A stretch of 64,000 bases of DNA from Massalongia carnosa. Lineage: Eukaryota. The notes beneath the pieces were generated by a model, which did no database searches, was not told the DNA's origin, and saw only the letters and a list, made by a program, of their open reading frames with translations. Shown piece by piece: positions 1-64,000 of this stretch (within the stretch, counting starts at the first letter, position 1; every line of letters starts with the position of its first letter). A program made the translations under genes and the position numbers. Location of the stretch: NCBI GenBank assembly GCA_965645245.1, contig OZ287069.1, positions 1,116,001-1,180,000 of the forward strand, written 5' to 3'.

Positions 1-119
1 AGATCTTTATCGAGCTTGGCGAAGCGAGGCCGGTTGGAGTAGGGCTCTTTGTGAACCCACACGGCGTCAGTCTCACCAGAGGTGTTCATGCAATGCTGTG
101 GGCTAGACACGGATGCCAT
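1..119 (-). CDS. 5' end of a probable FAD-dependent oxidoreductase (FAD/Rieske, YhfW-like), running off the window edge
   Basis: ATG at 119 reads MASVSSPQHCMNTSGETDAVWVHKEPYSNRPRFAKLDKD, which resembles the N-terminus preceding the GxGxxG motif in fungal FAD/Rieske proteins. The motif itself lies outside the window. Confidence 0.6.
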   Translation of the reverse strand, partial: MASVSSPQHCMNTSGETDAVWVHKEPYSNRPRFAKLDKD

Positions 120-910
120 TGTGACGCGCTGTACGTAGCATAGATGACTCCTTGAGTGGTATAAAGTGCTTCGAGTGAGAACGGACAGCTTGCGTAAAGG
201 AGATGTGAAAGTTCGAAACAATGGGATAGTCATTGCTTCGTTCCGGCAGGTAAAGATATTCTGGAGGTCATCTCACATGATGCTAAATCAAGCACCTGGG
301 ATGATGATGTGGTGTCACTTACATGGTGATGTCATGAACTTTCTAACCACGACCAAACAGCTCTCCCGACTCGTGTAGGTATTTAATAGCCATAAGTTTA
401 CCCAATCCTCTGGCCGCAGCTGACTGCCAAGAACTCTTCATGGCTTCAGTGGCTCCAAACAGCTGGCTCGCATAATCATGACGTGAGAAGAGTTAGGAGA
501 CTTGTTGCGAGGTGAACAAGATGCTCCCGCATGTCAGAACGTATGAATAAGGTTCCCAGAATGCCCATGTTCATTGGCACGGGAGGTGCCGAAGTGCTCA
601 AATGCCACGCGGAGCAGACCTCCGTGTCCAATCAAAAGTATATGTAATATGTACATGTACATAATGTATTAGATCGGTCAAAGTCGTGCTATGTACACTA
701 TGTACACGGTATATGTGCTCGGTAATTCCACGTCAACGCTGAGGTCATTACGCTGTATTATTCACTTCCCCCGCATATCCTGCCTTCATCATGGAGTTCC
801 TCAACCCACCTGTATCCTCGCCACCATCCACCTCCTAGCGATACTTCGTGCTTGGTGACAATCCATATCAAGAGGAAAGCGTTTGACTTTCAGAGTACTA
901 CCGATTGTAA

Positions 911-3054
911 ATGGAAATCATGCCGTCCAACGAGGGAGCCACTTCACTTATAAGCCATCCGCTTCAAGCGACCGCAGAGGTGATTGGCAGTATGGGATTA
1001 GATCCTCGAGTCACCCAAAAGGCTTCCTTCTTCATGGGGGCAAACGAGGGTCCGGCAGAGGTCGCCGCAAAGATCTCAGGCCTCAAGGCTGGAGGCAAGC
1101 GTGAAGATGACGGGCCATACTTTACTAACAACGAGGGCATTCCGTGGCCAGATCCGTTAGTAGCTCGGAAACAGGTGTCATGCAGCGGACTAACTAGGGT
1201 TGTCAATGTGCAGAGCTCATAGCAAGACTGTTGGGGGCATACCGGTGGTCAGCGATACGTTTTTGATGCAGAAGCAACAGACCTTTAATCGATCCAAAAT
1301 TCTCGAACGTATGTGCATCCTGTGGTGGAGAGGTGTTGTCAATTAATATAGACTAGGAATGGTACATCCATGTGGAAGCGGCGCATTCGGCCATTTTGAA
1401 GTTACTCATGATGTTACCAGTCTGACCAAGGTTTAAGTCCCTCGTTTGGTGTGCAACACGTATGTTTATTCAGCTATAGGCAAGTTTCCTAAGCACTGTT
1501 GGGCAAAAAACGCCGGTTTTCGTCCGGTTTTCCACCGTCACCTTGGGGAGAGAGTATCCTGACTCTGCTCGGAACCCACGTGGTTTTGCCATCAAATTCT
1601 ACACCGGTGAAGGCAACTACGACATTGTGGGCTTGAATTGGCCGGTCTTTTTCTGCCGTGATCCCATCCAAGGGCCCGATGTGATTCGCTCGCAGAGCAG
1701 GAGTCCTAAGAATTTTCTCCTGGATTATGATGCGCTATTTGATCTGCTGGCCTGTACGCCAGAAGCGTAAGAAACCTGGAACTTTTCAGAGTACAGTCGC
1801 TAAGCTTACGTTAGTAATCATGCTGGTTTGATGTTCTTTAGCGATCATGGCACACCAAAGGGCTGGAGGTTTGAGCACGGTTATGGGTATGGCAAGAGCC
1901 AAGTGTCCCTGAGAATATTGCTAAGAGCGTGTGATACAGTTGCCACACCTTTAAATGGGTCAACAAAGATGGCAAGTTCGTCTATATCAAGTATCATTTC
2001 CTCGCAGAGTCTGGTCAAAAGCAATTCACTGGGCCCGAAGCAATGAAAGTTTCTGGAGAAGACCCTGATTACTCCAAAAGAGATCTTTGGGATGCGATTG
2101 AGAACGGAGAAACCATTGCGTGGCGGGCAAAGGTTCAAATACTGGAGCCAGAGGATGCATATGCCAAGAAGCTGGGCTTTGACCCTTTTGATGTCACCAA
2201 AGTTTGGCCCAAGAAAGGATTTCCGGTAAGTTTTCTGTGAGTTCGTGTTTGGATATGTTTTAAAGGTTATAGTTACACGACGTCGGTCGTCTAGTTCTAA
2301 ACAAGAATCCGGAAAACTTCCACCGTGATGTCGAGCAGGCTGCTTTCTCTCCGGGAAGTCTTGTGCCAGGGATCGAAGACAGTCCCGATCCACTCCTACA
2401 GTTTCGAATGTTCTTCTACCGCGATGCGCAATACCATCGCATTGGCGTGAATCTGCACCAAGTTCCGGGTATCAACCCTTTCCGCACGAAACTCGCTCAA
2501 AGTTTTCTAACCGCTAAAAAGTCAATTGCCCCTTCATGGCCGGCTCCTATGCCTCCCTCAACTTCGACGGTCAAATGCGCGTTGACGGCAACCATTCCGG
2601 CAACCCGCAATACGTACCTAACAGCTTCGCCCACAAGTTCCGCCCTGACGTGGCCGAAGCCCCATACGCCGTAGCCGACAATATCGTCTCGCGCAAATCG
2701 CATTACGCGCACGAAGGCCAGCTCTCCGAATACGATCAAGCCCGCGAGCTCTACCACCGCGTCATGGACGACAGGGCGCGGAAGCACACGCATCAAAACA
2801 CGGCGTACACGCTCGCCTTCGTCCGGCATCCCAAGATTCAGGTGAAGTATCTGGCGCAAGTGTATAACATCGCTCCCGAATACGCGAGGGCGGTGTATGA
2901 TTTGCTGCCGAAGCAGGAGTTCGCGTTCGAGGAGGTAGAGGAGGGGGCGAAGGGGGCGGAGAAAGCGTATAAAGAGCCCAAGTTCAGGCCCGGGGAGCAC
3001 GATCGGTTGGTTGGATTTGCGCCGGCGAATCCAATCTATAATCTGTATACCTAG
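911..3054 (+). CDS. Small-subunit monofunctional heme catalase, multi-exon
   Basis: Spliced motifs: distal His ERMVHPCGSGAFG; RFSTV...DSARNPRGFAIKFYTGEGNYDIVG; HGYGCHTFKW; FDPFDVTKVW; proximal Tyr DPLLQFRMFFYRDAQYHR; LHQVPVNCPF. GT-AG introns explain the ORF breaks. Confidence 0.95.
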
Positions 3055-4540
3055 CCTCCGTGTCTGGATCGCTGGGAATTCAGTCATGACTAGACGACAC
3101 CACATGAGAAGAAAACAGGAAAATTGTTGAGATTTCGCTCCGGCCTCAAACTCCCCCTTTCGATTAACAGTCCCAACTCTTCGGCGTGACTCGAGTTCCA
3201 GAAAAAATAACCCCTCCCTAAATCTCCCTTCTTCCTCCTTTTTCCCTCCCTTAACTCGACTCAATCCAATCCATATCTCCCCTCCCGGACCACCTAACCA
3301 CCACCTAGTCAGTCAGTCAGTCTACACTGAACGCCCAAGTCTCTGCGGTTTAGGGAGGTTGTTTACCTCGAAAGGAGAAACGTGCGTGGTTTGGGGGAAA
3401 AGAAGGAAAGGTGTGAAAAATGGAGCGTGATTTGATTCCCCCCCAATGGCAGGTCCTCGTACATAGTATTTTGATAAACAGACACATAGACGAGCAGCTT
3501 TTCCTTCGAAGTGATTATTGATTTCAGTAGTTACATTTTTACAAATCTAAAACAAAACGACTTCATTCACTTCAATTGACTGAATAACATCATCGGGGAC
3601 TTCTTCTTCTTCTTCTCTCTCTTTTATCATCTCTTCCTCCCTCTTTAGTCTTCGCTTCATCTCGCCCTCGTCTTCGTCCTCGTCCTCGACCCCGAATCAA
3701 AGATCCATCCAATGCTTTTTCCATACGTCCAAACCCGAATGACTTCTCGCTGAACGCAATTGTCAATCGTTCACCGAGTTCTTCCGGTTCGTAACCGTTC
3801 ATTTCTCATTGCGATTGTAGAATCGGAAAGATCGAGGAAGCCACAAGTCTTTCTGCGATATAAATCAGAGATGATGCAGGAATCGTGATGGTGGCGAGAC
3901 GATGCGGGTGAATCTCGGAAACATACTCGATCAGATTAGCTAGAGGGGGGGTGTTAAGTGTAAAAAAGGGGGGTGTCAAGATAGCGCATAGGGTGTCCCG
4001 GAATTAGATGCCAAAGTAAAAGGAAATCTGGCGATTTCCTAGTAAGCTACGAATCATACTTAGTTAGGTACATTTATATCGCCCTCATCGCGGAAAAAAA
4101 AGGGGGGTATGTAGGTATTAGTTTTCAGCTCAGCCTTCGTGAACTTAACCCAAGAGGACGGAAGGATTGGTGCGACGATCACAAAACCCAACATTCCACG
4201 AAGGTACACATACGGACATAGATTGCCATGGTGCGTGCACGTAGCTATCTATAATATCTGAAATTCGGGTGTCGGGTCACCTGAGAAATTGGGTATGGTG
4301 ATAGGAGGCCATCGGTACCGAGCATAGCGGCGGGATTTCGGCGACGTCCGCGCTCCATGGGAGATGTCATCATTGGTCTGCAGTGAACGTGATATATTTT
4401 TTAGGCCGTGCGCTAGGCGTGGCGAGGCAATATGTTGGATGTGGGAGGAAAAGGGAGGGTGGGACAAGGTCATCAGCTTTGCGAAAAGTGTCCACTCAGG
4501 TGATGATCGTTGGGAACATGATTTCATCTTCGAGGCATGC

Positions 4541-4788
4541 TGGATGCACTGGATGCACTGGATGCACTGGATGCACTGGATGCACTGGATGCACTGGATG
4601 CACTGGATGCACTGGATGCACTGGATGCACTGGATGCACTGCACTGGATGCACTGGATGCACTGGATGCACTGGATGCACTGGATGCACTGGATGCACTG
4701 GATGCACTGGATGCACTGGATGCACTGGATGCACTGGATGCACTGGATGCACTGGATGCACTGGATGCACTGGATGCACTGGATGCAC
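4541..4788. repeat. 9-bp minisatellite (TGGATGCAC): 11 copies, a 5-bp partial unit, then 16 copies
   Basis: Perfect tandem units read directly; one truncated unit (TGCAC) at 4640-4644 shifts the phase. Confidence 0.98.
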
Positions 4789-6798
4789 AGTCATCTGAAC
4801 TCGTAACCATGAAACGCTGAAACAGTGTTGGTCCTTGTTTTGTGCCTGGCAGAGCTTAGCGTTAGCGTGTCTGGATAGATTGGGGATCTGCATGCGAGGC
4901 CGTGCCTGGCACTAGTATTAAACAGGCGTTGCATGGGCGAACCTTATTTCCATCTCCAGAGTACTAGGATTGGTTCCCACCCCTTGACTCAGAACCCTAG
5001 ATGCAAGGGGTTTATTAATAGATACCACGTGCTCCCAAATATTATCATCAGCATCTTCCTCACAGGACATGACATGGGGTTGAGATTGAGTCCTGATTCC
5101 CTATTTATGGGTAAATGAATTATGTGGCTATTCGTAGCATGGCTGGTTGGTTCTTCTTCTAACGAATAGAAATGGGAATCTTCTCGTGATCCAGAATTTT
5201 GAATCACAGGATGCGTGAAAGTAACTGCCCGCCGGGGGGGAATCTCACCCAAACTTGTAGCAGGTGCCATGCGATTTCACGCGTCGATACTGAGTCTAAA
5301 TCCATCATGACTCGATCCTAGGGGAGGTGATACTCATCCTCTGCCGTTCCTTTCTGGACAGATCTGGCCCCTTTCTAACTTGGAAAGATAGGCGCTGTGC
5401 CGCTAGTCTTCGTTATTCTTGTATCTGGAGGCTTCTCAGTGTTCCCAAGGCTGATAAGACTGAAAGAAGCCTTTCCTTGACAGTTTAGAAGTGTATGTTG
5501 CGTGCTATGCATAGTGGCTTCTTCTCGATAACAAATTGGGGGAGAGGCAACTTGTCGTAAGGTCTAGACGCGTAAGCCATAGTAATTAACCCGAAGCTGA
5601 AAATTTTAGGATTGTCCTGATGGTTGCCTTTGAATACATCCCGCAGTGTTGTGCTTTGATGCGTTTAACAAATCGCAAAGAAATGGATCAGATATGTGCG
5701 TAATCTGGAGCATTGATGCACTGAGCTTTAGGCTCACCGCGCGTTCGTTTCTGGAGCTTCATGAAAGCTTTATTTTTTTTAAAAAAAATGGAAAACTTAT
5801 TGACCTTAAGGGGATAGGGAATAAGAATTCATCCTTCAGATGTAGAACTCAGATCTCGGAGGGTAGCGAGATAGATTAGACTGGGCAATCTAGGACCAAT
5901 CAAGGTCTTGAGCCTTTCTGCACAAACAGCACCAAATGTCTTCGTTTGGAAAGTGTTGTCGTAACGCTTACATATGAACTGTATCGCAGAGACTCCGATT
6001 AATACCTAGTAAAATCAATGACCGACATGATGTCGCCGGACGTTTCTCATGGATCAGAACTCTTAGCTTTCAAAGCGGAAGCCTGGGATGCATATATTGT
6101 AAACATGATCTAGTCTTCAATATATATCTCGTAATGTAGGTCGATTTTAACCGTAATATAGGATTTTCTCGTAGATTCCAAATCATGTTCCTTTTGCCAG
6201 ATGACTTGATTTTGAATCCGTAATATCGGTTACTTTATCTTCTAACTAGAGACTTGGATGGCCTGGTCCATTTGAATCTCTAACAATGGTTGCGTGGAAT
6301 ACTCAAGGTATATGAGACTCTGGGTTGGCCCAAGACTATGAGAAACATGATAATTTGGTAGCTTGGTACACAGAGGGTTGATATAAGTCAATAAAAGAGG
6401 GGTTTTTTTACAACATATGAAAAAATTCCTCTAATGAGTCGGGAAGTAGAAAAACACGTTTGGTATGGAGCAGTGAGTTGTATAGATAAACTACGAACAC
6501 GGAATATGCACCCCAGGCATGCTCTTTTGAAACGCCATCTAGCTACTCCTCTGAGCTGTCAACAGAAGCAAAATAACTAATCCTAAATCGAGCGACGCAA
6601 GCATAGTCAGGAATTAAACGGACAAGCAAAATCGCGAGTCCAGCCACGGGCGAAAGAAAGTCGAAGTATTCTAGACAAAGAGCGAGAGATGAAAGAGCAA
6701 ACGTTTCTTTCGAATGACCCATCAATCCGGCCGCTTTCGCTTAACAATAATATAGTAATCAATCATTGCTGGTAAAACGGCCAGGGAAATTCCGGCTA

Positions 6799-7461
6799 TC
6801 AAGAGACTTTGCGATGAATCCTTCTGACATGGTCCTTCATATTGTCCACACGGCTGAATATCCTTTCACATCCTTCCCACTCGCACGGAACACCCGGTTT
6901 GTGCTTGGCCTCATGTCGATCTCGATCCTTCTTGCTCGAAAAGCCATTTTCAGTGGATTGAGGACAACCTTCGTAGCGGCAGAACAGCGACTTGGCGTGG
7001 CGACGAAAATGCTTGCGTAAGTCACACCCCCTGGTGAAGACTGCTTGTGATGTGCAGCCTGAATAGGCACAGCGCCAGCTTGAGCCGTCTGCAAGCGGGT
7101 ATCCGAAATTTTGCAAATCAGCTGGATTGTTTGGCGAGGATGAACGAGAGGTATCGGAATAGCCAGCCTGCGATGATCCATCGAAATCGTCTGGATGGAG
7201 TGTACGCCAAGGCTGTTGTGCCCCAGAATGGGTAGTATAAGGAGAAGATGGTAATACGTAGGGGTTCGTAACTGGGCGTAAACTAGAAGCCTGCGGATTC
7301 CAACCCGAAGTCCATTGCTGCTGATAGCTCAAAGGTACTTGTGCATGAGCAGCTACCACGAGTCTTTCGCCCGTATCTCGATGGAAGAGGCGTCGAGCTT
7401 CTTCTTCTTCTCCCATGAGCGCCCTCTCCGCTTCTGACGAAAGAAAAGCGTCCGAGTCCAT
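6799..7461 (-). CDS. C2H2 zinc-finger protein (three fingers)
   Basis: CAYSGC...DLRKHFRRH, CRYEGC...DRDRHEAKH, CEWEGCERIFSRVDNMKDHVRRIH. Start taken at the first ATG (7461); an upstream exon is possible. Confidence 0.88.
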   Translation of the reverse strand: MDSDAFLSSEAERALMGEEEEARRLFHRDTGERLVVAAHAQVPLSYQQQWTSGWNPQASSLRPVTNPYVLPSSPYTTHSGAQQPWRTLHPDDFDGSSQAGYSDTSRSSSPNNPADLQNFGYPLADGSSWRCAYSGCTSQAVFTRGCDLRKHFRRHAKSLFCRYEGCPQSTENGFSSKKDRDRHEAKHKPGVPCEWEGCERIFSRVDNMKDHVRRIHRKVS

Positions 7462-9790
7462 CTGAGGTGGTTTTAAGCAAAAACCGGTCGAAGAATTCAA
7501 CGGACCACGATGACGTAAAGAGATATCCCGCAGTGTGGTGAAAGGTGCAGATAAGAGGGTAAGAGATACTGTTGCGAGCGTTCTGTAAGGAAAAATGTGA
7601 GGATGGATGATTGTGCTCCATATGTCTTTATAGATATCAGATGTAGACTGCTATTTTCATAACTTCAATATGAGGATAAGAATGCTATGGGTTTTGGCTT
7701 GGTAAACTCCTAAGATTTTCCCTTAACATAGTTAGGGTCGCCCATGTCACCCCTGTCATTCTCCAATAACTGCGGCGATTGGATCTGCTTGCCTTCGCCT
7801 CAGGAAATTGTAAGGCTGAAGTAGTTTGTTTCCAGCCTGAAGTCCGTCTGGCAAAGCAGCTCCTACTGGTGTTGAAGCTATTACTGAACTATTGCGCTTT
7901 GAATAGATGTCAGAAACTCCTTCTGGCGCCTTGTGTAGGAGAGGGGTTATAGAATTTGATCCTATGTGATCAAAGTGATATTGCTGAAGGCTTGTAGAAA
8001 CAATGTTTCAAGTTGATTCTGCTCCTGAGAAATATCCGTCTAGGGTACGTAGCTCCTCCGAACCATGTACGCTTTTCGCAAAGGATGCCGCAAGTTGAAG
8101 ATTGAGAGCCTTACAGGGATACGCTCAACGGTAGTTCCCCACTGTACATGGTGCTCCTTTGCTCTCTGGGATTCTGGGGAGTTCGGGGCTTTGTAAGACG
8201 GCCATATCCGCCATAAAAAAATCTACCATTGATCTGTATCCCCACCCACCCTGCATGGTTTGCTTCATGTCCTCCGGGGTCATAGCACCACCATGCTGAG
8301 ACTTCCAGTGAGGCAGTGTAGCATTGAAGATGAAAGAGCGGCTGAGGCTAGGGTTCTTTTCATCGCTGTTGATATGCAAGAAGGAAGTCTACCGGCATTG
8401 CGTTTAATCACCCTACCATACACGAGGTGATGAATACACCAACTTAACCAAAGATGAAACATGGTGTCTTTGTAAGTTTTCTGCTCAGGCCAAAAAGAAT
8501 GTATACCCTCAACTTGACGGCTTGATGGGGAATGCCCCGACAGCCCTAAAGAGCGCCAAAACCAATGACTTATGCTTGGGCGGAACGAATGAAATCCGCT
8601 GCCCACAAACTTCAAGGCTTCTTGAATGTTCGAGCAATGGTGTAATTGGTCCATAGGGTAACGGCTTTCTACCAGAAAGGTGCATTCCTCGCGGTTGATT
8701 ACTGTAGTATCGGGGTCAGAATATGCCTGAGGTTCACTCAGCTCGCAATGAATCCTACAATCGGGTTGCGCACGTGCTCTTCTAGGCCATAAATCGTCCT
8801 AGCTCTTGTCGTCGTAGTGGTGGTGTAAACTAGGCTCGGAAGCGCAGCACGATGTCAATCATTTCAGGCGTCCAACGGTTCAAGGTTCATTTAACGTTTT
8901 AGCGGCGCTATTATTATCTCCGGCGTGAGTTCTCATTCGCTGATTTCCCTTAGGCTTTAAGAACTTGCTAAGCTCGACTAGGTTAGAGTAGGCATGTCGG
9001 CAAGCCCTAGGCCGTTAATCCCGCCAGGGTTACTCGGTAGTAGTAATCGTGCCACACCACCAGTAATCGTAGTAAGCGAAAACGATTGGTGATGTGGCAC
9101 GATTATTTGATCTAGGCCAAAACGATCGAGTCATACTTTCATCGAAAAAGACCTGAGACCATTGAAGCTGAAAGCTGGTATTGGGCCACAAATCTACTCC
9201 CTTTGCCGCCATCTTTAGGCAGTGTAGGCTGAGCATGCTCTCTCGTCAGGAAAGATCCACGCTAAGAATCCATCAAGAGGTAGGGGTTTCCTACCAACTA
9301 GTCTTCTCTTCTCGAGCAATGCCCAACATCTTTAGCCTGGCTGCAATCCACTAGCATCAATGTAGACTACCTAGATCGTAGATCTTGAGTGCAATGGTGG
9401 AGTATGAGTAGGTAGGTATAGGTATGCAAGGTACCGGTAACAAAGGGGCTAAAGATTCCGACGTTGTTGGTTCATCCCGTTGAGGACCCCACTCCTATTG
9501 CAACCCCGGAGAGGTCCTTATGTCATAAGACCCAGGCCAATCAACCTTCCCAATCCGACTGAATGGGGCCAGTCTTCAAACGTCCAATCAAAATAGTAGA
9601 TGGCGCTGATGATAGATTCATCAGCCCTGGCGCATTGACCACCAAGAAACAGCATAGCCATCCATAGCTGCTAGAACCTCTGAAGAACATGCCGCATTTT
9701 GATGGCCTGGTTTGACTGAGGGTTCGATAAAAGTGTCAAAGTAAGATGAATAGATTACCCAAAGGCCTCCATGAGCTCGGTGAAGCCGCT

Positions 9791-12593
9791 TCAACCGTCG
9801 CCTCTTCCCCATTCGCCGACCTCAACAGGTCCATCGCTAAGGATCTCAACATTCACTTCCTGTGGTCCCGTATGTCCCAAACGATGAACAACGATCCAAA
9901 CACATCTTGTATCACACATACTAGGTAGGATATCAACGTCCTTGGTTCGAACTCCACACTGGATCTCAAGATACTCGTCATCGCCACTCACTGCGAGGAC
10001 TTGCTTTGTAGGTCCTTGTCCATACTCGATAGCTACCTTGATAGGCGAGGCTGTACCTCTCACTGACGCTGATTCGTTTCGCCGCATTTGTACGACCACA
10101 GATGCTCGAGTAATACGATGGCATACTAAGGGCGCCAAGATGCGATCGGTTCCTGGCGCAAACGAAGCAGTTGGCGTTTTCAGAACCAGACGTCCAGCTT
10201 CTGCCGATAACAGTCCCTTGACTAAACATTTTGACATGGTACCAATGCGCAAGGTGAAAGCTCCCTGTTGGCCCGTCTCAAATGTAGAGCATATAATAGT
10301 GTACGTACCGGCTTGAACATTGCTCATCTCCGCGAAAGCGTATCCTTTCCGGTACTCGCCGCTATCACCTACTATTTCGCGAGTTGTGATCGAGGACACT
10401 ACCTTTCCCTTCGCCCATAGGAGCTTTACGTGAACCGGAAAACGTTCGGTAGATTCAAGCAATAGGGAGACGTCGGATGCTATTGGTAAAGTAATACTGA
10501 ACTGAGGATTTGTGCAATAGAGGGCGCTATCGGCATTTCCTCCGGATGATGAGGGCGTCCAAGCTCCCTTTCTTTGAGTATAATGCATATACTTATCTCG
10601 CGCCTCCTTTATCATTAGCGGATGAAGTGAAAACGCTGACAGCGTAAATTTGTAATCTAATGGTGGAAGCTCCTGCTCGGATACTACGACCGTGTACCAT
10701 GTGGCTGGTGGAAGCTCAAATTTGACCAAGGTATTGGGAGAGTCGACATATGTACCGCGAAGTTTTGCCCCGTCGCTTAAAGTTACTCTTTCTCCATCAG
10801 TGGCAAAAGCATACAAACTTATGAAACCTTGGTCATTTGCTGGAATCGCGGATAATTCATATGCTTCCTCTTCCGCCACAGGACTCATAGTCTTGAAGTG
10901 CCTGCTAAGCAGCAACCACAATGGGCCACCACTAGTGCTTTGAACACCAAATTGGGGGTTCAATGCGAATGACCCGGTAGAGCTTCTTGATACAGCAAGG
11001 TCCCACTTAAAGTGAATATCCTCCCGGAAAGAAAACATGCATGGGTTCCAGTTCAAGTACATCGACTCAAAACTCTGAAAAACGTCGTTGAGATCAATCC
11101 AGAATGTCCCAGGCGCAAGGCGCTCTGTCACAGACACCTCAAGGCTAATATGCCCAGGTCCGTGTGCTTTGAGATTGTCCTCGTCCTCATCCTCAATGAA
11201 ATGGCCGATTTGATTTAGACCCCCTTTCCATGCAGTCCCTTCGGACCATGGATTCTTCACCAGGAATTGTCGTCTACCCTCGGACTCCATCAAATCAATG
11301 ATTGCATAATCATGCTCGCCTATTAGCCCTATACTCTCTTCTTCGCGTTCATTCAGCCTTCCGGTACCAATAGTAATGAGTACATCTCCATATCTAAAAG
11401 CGGCGAAGATACGGTGCCACAGAGCATCTGGCAAGTAATCATCTCTAGGATAGAGTCTTAATTAACAATGTGTTACAAATTATCTCCTAAAGGGTTTAGG
11501 CTGAGGGCTTTACCTTTGCAAGAATATTTGCTCTGGGAGCCAGCCTGTTAGAACCCACAAGTCTGTTCCCGAGTTGCTACCTGGAAAATCGTAGCCTCCT
11601 CTTATTTTAAGATAGGCTTTTTCTACAAGGGCAGGCCACAGTAGCGCGGGATTGTTTCTATCGATAACATGTAGTGTCTGGCTTGTATGTGCATAAGGCA
11701 GGCGGTCATCAATGATCACTTTGCGAAAACAACCGTTGAAGTGGAGTCGAAAAATATATTTGCCATTGGGAGAAATGACTGGCTCCATCAATTTCGGATC
11801 GTTGGGATAAATGGTAGAAGCAATGATCTGATGGGCTGTTACTAATGCAGTAGACTAAATTCTGATGGCTGTATTGATCCTACATGAGAATGACCACGCT
11901 CTGCCCTAGCAGTAACTGCGCAAAGGCTAGCGATGACCGAACAATCAGAAGTAACATCTTGAACAAGATCAACTTGACCTTGTGCTGTCATCGTCGGACG
12001 ACTTCCAAGGCTTGATGGAGGGAAATTTGCACCAGGTCGCCGCCATCCATTGAAAATCTTCTGCTGCATATATGAGAGCCGAAGTTCTACATTGTCTCTA
12101 AGATAATTAGATTCGTACCCAAAGTTGTGGATACCACAATCTAATTTTGTACACGTACAAATACAAAGAGTTTCCAGGTAATAACTCGAACTCTTGGAGG
12201 CTTGGAGGTGAAGCCCAAGGTGGAAATACGGATCCGTGTAGCTTCGAATCCTTCCATAGTAATACTTGCTCGCTAATTGAGATATTACGTTTCGATAGAG
12301 GTTCTCTTGGCCTTTGGGCTATACTGGAACTTGAAGCCATTGTAGAGCATCCCGAATTTCCAGAAGCTTTAATTCTCTCAGCTTTTGCGAGCAGGTCTCG
12401 ACATTTGCGATTCAATTGGCTTTTGACTACACTGTCGGATGTTAGCTTTAGATCACCCATGCAGCGTTCGATAGCATCGATGGTCGCTGCTAAAGCTTCG
12501 TTTGTTGGTTTCGCAGAAGAGAAACACGACCCTGTTTCCTTGAATAACGTAAGTACGAATCAATAAGAGCAAGTACAGGAAAATTACCGCCAT
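9791..12593 (-). CDS. palB: Calpain-like protease PalB/Rim13 (pH signalling), multi-exon
   Basis: Catalytic motifs QDVTSDCSVIASL (Cys), GEHDYA (His) and KNPW (Asn); LWPALVEKAYLK; GGYDFPGSNSGTDL; calpain domain III repeats (NPQF); short first exon ATGGCG|GTAATT at 12593. Confidence 0.93.
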
Positions 12594-12996
12594 GAATAAC
12601 TTATGACTTAGAGTTTGAGATAGAGTTAGATATCCTGCGAAACAATTGTATAACTATGGTGTTTATTGGATTGGCTCTTGGTACCGAGCAACCTACCACG
12701 TGATTAACTCTATAGTTGCCTCGGCTCGTTCGATTTGGTGGCCCCAATGACGTGCCTTTCTTAAATTTCCAAATACTCTTCTCTTCGAAGAAAGCTACTC
12801 CAAAACATCAAATCTCACAGAACTGTTACTCAATATCGTAGCGTGACCATACTCCCCTCAAGTTCCAGCAAACCTACTTAGGTCTAATGGTCGATGAGTT
12901 TGAGTTCAGATAGTTTTTGCCCATTTTAAGCAGCAACTACAAGGAGTCAGCCTGCCTGTGGAACTTCTGACTCAACACCACAATCTAGCACCAGCA

Positions 12997-14188
12997 ATGC
13001 CTATCAAGCCTGGCCAGACGCCACTGCCACCGTGGGGAAATGCATTGGCTGGAGCAACAGGCGCAGTCCTAGCTAATGCCGTTGTCTACCCATTAGACAT
13101 GTAAGCCGTGCTCATATCGATTAGCATGCGGCTCATGCTGAAGATGCGGACTTTGGTATAGAGTCAAAACCCGGCTGCAAGTTCAAGTCAAACGCAAACC
13201 CACAGTTGCGAAGCCTATGACGTTCAAAGATGCACACTACACATCCTCCATCGATGCGATTAGGAAAATTGTGGATGATGAAGGGATCATGGGGCTATAT
13301 TCTGGATTTAATGGCTCTTTGATCGGAGTGGCATCGAATAATTTTGCATATTTCTACTGGTATTCTATCATCCGTACACTTTACATCTCGTCACAAGGCT
13401 TCCCCAAAGCCCCCAGCACCGCAACGGAGCTGTCACTAGGGGCTGTAGCCGGAGCCGTCGCTCAAGTCTTTACCATTCCGGTGTCTGTTGTGACCACGCG
13501 CCAGCAAACGCAGCTAAAAGGAGAGAAGAAAGGCTTGCTCGACACCGGACGAGAGGTAGTTCGCAGTGATGATGGATGGACTGGATTGTGGCGAGGATTG
13601 AAAGCGAGTTTGGTGCTCGTAGTGAATCCTGGGATCACATACGGTGCTTATCAAAGACTAAGAGAACTGCTCTTTAGCGGCAAAACGAACCTTCGACCAT
13701 GGGAGGCATTTTGTACCTTGGCCCATAAAACTCAATCACTTCACTACAAGCTAATAATATGTACCTAGTTCTTGGAGCGATGTCCAAAGCCCTTGCAACA
13801 ATAATCACGCAACCCCTAATTGTTGCGAAAGTCGGTCTTCAATCGCGTCCGCCACCAGCCAGGAACGGCAAGCCATTCCAAAGCTTTCTCCAAGTGATGT
13901 CGTATATCATAGAACATGAAGGGCTAATGGCGTTATACAAGGGCATTGTGCCTCAAATCACGAAGGGAATTCTTGTTCAAGGCCTCCTCATGATGGTGAA
14001 GGAGAGGTTTGTGATCTCTTGACCACATGGATCTTATTGATGCATTCAAGCTAACACGGTGCAGGATGGAGATCCTCTTCACCATTCTTTTTGCCTACAT
14101 CCGCAAAATCAGGTCTTCGAAATTGCAGAGAGTAGCTGAACTTGCCGCTGCAAGGACTAAGCAAGTGCTACCAGTGATAGCCAAATAA
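12997..14188 (+). CDS. ANT1: Peroxisomal adenine nucleotide carrier (mitochondrial carrier family), 4 exons
   Basis: PWGNALAGATGAVLANAVVYPLD-VKTRLQVQ; NFAYFYWY; TIPVSVVTTRQQ; LVLVVNPGITYG; TQPLIVAKV. Three carrier repeats typical of Ant1/PMP34. Confidence 0.92.
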
Positions 14189-14504
14189 GATGATAATGAA
14201 CAATCATATTGACTTTTAATGTAAAAGTATTTGCGATATTACAAAAGGGTGGGTGAGAAACCTCTCCCTATTGACAGAGCGTATGCAAGTAGAACACCAG
14301 GCGCTGACATAAAAAGTCCATACTTGTTAGGTAGAAGTAGCGAATGCCAATGCCCCGTCGCATAAAAGTAGCCCTAACTTATGTAATTAACGTTAGCTGC
14401 ACCGCGGATATAAGCGAGGTAGTTATTTCACACCTCCGAAATTCCAAAAGCCCATCATCTTGACTTCTCCTAAACCCCATCGACCACCCGCACAAGCAGT
14501 CCAA

Positions 14505-15035
14505 ATGGCCAGTAAGAAATCACCCTCTCTATTTCCTTCAATTACCCTTCCCGAAGAAAACATCAAATGACTATTTCCCCTCTTCCAGAATCCAAGAACT
14601 CCTCGCAACACAACCAGAGCAAAAAAGCTCACCGAAACGGGTGAACCACTCCCTCCCCTCACTATTGAAAAACAAATAAGAATCGTCCCCTACCTCTCCA
14701 CATCAACCGGCCACAGAGCCCTACCCTGGTCATCGGCAATTTTATGCCACATAAGCTAACCTCTCCCAAAACGCGGGCGATTGATCCTGGCAGCATAAAA
14801 AAACCCAAAACCCACCGCTACCCTTCCCTCAACGGCACGGACCCCAAATTCCGCCGCAACCATCGACATGCGCTACACGGCACGATGAAAGCTCTTGTAA
14901 GTGGTGTTCTGTCTGATTGGTTTTTGGTTGGGAAACTTAAGTTTTTTTTTGGGCATTTTTTATTTATTTTCCGGAGGGGGGGCGCTAATAGACACGTAGA
15001 AGGAAGTCAAGGAGGGAAAGCGGGAATCTGCATGA
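14505..15035 (+). CDS. RPL29: 60S ribosomal protein L29 (eL29), 4 exons
   Basis: Spliced product [65 protein letters not shown]. Confidence 0.96.
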
Positions 15036-15872
15036 GTGGTGTTGATGATGTGGTGGGAGAAAGAGAGAGAGAGAGATGGGATCAAGGAGGATGGGAGTGT
15101 CGGGGATTGGCGTCCAGTCTCTAAGATTGGAGAAGGGTGGTATTAATTACGAAGATAACCGAAGGCCATGATGAACCTGCTTGCTTTAACGACGAATCCA
15201 ACCCCTCAACCCCTTCCCCAAGCCCCAACCTATGGTCCGGTTCGTGGGCGAGTGGCATTACCCATCAGGGGAAAACTGCTTGAACAGAAATGCAGGTAGG
15301 TATACACACACACTCTCTCTCAATATCACCTTCCATATCTTCTCCCCTTTCTTTCTTTTCTTCCTTTCCCCGATTCCTTCCCCCCCCAATATCCCAATAT
15401 CCCAACATCACAAAGACAAAGTAAGGCATATGTGTGTACAGCTCCGATCCGCTTCTCCCACGCGCGGCTGCTGAAGGATTAAAAACTATCTTGTATCGTG
15501 CCGATATTTAGCCGTTTTCTGGCGGTGGGTCCTTTCATTACCAAACGCCCTCCCTTATTTCAATTTTTTTTTGGGATTCGGTAGGGAGAGGGTGCATGGA
15601 GATTGGGCTACATTTGTGTTTTTGTTCGGCTTATTATTTTTCAGTTTTTGAGGTAAGGGGGGAGGGGAAGAGACTTTTGTCTGAGAACACTCGTCTTCTT
15701 GTTGGATGTGGGGTTTCTTGCTAGTGTTAGATATGATGTATGTTCCATGGAAAGAGGTCATTTAATAGTTTCTGGTCTCTAAAACTAATTCACGATTTCC
15801 TCTTACGAACCATGCACGGCATATCGCAGCCAGGTATTATCAAACCTCAAAATCCATCAAGGTAACCAGGTA

Positions 15873-17415
15873 TCAATCATCTTTTTCGGGTTTCCACACT
15901 ATCAGCTTTTTGTCAAAGCCCCCGCTCACCACCCATTCCTGTTCTTCTCCATCCACACTCACCATTCCCGCCCACACGCTCCGGATCTTACTTCCGGCGT
16001 CATGTCCACCCTTAAGCGTGGCGACAATCTTCCCGGTCCGGGCCTCCAGGCCCCGCAAAACACCATCATCCCCGTTGACCCAGACGCCGCATCCGTCCGG
16101 CCGCCAGCGCACCTGTGGGGTCGAATACGCCGTCTGCGGCGCCAACGTGCTCACGTTGATCAGGATCGCCGAGTCTTCCCGGTCCTGCCGGGCGAGTGTC
16201 TCCGTCGTCTGAGCCGCCTGGGTGAGCGAGGCGGTGCTACTCCGTGAGGGCGCGGCCATGGATGGGATCAAGAGACGCACGACGATGAGCTTCATGTGGG
16301 GGATCGAGGACGTGGCGACGGCGAGAAGGGTGGGATCGGTGGGGCAGAGGGAAATCGAGGATGGGGAAAACGCGATCCACGCGTTCGAGCGAGGCGCTAG
16401 GTTTTGAGAGCCCAAGGCCCGGAACCCTGCAGCTAAGGTAGCGGCGTCGGCGGATTCGTCGAGGGAAGGCACCGTGAAGAAGTGCAGCGAGGTGGAGTCT
16501 CGCCGGGTGAACAGGAGGATGGACGACTTGGTATCGGGATGCTTCATGAACATGACGGTTTCCGGGTTGGTTGCAAGCGGGATGGACAGCACGGGAGGGC
16601 CCAGCCGCCGGGTGCTGCTCCCAAGTCGATAGATGAAGATTTTCGCGTCCCATCCCGCCGTCGCCACCCAGGTTCCCCGACCATCCTCCCATGCCGTGAC
16701 TTTAACTACGTATTTCGTATGATCCCGGCGCTCGTCGATCACCAGGTCTTCCTTGTGGTCATAGACAACCACCTGGCCGGACATGCTCGTGGAAATCGTA
16801 GTCAAATGCCGGATGCCCAGGGTGACGCAGGACAGGATCGGCGAGTCGTGGATGAAGTTCCTGGATCGGAACAAGGGGAAGGTTGGGGTGGGGACGAGGA
16901 AGTTCAGTCGCCGGTCCGCCGTCGTGGCAAATAGCAGCTGAACTGCCCCAGCTGATGGGTCATGCGTAGTCTTTTCCATGGACACGTGGAGTAAATTGGC
17001 CGCTGATGGAAGGGTCTTGACCTCCACAGGATATGTCGGTACTGACAAGCCGTAAGGAAAAAGGAATGGGAACGTATGAGAACGTATGGGAACAATGATA
17101 GATGGGGTTTCTCTTACTTACCGGGAAGGCTCCATTCTATGTCGCTGACGCCGAATTTCTCTACGGTCAGGCTGAGGTCGAAGATTTTCTTTTCTTGTAG
17201 TATCTTCTCGATCGTCAGGTCGCCTTTCTCGACTGTGCCGGCGTCTGGGGACAATCCGGCTTCGCTCAGGAAAGCTTGGAGAGTCTAGAGGTCGGCTTTC
17301 GGTTAGTCATCGTAGGCATTTGGCTTTGGTCGGGCATTGCAATGCTAACAGCGTTGTAATTGTTCGACCGCAGGAATCTAGCGACTAAGATCGCGGGGGA
17401 GTCTCTTGCCGGCAT
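15873..17415 (-). CDS. LisH + WD40 repeat protein, 3 exons
   Basis: N-terminal LisH-like DSPAILVARFLRSNNY..TLQAFLSEAGL; WD repeats HTKYVVKV..ATAGWDAKIFIY and GH..KIRSVW..SGGFDKKLIVW. Confidence 0.85.
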
Positions 17416-17850
17416 TTTGACGAAGGTCTCATGCCTGAGCTTGTGTAGGTTGAGGGACGCACGAACATACAAAACCTATAACTCCATGATCATGCATGTT
17501 TTTCAGTGGTTTAGGCATTCCCCATGGAACAGGTTTGGCGTTTTGGCCCCCTACCCAAGTGATTATCCGTTCGGGCACATCTGATCTGCTTTCTGGACAT
17601 GTCTAGCTCAACGAATATGTTTATCAGATGTAAGCGGTAGTGTATTTAAATAGCTACGAGTGGCTAGGTCGGCAGGATGCCTAGCCATGTCAAAATCATC
17701 GGTAGATTTTCTTGCGAGAGCATATATCTCTCTCAAGTTGGCAGCTCTGATGCATGAATGATTCCCTAGCTCTCTTGGAGGCAAATGAGCCACGCAAGAT
17801 CTCACAAAACTGCCGTTGGCAGTCCTCTGAAACAAAGAGGAGATTAATTC

Positions 17851-19399
17851 TCAGTAAAACATATCTTCCGCTCGGTTTCTCTTCCCCCCCCTTCCCTGTA
17901 ACTTCTCGGCAAAAAGCTCTTTTCCAGCGTTGCCAAGTACCTTTCCTGGAAACAACTCTTTCGTTGCCCCCATGGAAGCCACATCTTCAGCCACTCCGCG
18001 AATCGAGAAGCCCATGACCTGCACGTGCGAAGTGCCTCGTATGCTGAGACCACCGTCATCCATCTCATCCGGAACCACCACATCAACGTCGATGTCGACA
18101 CCCTTCAAACGACCATAAGACAACGCTGGCTTTCTAGCAGCCTTGGTAGAAGCGTAGCGCGAGTTCGGGTCGCCATCTGCCAAAGGTACACTTAGCCCAG
18201 ATGCGAACATATCTGCCGTCTCATCCGCTGCATCAAAAGCATCTGACCGGCGGTGGTTACTACTGCTGGACTTATTTGGAAAGAGCTCTTTCTTTAAGTT
18301 GGCCGCGGATCTTTTGTTGGCAAAGAGTTCTCTATCTTTGTTGTTGTGGTCTGTGCCTGGTAGAGACTTTGTCGGAAACAGTTCCTTCCCAGAGTTTATT
18401 GATGGATGAGGATGAGGATCATGAGCCTGGTACGGAGGTGGTGGGGTTCTTCTTCTAGAATCGCGCCAGCCCGAGCGACTTGATCGGCCAGGTGATGCGC
18501 TTCGATCTCGCGTTATTCGACCATTGCCATTAGATCTTCCCGGTCGATATTTATCGCCTCGAAACCTGGTTCGGGTACCTCGATCGTCAGCCGTATTGCT
18601 ATCCTCCACGGATGAAAATGAAGAACGGGACCCTCGCTGAGTTAAAAAACTATCGGCTCTTCGAGCAAGAGCGTTTGAGTCATCGTCGTACATAGTAGGA
18701 TTGAAGCCATCGTTATGGTCCCCTTGGTTTCTACGGCGATGCTCTTCGCGACCATACCTTCGTTTGCGGTAGTCAACATGACCGGGGCGAGGCCGGCTGC
18801 TTCGATCCCGATGATGCTGTTCTCTCGGATCATACTCTGGATGCATCATGTAGAACCTGCTGGCTTCGTACGCCCGGGGTCGCTTCTGGTCAGTAAGAAA
18901 GGCAATTCTAACCTGAAGGCTTGACTCTGGGTGTAACGTAAGTGTTTTAGCTGCTCGGAGCTCGAGAGACGAGTTGGGGACGCTGGATGTGGGCGACAGA
19001 GAAAGGTTGCTGAGAGCTTTTGACGCTATCGCTGGTGTGGCATAAACTATATTTGCTGAGGTATCATCGATCCACTCAATGCGAAGCGGAGGCTCGGGCG
19101 GAAAGTGTTCCATGGAAAATGTCTTCAAATCTTCTGTCGTGAGATCATCAACGCCTCGAATGTGAATCTTATGAGGAGTTTCATGAGCGATATCTTCTGT
19201 TGAGATATCCGCGATGTCAAGGTTGTTGCCAGCCGGTTGAGCGTAGGTAGACTCCAGGCAATCAGGTAGCTATCCGACAAGGTCAGACTTGCGGCAGAGT
19301 AAGGCAAGATACCTTGATTGATGTGCTTACTTGCATCTCATTACCATCAATGGGACCCAAATCAATGTCCATGTCCACATCCATGTCGCCATTTTCCAT
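17851..19399 (-). CDS. NCBP3-like (nuclear cap-binding subunit 3 / RRM-like) protein, 2 exons
   Basis: MENGDMDVDMDIDLG first exon; PHKIHIRGVDDLTTEDLK...RIEWIDDTSANIVY; R/S-rich tail with KELFP repeats ending RNRAEDMFY. Confidence 0.85.
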
Positions 19400-21093
19400 A
19401 GCTATTGAAGCTGCACCACACCAATAAATCGTTTCCAAAATCCAAGGCCCTCTGGTGCTGAGAGATTGTTAAAGAGTTGTAGGAATAGAAAGAATTATGG
19501 AAAGATGGAAGATAAATTTTGTAACTCAGTGTTTCTTTTCCCTCAAGCAAATAGCGACCGAAAAGAAAATCAGGATGTAGGGTATTTGAAGCTACAAAAC
19601 TACCTAGCGAAGAGCTACGGTACAAACGCGAGTGCGGGAGCGTGACACGTGACGTTCGACACGTGAATGAATGAAAATGTATCCACTAATCAGATTACTA
19701 GTCTTTCTCGAGGTGATACAAGAGATGATATGGAAGTGATTCACAGACCGGGCAGGAAGTGGAAAGGGAGGTGGTCTGAAGATCGGTCGCAGGTAATTTG
19801 TAAAAGATGATAAGTAGACAGGGTGATGGGGATTTATCACAAGGTCTTTCCAAATAGTCTTCTGGGGAGTAACTAGGTCTCTCTTAAAGAACTTTGGCCG
19901 GCTGACATATGGACCTGATCAGCTACCGACAACTTAAACCTTAGTAGCTAGATGGTTGAGGACCGCATGAGTGGTACGAATGATACCTTGGTACCCTTTA
20001 TCTAGAAACAAATCTAGCTAGAAAATAAGGTAGGATACAAGCTCATTTCCTTCGTTCTGAAGGGAGACACGACTTTTACCGACGCCGAATAGCCCTGATC
20101 TCAAGCCTTTATCTTCTCGTCAATGGCGTGCTTCTTCCTCCTTATCATAAGCTTTTACTCCATAACTGCCGATTGTTCATTGGGGCCGATCATATCCCAC
20201 ATCTCCTTCATCGCCATCATCTTCATCATTCAGATACTGAACATATGGTGTAAGTGCTTGAAATTTTTGACGAGACGAACTAGATTCTAGGCGCCTGCGC
20301 TTAGGCTCGCCGCTTGTCTTGCGGGCCTCAGCCACTAGACTTTCCCTCTTCCTCTTCCTATCTTTAGCCTCTGGTAGTCCCGGCACCATCTTGTTGGGAT
20401 TCTTCTTCCTGCGCTCATCTAAGCCCTAGTGTACTCTCCCCCTCTATTCTAGTAGTTCTTTACGGCTCTCCACCCCTTGTCGTTGATGTCATATCGCTCG
20501 GTGAGACGTTTTGATATCTCTTTCCATTTGGGTATATCTGTGCCCCATAAGGTCCCTTCACTCTGAATTTCAAGCAGTATGTCGCGTACAAGTATGAGTA
20601 TGCCTTCGGATTCATGGGACCAAAGTCTATTGGGTACTTTAGTGGGTTTTGTATCTTCAGTAGGGGTCGTACGTGCACGCTTGCTTGGCTCACCGTTGGC
20701 TCCAGAACGAGCCGGATCTCTAGAGTTTCGGAGGCTGCTTAGCCTTTGGCTGTCGGCTTTGGCTATGTCTTTCGTCATATTCAGCCTCGAAGCCACCGTC
20801 ACTCTGGGCTGGATTATCGAGGTCGATACGGAACTCGCTGCCACTCTCGTCAGGTTCGTAAGACTTCGCGCGTTTTCTATGCTTGGGCGATTCTGTATTC
20901 CACAAAACCAGTCATCCTCATTTTTGGGTGTTGTATTTAGTGTTAGGCCCACGCAGCTGTAGTGAAACAATCTTGGAGGCTTATGTTTTGCTGAACACTG
21001 TACCTCATAATCAACATGGTCAGGTCTGTCGCACAGAAAGCAGCTTCTCAAAAACTAGTAGCAATCAGAGCTCGTTGCCCGGGTTGAAGAACC

Positions 21094-21309
21094 CTTTGAT
21101 TACAGGAGGCTTAGTGGCAGACTGAAGGCTTTGAAAGGTGATTATATTAATGCTATCTAGAAGGAAGGACGTTCGAGGGGGTCCTCCCGAGGACCGCTAT
21201 AGCAAACACCTCCTTAACCACCTTACCGCATTAGGATTCAGGGGGCCGGCCTATTGTAAGGCCGGCCTCCGATAAGGCTATGTGGACCGTCGCTATTGTC
21301 AATCCAAAG
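21094..21309 (-). repeat. 3' LTR (216 bp)
   Basis: Matches 25941-26174 apart from 4 substitutions and one 18-bp indel. Confidence 0.95.
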
Positions 21310-21356
21310 CTCCCTCACAATAGGAAGGTTCCAACCTCCAGAAGTTTGAATCAACC

Positions 21357-24300
21357 TCATTGATTTGATGCCTCAGGGGCAGTGGTCATATTCATCTGAT
21401 CGATGAACCTTCGAAAGGAGATCCACGGTAGAGGCTTGGTTAGTCCATCAGCTATCATATCCTTAGTGGGCACATAGCTAATTTGAATAGCTCCCTCAGC
21501 GATCAGCTCCCTCGTCTTATGATACTGGATATCGATGTGTTTGGCCCGAGGATGATTGATGGGGTTGTCGGCTAGCTTTATAGCCGCCTTATTGTCAGCT
21601 TTCAGGGGAACGGGGCCATTGACACCATATCCCAAGGATTTCAAGGCATTCGCCAAGAAGACAGCCTCCTTGCCAGCATGGCACTCCCCCATATACTCAG
21701 CCTCAGCTGTGGAGGTGGCCACCGAGGCCTGGCGTTTCGTTGACCAGCTGATTGGTCCGCTGTTCAGGAGGAACACATAGGCGGAAGTGGATCTCCTAGT
21801 GTCCAGACAGTCTCCATAAGAGGCATCAGTATAACCGATTAAATCAGTGTGAATACCCTCATAGGAGGATCCAAAACATAGGCCTAGGTCCCTTGTTCCA
21901 GCCAAATATCGAATTATTCTTTTTAAGATTGCGCCTTGATAGGGGGTAGGATTGATTGAATATCTACTACAGCGATTCACCGAGTAAGCAATATCCGGCC
22001 GAGTCATACATGCTAACCACAATAGAGATCCAATAAGCATTTGATATGCCTTGATCTCTCTATTTGTGGCCTCGTATATCTTGCCTTTATAGTAATTCAT
22101 GACCAGAAGAAGATTGGTCTCCATGGGTGTTTTGACGGATTTGCAATCGGACATGTCGACTGCATCGATGATTCGCCTAATGTACGCCGATTGATGAACA
22201 TATATTCTTCTATTTGGCCGGTCCCGAGTAACGTGCATCCCTAAATAGAAATTAATTGGTCCGAGATCCTTGATCCGGAACCGGTGAGACAATTCAGTCT
22301 TCAAAAGACTGATGTCCGAAAGAGAGGGTCCGATGAGAAGTAGATCATCCACATAAATCGCTATTATGATGCCATTTTGCTGATAAATATAGACCGAATG
22401 GTCCTCGTCCACTCTCCTATAGCCCATGGTGATAAGATAGTCAGTGAGGGTGGAATACCATTCACGGGGGGCCTGCTTGAGACCATACAAGGCCTTCTTC
22501 AAGCGACAGGCATATCCCCTGGTTTGTCAAACCCATGGGGTTGTTCCATCCAGACCTCTTTTAGAGGGGCCTCAAGGAAAGCGGTGACCACGTCGATCTG
22601 TTCGACCTCCAGGTCATATCTAGCCGCTATAGCCAGCAGGGCCTTCCATGTCATTGATTTGACCACGCTGGCATAGGTTTGATTATAGTCAATGCCTTCT
22701 ATCTGGCAAAAACCTTTACCTACCCATCGGGCCTTATATCTAGATATTTCCCCATCCGGACCGAGTTTGGTGGTATAAACCCATCTACTAGGTAGGATCT
22801 TCCTACCAGGTGGTGGAATTTGCAGGTCCCAGGTCCCGTTGATGGAATGAGATTCAACCTCCTCCTCTGATGCTCGGATCCATTCGGTAGCCTCTGAAGA
22901 CTGAATGGCCTCCTTGTAGGTGCTGGGGACGGTGAGGTCGTTTAAGGAGGCCTTAAGAGCTCTCAATGCGAATCCCTTGTTACCTCCTTTCTTAGACCAT
23001 GGATCAGCTAATTTAGCATAATCGGGTCGAGAGGTGTTTCGGGATGGTCGGGATAATGATGTTGGTGGAGGTGGTGGTCTAGGTTCCTGAGGTACCTATC
23101 CTGGTGCGGATTTGATCGACTGCTCGGAATTACTAGTAAATTGGCCTGTAAAAGGAGCAGTTGATGACCCAGAGGTCAGGTCGGCTACTTGTGAGTCCTC
23201 GGAATTTTCTGAACTTTCTGATTTATCATCTTCCTCTCTTCCGGTTCCTTCATCTGCAAATTCCGGTTCTAAAGGCCGTTTAGGGGGTTCCTCATTAACG
23301 AGTTCCTCCTCTTCATTGGCATAAATTATCACTCCTGGTGTGTCCACCTCGTCGTCACCATTTCGGTAGAAGAATTGTAAGAAGCCATAGTCGTCGTCGC
23401 CACCATCCCCCGATTCTTCAACCGAAAGGGATGCGGTCTCGTCCCATAGCACGTGTGCCGAAATGATGGGTTTCTTGGAGGTGAGGTCCCAAAGGCGATA
23501 CTTGTTGTTGCCTTGAAGGCCAAGAAATCTGCATTTGATGCTTCTGTCGTCCAGCTTCTTCTTCTGAGGGTCAACATTGTAAGAGTATGCTACGCACCCG
23601 AAGATACGAGCACCCGACAAGTCTGGCTGTCTGCCATACATCAGTTCGAAGGGTGTTTTATCACCATGCCTTGGACTCCTGTTTTTCAGGTAAGTAACGT
23701 AGGAAATAGCCTCCCCCCATTGATTAGAAGGCATTCCACTGTCACTAAGAATCGCACGGGTTCGCTCGAAGAGGGTGCGAAAGCACCTCTCGGCTACCCC
23801 ATTCTGATTCGGATTGTGTGGTGCTGTCGCATCCCACTCAATGCCATTGTCCTTCAAAATTTGTAAGGTCTGATGGCCAGCATACTCCCCTCCGTTGTCA
23901 ATGCGCATAAGTTTGACCGGATGTCCTTGTGTCTTCATCCATGCTAAATAGTCCTTTAGGACCTCCTTTAATTCGGATTTTTTCTTCAGAAGGTAAATCA
24001 CCGTCCAGTCAGTAAAATCGTCAACGAAGGAGGCAGCATACTTGGCTCCCCCAATTGTCTGAGGTATGTCCCCCCCGCCAGCAATGTCGGTATGTACAAT
24101 TTCACCGATGTTGGTGGCCTTTAGTCGTTGAATTCTAACTGGATTTCGATGTTGTTTTCCTATTGCACATGATGGACACACGTTGATTTTAGGTTCTGCT
24201 GATTCACATTTATCAGCCTTAATTGCATCAATGCCAGTGGAGAGTTTAGCTAAAATCTTGACGTCCTTCATGTTGAGATGGGCTAATCGTCGGTGCCACA

Positions 24301-25806
24301 CCGTCCACGAGGCATTGTCGGAGGATTTGTAAGAGGTATGTAAGGTCTTTGATTGGTCCAGGTCGATCGAGTGTGTGGATCCAGAAGACTGACGAGTACC
24401 AGTAAGACAGAGTTCTCCGTCAGGGGCAAAACATTCAGTTCTTCCTTTTCCTACTCGAAATTCGAATCCTTTCGACTCAATAACCCCTACAGAAAACAGC
24501 TTGTATGCTGACTCGGGTACGTGATGGACATCCTTTAGGCATACAGCCTTTGATTCACCATCCACGTCTAGATACAGGGTAACAGATCCTTTTCCTTTGA
24601 TAATCATATCAGTGGAGATGGCCGTTTTTATGACCTTCCCTCTAATTGATTGATAGTCATCAAATAGGTCTTTGTCATAGCAAATATGGACATCGGAAGC
24701 CGAGTCTATCCACCAGGTACGATCCTTATTTTGAGACTTATGGACGTTAGTAAAGAGGCTCTTGGTTATCATTGATCTTGGAACGAAGGCTGATTTGGAC
24801 GAGGGATTCGATTCCTTCTTGTCCTTATCCTCCTTCCTATCCTCGTTCTTATTCTTCACTAAGTTTTCCTTAGATGGGGCCGGTTTCCAGTTATCGGGCC
24901 GGTTGGTTGCATTCAGATAATAGCAATTGGTCTTGTTGTGGCCAGGACCGTCACAGTATTCACATTTTGACGAATTGGTATTTTTCTCCTTTTTCCCCTT
25001 TTTGCTCTTCTCATCTTCTTCTTTCTTTTCCTTCCTGTTGAACTTAGCCGTCAGTGCCTTGTTGGATTCCTCTAAGTTATGTTGACGGTTATCATGATCT
25101 ATTAAGGCCATCATCATCTCGTCAACGTCTAACTCCCTCATGTTTGCTCTTGCAGCCTCTACGAGACTGAAGATATAAGGTTCCAGGTCCGGTTTAAGAC
25201 CAAGTCGGAACGAGCTAGAGAGAACCCAGTCTGGTAACTTGTGACCGAGTTGTATCAACTGGGAGTGGGCCTTCTTTAGGTGTTCGGCGTACTCCTGAAT
25301 GGATTTGAAATCTGATTGGCTAGCACGAAGTTGAAGGAAGGCCAGGTCTCTAGTGGCCAGACTTGTTGCTTTGTAATGCTTTTCCAGTACATCCCACATC
25401 TCTTTTGGGTCTTCCAGGCCCTCTATATGGACTCGAGGGCCTGTTCCACAGTTCAAGTATATCTTGGTAGCTGCTTTTACCTTCGCTTGTCCCATTTCTT
25501 CTGTTTGTCCTCGAAAGCCTCCAGTTTGTCCTCGAAAGCCTCCAGTTTGTCCTCGAAAGCCTCCAGTTTGTCCTCCCACCGCTCAATAGTGCTTTGTGTC
25601 ACTACTATGGCCGGGGTGGTGACTCCATCCTCTATCTTAGAAGGGGAGTCCACTGGTCGAGGCGGAGCATTAAGGGGTCGGAGTTCTTCCCCTTTAACTA
25701 TATCCCACAGTTCGTCTAAACTGAGGAGGCCTTTCACCTCCTCCTTCCATACATTGTAGTTCTTTTCACCTACCAACGGCTTTATCTGATAGGTTTCTAG
25801 TCCCAT
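21357..25806 (-). pseudogene. Disrupted gag-pol polyprotein
   Basis: Zn knuckle CEYCDGPGHNKTNC; protease WWIDSAS; integrase HHCC (WHRRLAH..CPSC) and DD35E (VHTD, RIDNGGEY, NGVAER); RT LYGLKQAPREW and YVDD; RNase H YTDAS and AEAEY. Frameshifts near 25485 and 22515; in-frame TAG at 23096. Confidence 0.95.
25503..25575. repeat. 21-bp tandem repeat, about 3.5 copies, in gag, encoding (EDKLEAF)n
   Basis: GTTTGTCCTCGAAAGCCTCCA repeated perfectly. Confidence 0.93.
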
Positions 25807-25928
25807 TGTTGAAGACTAAGCACCGACAGCTGAGGAGGTTATTTAAGGCTTGATAATTGGCCTACAAGGACGAGGACTAGATATGTAGGAAGAGAAGAGA
25901 TTATATAGCACTTCCCTAGCGTCTAGCC

Positions 25929-25940
25929 GGGCTCATAACC
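25929..25940 (-). promoter_or_regulatory. Primer-binding site complementary to the anticodon arm of initiator tRNA-Met (Ty5/copia half-tRNA type)
   Basis: The minus strand reads GGTTATGAGCCC directly after the 5' LTR. Confidence 0.85.
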
Positions 25941-26174
25941 ATTTGATTACAGGAGGCTTAGTGGCAGACTGAAGGCTTTGAAAGGTGATTATATTAATGC
26001 TATCTAGAAGGAAGGAAGTTCGAGGGGGTCCTCCCGAGGACCTTATTGACCAGATTGTTTGCTATAGCAAACACCTCCTTAACCACCTTACCGCTTTAGG
26101 ATTCAGGGGGCCGGCCTATTGTAAGGCCGGCCTCCGATAAGGCTAGGTGGACCGTCGCTATTGTCAATCCAAAG
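25941..26174 (-). repeat. 5' LTR (234 bp)
   Basis: Direct repeat of the 3' LTR with an extra TTATTGACCAGATTGTTT; followed on the minus strand by the PBS. Confidence 0.95.
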
Positions 26175-26500
26175 GAACCAACCAAGGTAGAACTGTTTTG
26201 GCTAAGTAAAGCAGAGTTCATTGCTGGAGTTGAAAAGCCAACAAGTGTCGAGCTATTCTGGCTAGGCAAAATAGAATTCGTTGCTCGAGTTGAAGAACCA
26301 ACCAAGGTAGAAGAACTGTTTTGGCTAGGTAAAGCAAAGTTCGCTAGTGGGGTTGAAAATCCAGCAAATGGAGCATTGCTTTAACCACGAAAACCACGGT
26401 TCACTGCCAGAGTTGAAAACCTACCCAATGTAGATCTGCCTTGGCCATGCAAACTAGAGTTCGTTGCCAGAGCTGAATGCCTACTTGATGAAGAGCTACC
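26175..26500 (-). repeat. Degenerate ~54-bp (18-aa) repeat in the host pseudogene, about 6 units
   Basis: Units resembling SQNSSTLVGxSTxAxNSxL recur; DNA core GTTGAA(A/G)A spaced about 54 bp apart. Confidence 0.8.
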
Positions 26501-29500
26501 TTAGCCAAATATAGGCGTCGGAGGAGGCTCGCGCTGCTCGCTATTTAAATTATAGGTTGTCTCAGATGAAAGCGCCTCAGTTGATCTGGCGGCGGATGGC
26601 GCTTCAGTTGTTACACGCTTACGACGTAATGCTGGTAATCTTGATGATTGGCCTTGCCCTTCCACATCTGCTTCATCATCTTCCTCACGGTCTCGAGGCT
26701 CTTCGACAGGTGCAGTCATGATGTCTTCGAAGCCGGGGTGACGGTGCTTCGTCATCTTCCTCCGAGTCTCTGTCGGTTGGCGTTAATCCGATTTCTCTTG
26801 ATCGTTCTAGGAAACTCTCACGGATGTTTTGTTGATGGCTGATTCCGGGAGTAGGCAGTCTGGGGTTGACATTTTGAGCAGGCAGTCTTGGAGTACCGTT
26901 AAGAGTAGGGAATCTGGAGTTATTGTTAGGAGCTGGCAGTTTAGATGGACCACTTCCAGCAGCCTGGATAGGAACGCTACCGAGAGTTGTAAGAGTGGGG
27001 TTTGCACCGTGTCCACCCAGCGCGGCATACGCAGGGACTTGGATGCCGAACAGCGCTGGATTGAGCACCGCACTTGGATTGACCCCTGAGGGAGGAGGTT
27101 GCCAATCCGGAAATGGAGGTCTGTGCGGGTTTTCGACCGATCCGTTCACGAACGTGGATGAACCAACCTCAAGCTGGGAACGGGACAAGAGCCTAATTCG
27201 AGATCTAGGTTACCTATCGAATGCTCGAGCTACTATGCCATAGAGAGTGTTAGCCGAGCAATAGGCATAGGTATGCCCACCAGGGCGGCACTGACAGAAT
27301 CAAGGAGATATCTATCCCAGCGTAGGGGTACGGGCCACGGAGTGGCAAGGCCATTGGTAACCTAATTGCCGCGTCAGCTCTATGGGAAGGCCTTGGGTGA
27401 TGTTGGAAAGTAATTTCACTTACAAAAGCCTCAAGACTTCTATCCACACCCACCACATCATCAGCTTGCCGGGTTATTTCGAGGAACAACTCTTCAGCCT
27501 CTCTCGCCGTGTTGGCATTGTCATGAATTTTGTTTCCGAACTGGATCCACTCATAAACGCTGTCCATAAAATCTGGCTGGGGACCAATGGACATATGCTG
27601 TGGCGGCGGCGGCGGAGGAGTAGGTGGGGGGGGAGAGGGAGGAGGCGGAGGGGGGGAGGATTCATCTTGCCAGAGACGAGTTCCTACGCTCTAAAAGATA
27701 TTGAAAATAACGAGTAAGGGTAAAAAGACAAGCAAAGAAAATCCGCTGCGGTCAACGCTGCGGCGAAGAAGGCCTGCTTCGTTTGGGTTGGATCTGGTAT
27801 CTGCTTTTAAAAGAGGAAAATCTGGACCAGCCAGAAACTTGCTTTTGATAATAAGGAAGAGATTTTGTGTAAGCCAGTACACAGTTGATTAAACAGTTGC
27901 GCTGAAGGTATCGACAACCATGGACAAGAGAAGGATACGATGGGAAAAGAAGATGAAGAAGAAATAAGAAAGAAACGGGAGGCGAGAGATATAAGTAGCA
28001 TACTCGCCCGGTGAATGAGAGTTGAGAAGCCATGTTCAATAGCAACGATATATGCTCGTCAATAGAGTTCGTGGATATTCTCAACTATGATGACTTTTTC
28101 TTATTATTCACCCCAAAGTTTCAAACGTTGCTATTGAGATGTTACGAGATCTATTATCCACAATCTCCAAGCTAGCAGTTAGATGAGTTTCGGAATTTAT
28201 CGACAAAGGAGTCTGTGTTGAACCTTGAGCGATAATAGAAGTAGTAGCAAGGAAAAGGAGGTTGGGTTTTCCATACCGACAACGCTCGGCCACAAATAAC
28301 ACACACAATCCACAGCATTACATCATGGCCGTTTAGCATCTTTGCTCGACTCTGATCGATTGATGACTTCGAGCGATTATATGAAAGCATTCATGAACCT
28401 TTCAAGCCGTTGAAATATATCATATGTCTAAGTTAGAGTTCTGGAGGATTAGGTTGCTGATACCTGTTGCCGCACACTCAATACATTCATCTAGATTCTG
28501 ATTCTGATATCTCTCCATTGATTTTAATACCACGCCTCTTTCATCTTTCAGCTTCCAGATCAGTAAGGCTAATGCTGAAGTGCGACTCCATGGACGAAAA
28601 GCACGAGACGACTGGCAATATTATACAGTTTACTGCCGCCATTCACACGCCACTCCTTTGAGCAATGTACCCATGTAGCTGAAAATGGAGCATCCTTGCA
28701 GATGAGTAGTCACCGTACATGTGAACTTGTCATAAGTTCGTTATGTGATGTAGCAGCAGCCATGTAGTTGTAAAGCTCTCGGGATAAAGACCCATCAACG
28801 CAGCGAGACCCTCAGAGCAAGCTTTTAGACATATATCTAAATGGTAAATGAAGTGCAATGATACTTTCACAAAGAGTCGGATGAAAACCAGCAAAGCGTC
28901 TACGACCAATTACTATGGCGGTAAACTGGTGCCGAAGCGCCGGCTGACCACCTTCACGTGGAGATAACACACACACACACCTTGCCAGTTTAAGCTTGGA
29001 GTGCACAATTCACTCTCATCAAACTGCCGCCTCAGGTACGTGTCCAACGGGATTCTTCAAAACCATCTAAAGAAGCTAGCGCCTTTCTCCGGAAAGATCC
29101 GGTTCACCATTCGCAGGGTCATCAAAGGAGAGTATTCAATGGAAATGCGATTCCAGAATGTCGAGTTTTAAAGATAACGCTTGGTCTTTATTATACCCTC
29201 AGGAATATTGAAAAGCTAAATTTTAAACGGAGAACCTCTTAAGAGACGATGACAGATAGGTAAAGTTTACATCCAATCGGTACAAGCCACGAAAAAAAAA
29301 TCTTAGTCGAGAAGAAATCAAGTCCTTCATCAGCCTCGTTCCTTTTTTTTTAGGCGGAACAAAGCCGATCAAGGGCCAATATTGGGCAACAACCCTTGTC
29401 CGAGTTGGATGTGCCGTTCTAGAGCCTAGCTGCACCAAGAGAGTCTCAACAGGTTCCTCGGTTTCTTGAAATTTGTAAATATTTAGGCTCAGCAGCATTA

Positions 29501-30791
29501 TTTCTATCGGCTGGGGAGCATATTCTACATTGCTCCAGCATCAGAAAGCGACAAGGTGGAGCCGTTAAATATTTCAAAGACCTTTGGTCTGTAGCAAAAT
29601 ATTCGATTCCTAGCTTTGACAGGTAAAGAGGAAATTTTGCACTAAAGCTATATGTAGTAGAGCTGCCGTAGCGCTTTGCGTAGCTGAAATATATGCAAGG
29701 CATTGAACGTGATCTGTGACGCCAGCCTTAAGGATTCCTGTGCAGCACTCTACATTCCATTAAGCCTTCGTTCATAACATGCCTGCGGGAATAAGTGTCA
29801 TAGTACAGCGGCTTCTGTAGACAAAACCAATGTTCCATATCGGAAATCCTCAAAGGAAGATTAATCGAGACTTTGCCGTCGATGGTAACAAGCGAGTTTA
29901 TGGTTTTGCTACATGCAATGAGTGCTGCAGACCTTCAAGCTTGGTTTTACTTCAGAAGCGTCGTTGCGTAATGAGAGGGTGACCCTGCGACTGAAAATCC
30001 ACCATATGACCTACACATTTGGGAGGTACCTAAGCAAGTCGATACCTGAAATATCCGAAACGGAAGAATATATAATTTCGAGTGTCTGACGTTCTCGTTC
30101 CATGGTTTTCTGAGTAACGCTATGGCTAACCTGCAGGTTGTGGGTATGATACAGTGTGCCAGATCTGGAGGTATGGGTGATAGTCTGGAAGGGTCACCTT
30201 ACCCTTGAGTCAAAGCAGGGTTTGTACCAATCTTATCGCCATTAGATATGGCGGGGTGGACAATAGTGCTGGCTCTAGTAATCGAGTCAAGTAAAGGTTT
30301 GTTTCCATGCAGCCACAAGTAAATAACTCCAAGACAGTTGTTTTCTTCCCAGAAAATCTGAATGATCTGTCTTTAAGAAATGAAAGGGTAATATCATGTA
30401 TGGAATGAATACGGTGTGATATGTCGTATAGAAAGCATTAATTGACAGATGTTAAATATCCTTTTCGCATATGTAAAGTGGCAATAAATTCGAAATATAA
30501 AAACGGCCTGGAAACCCGGCTAAACCGAAGGTCCGACCAGATATCCTTCATCATACAACGCCTGTTACTTCTCAAACGAGCGGGAACGCCAACTATACAT
30601 GGGTATTGAGTCAAATCATAATCCAAAAAGCCCAGAGGGCTGCGTTCAAAAGAATAGTCCATCCCAGGTGTTGCGAAAGAATAAACGCAAGCCGCAGCGC
30701 TGAGAGGACAGGGACCCGTCAAGAGTTAACTGCAGGTAAAATATGCTAAACACGAAACAAGACGGCTCGATTCCAGTGCCGACTATCCTTA

Positions 30792-31721
30792 TCAGCCGAG
30801 GATAGCGGAAACACTCATCACGGCCCGTGTAGGTGAAAGTTTTGGGAGTTCAACTCCGTGAATCAACGATTGAAACGGAGGGAGCTGGCACTGAGAGTGA
30901 GGCAATGGTCTTTGTAGGGCGTTATACACCGCAGGAGAAGTGCTTGTCGCTACGTCGGCGAATTGATGGAGTCGTTGATAGGTAGCTGGAGAAGGTTTGT
31001 GCTGCTCCGGGTGCCTTTGTAAGGGTGAGGAAGTATCGGATGCCATATCCGTGGTATCGAAACCAAGGCTTGGGAGGGTTGGTGGAAATGCCAACGATCG
31101 TGGTGTAGTCAAGGGTTGTAGCCTAGGATAGGCCATCCTCGCCACATTGGGAGATGTTGACACAGTGGAACTGGAGTCGGAGACAAGGGATGGTGCTGAT
31201 CCCACCGAATCTGCCATCGAGACCTCGGAGACGGCCGGCGAAACCATTGGCATTTCGATCCGTTCTGGATGCGATGGAATCATGATGGATTTCGGGGCAT
31301 GCGCGATAGAAGTAATCGGCCGTGCGAACGAAAGATGCTCCACTTTCTCATCGAAATCCTGCCGGCAGCGTCCGCTGCCTTGACGCCTGACAACGATCCG
31401 ACGTCGGCGGTTCATGCCACCGTTCCACCAGTTCTTGACGGCATTGTCGCTCCGGCCTCGAAGTCGTCGTGCAATCTCAGCCCAGCGCTTGCCCATCTCG
31501 CCTACCAAGCGTTCGATGGTGGCCCCCTCTTCCGGAGTGATTGGATCATGATTCAGTGATGGCTTGAGATTTTGGTGGAATCGCTCTCTGCATTGTTTTG
31601 GAGACCTCGTAGTGATGAGATGAGAAATTCGGACCCAGTTGTGTGCGCCTTGTGACTGGACGAGCTGAAGGAGGTAAAGATCCTCGCCTTGCGACCACGG
31701 TCCCCGCTTATGACAGCCCAT
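30792..31721 (-). CDS. flbD: R2R3 Myb transcription factor, FlbD/RCA-1 type
   Basis: MGCHKRGPWSQGED...NWVRIS...RSPKQCRERFHQNLKPSLNHDPITPEE...GKRWAEIARRLRGRSDNAVKNWWNGGMNRRRR; first ATG at 31721. Confidence 0.9.
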   Translation of the reverse strand: MGCHKRGPWSQGEDLYLLQLVQSQGAHNWVRISHLITTRSPKQCRERFHQNLKPSLNHDPITPEEGATIERLVGEMGKRWAEIARRLRGRSDNAVKNWWNGGMNRRRRIVVRRQGSGRCRQDFDEKVEHLSFARPITSIAHAPKSIMIPSHPERIEMPMVSPAVSEVSMADSVGSAPSLVSDSSSTVSTSPNVARMAYPRLQPLTTPRSLAFPPTLPSLGFDTTDMASDTSSPLQRHPEQHKPSPATYQRLHQFADVATSTSPAVYNALQRPLPHSQCQLPPFQSLIHGVELPKLSPTRAVMSVSAILG

Positions 31722-34700
31722 TATGAATATGTAACAATATGTAACACTATGCCACGGCAGTATCACCTCAAGGCTGCAACGGCGTGAGTCACAGGCGCCT
31801 GGGATTAAGTCTGACAGTGTACATACAGCTGCTTGATATAACAAAAAAACCAATGGGGATGGGTGGAGGTGGCAAAGCAGGTGGACGGACTATTCTTGAT
31901 GGTCGTACGGTTGCAAGAAAGAACGAAGACAGGAAGATATATAATAGACAAAACGTGTGGTTTCGGGAGAGAGGTAGGGGGGGGGGAAAAGACGATGGAG
32001 AAGAAAGGCAAAAAGGTGTGGGGATAGGCGTGTACAAGGTAACCCTTTCAAGCCTTTTAGATTTCAGATGAGGCAGTGGGGTTCAATTTCAGGGTAAGGG
32101 TTCAGGAAAGGCCAGGGTGCTTTTGGGGGGGGGGGAGGAGGGAAAGAAGACTAGCGAAACATCTGCTTTCGGTGGGAAAGTCAACGTCGGTATGAACAAG
32201 CGTGAGATGAAGCAGTGGAGAGGAAGAGCGCAAAGGAAACGGGCTGAAGCGGAGGAGAATTTAGGGATAAGCTCGTGATGAGAAAGAGGAAAGAGGCGTT
32301 TGATCAAAGAAGGCCTCCTAGGCGCAAAGGGTACTAGTGGAGGCCGATTATCCTTGGTTTTGATCTCCTTCGACCGAATCCAGAAATGGCCAGGTATCGT
32401 AGTGGCTTCTGCTTGCAGCATAGTAGCTAAACCCGCGAATCATCCACGAATCAACTCAGCTTTGCGGAGGGAAAGGGATGTCTGATGATGCTCGAAGTGA
32501 TGATGAGATATAATGATGATGCGCTACAGGGGACCTTTTCGTCTAGTCTACTGCGGGAGAGAGAGCGTCAGTCAGTTTTACGGAGTAGGTATAGCTAGGT
32601 AGGTACAGAGGACTAGGTACTCCTATACTCACTTGGTTAGTGGGCTCGTAGGGCAATAAATAACAAAGGTCAAGGCAAGCAGGGGGATGCATGGGGGACA
32701 ATTAATCGGACTGTGATAATAATAGGCAGGCAAAATCACAACGAAATTGCGAAATCATCCAACTACAGGTGTGACGACGACATGAATGATCCTGATCGCG
32801 ACGACGCAGTGTCTCCGGAGTGCGCCGACCGCCCGTTCGAAACCAGTTTGCATGATCAAACGTACAGAGTACACAGCTGCAGAGGTGGATGCCGAGGTAC
32901 CTCGTACCTCGTACCTCCTGGGAGAGAATTCATTCGCCAGTGCGTTGATCCGCGCTCTAGTGAAGAACACCTGAAAAACGCAACGAAGGATGGATGAGAT
33001 TGGGTGCGCAGGGTTCAGGCAGCAAACTTCGCTTTTTCCTCCCAGCAGCTCTGGGGACTCGGTCCGTGGTACAGGATTATGGGGCATTAATCGTTAACCG
33101 ATCATTCCGCGTTTAATTATAACCCTCTCAGGATAAAATCCATACCAAACGCTTCGGCAGGTGTTTGCGTCTGGAAGGGGAAGATGAAAGCAAGGACCGC
33201 ATGGCAGGGGGTTCATCATTGCGGCAAACGCCTGTGTCCCAGCCGATTCATGAGGTACATGGTGCTTGCTTGATGGGCAGCACCAAGATCCGATCCGATC
33301 CTGCCCCTTGGATTTAGTGCCGATACGCCAAACTCAGTCACCATCACGTCCTGCCGTCTCGTTTGGGGTCGGGAAACGGGCTGCCGTCAGCGCATTGGGA
33401 GGACTGATATTTGACAGCTTGCACGGGGCAGCCTGGGACTCCCAGGCTGGGAGGCTTCCTCATGTTGAGCGTGTTTGTTTGGCCAAACCCCTTTCCGTCT
33501 CTTCATCTCCATCATCCTCTCCTTCATCGTCGCTAATGCAAAGCTTTGATGGATGACATCGTTGATCCGCTAAACCCATGCTGAGACTAGCTACATGCAT
33601 GAATCCTCGTAACCCTGGCCTTGGGTTTTTAGACCACGCCTAGACCTTTTCGAGCCCTGTCCTTCGCCTGTTTGAAATCACGTTGAGCAAGGAATAAGGA
33701 GTTATGCCCGCTACACATTTCATCCTTGCCATGCGCATCACGCCCCCTTTCACCCACCCGTGGCCCATGGCACCCATCCATCCAACTTGCTGAACCCACT
33801 GCTCATGGATCGTCCTTGCGAGATGCGACCTATCCAGGCATCCTTCATTCCTCTTCTACGCCAACGTACGAAGAAGGGTATGGAAGTACGGGGTAACTCC
33901 TACATACCTCTATACCGTACGAGTTGAGCCAAACAAATCTCTTTGTAGTATGCTAAGCAATTAAGCAACTGAGCAACTGAACAACTGACCGCTGTTTCGC
34001 GAGGCCTTCCTCATCATGTTTCCCAGGATTGCGTCCACCACGAATCGTTCACCATCCGACGTGCTTTCTCCCCTAGTGCTTAGTGCTAGTTGTGGCGACC
34101 GGCATTATTGAAACCAAACCATTATTTCAACGTCTTCTACCGGCTTATCTAGAGACGCGACATGATTGGGTAGGACCGTTGCACTTTCAAAGCACTCATA
34201 CATCATCTCAGCAGCGCAGGCATGCGTGTTGGGGGTTTGGGAAAACGGCTGGAATTAGACCGAGCATGTACGAGATTTCCGTCTCCCTCGATATCGTCAT
34301 TACCAACCGATGGCCAGATCTTTCTCTCGGGTGTTCGAGTAACGAATGGCACTCGTACTGCCTGCAGGATGCATTCACATACCACATCTTCCTCAGCATT
34401 ACCATCATTACCACCACCCCTTTCATCACTGATTCATTGTTATTGCGAGCAAATTGTGTTCGACACTCTTTATCGCAGCTCAACGTCCCGGGCCAATACT
34501 GAAGAATTTACAGGCGCCCGAGGACCTGGGCCCAGTATGGCGCTAAGATCGGAGAACCGATCGCCGAGGAAAGGGCCAAATATGATTGGAGAGCTCGAAA
34601 AATACGAACCCAATTCGATTACGGTTGGTCTCCTGAATTCTTTCTCGGCCGCAAATAGTTCAAGCATAAATGCTTTTGGAACACCTTGCGCGCTGAGCAA

Positions 34701-37700
34701 AGATTGATGGCGTCGTATCACAAACTAACTCGACTCCAACCCATCATACCCTCCAACCCCGCGTTGAACACCGTTCGATCGAACTACACAATCTGGTCAT
34801 AGCAAGGCTGCCCACCTTGTTTTTGAAACGCCGACGGTGCTTCGCGATTGTGCCTGACCTGCACATGGAAGCGGATCCTGCACGTTGAAGCCCGAAGCCC
34901 ATGATCTCTTCAGGACTTTTGTAAGAATCCTAAAACTATCGAGATGAAATCATTGTGCAACGCAAGCCTATTATTGATTCTCGGCTCTGTAGATTGGCTG
35001 AAATGTAACCGACCTACTTACCGAGTAAAGAGGACTCGTACTCGGTACCTGTTATGACACAAATTTCCCTTCTTCGAACCCATAAACCTGGACTCGTAGG
35101 GCGTGGAAACCCCTAACCAAACAAGGCACAGCAGCGCCAAAGTGCCAAGTTGACCGATTTCGTGCGGAATGATAACAAGCAATGAAAACACCCGACGGTT
35201 TACTCTCCACTCCGTATTGAGACAACAGAGAAAACAATGGATTGCCGCCATTTCGCTTAAAACCCGCTCCATAAGGTTAACTACTCTGTACTCCTACATC
35301 GTGGACTTGGCAGACGTTAGCCGGTTTGACAGGTGCTGCATGCAGCATCAGCCCGGCCGAACTTTCACAAAAGCATCATACCGACCGTGCGACCATGCGA
35401 CCATGCGTGCGACGTGCCTGCGCTTGGGGATTGACGGGTAACTGCGGACTTGGAACTGCTGCAGTTGCACTACTCCGGGACATGTCGCTGTCTCAGCCTC
35501 GCAGAACTTTGCCGAGCCAGCGGTGCTCACTCGGCTTCCGTCGTTGCGTGATTCCCAAATCCTGGGGTTCTGAAATCCATGCACTTATGCACGTACTCCA
35601 CTCGAGATTCTACCTCCGAAGCGTAAAACCCGATGCATTGATACGACGGATATAAACTACCGATGAGATTCGTCGGCAGATGTAGGACATGAAACAACGC
35701 AACGGGATGATGATTCATCGCGATCCACAATGATGGGGTATCGAAGATCTAGAAATTAAGCATGTATTGTCTGGGGGATGGTTGAGAAACAGGGCGCAGA
35801 CAAATCAAAGAATCTGTTACTAATGCACCGCCGGTGGTGTTTGCAAGTCAGGATCCAGCGGAAATGGAAAAGGTAGTTACAGAGAACTCTGTCGTCTTGG
35901 ACGAATGGAGCGTACAAAGTACAGAGCTGGGCAGCAAAGTAAACAGAGCACGGGACGCGAATGATTCGATAGTAAAACCTCTTCCCTGAATCCGCCACCT
36001 TCTTTTTCGATTATTTACTCCCAAGCTTCAGAGCGCTTGAATTACCGAACGAATACCTAGGTACCTAGGTAATTTAGTCGGAACACTAGTTATTGAAGTC
36101 TGGTTTGCGGAAAGATCCTAGTTTTTTGCTTAGGTCGGCAACGATGATGTTGGAACGAAACAAGAGAAGTGGGTGAGTAGGTCACTAGGTCACTCGATAG
36201 CTATCTCATGTGGCCGATAAGGAAGATGCCTGTTTCCCATCATCGCCGAGTGCTGACGCTTGCGTGAAGGCCTTTTTGGCAAAAAGTATGGGACATGCCG
36301 AGAAGTATATCCAAACCCTTCGAGGAGAGGCCTTCCGCCGATCACCACTCCTAGTGAACCAATTAGCAAACAACGTGACGGTTTTTAAGTATTATTATTT
36401 GATTTTAGAGCGTGTCTCATTCATCCCAACGAAAGAACTTGTAACCGCTACAAAGGCGCAACTATTTTAATTTCCATTGCCTTGCACCAAAACAGCCCCC
36501 AGTAGCATGGATGAGGGGGAGGAGAACGATGGATAGATGCTTTCACGCCACCAGCCTCGCAAACCGCCCCGCTTCCTTGTCTCCATGTGCTCTCTTCTCA
36601 ACCTTTCTCCCCAGAACATGCGCGAACCTTGATCTAGGCAGGTATTCTCACCCTTTTCCGCCACTCCGGAGCACCCTGAAGCCGCCAAAGCCTTATTTTT
36701 CCCTCTTGGACACGAGGCCGAGTGTCTAAACAAAAAAGAGACCCTTTAATGCAGTGAGTGAGAGAGAGAAAGGCCAACTAAGAAAAACCCTGAATCTGAA
36801 ATCATCCCGATGCAGCAGCCACCAGATGATCAAACACCAAACCCCACCAACGGGAAACAGTGCTGGGCAAACCCCCCGCGCCACATCGGTTGTGTCGGTC
36901 AGTCAATCAATCAGTCACCGCCCTTGACCGAAGCACACAATACTCAACGTTTTAACGCGAGGCCCCCAATAAAACCGCCGAGATGCTTTCTGTTCATGGG
37001 AGCCCCAAAAAAAAAACACCCCCCCTTTCACCCCTCAAAAAGCATCCTACCGACCTACACGACCTACCGACCTACCTACCTACCTCCCTTAGCCCCAAAC
37101 AGAACCTCGAAAGTATCTTATGCCCACATGTTCCATGAAACGGAAAAGTCAACTTGACGTTTAGGAGGCCCCCCCTAACCTCAATTTCCTCCCTGAATCG
37201 ACCTCGTGCCCCCCGGCAGGAAAGCCAAAAAATACTTTACCTCCACACGGCACGAAACACTAAGAAATCATCCGTCAAGGAGTAGTCACGGCATTGATTC
37301 ATTTGCCACGCGCCCCTAGGGGGCGCGTTTATTGCTCATGACTTCCCTGTTATCATCATCATCTTCCATCTTCCTCCTCCTTAACGATTTAGCAATACAT
37401 GGTAACAGAGTACTCTATAGAATACCTATCTACTTATCCTCCTCCCTCCCCCTTTCTCTCTCTCTCTCTCTCTCCACAAGTAAAGTCCTAACAACCTCAG
37501 GCACAACCCTGGTTAAATCTCACCTGGTGTTTGCAGATCGGTAGGAACGGCTACCTTGAGAGAAGACGGGTTGTAAATACATACTTGAAACCCCCCCTCT
37601 CCCGGGGACCCGCGCAACAACAACGACAACAACCATCTAACAAGGCAATGCAAATAGAGGCAGACGGGCAGGTAGGTAACTCGTGATAAATACCATTATC

Positions 37701-38278
37701 TACCTGCTTACCCTACCCTACCCTACCCTGTCCTTGTGACTTTCTCCTTTCTGGTCAGGATGCCTGCCCACATACAGATCCAGCTTTTTACCGGGGTGGT
37801 GGTGGTGGTGGTTTCAAACCCACTCCCTAATTCGGTATGTTTTTTCTTTCCCAAAAGTGGCCGCGCAGGCGAAGAAGCTACCTGCGGAACTATTATTGTG
37901 TGAGATTAAAGTCACTTACCATATGATTCTAGTAAGATCTATGTATGGTTTGCCCCCCCCTCCCCCCCCCCCTAAATCGAGATGAATATCGCCCTAATTC
38001 ACTCTCCCTGCATAATGATGGCCTGGCCGGCGTACGTGCCTAATGCAGACCACCCCTCCCCCGTTTCCGCCAAAATTAACCAAAAATCTCCTCCCAAAAA
38101 AGTCGTCAGTTGGCTAGTTCAATTGCAAAGCGAGCACTTCGCAATGCTCCCATGCCCTTTACATCCCGTTATCCCAAGAAGAAGCCCTGTATTCCTCCCC
38201 AAACTCCTCCAGCCGTGGTCCCTTCCTCCGCGTCGTAGACATCGAATCCACAAAATGAGACAAGTACTCCTTTCCCCG

Positions 38279-41200
38279 TCATAACCAGATATCTCCGCCT
38301 TCGCCGGCTACCCATCGTCTCCACGCCTCTCCGTAAGCACTCTCTAGGTCCCGCACCCAGCGTCGCGTGTCGAACAATGCGCTCTCCCATCGACTTTCGT
38401 ACAGCAGTTTCCGAAGATCCATTAACCTACCCCTCCCTCGGCCTTGCATTTCACCGTGCGTCGGATACACCAAACCTAGCCCCAGCTCCACAGCTCGCTC
38501 CTCATACTCGTCGTCGTTACGAACAACTAAGTCTTCCATGGCGCAATCGCCTTCGGCCGTTTTAGGTAATGCTCCTCGGAGGATCGAAGCGGCCATTCGC
38601 GAGCACATTTTGTACTCGTACCTTGGGAGTGTCAAGAGCGGCGTGCCGGACCAAAGAACATCGGCGGCAGTGGTATGGGCATTACATTCCGGGGTGTCGA
38701 GAAAAAGATCACATACTCGTGCTCTTGATATGTGCTGGTGTTTGGGCGCTACATCGGTGAAGATAATACGAGAAGCAACCTCCGAGCCCACCCACCGTAA
38801 GGCTGTTTGCCTTAGATTTTTCTCCCCAAGATCTGGGAATCTGAGAAGCCATAAGACTGCTTTAGGAATCCGTGAAAGGATGCGAAGCCAAGTCCGGAAT
38901 GTTGTTGGCTCGATCTGAGTAATCAAGTATTAGCAGCGCTAATATCTCGTTCGGGGGAGGATCCATACCTTGTATAGTTGATTAAAGTTACCTAGAATGA
39001 CAGTGTCGTCGGTAAGATCCGGGAAAAGCTCACGACGCATTCTCCATCGTCTCATCTGTTCGTCAGCCCAGCTCAACTGCCCTTCCTGAGAGTCAGGAGC
39101 GCTTTGTCTATGGTCGCAGCAGAAAAATGTATCTCTCGTGAAGATCAGATTCTCCCCATAGACCCAATCGCCTGGATCGTCCTCGCTATTTTTGTCCACG
39201 ATCTGATCCCACAGGTCGATATTTCGGCGCCACGGTCTGAGGGTCTGCGGTGGCACGGCTATTTTGTCCGCTAACAAATAATCACACCATTCTGCACCAA
39301 GAGTACCAGCAAAGCCCATGAAAGACATTTGAATGGGTGCTGGGCGCGCCGCAAAGACTTCATTTCTGGCTCCACGGGTGTACCCGTTCAGGTTCACGAG
39401 TATGTGAATACCATCCTCGACAACTTGGTTGACTAAGCGATCGATGGACCACGAAGAAGCATCATAAAACCTGGGTGCTTCTCGTTCAATTTGCTGGCGA
39501 TGCACAGAGCCATCACCGGCAGTAGTTGCGTAGCAGAAAGCCTTGACGCGGGCTTTGTTATGGAGCCCAAAAACAGATTGCATGAGATGTGCTAAGGGAT
39601 GATTGTTAAAGTCCGAGGATACGTAACCTATATGTAACTGGGGGTTAGGCGGTGCCGGAGGTTCGTAGATTTGCGTTGGGAGCCAGGGAGCTCGTAGTGT
39701 TGAGCAAGAGATCCTGAGCCCGTTGCGTTGGGAGATCCTACGAATCTGCCTGGCCGAGAGTGGACATGTAAAAGTGTGAAATGGCAAAACAGTTGGAGCG
39801 CTCGGAATCGCCAGCGCGGCAGGAAGCTGTGGTCGCGTACGATCATACGTCGAGCGAGGTCTTCGGCGAATATACTTGTCCCAGTACCATTCCCATCCGA
39901 GCCTCTTGGTCGCACGCTCCACCAGTCTGACGATCTTCGCGCCCTCCCATGGCTTTTCGGCCCAATTCTCTAATGCTCTTTTCATTGATTTTGCGTTCGG
40001 GCTCTTTACTTCTCGATCGTCACATGTGGAGTTACATTTCTTTAGTAAATCTTCCACGTTAATGCTATGCAAGACACCCTTGCCCCAACCCTCGCCGTCA
40101 CGTAGCTGTTTCTCGACGATAGTAACAACTCGCTCGATCCAGCCACTGCTAACGAAACGAGTTGATCTTCCATCATATAACATTCCCTCAACATCGACAT
40201 GCCAACGGTCCCGGTTTTCTCCAGAGACGCTTACTCCGCCCCGACCGCTCCAACTACAGACAGAGTTTAGGGCATTGGCAAGACCACACACGGCCTCCGC
40301 GAAGTCCGGATTCGACGACACTGCTCTCCGGTAGTAAGCTATGGCATCACTTATTCTTCCTTGATCTTTGACCGCATTGGCTAGATTCGCTAAGGCAATA
40401 TCGAAATTTCTATCACAGTCCACAGCTTTTTCGTACATCTGGATGGCTTTGCTTAAATGACCTATATCTTTAAATAGACTACCAAGGTTTGTGTAGAGGT
40501 GAGCATGGCGTGAGTCAAGGTTCAATCCATACTTGTAATATGCAAGAGCAAGGGCTATACCGCTGCCAGGCATCACTCCCCCTGGGAGCTGCGAAGATTG
40601 CAGAATGCTGGGGCCTATAGCCTTTGACGAAGCGGATTGTTGCACACTTGCAAGTAGGATACCTACGTTGTTAGCTGTCGATGGGCTAGGTTGAAGGGAA
40701 AGTGACAGGTAGTAGAGCGCAAGTATGTCCTGCACACCAGAAGTGGCTCTTGGCCCATTGGCTGAAGCTCCGCTGGAAGACATACCATCTTGGTATATCT
40801 TGGCTAGTGAAAGGAGGGAGTTGCTCACTATAGACACAGCAGCTCGCTTAGCTATCCCGTGTGGGACTTCTTTAAGGCCAGGTAATTGGCCTTGAGAAGG
40901 AAACACAAGCTGCGATGTTTCTAACGCCATCTCAGGTGGTAATAGTATTGGCTCTTCGGCTGCATAACTGCGTCCGGAGTGACTGCTATCAATATACATT
41001 CTGTCCGCAAACACTGACAAAATTCGCCTGATCAAGCCGCGAATTCCAAGATGCCGCTTCCCTGCGCCAATTAGTATGGTGTCTTCAAAGGCCTTCGCGG
41101 CCCCGGTATTATCTCCTAAAGCATATAACATATTGCCTTTTCCGTGGATAAGGGCAAGCATTCTACCATTATCCGAGGGAGGAATTGCATATCCACTCGA

Positions 41201-43466
41201 CCCAAACCCGGTGCATGGTAGACTTCTGACGGAAAAGGTCCTATCTTCAAGGCTTTCTCGGTCAGAGATTCCATAATCCGATCTCTCCGACACCGATATA
41301 CAGGGCGAAAGACTAACATCCCCAGCAGACTCAGGACTAGCTTCTGTTAAGGCGAAAGAACTCATATTACGGCCAGTACGCAACGCTTGCTGTACATATC
41401 CGATAATATTGATTGCTTCTTTCCCGCGGTGATCCTCGCAAAGAAGACCAACTAAGTGTTCAATAGCCTCGAAAAAGCTCGGGCGAAGCTTTATAGACCG
41501 GATCCAATGCTGCTCGGCCTCATCTCGCCGATTAAGGGACAACAAAGTAGCCGCCAAATTCGACATGGCTTCCACATTACTAAGAGCATTTTAGACGGAT
41601 ATTGAGCCGCGTTGGTAGAACTTACTTTGGATCACATAACAAAACTTTTTTGTACCACTTCATGGCTTTGTTATGGTCCCCCAGACCATATGCCAAGCAT
41701 CCTCCCAGCAACATACCCTCAGTCCACTCCCAACCACTCTCTTGACAAAGTCTTTCGAGCATCTCCAAGGCATTTGCTGCAGCACCCGAAGGAGAAGTTT
41801 CGTGCTGATATTGGATCGATGGCGGCACCACACATACCGGCTGAAGGTCGGGTACTGCTGAATACTGTGGGAGAGTTTCGTGCTCTTTCGGTTGCCATGG
41901 TTGTCGGGTATAGCGCTGAGGGCCGGAAAGTGGAGGTACAATCGAGCATTGAGTTGCTGAATACTGCTCGTTGAGCAACTTATTTGGAGAGGCCAAAAAT
42001 GGATGCCATTGATCCGCATGTTGAGATGATGTGTCTATGGTTTCTTGCGGAGCGCCAGCTCGATTCTTTAAGCCCTCATGGTTTTGATCGCCACAGTCAT
42101 GGGTGCCAGACAGGTTTGAAAAGGGTTGTCGCGAAGGCTTGGAATAGGTATTTGGTTGAGGCTGTGGATCGTTATGATGCTCGCTAGTAGAGCCGTTGCG
42201 TCGCGGGTATTGTGTAGAAGCCAATAAACTTACATAAACCCGGTGCGCCCATACAAGAACTTTATCTTTGAATTGAGCATGACTTGCGTAAAGATTTGTC
42301 TTTTGAAATGTGGAGTGTGAGGTTATCGAGTGGCCAGAGGCGGAACACCTCGGAGAGCCGCCCCACCTATTTATCGAGGGCTCTGGTAAACATCTCGAAG
42401 AATGAGGTTTACCACGGTATGACAAGGGAATCTGACGCCGCTGAGGTATATGAGCGTCCTGAGTGTACGAAAAGATGTTGTTTTGGTTTGGGTTCTCGGA
42501 TGATGCTACAAGATAAGCGTCCGAAACCTCGTTACCACCTATAAGTTTGGACGTATGCTCAGCCAGATCATGATGGTAGGTCGGTTGATCCAGGACAGCA
42601 TTCCATTCTCCGCCGTTGTCTGCAGGTGGCTGGAAGTGTGACACCCCAATACCAGGGGCTTCAGTAATTTGATTCAGATATTGTGGATCACGAAGTAGAG
42701 CCGGCCGATAAGGTACAAAGGCACCATCAGGCCAATATGGCCCATACGGTCCAGGATCATTCAAAGACGTGAGGCCCACACTTGGCGGCCACATTGGTTG
42801 GAGGGCGGTGGGGACTGTTTGGTTGCCTGCCATGTTACCGTATTGGTGAAACATAGACCCTTGATGTAATACTGAGTCCAACCCCATTACCGATTGACTA
42901 TTCTGCCTCCATTCTGTTAGGGGGATCAAATTCTCATTTCCCGATTTTTCCACAGCATTTCTATTTCCAATATGACGTCTTTGTCCAATATCTCTTCCAG
43001 CTGAGTTGGGCTCGTTGGTCAATAATGAAGAATCAGGCGACCATTCCGAGTTATGAGGTTGAAACTTCGTTTCCACCATTGCATTCGACCTTGGCATCAA
43101 GAAATGTTTGACTGCGTGAGGTCTTCCTAACCATTCGACAGGCCTGCCATCATAACCTGCAGCCAAGGTGCCATTCGGTGTCTTTCGACGGAGCATATGC
43201 TCCGATGTCTCCAGTTTTGGGGCGCATTTATTTGCCAATGAGTCTTGTGTCGAGAGCGATGCTGGTCTTTGTAGAGGATGGGCATATTGCTGGGGCTTTT
43301 GAATCCTCTGTTGATATACACTATGTCGCACGGCTTGATGGTGTTCATGGGAGACGCCTGGCAAGGGAGGAACGAAAGGAGGATCTTTGTAATGACCGCG
43401 CAGAGAATACTGCGATGAATGGGGAAATTGATGTGGTTGTAAATGATGCGCAACATTTGTAAACAT
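38279..43466 (-). CDS. OGT: O-GlcNAc transferase (GT41, TPR repeats), 3 exons
   Basis: TPRs (EAMSNLAA, HLYTNLGSLFKD, ALANLANAVKD); catalytic IGYVSSDFNNHPLAHLMQ, NLNGYTRGARNEVFAARPAPIQ, NFNQLYKI, DLFLDTPECNAHTTAADVLWSGTP. Confidence 0.95.
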
Positions 43467-46107
43467 ATTGACCCGAAGGCTCGGGGAGCTTCCTTCTTAG
43501 CCCCCGGCTTACCAGCGGCAAGCTAAGGTATCTAGAGCTGAACAAACGGCACACCATCCATGTGAAGAAGATGGCGCGATTTGAGAATCGTCGAAGATAA
43601 TGCGATGAAAAGGACAGGTTCATTGACAGTGATGAGTTCCAACGCCCTTGCGACTTCCTATATGGTCCTTGACGCAAGTCATTTTTGCGATAGCTTCAGG
43701 GTTTGACTGCAGCAACGGACAATGTCCAAAGGTGTGGGCGCTGCTTAGTCGGGATTGATGGAGGTGATGGCTTAGACTGGCATTACGTATTTAGGTAGTA
43801 TCATAGATGCTTCGAGATGTATAGTTAGATTCCGTGATTATTGCGAATGTTGCGAGCGAGATTTTCTATCTTAGGCTGCTGTAATTAGATATCTACCTAT
43901 TGATGTACAGAGGCAAATGTACATGAACTCAAGTACTCTGTAAAACGAGTTCTTTAGAGCACCTGTCCAAGAACTCGTAGAAAAGCTTTCTAACTTTTCG
44001 TGGTGCAGCGGGATAGACGCCTCCGAAGCCAGGGCGACGAATGGTGTAGTGGATTGGCTAGGTTTTTCCCTGGCTTCGCACTTTTGGAAGAGCCGGTCGT
44101 CTGAAGACGAATGAGCGGAAGAATCACTTGGGGCAGTCAAATTATTTCATGATCGACTGTGATCAATTACAAAGGACCATAAGTATGAACATCCCTTCCA
44201 ATCAGTTCATAAGCCTCGCATAGCTTCCTTCTTACACGCTCGTAAGTCTGGAATACTCCGTACTCCGTACATAGGTATTTAACGCAACCCGGCCATCCAG
44301 TGACCCTAGCGTTCTGTGGTAAGAATGGGTCAATCGGGCTAGATGAAAATGGCTCGAAAGCCGCAAAGTGAACACGGTGTCTTGAGAAGTCTTCAAGGTA
44401 ATTATGGATCGTATGTGCGTGGCCCAGCAGCGGTGTGATGGGTTGGTAAGACGTTCTGTACCTAACTTCATGAGGCATGTGTAAGTGATTGTGTGGTGCC
44501 ATTCCATTCCTCTCTCTTCAGTTTCAGTTTCAAGTAACGTCTGGTGGCGCTCACATCCTTGGCCTGCATAATCAGCCAACCAGTGCTCTGCATATCAGCC
44601 CGCGTCCGGATCGGATTGGCCGTTGACATAAACGAATTAAATAATAGGTTTTAATCCTCTTAGAACGTCAATATTTGATAGGCCTGAACGAAGTCTTTGC
44701 CGCAAGCATGATACACAATTTGTGCAGTCAGATATTCCATCGTGGGCAGTGTGGCGGTTTCGCGAGCATCCCTTGGAAGCTGAAGCTACGAAATCAAATT
44801 TGCTCTTTACCAAAGTAATGAGGGATATCTCATAATCCCTGGAAAGAGGTTTACCCCCGCAGCATGCCAAGTATAGTTCTTATCGGCCTGCTTTGTTAGG
44901 TCCTACATATTCTATATCTACCTGCCTACTGAATAGGTACTGTGGCAACAGACATACCGCATCCTACTATCAGTCTATTTAGCTGTCAACTTATTCGGCT
45001 ATCCAACTATCTACCTCTTTCAGCGTTGTTTGATATTTGTGCAGTTGCGAGCCAAAGATGGAAGCATGAAATACGAGAGATTGGTATCGGCATACTTATC
45101 GTGAAAGATGGATGGTGACTGAAAAGTGATCGACTAGCTAGCCAATCAGCCGAATAGCTGGATCGTAAAATGGCAGATTTAGGGTTAGAGGGTTGAATGA
45201 ATGAACAAATAGATATTAAGACATAGGTGAACAAATAACCAAGTTAGACACGAAATATATGTAACTGGTTTCTTCTTACCTTATCCTGCACGGCTTTGAC
45301 AAAATTATGCCTCGAGGCACAGCACTGTCTGATACAGGCGTGCCACTTTGCTGTTTCGTAGCATTTGAAACAACTCAATTGCTGATGGAGACATAGGCTT
45401 ACATAGAATTTAGATGTCGCCTAAGGGATGAGAACACCTTAGGGATGAAAACATAAAGGAACGTAATAGTTCTAAATGCATGCACAATAATAAAAATAAG
45501 AAGTTGATCGATTGCTATATGAGTGAATTAATGTCTACCTTACCAAGGTAGAAGTAGATCAACCGTTTAGATTGGCTATACCTTCACTCCTCAGAACATC
45601 ATCAACAGCCCCTGCATAGAATCTATCTATTTAAGAATTCGTTAAAAATAAATTGGTGGTCAAGCACTTCATCAAAAGTATTAAATAGGAAGTAGCTTTT
45701 CAACAAAGATCATACACTAGGAATCGATTCCTCTAAAATAACCCCAGATCAGTCTACCTGGCTTGAACGACATCATAATATTGGTTGTGGACCTTGGAAT
45801 ATGGACCACCACATCCACTCCTATAGGTGAAGATGCCGCGGTGAGTAATAGGTCCCTCAGTAGGGTCTCATCTCCTTTGCACCAAAATAGGCCCAGACCA
45901 TAGATAAACAAATCCGCAAGGAAAAGCTGGTAAGGGCCAGAGTGTTGGCAAAGTAGTCTACCCATCAAAACCGTCTCCATGTTCTAAAAATACTGGATTT
46001 ACATCATCAGATTGAAAGAGGAAGCTGATGAAGTTAAAAATTGTTAGGGAGAATATTAACACAAGCTACCTAGTTCTTGATGTTGATACATACATTGGTA
46101 GGTATGC

Positions 46108-46845
<738 letters not shown>

Positions 46846-47218
46846 TGCGATAGAAGAGTGATCTGGTGTGTTCTTTCGTTGAGTATTTGTTTGTTAAACG
46901 AGATTGTTTAGATGCGTGTGGGCGCTAAGGACATATCGTATTCGTACACTAGTGCATAAGTATTTTACCGAGTGATAATCGAACACATGAGTCTTACTCT
47001 ATACTGCAAAATATAAATGAAAGCACCGAAAGGAGGAAGGCATCCCAAGTAATTGCGGTAGAACAACATCTAAGTTAGATTGAAACAAGCGCCTATTCTA
47101 GGTTTCTAATGGTTTTAGCACCTATTCCGACAATGCGCTCAACCACAATAGGTGACGTAGGAGACTTGTAACTTCTCCTTCATCACCTACTTGATACTAC
47201 CACCAAATAACATCCTTC

Positions 47219-49860
<2,642 letters not shown>

Positions 49861-50602
49861 CTTCTGCTCTGTGATGATTATGTTATATTCATTCGCGTGT
49901 GTATTGTGCAAAGAAGAAAGGCCCAAAAGTTGGTAGGTTGACCAGATAACTTGTGCCTTAGAATAGCTACACTGACACAAGGCCAAAGACTTGTGGGCAA
50001 GATTCTTGGGATATAAAAACTTGCTGCCAGATTGCGGAACCAAAATATTGGAGCTTTCGCTCACCTTGACCAGGCCTTTACGGGCCAGAACTCCGGCTTG
50101 GCATTAGACTTGGCGCTAAACTCTGGCGAGGTTTAAAATAAATTCTCGATCGATAAATTTTGCTCTGCATATTTTGTATGACAGTTCAAAAACACATTAC
50201 TGGTGACAAGCTTGATTGAAAATATCTTGATTGTTTTCGCGCTGTGCAAAGATTAAAATCACCCATGGCTGGGCGCCCGTATTGGAAGAGTCGTTTCGAT
50301 TCTCACGACAATATGGGAATCAGCAGAGGTCATATCACCCACAAGGATACCGGAGTATAGTGTACATTGATAGGAAGGAGAGCAACGCTACAGTACCTTT
50401 TTGATTGAGATATGCTTTATAATAGAGCATTATTCAATAATTTTTCTTCGATTAATTCTTCCGCTTTGCTTTACGACTATTGTATCGCGTGTCTAGTCTA
50501 TAGAGTACTTCTAACCTTGTAGGGCAATGCCACTTCCCACGATGTCCATAAACTCCCATTAGTAGGGATTTGTACGCTTCGATTCTTCTAAATTTCATAT
50601 TC

Positions 50603-53600
50603 TCAAATGACAAGCCACTTTTCTGTCAATTCTCGGGCCTGGTCAAGGTCTCCGGACGCAGCCCACAGCCCTTGTAAAGCGAAGGCAGCTTCACGCGTGA
50701 AATTTTCGGTTGCACAACTACACTTCGTTCTTTGTACGTCTGCATCCATAGCTAGACACCGGAGATAATACTGAACCGCCAGATGCGTCAAACCAAGCAT
50801 ATGATAGGCCCGCGCAACGTTATACTCTGCTTCCTGTTTTTCTGAGGTAATATCGGAATTGCGCCTTATATCATAATAAGTGAAGAGGAATGCAAAGCCT
50901 TGCGTTATTAGATGGTGACGATTGTCAGCTTGACGTTTAATCGCATAGTGAATATAGCCAAGAGCCAACGAAAGGTTGATAATGGGATTTGTCGGATCTA
51001 GTGCGAACGCACGCAAGAAATAATCTATACTAAATAGTAAGCACAATCAAAATACATGTTCATCGACGTTCGCCTGGACGAACTTACTGATCGAGTATGC
51101 ATAGCTTTTACCGAGATATAAGATATGGCCATAGAGCATAATTAGGCCGATATCTAGGTCCTCTGCTAGTATATGATTTCCACTATTATCTTTGGTAGAG
51201 TATGATGCCCTCTCTTGAAATAGACTCTTATGGCGAGCGCTTCCAACCAATGAAAAGTCCATAGCCTTAACCTGACGAAGGACATATTTTTGCGTAGGAC
51301 CGCTATTATACCATGAATGCGGCGCATCGCAGAGCCTGTTCAAGGCCGAAAAGAGCCGATATCCATCTGTTACAAATTGAAACTCACGCATAAACCAACG
51401 TGCTATAGTACATAATGTTTCTTCATCGTTTGCGATCAAAGCACATGCTATTTAAAATTAGTTCTGCTTCAACTGCAAGGATTGATATTTAACTCACAAA
51501 ACCAACAAACATGAATAAGGAACATCGAATCCGGAGAATGGTAGAAGACATTTGCGTTGTAGGCAGACGCAACAGTGTCGTATGCCGATTGAATGTCACC
51601 AATTTGTGCAAGGCTCAAAGCATATTCAAGAAAAATGTCAAGCCAGACGTGGAAGGGAATTCCTCGAAATTCATTTGGTACCAAGTCATCAGCATCGTCT
51701 ACGTCTTCTACGATATATCAACTCATCAAAATAACATTAAATTTAGACGGCCAAGACTGTTCCTACCTGTTGTTGAGCCTAGGCGTCTGATGGCAGCTTT
51801 CCCTTCTTGTAACGCTTGAACTGTTTTTGTGTTCAGCGATTTCTTTCTATCTTCCTTTGAATAGCCGTAAAATTTCATATACTTATCGAAGGGGAAAAAT
51901 AACCTCTCCGACTGAAAGTCCTGGATTAGGGTTTTGGCAGCCCACATCCACTGAAACTCGCGTGCTAAGCCACCATCTCCTGTTGTTTCTTTGATATTCT
52001 GCATTTGGAGAAGGAGTGTGGATGTATCCTCCAATTTAGTCTGCTCCCTGATTGATTTCTCTAGCGCAATATCCCTGACAGGCGGCCGACACGCCAACCG
52101 CGGAGCAAGCATCGAAAAGGATGTTGAATCTGAAGGCGTACTACTGACAGCTTGCTGCCTTATTCCGATTTTAGGATATATGTAGGTTTTCGGAGTTCTA
52201 TTAGTGGCCGAAATATTCTCATTCAGACTTGCTCTATCTGATATGCCAAGTTCTTTGCATATTATTTTTAGTTTGTTTTGAGCGTCTGTGCTATCTTCGT
52301 CATTCTCAATAATAATTTGATAACAGTCCATTGCCTCTGTGCTGAGTCCAACTGCTTGGTAACAGGACGCCATATCAGTAAGATACGAGCTGTCCGTATA
52401 GTCACTCAATTGCTGCAACGGCTCATAGAACTCTAATGCCTCGCTGAAAAGTTCTTTTTCACGAAGTGCATCCGCAACTTCTCTAAATAAATCGGGGTAG
52501 TCGAAGAGCTTAGCACCTGGCTCGCAATCCTTTGGATCGAGCCATTCAAAATGGTTCTATTCGCAAGAGTTAGTGCTTCAACAATACAGTTTGAATTTCA
52601 TAACTCACCATTGCTTCCTCTAAGTAATTCTTGCCTAGGTTCAGCCGATAAATTCCTAGTTTGATGCGTAGTTCGAGAGGCAATCCGTCCCCATACGCAG
52701 TAGCTTCGTACATGCCCGGTGTAAACGGCTCAAACTGAACCCGGCGAGGCTCATCTTCGCTATCCCACTCTCTATCGTCTTTATCAAAAGTTTCCCAGAC
52801 AGTATCACTGCTGCGGCCGAGCAACCACCGAGCCAAGGATTTGATCTGGGAGACTCCTTTCTTAAATTCTTGTTTCATTCCGTACAGCTCTGCATATATG
52901 TTTATGTCTGACCAATTGACACTTGTCGCTTGCACCGGCTCTTTAGCCATGTAATAGGAAATGCTGTCATGGTAGAGTGACAAGGCTCGATCAATGTCAT
53001 CTAGTTCAATATATGTCTCTGCCAAGAGACGTAGAACGGTAGTTTCATGTGGAAACTGTTTCAACAGGTACTCATAATCATACACAGCCTTGCCAAGTTG
53101 CCCTAGATCACGGTTTAGGGCAGCTCGTTTATAGCGAGCTCTTACGTCGGTCTTGTCCACGGCGATAACTCTATTGTAGCAATATATAGCATCTCGCACA
53201 GCAGGTAGTTTATCTTCTCCGGCACGTTCAAGAATAAGCTGCGCTACTTTCAGCCATACGTGGGAGTCTCTTGGGCGGGTATGAGCGCCATTAAATAATG
53301 CTGCAAGTGCCTTTGCGCTGTTTCCGCGTGCCACATGAATCTCGGAGAGAAGAGAATGTGCAGCAAACATTTCTGGGTTGATAAGAATTGCTTTCAGTGC
53401 GAGCTGCTCAGCTTCTTCGTAATCGTGCTCGATGAACGCCATGGTGGCCTGAGAATGCAACGCCTTGAATTCCGCGCTAGGCTCGAGAGGCTTTCGCAGA
53501 CCTCGCCTAATACCTTTACCTCCTCGACCACCGCGAGCCCTTTGACAATGACCGCTTCGGCCTCTGCTACCATAGCCTCTGCTTTTCCTGTGAAAAAGCT

Positions 53601-54051
53601 GTGAGCGATCGGGGCCATCCAAGTAGGAGGATTCCGAGTTTGTGCCCGAAATGAGTTCACCACTACTAGAATTAGCATCATTGGCCCGTTTGGGGCTTTT
53701 GAAGGTATATCATGCTTACGAGCTTTCTTCTTCAAGCAACTCATAGTCAGGATCCGCAGAAACGTCATCCGCATCACCTAGAACCTGCCATCGGGAATTC
53801 CTGCTATAGTCTATATCATCAAAAGCTCCCATTTCTCGCTGGCTTCCACCTCCTGGAGCCCAGAGACCATTAGCTTGTGGTCCAACATCCTGTAAAGGGA
53901 GTTCATGTGGCACATTTCGGCTAACATAAGATGTGGGCTGGTTCGAGCTACTCGAAGTGCCCACCCAGGGGTAATTCGGGGTGTAGTCCAAATCGGGATA
54001 CTCATTTGCATGATCCAAGTAATCGCCGTTCATTTCTTCCTGGTACTCCAT
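50603..54051 (-). CDS. TFC4: TFIIIC TPR subunit Tfc4 (tau131), multi-exon
   Basis: Acidic N-terminus; TPRs (QATMAFI..DYEEA, AIYCYNRVI); LPLELRIKLGIYRL; QEAEYNVARAYHMLGLTHLAVQYY; C-terminal EKWLVI. Confidence 0.92.
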
Positions 54052-55091
54052 TGGGAAGAAACAACGAGCACACAACCACTAATCACCAGGAAACGGTTGG
54101 GCTAGATAGTTGTAGAAGTAGAAAAAAAAACTTGAAAAAAACTTGGCAGCAGATTGAAAGAGGTTAAAATGAAGAGTCAGTTTGATTTCACCGAAGGCTT
54201 AATGAGAAGCTTTTATGAGTCGGGAACATAAAACAATTCATAACTAAAGGGCATTTCTATTTAGTGATAGAGTCACGCCGCATCCTTGAAATACTTAAAA
54301 CGAAAGCGATCTCTTATCGTATGCTTCCGTTTTTATTTTTATTGTTTTAAAAAAACCCCCCAAAAAATGCACCACTTCAATATTAGCATGCGTAGCAATT
54401 CAACTTGGGTGAATAGGAAATGCTGATGAACCTACCTATCAAGGTGACGACTGTCTCCGCCTGGCTAATGGTACGGAGTATTTACGTATTCTTCGTAATT
54501 AGTTAATTAATTTACCGTTTCAAACGTCCACTAGAATACTCTCCGCTTCTATTGCTTTATTACAAAGGCTGAATCATCCTCTGTTCGTGGAAGTGCCATC
54601 TCTATTCATCGTGGTCTTTTCACTTCACTAGATCTTCCCTCCTCCTGTCTCTAGTACTCCCTTAACTAAAACATTATCAGGCCCTTTCTTCCCAGTCTAA
54701 TCGAGCCTCGCCAACCATCTGTTTACTATCAGCGCTTACTCAGATCTCCAACTGCTGGAGTAAGACTCATATCCTGGCTGCCACTGGACTGGCAGTGATT
54801 TAAAATATCAAGAGCCTTACCTTGAGAGCAGAAAGCATCAAGGTAGTTTTCCGGGATCTCTCGCCGAGAATCGTTCTTGTCAGATGAGCGGGTTTCGAAA
54901 ACGGCAAGTTTGAGAATTGCCGGCATCTGCAAAGCTCCTTTGAGGTCAGCAGGTACTGCAGGAGTTGTTTATATCTAGCATCAACTTCAGAGCCTTGTTT
55001 CTCAACATCGAGGCCTTGCATCTATCCCAGTCTCATAATTTAAATCTTCCCACGACATTTCATTTCTATTATACGTCAACCAACTAAAGTA

Positions 55092-57048
55092 ATGTCGGGC
55101 AATCACATTATTGGAAACCGCAATAGCACTCCAGAGGCGTCAAATTCATCTCTCCGCCCTCCTTCCCGCAATGTTGGGAGCGGTCATCATTTACGGGCTT
55201 CGGCTGATATGTCCGCGTTCTCCTCGCCGCTGTCTGCTCGAAGTATTCGACCATCTTCCGAAGTCTATTATAATCAATCTCAACAGTCTCATGGGCAGAA
55301 TAACGCAGAGGATGTTCTAGATAAGGCGGCCCGGCAATGGATCGCAGATATAGACCAATATGAGATTACTTTAGAGGAAATGGCGGCAGCTACCTTGGAT
55401 CAGGACTTTAAGGATGAGCTTAGCGCAATTGAGCAATGGTTTAAGGTCTTGAGCGAAGCTGAGAGAACTGCTGCGCTATACGCTTTGCTGCAACAGACGA
55501 CTCAAGTCCAGATTCGCTTCTTCATCCAGGTACTGCAGCAAATGGCTAAGAGTCATCCAATGTCTGGTGTGTTATCACCAGCGAACTTTGGGGAAAAAGG
55601 TAAGCCAAAATCTTCCGCTATGCAAACCCCCGACCTGTAACTCATCGCATCCTAGATGCAATGTCAAATCGCCTGAGCGACGCAATGAACAAACTTAATG
55701 TTGAAAGCTCTCGTAATTCCCTTGGCCGTCCTCCTCCATCCCCAGGAAATAAACGGAATTCTGGGCTAGATCCTTCCACTATCAACGCAATGTTTCCAGA
55801 CGCCGCTGCAGCTATTGCGAAGAAAAAGGCAGAATACACTCAGCAAACGGGGAATGCGCCCACGTCGAATCGAAATAGTGCTGCTTTCGGAGATCGGTCA
55901 TCTCTTGTCGCACCAACTATCACGGCGCCCACAGATAATGGCAAAGAAGCTATAGGCCAGCCGCCACCCACACCGCGAGGGCAGCGTCAAGCAGAAAGTC
56001 GCCCAAAATCATCTTCCGGTCAGCAGCCGATGGGACAGTTCAGCCAGCTTTCTTCGTCCACCGCCTTGCGCTCGCCTCGGCCTCTTCAACTGTCTGGCAA
56101 CAGCAACTTACAAAGCACAAATGTAAACATGGGCGAAACCACTCATGAGCTCCCTATCCTCTCCCCGTATAATCTTGGTAATGCTAGCTGGGCATCTATG
56201 TCTAATACCCCTATGGTACCTACTTTCAATAATCAGCACGCGGCAAGCCAAGCGGACATGGTTGCGAACGCGACAGCAATGAAACTTGCTGCCCTATCAA
56301 CCGTCAATAACCGTATTGCATTGGACGACGTTCGTAAATACCGCCGTGCTCGTTCCAATGATGGTGAAGTCAACGCGCAACTGCCCATGACTTCTGGTGT
56401 CCCAGCGACAAACGTTTTAGTTGTTAACGAAAGCGGTCAACTTTTGAACTCGCAGTCATTGAGCGCGCAGCAGATTCAAGCGCTTCAAGCTCAGCAGCAG
56501 GCTGCATTCGCAGTGCATCGATCTAGACCCAACTCACCCGGTATTGCTCTACAGGGCAGTGGCTTTGGTGGCATGGGATTTGCCTCTCCTCAGAATAATG
56601 GCTATCTCGCTGCTTATGACGGAAATTCGGGTATAAATAGTGGGATGGGAACGCTTAGCCTTGGTCAATTTGGATTAGGGCATCAAGGTAGCCATGAAGG
56701 TTACCTATCCGATCATTCCGAAATGGCTCGAGGGAGATCTCCACGAGGTAGAAGGGGAACCTCCAAACCACCGGAGGACCCGACCGATCCGAGCCTATTA
56801 CAGGACATTCCCAGCTGGTTGAGAAGCTTGAGGCTTCACAAATATACAGACAACTTGAAGGATTTCAAATGGACAGACCTTGTGGAGTTGGACGACAAAG
56901 GGTTGGAGGATCGTGGAGTCAACGCGCTTGGTGCAAGACGCAAGATGCTTAAAGTAAGTCACTTCGGCTAAATTAACCCATATCCAGATCTGACCCGCCT
57001 CAGGTTTTCGAGCAAGTAAAGGAAGCTCGAGCGGAGGGAAAGCTATAA
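55092..57048 (+). CDS. VTS1: Vts1/Smaug-family SAM-domain RNA-binding protein, 3 exons
   Basis: [34 protein letters not shown] domain [42 protein letters not shown]. Confidence 0.94.
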
Positions 57049-57379
57049 GCTCGTCATTATCCTGCTCTACATGATATGTCATTGTGTGCCATTACCGGCG
57101 AGTTTGCAGATGATTGGCGGGCTTCTCAGATTTGCTGCTCCACTATCCACGATGATATGTGTGAAGGAGAAAATGGGATACTTTTAATCCTCGGGTTGAG
57201 CTCAATGTTGCTTTGGAGGTTGATCATGGTGCTTCACGGCGATCATCTCTTTAATACTCTATTTTAGGGCCAACGAGACTGTCTAGGAGGGCTGCAGGTT
57301 TTTTTGCTTGCTGGGTACACATCTGTTTTATGGGACTTATCTTAAGCAAAATTGCTAAATTTCATTTAAGCCTATCCCT

Positions 57380-59514
57380 TCGTCTGGCAATTTGGCAGCC
57401 ATTTAGGTAATATTCAATTTTACACGCGCCGTCTCCGGGTAATGACTAATAACTTTAATCTGGCCAATCAGATTTTCCCTTTTCAACGATAATGGGTACA
57501 ACACCTCAATCACCCCTCATGATCTATGTAAAATTTCCCAACATGCCTCCTTTTTGCAACATGGTCCACAGCTCTTACATTGCCATCTGGTCTGACTTGC
57601 ACGTCGTCTTTTGGTGCAATTTTCATCAATTTCCGCAAGTGGTCGCCGTCGTTTGAGTCTTGGCACTTGCCTTTTGCAGGCCAAACAATAGTCCTTCTTA
57701 TTCAAATGCTCCCATTTGCAAGTTGACTCGACGTCTTTATTAACGTCTTGATTAGTAGTAACTATGACATCTGTCGGACGTTTCCGTAGGGCACCGGCTT
57801 GATTGGATAGTAGGGCATTTACTATTTCTTTTTGAAAGTCCAAATGGCTGAGTGTTGAATTCGGATACAGAATTCTCCACAATTTGAAGGCATTTAGAAC
57901 GGCTGCATCCAGAAGAAAGATGAAAATTGACCACCAGTAGCGACGATCAGATCTTTGAGGTGAATAATATGCTCTTTGCTGAGCTTTCCCATCTGACCCG
58001 CCCATGTGCTGGTTATATTCCACGATGGGCATGGGAAATGGAAGCTTTTCTTCTTCATCATCAACGATGACTCTGGAATTTGCAGGAATTCCATGACGTC
58101 GACGGGAATTCTTGTAGAAAGAAGTCTTCAAATCCTCAATTGTATGAACCGTGGTCATGAATTGCACGGTGTTTAAATCCACCCATGCCATACACAGAAT
58201 GTCCCCGTCATCAATGTTTGATTTTTTACTTTTATTTGCAGGTACCGTCATCAATGCCTTCTTTCCCCAGTCCTTGTTCTTGGTGGCTGCAACCCTCAGA
58301 CGTAGAAGATCAACAGGAAAACCGCATCCTGATTTAGCCGTCCCACAGGCACCAATTCCAATGGTTTTCAGAGCTTTGAATAGCTTCGTATTTGTGAAGA
58401 AGTTGTCCAGAAAGATGACGTATTTCAAGCCTTCATCAGACGGTAAACTTCGAGCCAGTTGAATGACGACTAGGGAGGAAGGAGACAAATCCCATTTGGT
58501 TGTCGGAAATTTCAATTGTCCAGGCGTTTTTAACTCACTAATTTTGGACACCTGTCTTGCAATTAGTACGATGCAAATTGAGGCCTTTTCTACTCACCTT
58601 GGAGGTAAATAAGAAGTCAAAAAGATAATTTTTCTGACATAAACTATAGATTTTGAAGCCTACACCAGCCGCCTTGGTGGCTATTTGCATAGTATGGCAG
58701 CTCCTACCCCTGAATAAAATCAATTGCTCGTCAACTGACACATGACTTCCAGGAATCCAGTATTTCTTTGATGCTTTTCGAAAGTCTGTGGCCAATGGTT
58801 CCAGCTTTTTCCACCAATCAGGGCCTCGAGTATCAATGATCTCATCTTCGTCGGGGTTGGATATCTTCAAAAATCGCTTGAGTTGCTCCCATCTTCGAAG
58901 ACTCATGGCTTGAATCACCATATCATGTATGGCAAATTTAGGAGACGTGTTCCAATAGTCAGTAAGACGTGGCATCAGTGTATACCCCATATATAACAGA
59001 ATTCCCAGAAAAGCTCCTACTTCAGAAGAAGAGGTGTCATGCCATTGACGTCTCTTGATGTCGTTTAGGGCATACTTCTTTTTCGCTTTAAGATTGGTGT
59101 TTTTAGCTATGATTTCAAGCATTTCAAAGCTAAAGAAGAGGCAGAATAAACTGAAAGGAGTCTGATTTTATCAAGCGCAACGTATCGTCCGGCTGTGGTT
59201 TTCGAAATGGGATCGAAATTGGACAATAATTTGATGACGGAGGGGGCATGGAGTCAATTATGCTTTGTACGCTGGGTTTATTCTTTTTGGCCTGTTCTTT
59301 CAGAATTGAGGGGGGCAAAGCGTCTCATTGGTCAGGAACTTCTATCTCAATGCCTCTCATGATTATTCTAAAGAAATTGTAGATGTTTTAATGATTTTCA
59401 ACTGATGTTTACCTTCTTATTTACAAAAAAAGGGGAGAATGTTTTGAAGTTCGCGACTCAGCCCTACGGTATCTCACTAAGCCTATTTAAGGTGGCTGCC
59501 AAATTGCCAGACGA
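57380..59514 (-). mobile_element. piggyBac-family DNA transposon with 22-bp TIRs
   Basis: TCGTCTGGCAATTTGGCAGCCA (57380-57401) and its exact reverse complement (59493-59514) enclose a DDD transposase. Confidence 0.9.
57517..59360 (-). pseudogene. piggyBac-like (DDE_Tnp_1_7-type) transposase, one intron, disrupted near the N-terminus
   Basis: VSVDEQL, FLDNFFT, GACGT, YNQHMGGSD, RRYWW..IFLLD and a Cys-rich C-terminus. Intron 58552-58597; in-frame TGA at codon 12; frameshift near 59165. Confidence 0.88.
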
Positions 59515-59695
59515 TACTCTAATGAGATAAATTGATCATGTGATTGATGTCCAACCGGCGACTGGTTGACCCGCCAACAAATTACTGTTTACTCAACATT
59601 ACTACGCCACCATTCAATTCTTAGAACATATCAAACCATCACGACATTTAAATCTTACACCGAATAAGTAAAACAAACCCCCTACCACAACACAA

Positions 59696-62600
59696 ATGTC
59701 TTTCAACCACTATATGTCCCCATTGCGCAGTTTGGATCCAGAAGATCCCCCGAGCACCCGAACCGCTCGGAAGAAGAGGATGTTGCGGCAGGGAATAAAA
59801 GACATCGAGATTTATGTCGATGCGCCCGCTGACGCACCAACCGATGGAAGTTCGGCCGGAAATCCCTTAGAGAAAGTGCACCAGAACCGAGCTGAAGAGA
59901 TAGCATTCCGGGCTCCCAAGCGTTCGGACCCAAAGTCCCTACACGCAAAAGCAAAGAGGAATCTCAAACTCCCAATGCGCGTCGAGCGGAGTATAAAAAC
60001 TAGCACCGAGGGGCGTAGCCTGGGAGCGGAGGGAGATGCTTTGCGGATGAAACGAGATGGCGTTGGCAAAGAAGCCCGGAGGCGCACCATTTACGTGCCT
60101 TCACAAGACACCACCATTTTCACCATACATCCCGGGGCGTATTCGGGCGCGTTTGTAGACTCCACCGATACCTTGTGCGGCGTTGAGATTTCCAGCGAAA
60201 TGAGCCGCGACTCTGCATCTATTGCGCTAAAAACCATAAGTGTTAAATCCTCGCCGACTGCTTCAAGACGCGCGGCGCTGCAGCCAGCATTCTATTCTTT
60301 GCAGCAGAGAACTTTCACGCAGGATAGACCTGGTGCTGGTCCTGGGAAGGAGAATCTGAATCCAGGAGACGATAAGATAACAGCGTGCTCGAGTTTCACG
60401 AGTAGCATCGGGTCGGGCAAAAGAGAGGAGGGGTCTGTCATGCCACAAAAACAGCAAGCTCGCGGATCGTCAACATTTTCTGACTCTGGCTATCTTTCCC
60501 GAAGGCAACCGAAGCGCAATCCTCCTAGCGCTTCCTCGGTTGGTTGCGGATCTCCAAAGCAGTGTTCCAAAAATGAGATAGCTGGACCCAAACGCGTTGC
60601 AAGGTTTGATTACATATCGAAAAGCTGCAATTCATATTCCATGGGATCAAAACCCATCTGTGAGACTCTCCAGAGAAGACCCTTTAAAAGAGTAGCAATG
60701 GAGGCTACGGCATTCCCAACGGCATTTCCCCATGTTACTCCCAAGAACCACTATCCTCTGATTAAGGAGAATATATCTGAAGCACATATGTTTGCAGATG
60801 GGTGGCTGAACGATATGGAGTCGGTGTGTATGCAGCTAATGAACGATATATTTGGCGTCGTTGAGCAGAAACGCCCATGTCAGTTTTTGACACAGGACAG
60901 CTTAAGGCGATCTTTGCTGCAGCTATACCAGGCACAACCGATTTCACTTCTTTATCAGAAACTTAAGATATCTTTACAACATGGGGCCCTCGCCCTGCCG
61001 GAAGGATCCGTTCAAAGAACCTCAATGGTCAGGACCGACATTGGATTGCGGAAGCGATTCATTCGTCTTTGGACAGAGTCATTTGACCTTTCATTATTAA
61101 GAGCTGCTCTGGAGGTTGTCATAGGTCGCCAGATTCTAGCGTGCTCTAGCGTCGAAAGTGTCAAGCATCTGCCAAGTCGACAATGTGGAGAAAACCAACT
61201 CAAGAAACACACGGAGAGGTTCATTGACTCTTGTTTGCTCCAGAACGATGATGCTCCACTTGGGGAAAACAAGTGTATTGAGAGATCTAATGTGCAATAC
61301 GCAGTTTTATCCTGGCGGCGGACCACGTTGAGAAGTCTGATGTTATTACACCTACTTGACAGAGCCAAGAGCCTTGGGCTGCTTCCGTCTAAAATTCTAT
61401 TTCTTGTGTCGTCAAGGTTCAAGTCTACCGACGCAATACTAAAGGAGGTTTCTGCATTAATCCTGCCCTCTTTTGGGGATATAACTCGTCCGCTAGCTCA
61501 TCTTGGATACCGCGTACAGCATGAACAGCTTGCACTGGACGAATATCAGTATCGTGTTGGAAACCTAGCAACCGATCTACGTGATGGGGTGCGACTCACA
61601 CGCCTCGTAGAGATCCTTGGATTACCTACGAATTTGTGCGTTAATGGAGGCGGCACCAAACAGGTCTCGATACTCGGAGGTTACCCGTTGCATGAGGCAG
61701 CTCAGAATCACGAAGAGCGGAATCTATCGCAACAACTACGATACCCCTGTCCTGCAAGATCGCAAAAAATCTACAACGTCCAGATAGCTCTCTGTACTTT
61801 GAACAACATAGACGGAGTTAAGGCTATTTCAAGGACCTTGAAAGCTGAGGACGTTGTAGATGGGAATCGCGAAAAGACTTTAGCTCTCTTGTGGGGCCTT
61901 GTCGGAAGATGGGGCTTAGATCTCTTGGTAGATTTCTCGGATCTGATAAGAGAGACTCGTAGATTCAAGAAAGCTCGCAGCCAAACCCTCGCATTGAGCT
62001 GCAGCAGCATTCAAGCCGACGACGAGGCACCCGAAAAGGACGAGAAACGGTCATATCAACTTAAGAGATGGGCCAGAAGCATAGCCCAGTTACACGGACT
62101 CAAACTCGAAAACTTTACCACGTCTTTCGCAGATGGGAAAATCTTTCACAAGATCATAGACGAGTATATGCCTCTCATTCCTCTCCTACGACAATCAGAA
62201 CACGAGCCAGACAATAAGGAAAGTAGCTTAGGGTGGAAACTCCAGGCCTTGGGTTGTACCGCATGCTTTGGTAAGGCGTTGATGTCCTCCTTGGCGGCCA
62301 CTCCCTTAGGCTAATCTACCCATAGCCTCTGTTTTTAACTATTATAGAAACGAGCATGTGTTTAGTAGCGGCTTCACAATAGCCCTTTTGGCTTTCTTGT
62401 GCTCGCGGCTTCTTGCAGCATCCCGAGACAGTCGAGCCGCAACGATAATCCAGCGCGCCTACCAACGTTCAGTCATTAGAAGAAGCTTGCGACGGCGGTG
62501 CATACTTCAACGACTCGCTTATGATTGCCAGACCGTCTTCTTAACTCGTTCTAGAGTGGTCGCCGCAAGCCAGATAATTCAGGAAGCTTGGAGAGACTAT

Positions 62601-62714
62601 TCGAGGAAGAAGGCTGGTAGAGTGAGGATGCACCTGGAGAATGGGCAGAGTGGCGAGGTTGCTACGCCTTGTCCAGGAACGCAGGAGGAAGAGGTCGATA
62701 TCTGGTTGCAATAG
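59696..62714 (+). CDS. Abnormal-spindle (Asp/ASPM-like) calmodulin-binding protein with CH domains and IQ motifs, 2 exons
   Basis: RRRTIYVPS; YRVGNLATDLRDGVRLTRLVE; EDVVDGNREKTLALLW; ENFTTSFADGK; IQ motifs IQRAY and IQEAWR; intron about 62271-62324. Confidence 0.9.
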
Positions 62715-64000
62715 GCCAAAGGAGGGCCATCCACACTTTTGGCGTTGACTAAATGAATAATGATTAAGCGATGGACCTTTGGACGTTAACGATAATCAAT
62801 AATGATCAGTAATGATAACAATGTCTGGAGCGACGGTAGAACCTGTCGGGTAGGTTTGCCGAATATGACTCACTCTCGTCCTTCGATTTGTACGGGACCA
62901 ATCAGAGTGGTGCATATTGTGTGCTGGATAATCCTTGTTCCATGCCGAGCTTGGCTTAATGACCCCTTTCTTTGCGACAGACGCACTCGTGACACTTCGG
63001 AGTCGCTATGAAGCGGTGCATCTGGCGAATGCGAACAATAGAAAGAAATATCATGTCGTGGCATCATAAGTTTCATCGAGACTGTTTGTCAGTGTGAACA
63101 TCAGTTCCTTATATTGGTCAGATCTTCGGGTCATCTGGATAATTAACATCCAGTCTTTCCGTAGCGAAGCGAATGCGAGTGATCCGCCTGGGCCCTTCCA
63201 GGCGGCTTCGGGAATAAACAATTCTCGCTTTAGTTTTGCGGTTGACTGTTGTACTCTGTACTCCGTATTCTGTATCAAGTTCCGTTGAGTGTGCTGAGGT
63301 TATCTAATCAATCTCGTGGCTTATGCACACGCGCTCCGTTCCGGTGCAAGACACGACCATCTCGTTGCCGCGTAAGTTTACCGTTTTCGCCACTTTAATA
63401 ACAGGACCCTTCTTGGCCATGGTCCCCGCCACCCAACACCCGACCAACTGCTATCTATTTTCGCCGATTTGTATGATTTGATGGCTTGTTTGATCCACCT
63501 CGGCTATCCTCCAGCTCAACTCCACGAGCCCACGGCAGTTGGTATCGGGAAACGTTTGGTCTAGGCCCTGGGGCGAGGCCCCCAAAACCTTGTGCATATC
63601 TTTGTCCGATGTCTCTGTTGCACTACTGGCCTTTCAAGGCTACATGACCTCTCGAAAGACAATATGAAAGTCTGGAATTCTGTCCATCGGCTTCATGGGC
63701 CGTTCCGTTGAGCGCGTGTTCTGATTGTGCTACGGCGTGGTGCGAAGGAAATGATCGCCGGAGATCCTATTCCGTCTACTGGTGTGTGGCCATGGGGATT
63801 TACCACCCTTGACGGAAATACTTAAGGAGATGGCCTTTCCAGCTGGAGTGAAGGAGACATTGACTCTACGCCTTGTAAGTGATCGTGAGTCTGCCCCCTG
63901 GTCAGCGACTCTTCCCCTGGCCCATCGCTTTCACATACCTAGCCCGGCTGCTTTATATATCGGAAACCATCATCGGGACCACAGCCGGACATACATCCGC

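Follow-up and report, generated by a model that had tools for sequence, protein, structure and literature searches.

Ty1/copia retrotransposons typically, though not obligatorily, have TG..CA termini. The 64,000-nucleotide window analysed here, from contig OZ287069.1 of the lichen fungus Massalongia carnosa, contains a Ty1/copia element in which TG and CA lie 3 bp inside the apparent ends, and the ends themselves read CTTTG...CAAAG. The locus raises the question of where the element really ends, and of how such ends could be joined to host DNA.

The element is a decayed copy of 5,081 bp at 21094-26174 on the minus strand (Table 1). Profile matches follow one another in the order Retrotran_gag_2, Pol_BBD, gag_pre-integrs, rve, SH3_retrovirus and RVT_2, giving the gag-PR-IN-RT-RNase H arrangement of Ty1/copia, with RNase H recognized by motif only. 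Two direct LTRs, a PBS, a polypurine tract (PPT) and a 5-bp TSD also agree with this type, and TG..CA is replaced by CT..AG. The 3′ LTR differs from the 5′ LTR by an 18-bp indel and four substitutions. The integrase core carries the sequence GVAERCFRTLF, and a 21-bp tandem repeat at 25498-25575 adjoins the gag N-terminus.

Table 1. Parts of the element and of its insertion site, in window positions
Feature	Position	Strand	Remarks
TSD copy GAACC	21089..21093
3′ LTR, 216 bp	21094..21309	-	CTTTG...CAAAG in element orientation
Polypurine tract GAGGGAG	21310..21316	-	flush with 3′ LTR
RT C-terminal part (YVDD) and RNase H reading frame	21357..22526	-	RVT_2, E 4.7e-18
Linker and RT N-terminal part	22502..23095	-	different frame, beyond in-frame stop; element copy broken here
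Gag C-terminal part (CCHC knuckle), protease and integrase (HHCC, D-D-E, SH3) frame	23096..25582	-
Gag N-terminus	25477..25815	-	out of frame with the rest; weak DUF4219 match
PBS GGTTATGAGCCCGGC	25926..25940	-	flush with 5′ LTR; complementary to nt 25-39 of host tRNA-Met(CAT)
5′ LTR, 234 bp	25941..26174	-	start CTTTG, end CAAAT in this copy
TSD copy GAACC	26175..26179
Single-copy host 60/63-bp tandem repeat	26180..26490	-	element inserted in first unit; unit at 26289-26310 equals empty site
Host frame downstream of insertion, PHD-finger-like stretch	20449..21054	-	E 1.4e-4, below Pfam cut-off

The initial annotation placed the ends at CTTTG...CAAAG, and these non-canonical ends are confirmed at this locus and throughout the family. 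Extension to CTT..AAG yields the perfect 5-bp TSD, and the PPT then abuts CTTTG and the PBS abuts the 5′ LTR. Among three boundaries tried, this one alone gives an empty site identical to the 22-mer in the neighboring repeat unit. The inner TG..CA boundary (21097/26171) is flanked by CCCTT and AAGGA, and is rejected because it produces neither a TSD nor a match to the neighboring repeat. The PBS-side end of the 5′ LTR in this copy is CAAAT, versus CAAAG at 20 of 21 PBS junctions genome-wide; its T is either private to the copy or an assembly error.

The empty site had also been taken to restore the host reading frame, which is true only locally. Read as unspliced sequence, the frame is stop-free for just 79 codons: one stop follows 12 codons beyond the junction, and a second lies on the upstream side. 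Public-run contigs of three studies break off at or a few bases from 21094 and 26174 into other flanks. In run X1, whose flanks differ from the analysed genome by substitutions, the sequence likewise continues from each flank into an LTR. None of four runs contained a joint across the element, representing the empty allele; their contigs show presence, not absence.

CT..AG are the ends of the whole family and not of one copy. Among 40 genomic LTR matches, scored out of 65 candidates, 39 end in CAAAG and all start with CTT (CTTT in 36, CTTG in four). A second scan left the terminal bases free in the pattern; 55 of its 82 rows were judged to be LTR starts, 54 of them beginning with C and one with TTTT. 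A perfect, flush 5-bp TSD is present in 18 of 21 independent insertions (C2 and C5 ends paired by position, one-ended copies omitted), far above chance since a given 5-mer matches at about 1 in 1,000; the other three comprise one 4/5 match and two with none. The omitted copies are C1:1739.5k, C19:382.5k, C20:1040k, three AGAAC-flanked starts, and the ends at C15:460k, C17:752k, C20:522k and C20:1111k. The tabulation of termini and TSDs that had been proposed as a check thus gives CT..AG in almost all copies, and no copy ending in TG..CA with flush TSDs was found in the genome. A one-off mutation of a single copy is ruled out by the genome-wide LTRs and by a sister family. The genome contains 480 PBS-like matches (control 14), not every one of which is a PBS; a class preceded by CATTA appears to be internal to another element.

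The sister family has about 60% integrase identity to the first, with no LTR similarity detected. Its ends are CTTTGG..CCAAAG, and a TSD is present at each of four insertions. The two CT..AG families are sisters (97/95) in an integrase tree that is midpoint-rooted, built without Ty5 or copia references, and undecided on the branching of the CT..AG family versus a CG..AG element. In one sister-family copy, L071, the left end is the inverted U5 half and the TSD is intact, indicating that end-to-end copying does happen.

The PBS matches 15 nt of the anticodon arm of a host tRNA that ARAGORN calls Met(CAT) and that is probably the initiator. Such a PBS is of the Ty5/copia type; Ty5 has a PBS of like kind and ends in TGTTG..CAACA (PMC13017519), in place of which the element has CTTTG..CAAAG with the inner TTG/CAA retained. 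In canonical families of the same genome, the PPT is followed directly by TGTTG, and CAACA directly by the PBS. This register equals that around CTTTG and CAAAG, and is likewise unchanged in TG..TA families; an LTR pair was not found in six of the 20 own-genome stretches examined for register. The identical register in the canonical families indicates that CTTTG..CAAAG contains no extra bases. CTTTG...CAAAG is accordingly TGTTG...CAACA with other bases at the two outermost positions of each end, and the inner 'TG/CA' belongs to the conserved TTG/CAA.

Relatives of the family end in TG..GA, TG..TA, TG..CA or CG..AG. At the 52 PBS-bearing loci among 80, a count that includes redundant copies and leaves 28 loci without a PBS call, U5 ends in CAAGA (27), CAATA (16), CAACA (7), CAAAA (1) and CAAAG (1). 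Sixteen of 24 non-redundant two-LTR elements have a TSD, with ends TG..GA in 11, TG..CA in two, TG..TA in two and CG..AG in one; the two ends of these elements share their terminal base (A/A or G/G). TTG/CAA is retained in nearly all clade members read. For the closest metagenome relatives, L091-L094, neither a usable LTR pair nor a standard PBS was found. No relatives were found in viral contigs, and prokaryote genomes gave one weak and partial match. The LTR/PBS junction pattern had four matches in viral contigs, none with an integrase and three resembling tRNA genes.

These ends most probably reflect changed end recognition within an otherwise ordinary Ty1/copia life cycle, and the altered integrase end specificity offered as one reading by the initial annotation is supported. 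The 5′ half of the host tRNA-Met, up to nt 39, would prime the minus strand at the PBS adjoining U5, and the plus strand would be primed at the PPT adjoining U3. To judge from these flush sites, the product would be a blunt cDNA with both joining strands ending CAAAG-3′, and the integrase would join these ends untrimmed across a 5-bp stagger. CTTTG/CAAAG would be homologous to TGTTG/CAACA base for base, with the subterminal CAA retained. In the wider clade the penultimate base may no longer be constrained, as C, G, T and A all occur there; in the CT..AG family and its sister the terminal base is G at both ends. The integrase would then read the subterminal CAA and tolerate or prefer G-3′. In this scheme, the ends, TSDs, register, tRNA match and spectrum of relatives' ends are direct observations, and known biology contributes blunt joining from Ty1 and half-tRNA priming from copia and Ty5. 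Such laxity is not common to copia elements in general: Ty1 requires CA in vivo, and with AC ends its integration in vitro falls by a factor of more than 100 (PMC2939329).

The terminal G of U5 could instead derive from the primer, if the tRNA fragment were one base longer (nt 40), its last C were retained and copied, and the U3 end then followed. Inclusion of this G, which pairs with tRNA nt 40, extends the match from 15 to 16 nt (nt 25-40), and the CG..AG relative L165 has G at the same place. However, the corresponding base is A in L125, a near neighbor of L165 in the tree; the C at the U3 start and the penultimate changes CAAGA, CAATA and CAAAA are unexplained, and an integrase able to join G-3′ is still required. 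As a rival this account is unlikely; as a route of origin it is compatible with changed end recognition. Less probable still is a clade integrase without any end preference, in which a template switch duplicated one end at the other and the resulting symmetric CT..AG ends were carried neutrally. The inverted U5 half of L071 fits such copying, and Ty1 integrase is rather relaxed in vitro (PMC2939329). Yet the CTTTGGATT start and the CAAAG end are common to two families with LTRs that have otherwise ceased to match each other, which together with the retained TTG/CAA and the matched terminal bases looks like selection. Very improbable, finally, is the other reading of the initial annotation, that the true ends are TG..CA and three extra bases per end stay untrimmed and are integrated: retroviral integrases do strip terminal nucleotides to expose CA (PMC5408687), but in canonical families CA directly adjoins the same PBS, and TG the PPT. 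The inner CA lines up with CAA in CAACA, and canonical and TG..GA relatives have this CAA as well. In Ty1, moreover, the cDNA ends that integrase joins are blunt (PMC2939329).

For changed end recognition, a candidate residue lies three positions after the catalytic Glu. The residue is Asn in 86, Phe in 24, His in two and Ile in one of the 113 proteins, out of 121, that have the motif. In the clade's integrases, Phe occupies the position that is Asn in the majority of copia integrases; the best solved-structure match of the integrase is Ty1 (7z0h_W, E 6.5e-20). Phe is associated with non-TG..CA ends in the clade, as a correlation only, and the metagenome loci carry it largely by construction because the scan for relatives was seeded with ERCFRTLF. 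Phe-bearing L103, L104 and L131 retain CA ends, so Phe is not sufficient. TA ends do not require it either: the residue is Asn in L074 and L200 and Gly in L085, and L201 also lacks Asn. Modelling of the HIV equivalent, N155H, predicts a displaced 3′-terminal adenosine (PMC3797783). That the Asn-to-Phe change permits CAAAG joining is speculative, with the chances somewhat against it. An equally tentative proposal is that a fungal copia clade escaped the CA-3′ rule via this active-site change, with recognition moved to the subterminal CAA and G-3′ joined at both ends in at least two families.

Yeast Ty5 and Drosophila copia share with the element the tRNA-Met anticodon-arm PBS with its presumed half-tRNA priming, a 5-bp inverted terminal repeat with TTG/CAA, and the copia domain order (PMC13017519, PMC10275265). 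They differ in the outer dinucleotides; the likeness is one of priming, inner termini and domain order. Ty1 of Saccharomyces cerevisiae shares the integrase core, the 5-bp TSD and ends flush with the priming sites, as blunt joining predicts, but needs a terminal CA, uses the tRNA 3′ end as primer and has Asn at the candidate position (PMC2939329). The fungal copia clades compared were GalEa and FunCo1 as presented in PMC5445492. Both are of copia type in filamentous ascomycetes with short LTRs and a 5-bp TSD. GalEa has TGT..CA ends, a hairpin site in place of the PBS, and QTDD and CQPEA motifs, whereas the CT..AG element has a tRNA PBS, YVDD and TRPDI. The tRNA-Lys PBS of FunCo1, ATTAAGAGTCT, is absent from the CT..AG element.

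Non-TGCA copia ends in plants include Tos17 (TG..GA), TARE1 (TA..CA) and AtRE1 (TA..TA), and also TG..CT, TG..TT and AA..CA (bioRxiv 10.1101/137141, PMC9804982, PMC5659011). As described there, they share with the element the copia type, short LTRs, transposition-competent non-TGCA ends and mixed ends inside one integrase clade. One or two of the four positions are changed in these plant elements, whereas all four are changed in the CT..AG element, which still has a perfect inverted repeat. The initial annotation described non-TG..CA copia ends as mostly plant variants starting with T. Two surveys agree, reporting the first T as invariable and, in lotus, the last base as A or T (bioRxiv 10.1101/137141, PMC9804982); an AA..CA subfamily in Rosaceae does not (PMC5659011). 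The CT..AG element falls outside these descriptions on both counts, the first base and the number of bases changed. Drosophila errantiviruses (gypsy, ZAM and Idefix; AGT..AnT) show a lineage-wide replacement of TG/CA as well, in some cases as a perfect inverted repeat, but belong to the gypsy superfamily, have other bases and integrate target-specifically (PMC5408687). No report of CT..AG copia ends was found in the literature searched, which did not extend to Repbase, Dfam and GyDB; paper supplements may list such ends.

CT..AG ends break the rule of an invariable first T given in the two plant surveys. Tools demanding TGCA or listed T-starting motifs would miss such elements, or would bound them 3 bp too far in, where there is no TSD. 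The retention of TG..CA by LTR elements and the integration of non-canonical ends have both been called poorly understood (PMC5659011, PMC9804982). One integrase clade here spans TG..CA to fully replaced CT..AG, candidate residue included, making the question open to test with short oligonucleotides and a few integrases. The clade is thus a natural test case for how integrases recognize DNA ends. If the escape via Phe is true, it would provide an integrase with a new, possibly tunable donor-end specificity, and living intermediates (CA, TA, GA, AA, CG/AG and CT/AG) would trace a change that motif-based annotation missed.

The copia element of the window (see table) carries gag, protease, integrase and reverse transcriptase in the order of copia elements (Pfam). 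Its source genome comprises 52 Mb in 25 contigs, the other genes of the window look fungal, and a lichen metagenome is among the public runs containing the stretch. The copy is disrupted by two frame changes and one in-frame stop. Small coding-region indels separate it from contigs of four public runs; some of its breaks may therefore be peculiar to this copy or stem from misassembly. The LTRs measure 234 and 216 bp, with one 18-bp indel and four substitutions between them. The inner end of the 5' LTR reads CAAAT; CAAAG is found at 20 of 21 PBS junctions.

A GAACC target site duplication (TSD) lies on both sides of CTTTG...CAAAG, whereas the TG..CA boundary has none. As the initial annotation proposed, the outer boundary recreates an empty site identical to a neighbouring host-repeat 22-mer, the only one of three boundaries tried to do so. 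Its claim of a restored host frame holds across the empty site, which is open for 79 codons, and no further; a PHD-like stretch lies behind a stop. The surrounding host locus is either a pseudogene, an intron-rich gene, or a product of assembly indels.

The CT..AG ends are real and family-wide. Among 40 LTRs scored out of 65 candidates in a genome search, all start with CTT: 36 with CTTT, and the other four, copies of a single clonal insertion, with CTTG. At the opposite end, 39 of the 40 read CAAAG. A second search, with the terminal bases left free, yielded 82 rows. Of these, 55 were judged to be LTR starts; C comes first in 54 and one begins with TTTT. With identical flanks counted once, 21 independent insertions have both ends visible. 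Perfect flush 5-bp TSDs flank 18, namely GGTTC, TGTTT, ATATC, GTCTG, AGAAA, TCTCG, AACAT, CCATT, GGAAC, ATCTA and GTCTC, and ATTGA, GGCCG, GAAGT, AGTAT, TGAGA, TGATG and TTTTA at solo LTRs; one has a 4/5 match and two have no TSD. Copies with TG..CA directly against a TSD, which would have marked the window ends as a one-off, were absent from these 21 insertions and from the LTR searches of the genome. Contigs in runs of three studies switch to other flanks at, or a few bases from, 21094 and 26174.

Family copies are often nested in, or broken by, other retroelements (neighbourhoods of L040, L078, L083; L075, L090). Insertions with identical flanks recur across contigs (TGTTT six times, ATATC four, AGAAC three, GGCCG two). 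In two pairs tested, flanks are 98–99.5% identical over 4–8 kb each side, nested retroelements included, and no block boundary was found. They are sizeable blocks, either duplicated or mobile, and may represent a giant transposon. Elsewhere in the window lie a transposase that we take to be piggyBac-like and a 220-codon frame with no Pfam match.

Coordinates of features (G000, source assembly; C, its contigs; L, loci fetched for comparison)
Feature	Position	Strand	Description
Copia element	window 21094-26174	minus	LTR pair and Pfam domains
Host locus	window 20177-21054 and 26180-27690	minus	single-copy, fragmented: short frames, PHD-like stretch, 20-codon repeats
DDE_Tnp_1_7 transposase	window 57517-59167	minus	split across two frames
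9-bp tandem array	window about 4500-4830		within 220-codon open frame 4249-4911
Block pair	G000:C17:1755000-1776000 vs C13:63000-84500		flanks compared
Block pair	G000:C9:135500-157000 vs C22:1083000-1104500		flanks compared
C2 copy, 3' LTR	G000:C2:246735-248300		split by 1.3-kb interruption
Sister-family copy	L071:1784-2104 (G000:C16:955316-955636)		5' LTR mostly palindromic
PBS-like stretch	L197:606-640 (G000:C1:3219905-3219940)		GGTTATGAGCCCGGGTTAG, after TTAACT

The PBS is complementary to nt 25–39 of host tRNA-Met(CAT), a half-tRNA priming shared with Drosophila copia (PMC10275265) and Ty5, whose termini are TGTTG..CAACA (PMC13017519). This PBS recurs in other copia families of the genome, which have a PPT of the GGGAG type and, flush with these sites, the ends TGTTG..CAACA, TGTCA..CATCA, TGTTG..TCATA, TGTTG..CAATA and TGT..TGATA. 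CTTTG..CAAAG occupies the same positions and thus corresponds to the canonical 5-bp terminal repeat with its outer two bases replaced. Read from the alignment of ends, the inner 'TG/CA' is the TTG/CAA common to canonical repeats, with zero extra bases. The L197 stretch, where neither integrase nor second LTR was found, may be what is left of an element with CT at its end.

Most probably, blunt cDNA with CAAAG-3' at either end would be joined untrimmed by an integrase relaxed at the penultimate base and accepting or preferring a terminal G. Ty1 integrase joins blunt cDNA and requires CA in vivo (PMC2939329). Derivation of the terminal G from the primer, in keeping with the lengthening of the tRNA match to nt 40, is unlikely, and neutral copying of ends less likely still. 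Most improbable are three untrimmed bases, one of two readings offered by the initial annotation, since canonical families share the register with none extra.

A sister family, with 60–62% integrase identity and no LTR match to the first in the LTR search, starts with CTTTGG and ends with CCAAAG; all four insertions have TSDs (AATAT, AAAAT, ATGAT, CTATC). The left end of its L071 copy is a U5 half in inverted copy, giving two outward U5 ends within an intact AATAT TSD; either an aberrant cDNA integrated or a template switch via the shared CTTTGG followed insertion. The integrase tree has 41 rows (the window, with 14 loci of its own genome and 26 from metagenomes, selected from those fetched), and the two families pair in it at 97/95 within a 28-row clade at 100/99. 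Owing to the midpoint root and poorly split forks inside this clade, the tree gives no order of events.

A metagenome-contig scan seeded with a Phe motif retained 80 of 118 loci. The 5-mer preceding the PBS, seen in 52 of the 80 with redundant copies counted, is CAAGA in 27, CAATA in 16, CAACA in seven, and CAAAA and CAAAG in one each. TSDs flank 16 of 24 non-redundant two-LTR elements (TG..GA 11, TG..CA 2, TG..TA 2, CG..AG 1); some of the other eight are truncated by contig ends. One abundant fungal family on these contigs, TGTTG..CAAGA (Tos17-like TG..GA), has 11 non-redundant insertions with 5-bp TSDs (L095, L106, L111, L113 and others). Several further own-genome families have TG..TA ends (L074, L075, L085, L200, L201), so non-canonical ends seem common in this genome.

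Members of the 28-row clade carry Phe at the third residue past the catalytic Glu. Of 121 proteins, 113 show the motif, and in these the residue is Asn in 86, Phe in 24, His in two and Ile in one; all 24 Phe-bearing proteins fall within the first 31 of the list. Ty1 integrase has Asn. Counting from the Glu equates the position with HIV N155, and in a model N155H shifted the terminal adenosine (PMC3797783). Against a simple link between Phe and ends, Phe-bearing members keep CA ends, TA ends also occur with Asn or Gly, and the metagenome scan was itself seeded with the Phe motif.

CT..AG is not a new system. Non-TGCA copia ends are already known in plants. In two surveys, the first T of such ends is termed invariable (bioRxiv 10.1101/137141; PMC9804982), whereas our element starts with C. 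Other described ends include AA..CA and TG..TT in Rosaceae (PMC5659011) and AGT..AnT in errantiviruses (PMC5408687). As far as the available descriptions of fungal GalEa (TGT..CA) and FunCo1 (tRNA-Lys PBS) go, the element belongs to neither (PMC5445492). No report of CT..AG ends was found in the literature searched, Repbase and subscription journals lying outside that search. In CT..AG, the most conserved LTR motif is replaced completely, with intermediates present and a candidate residue that is testable.
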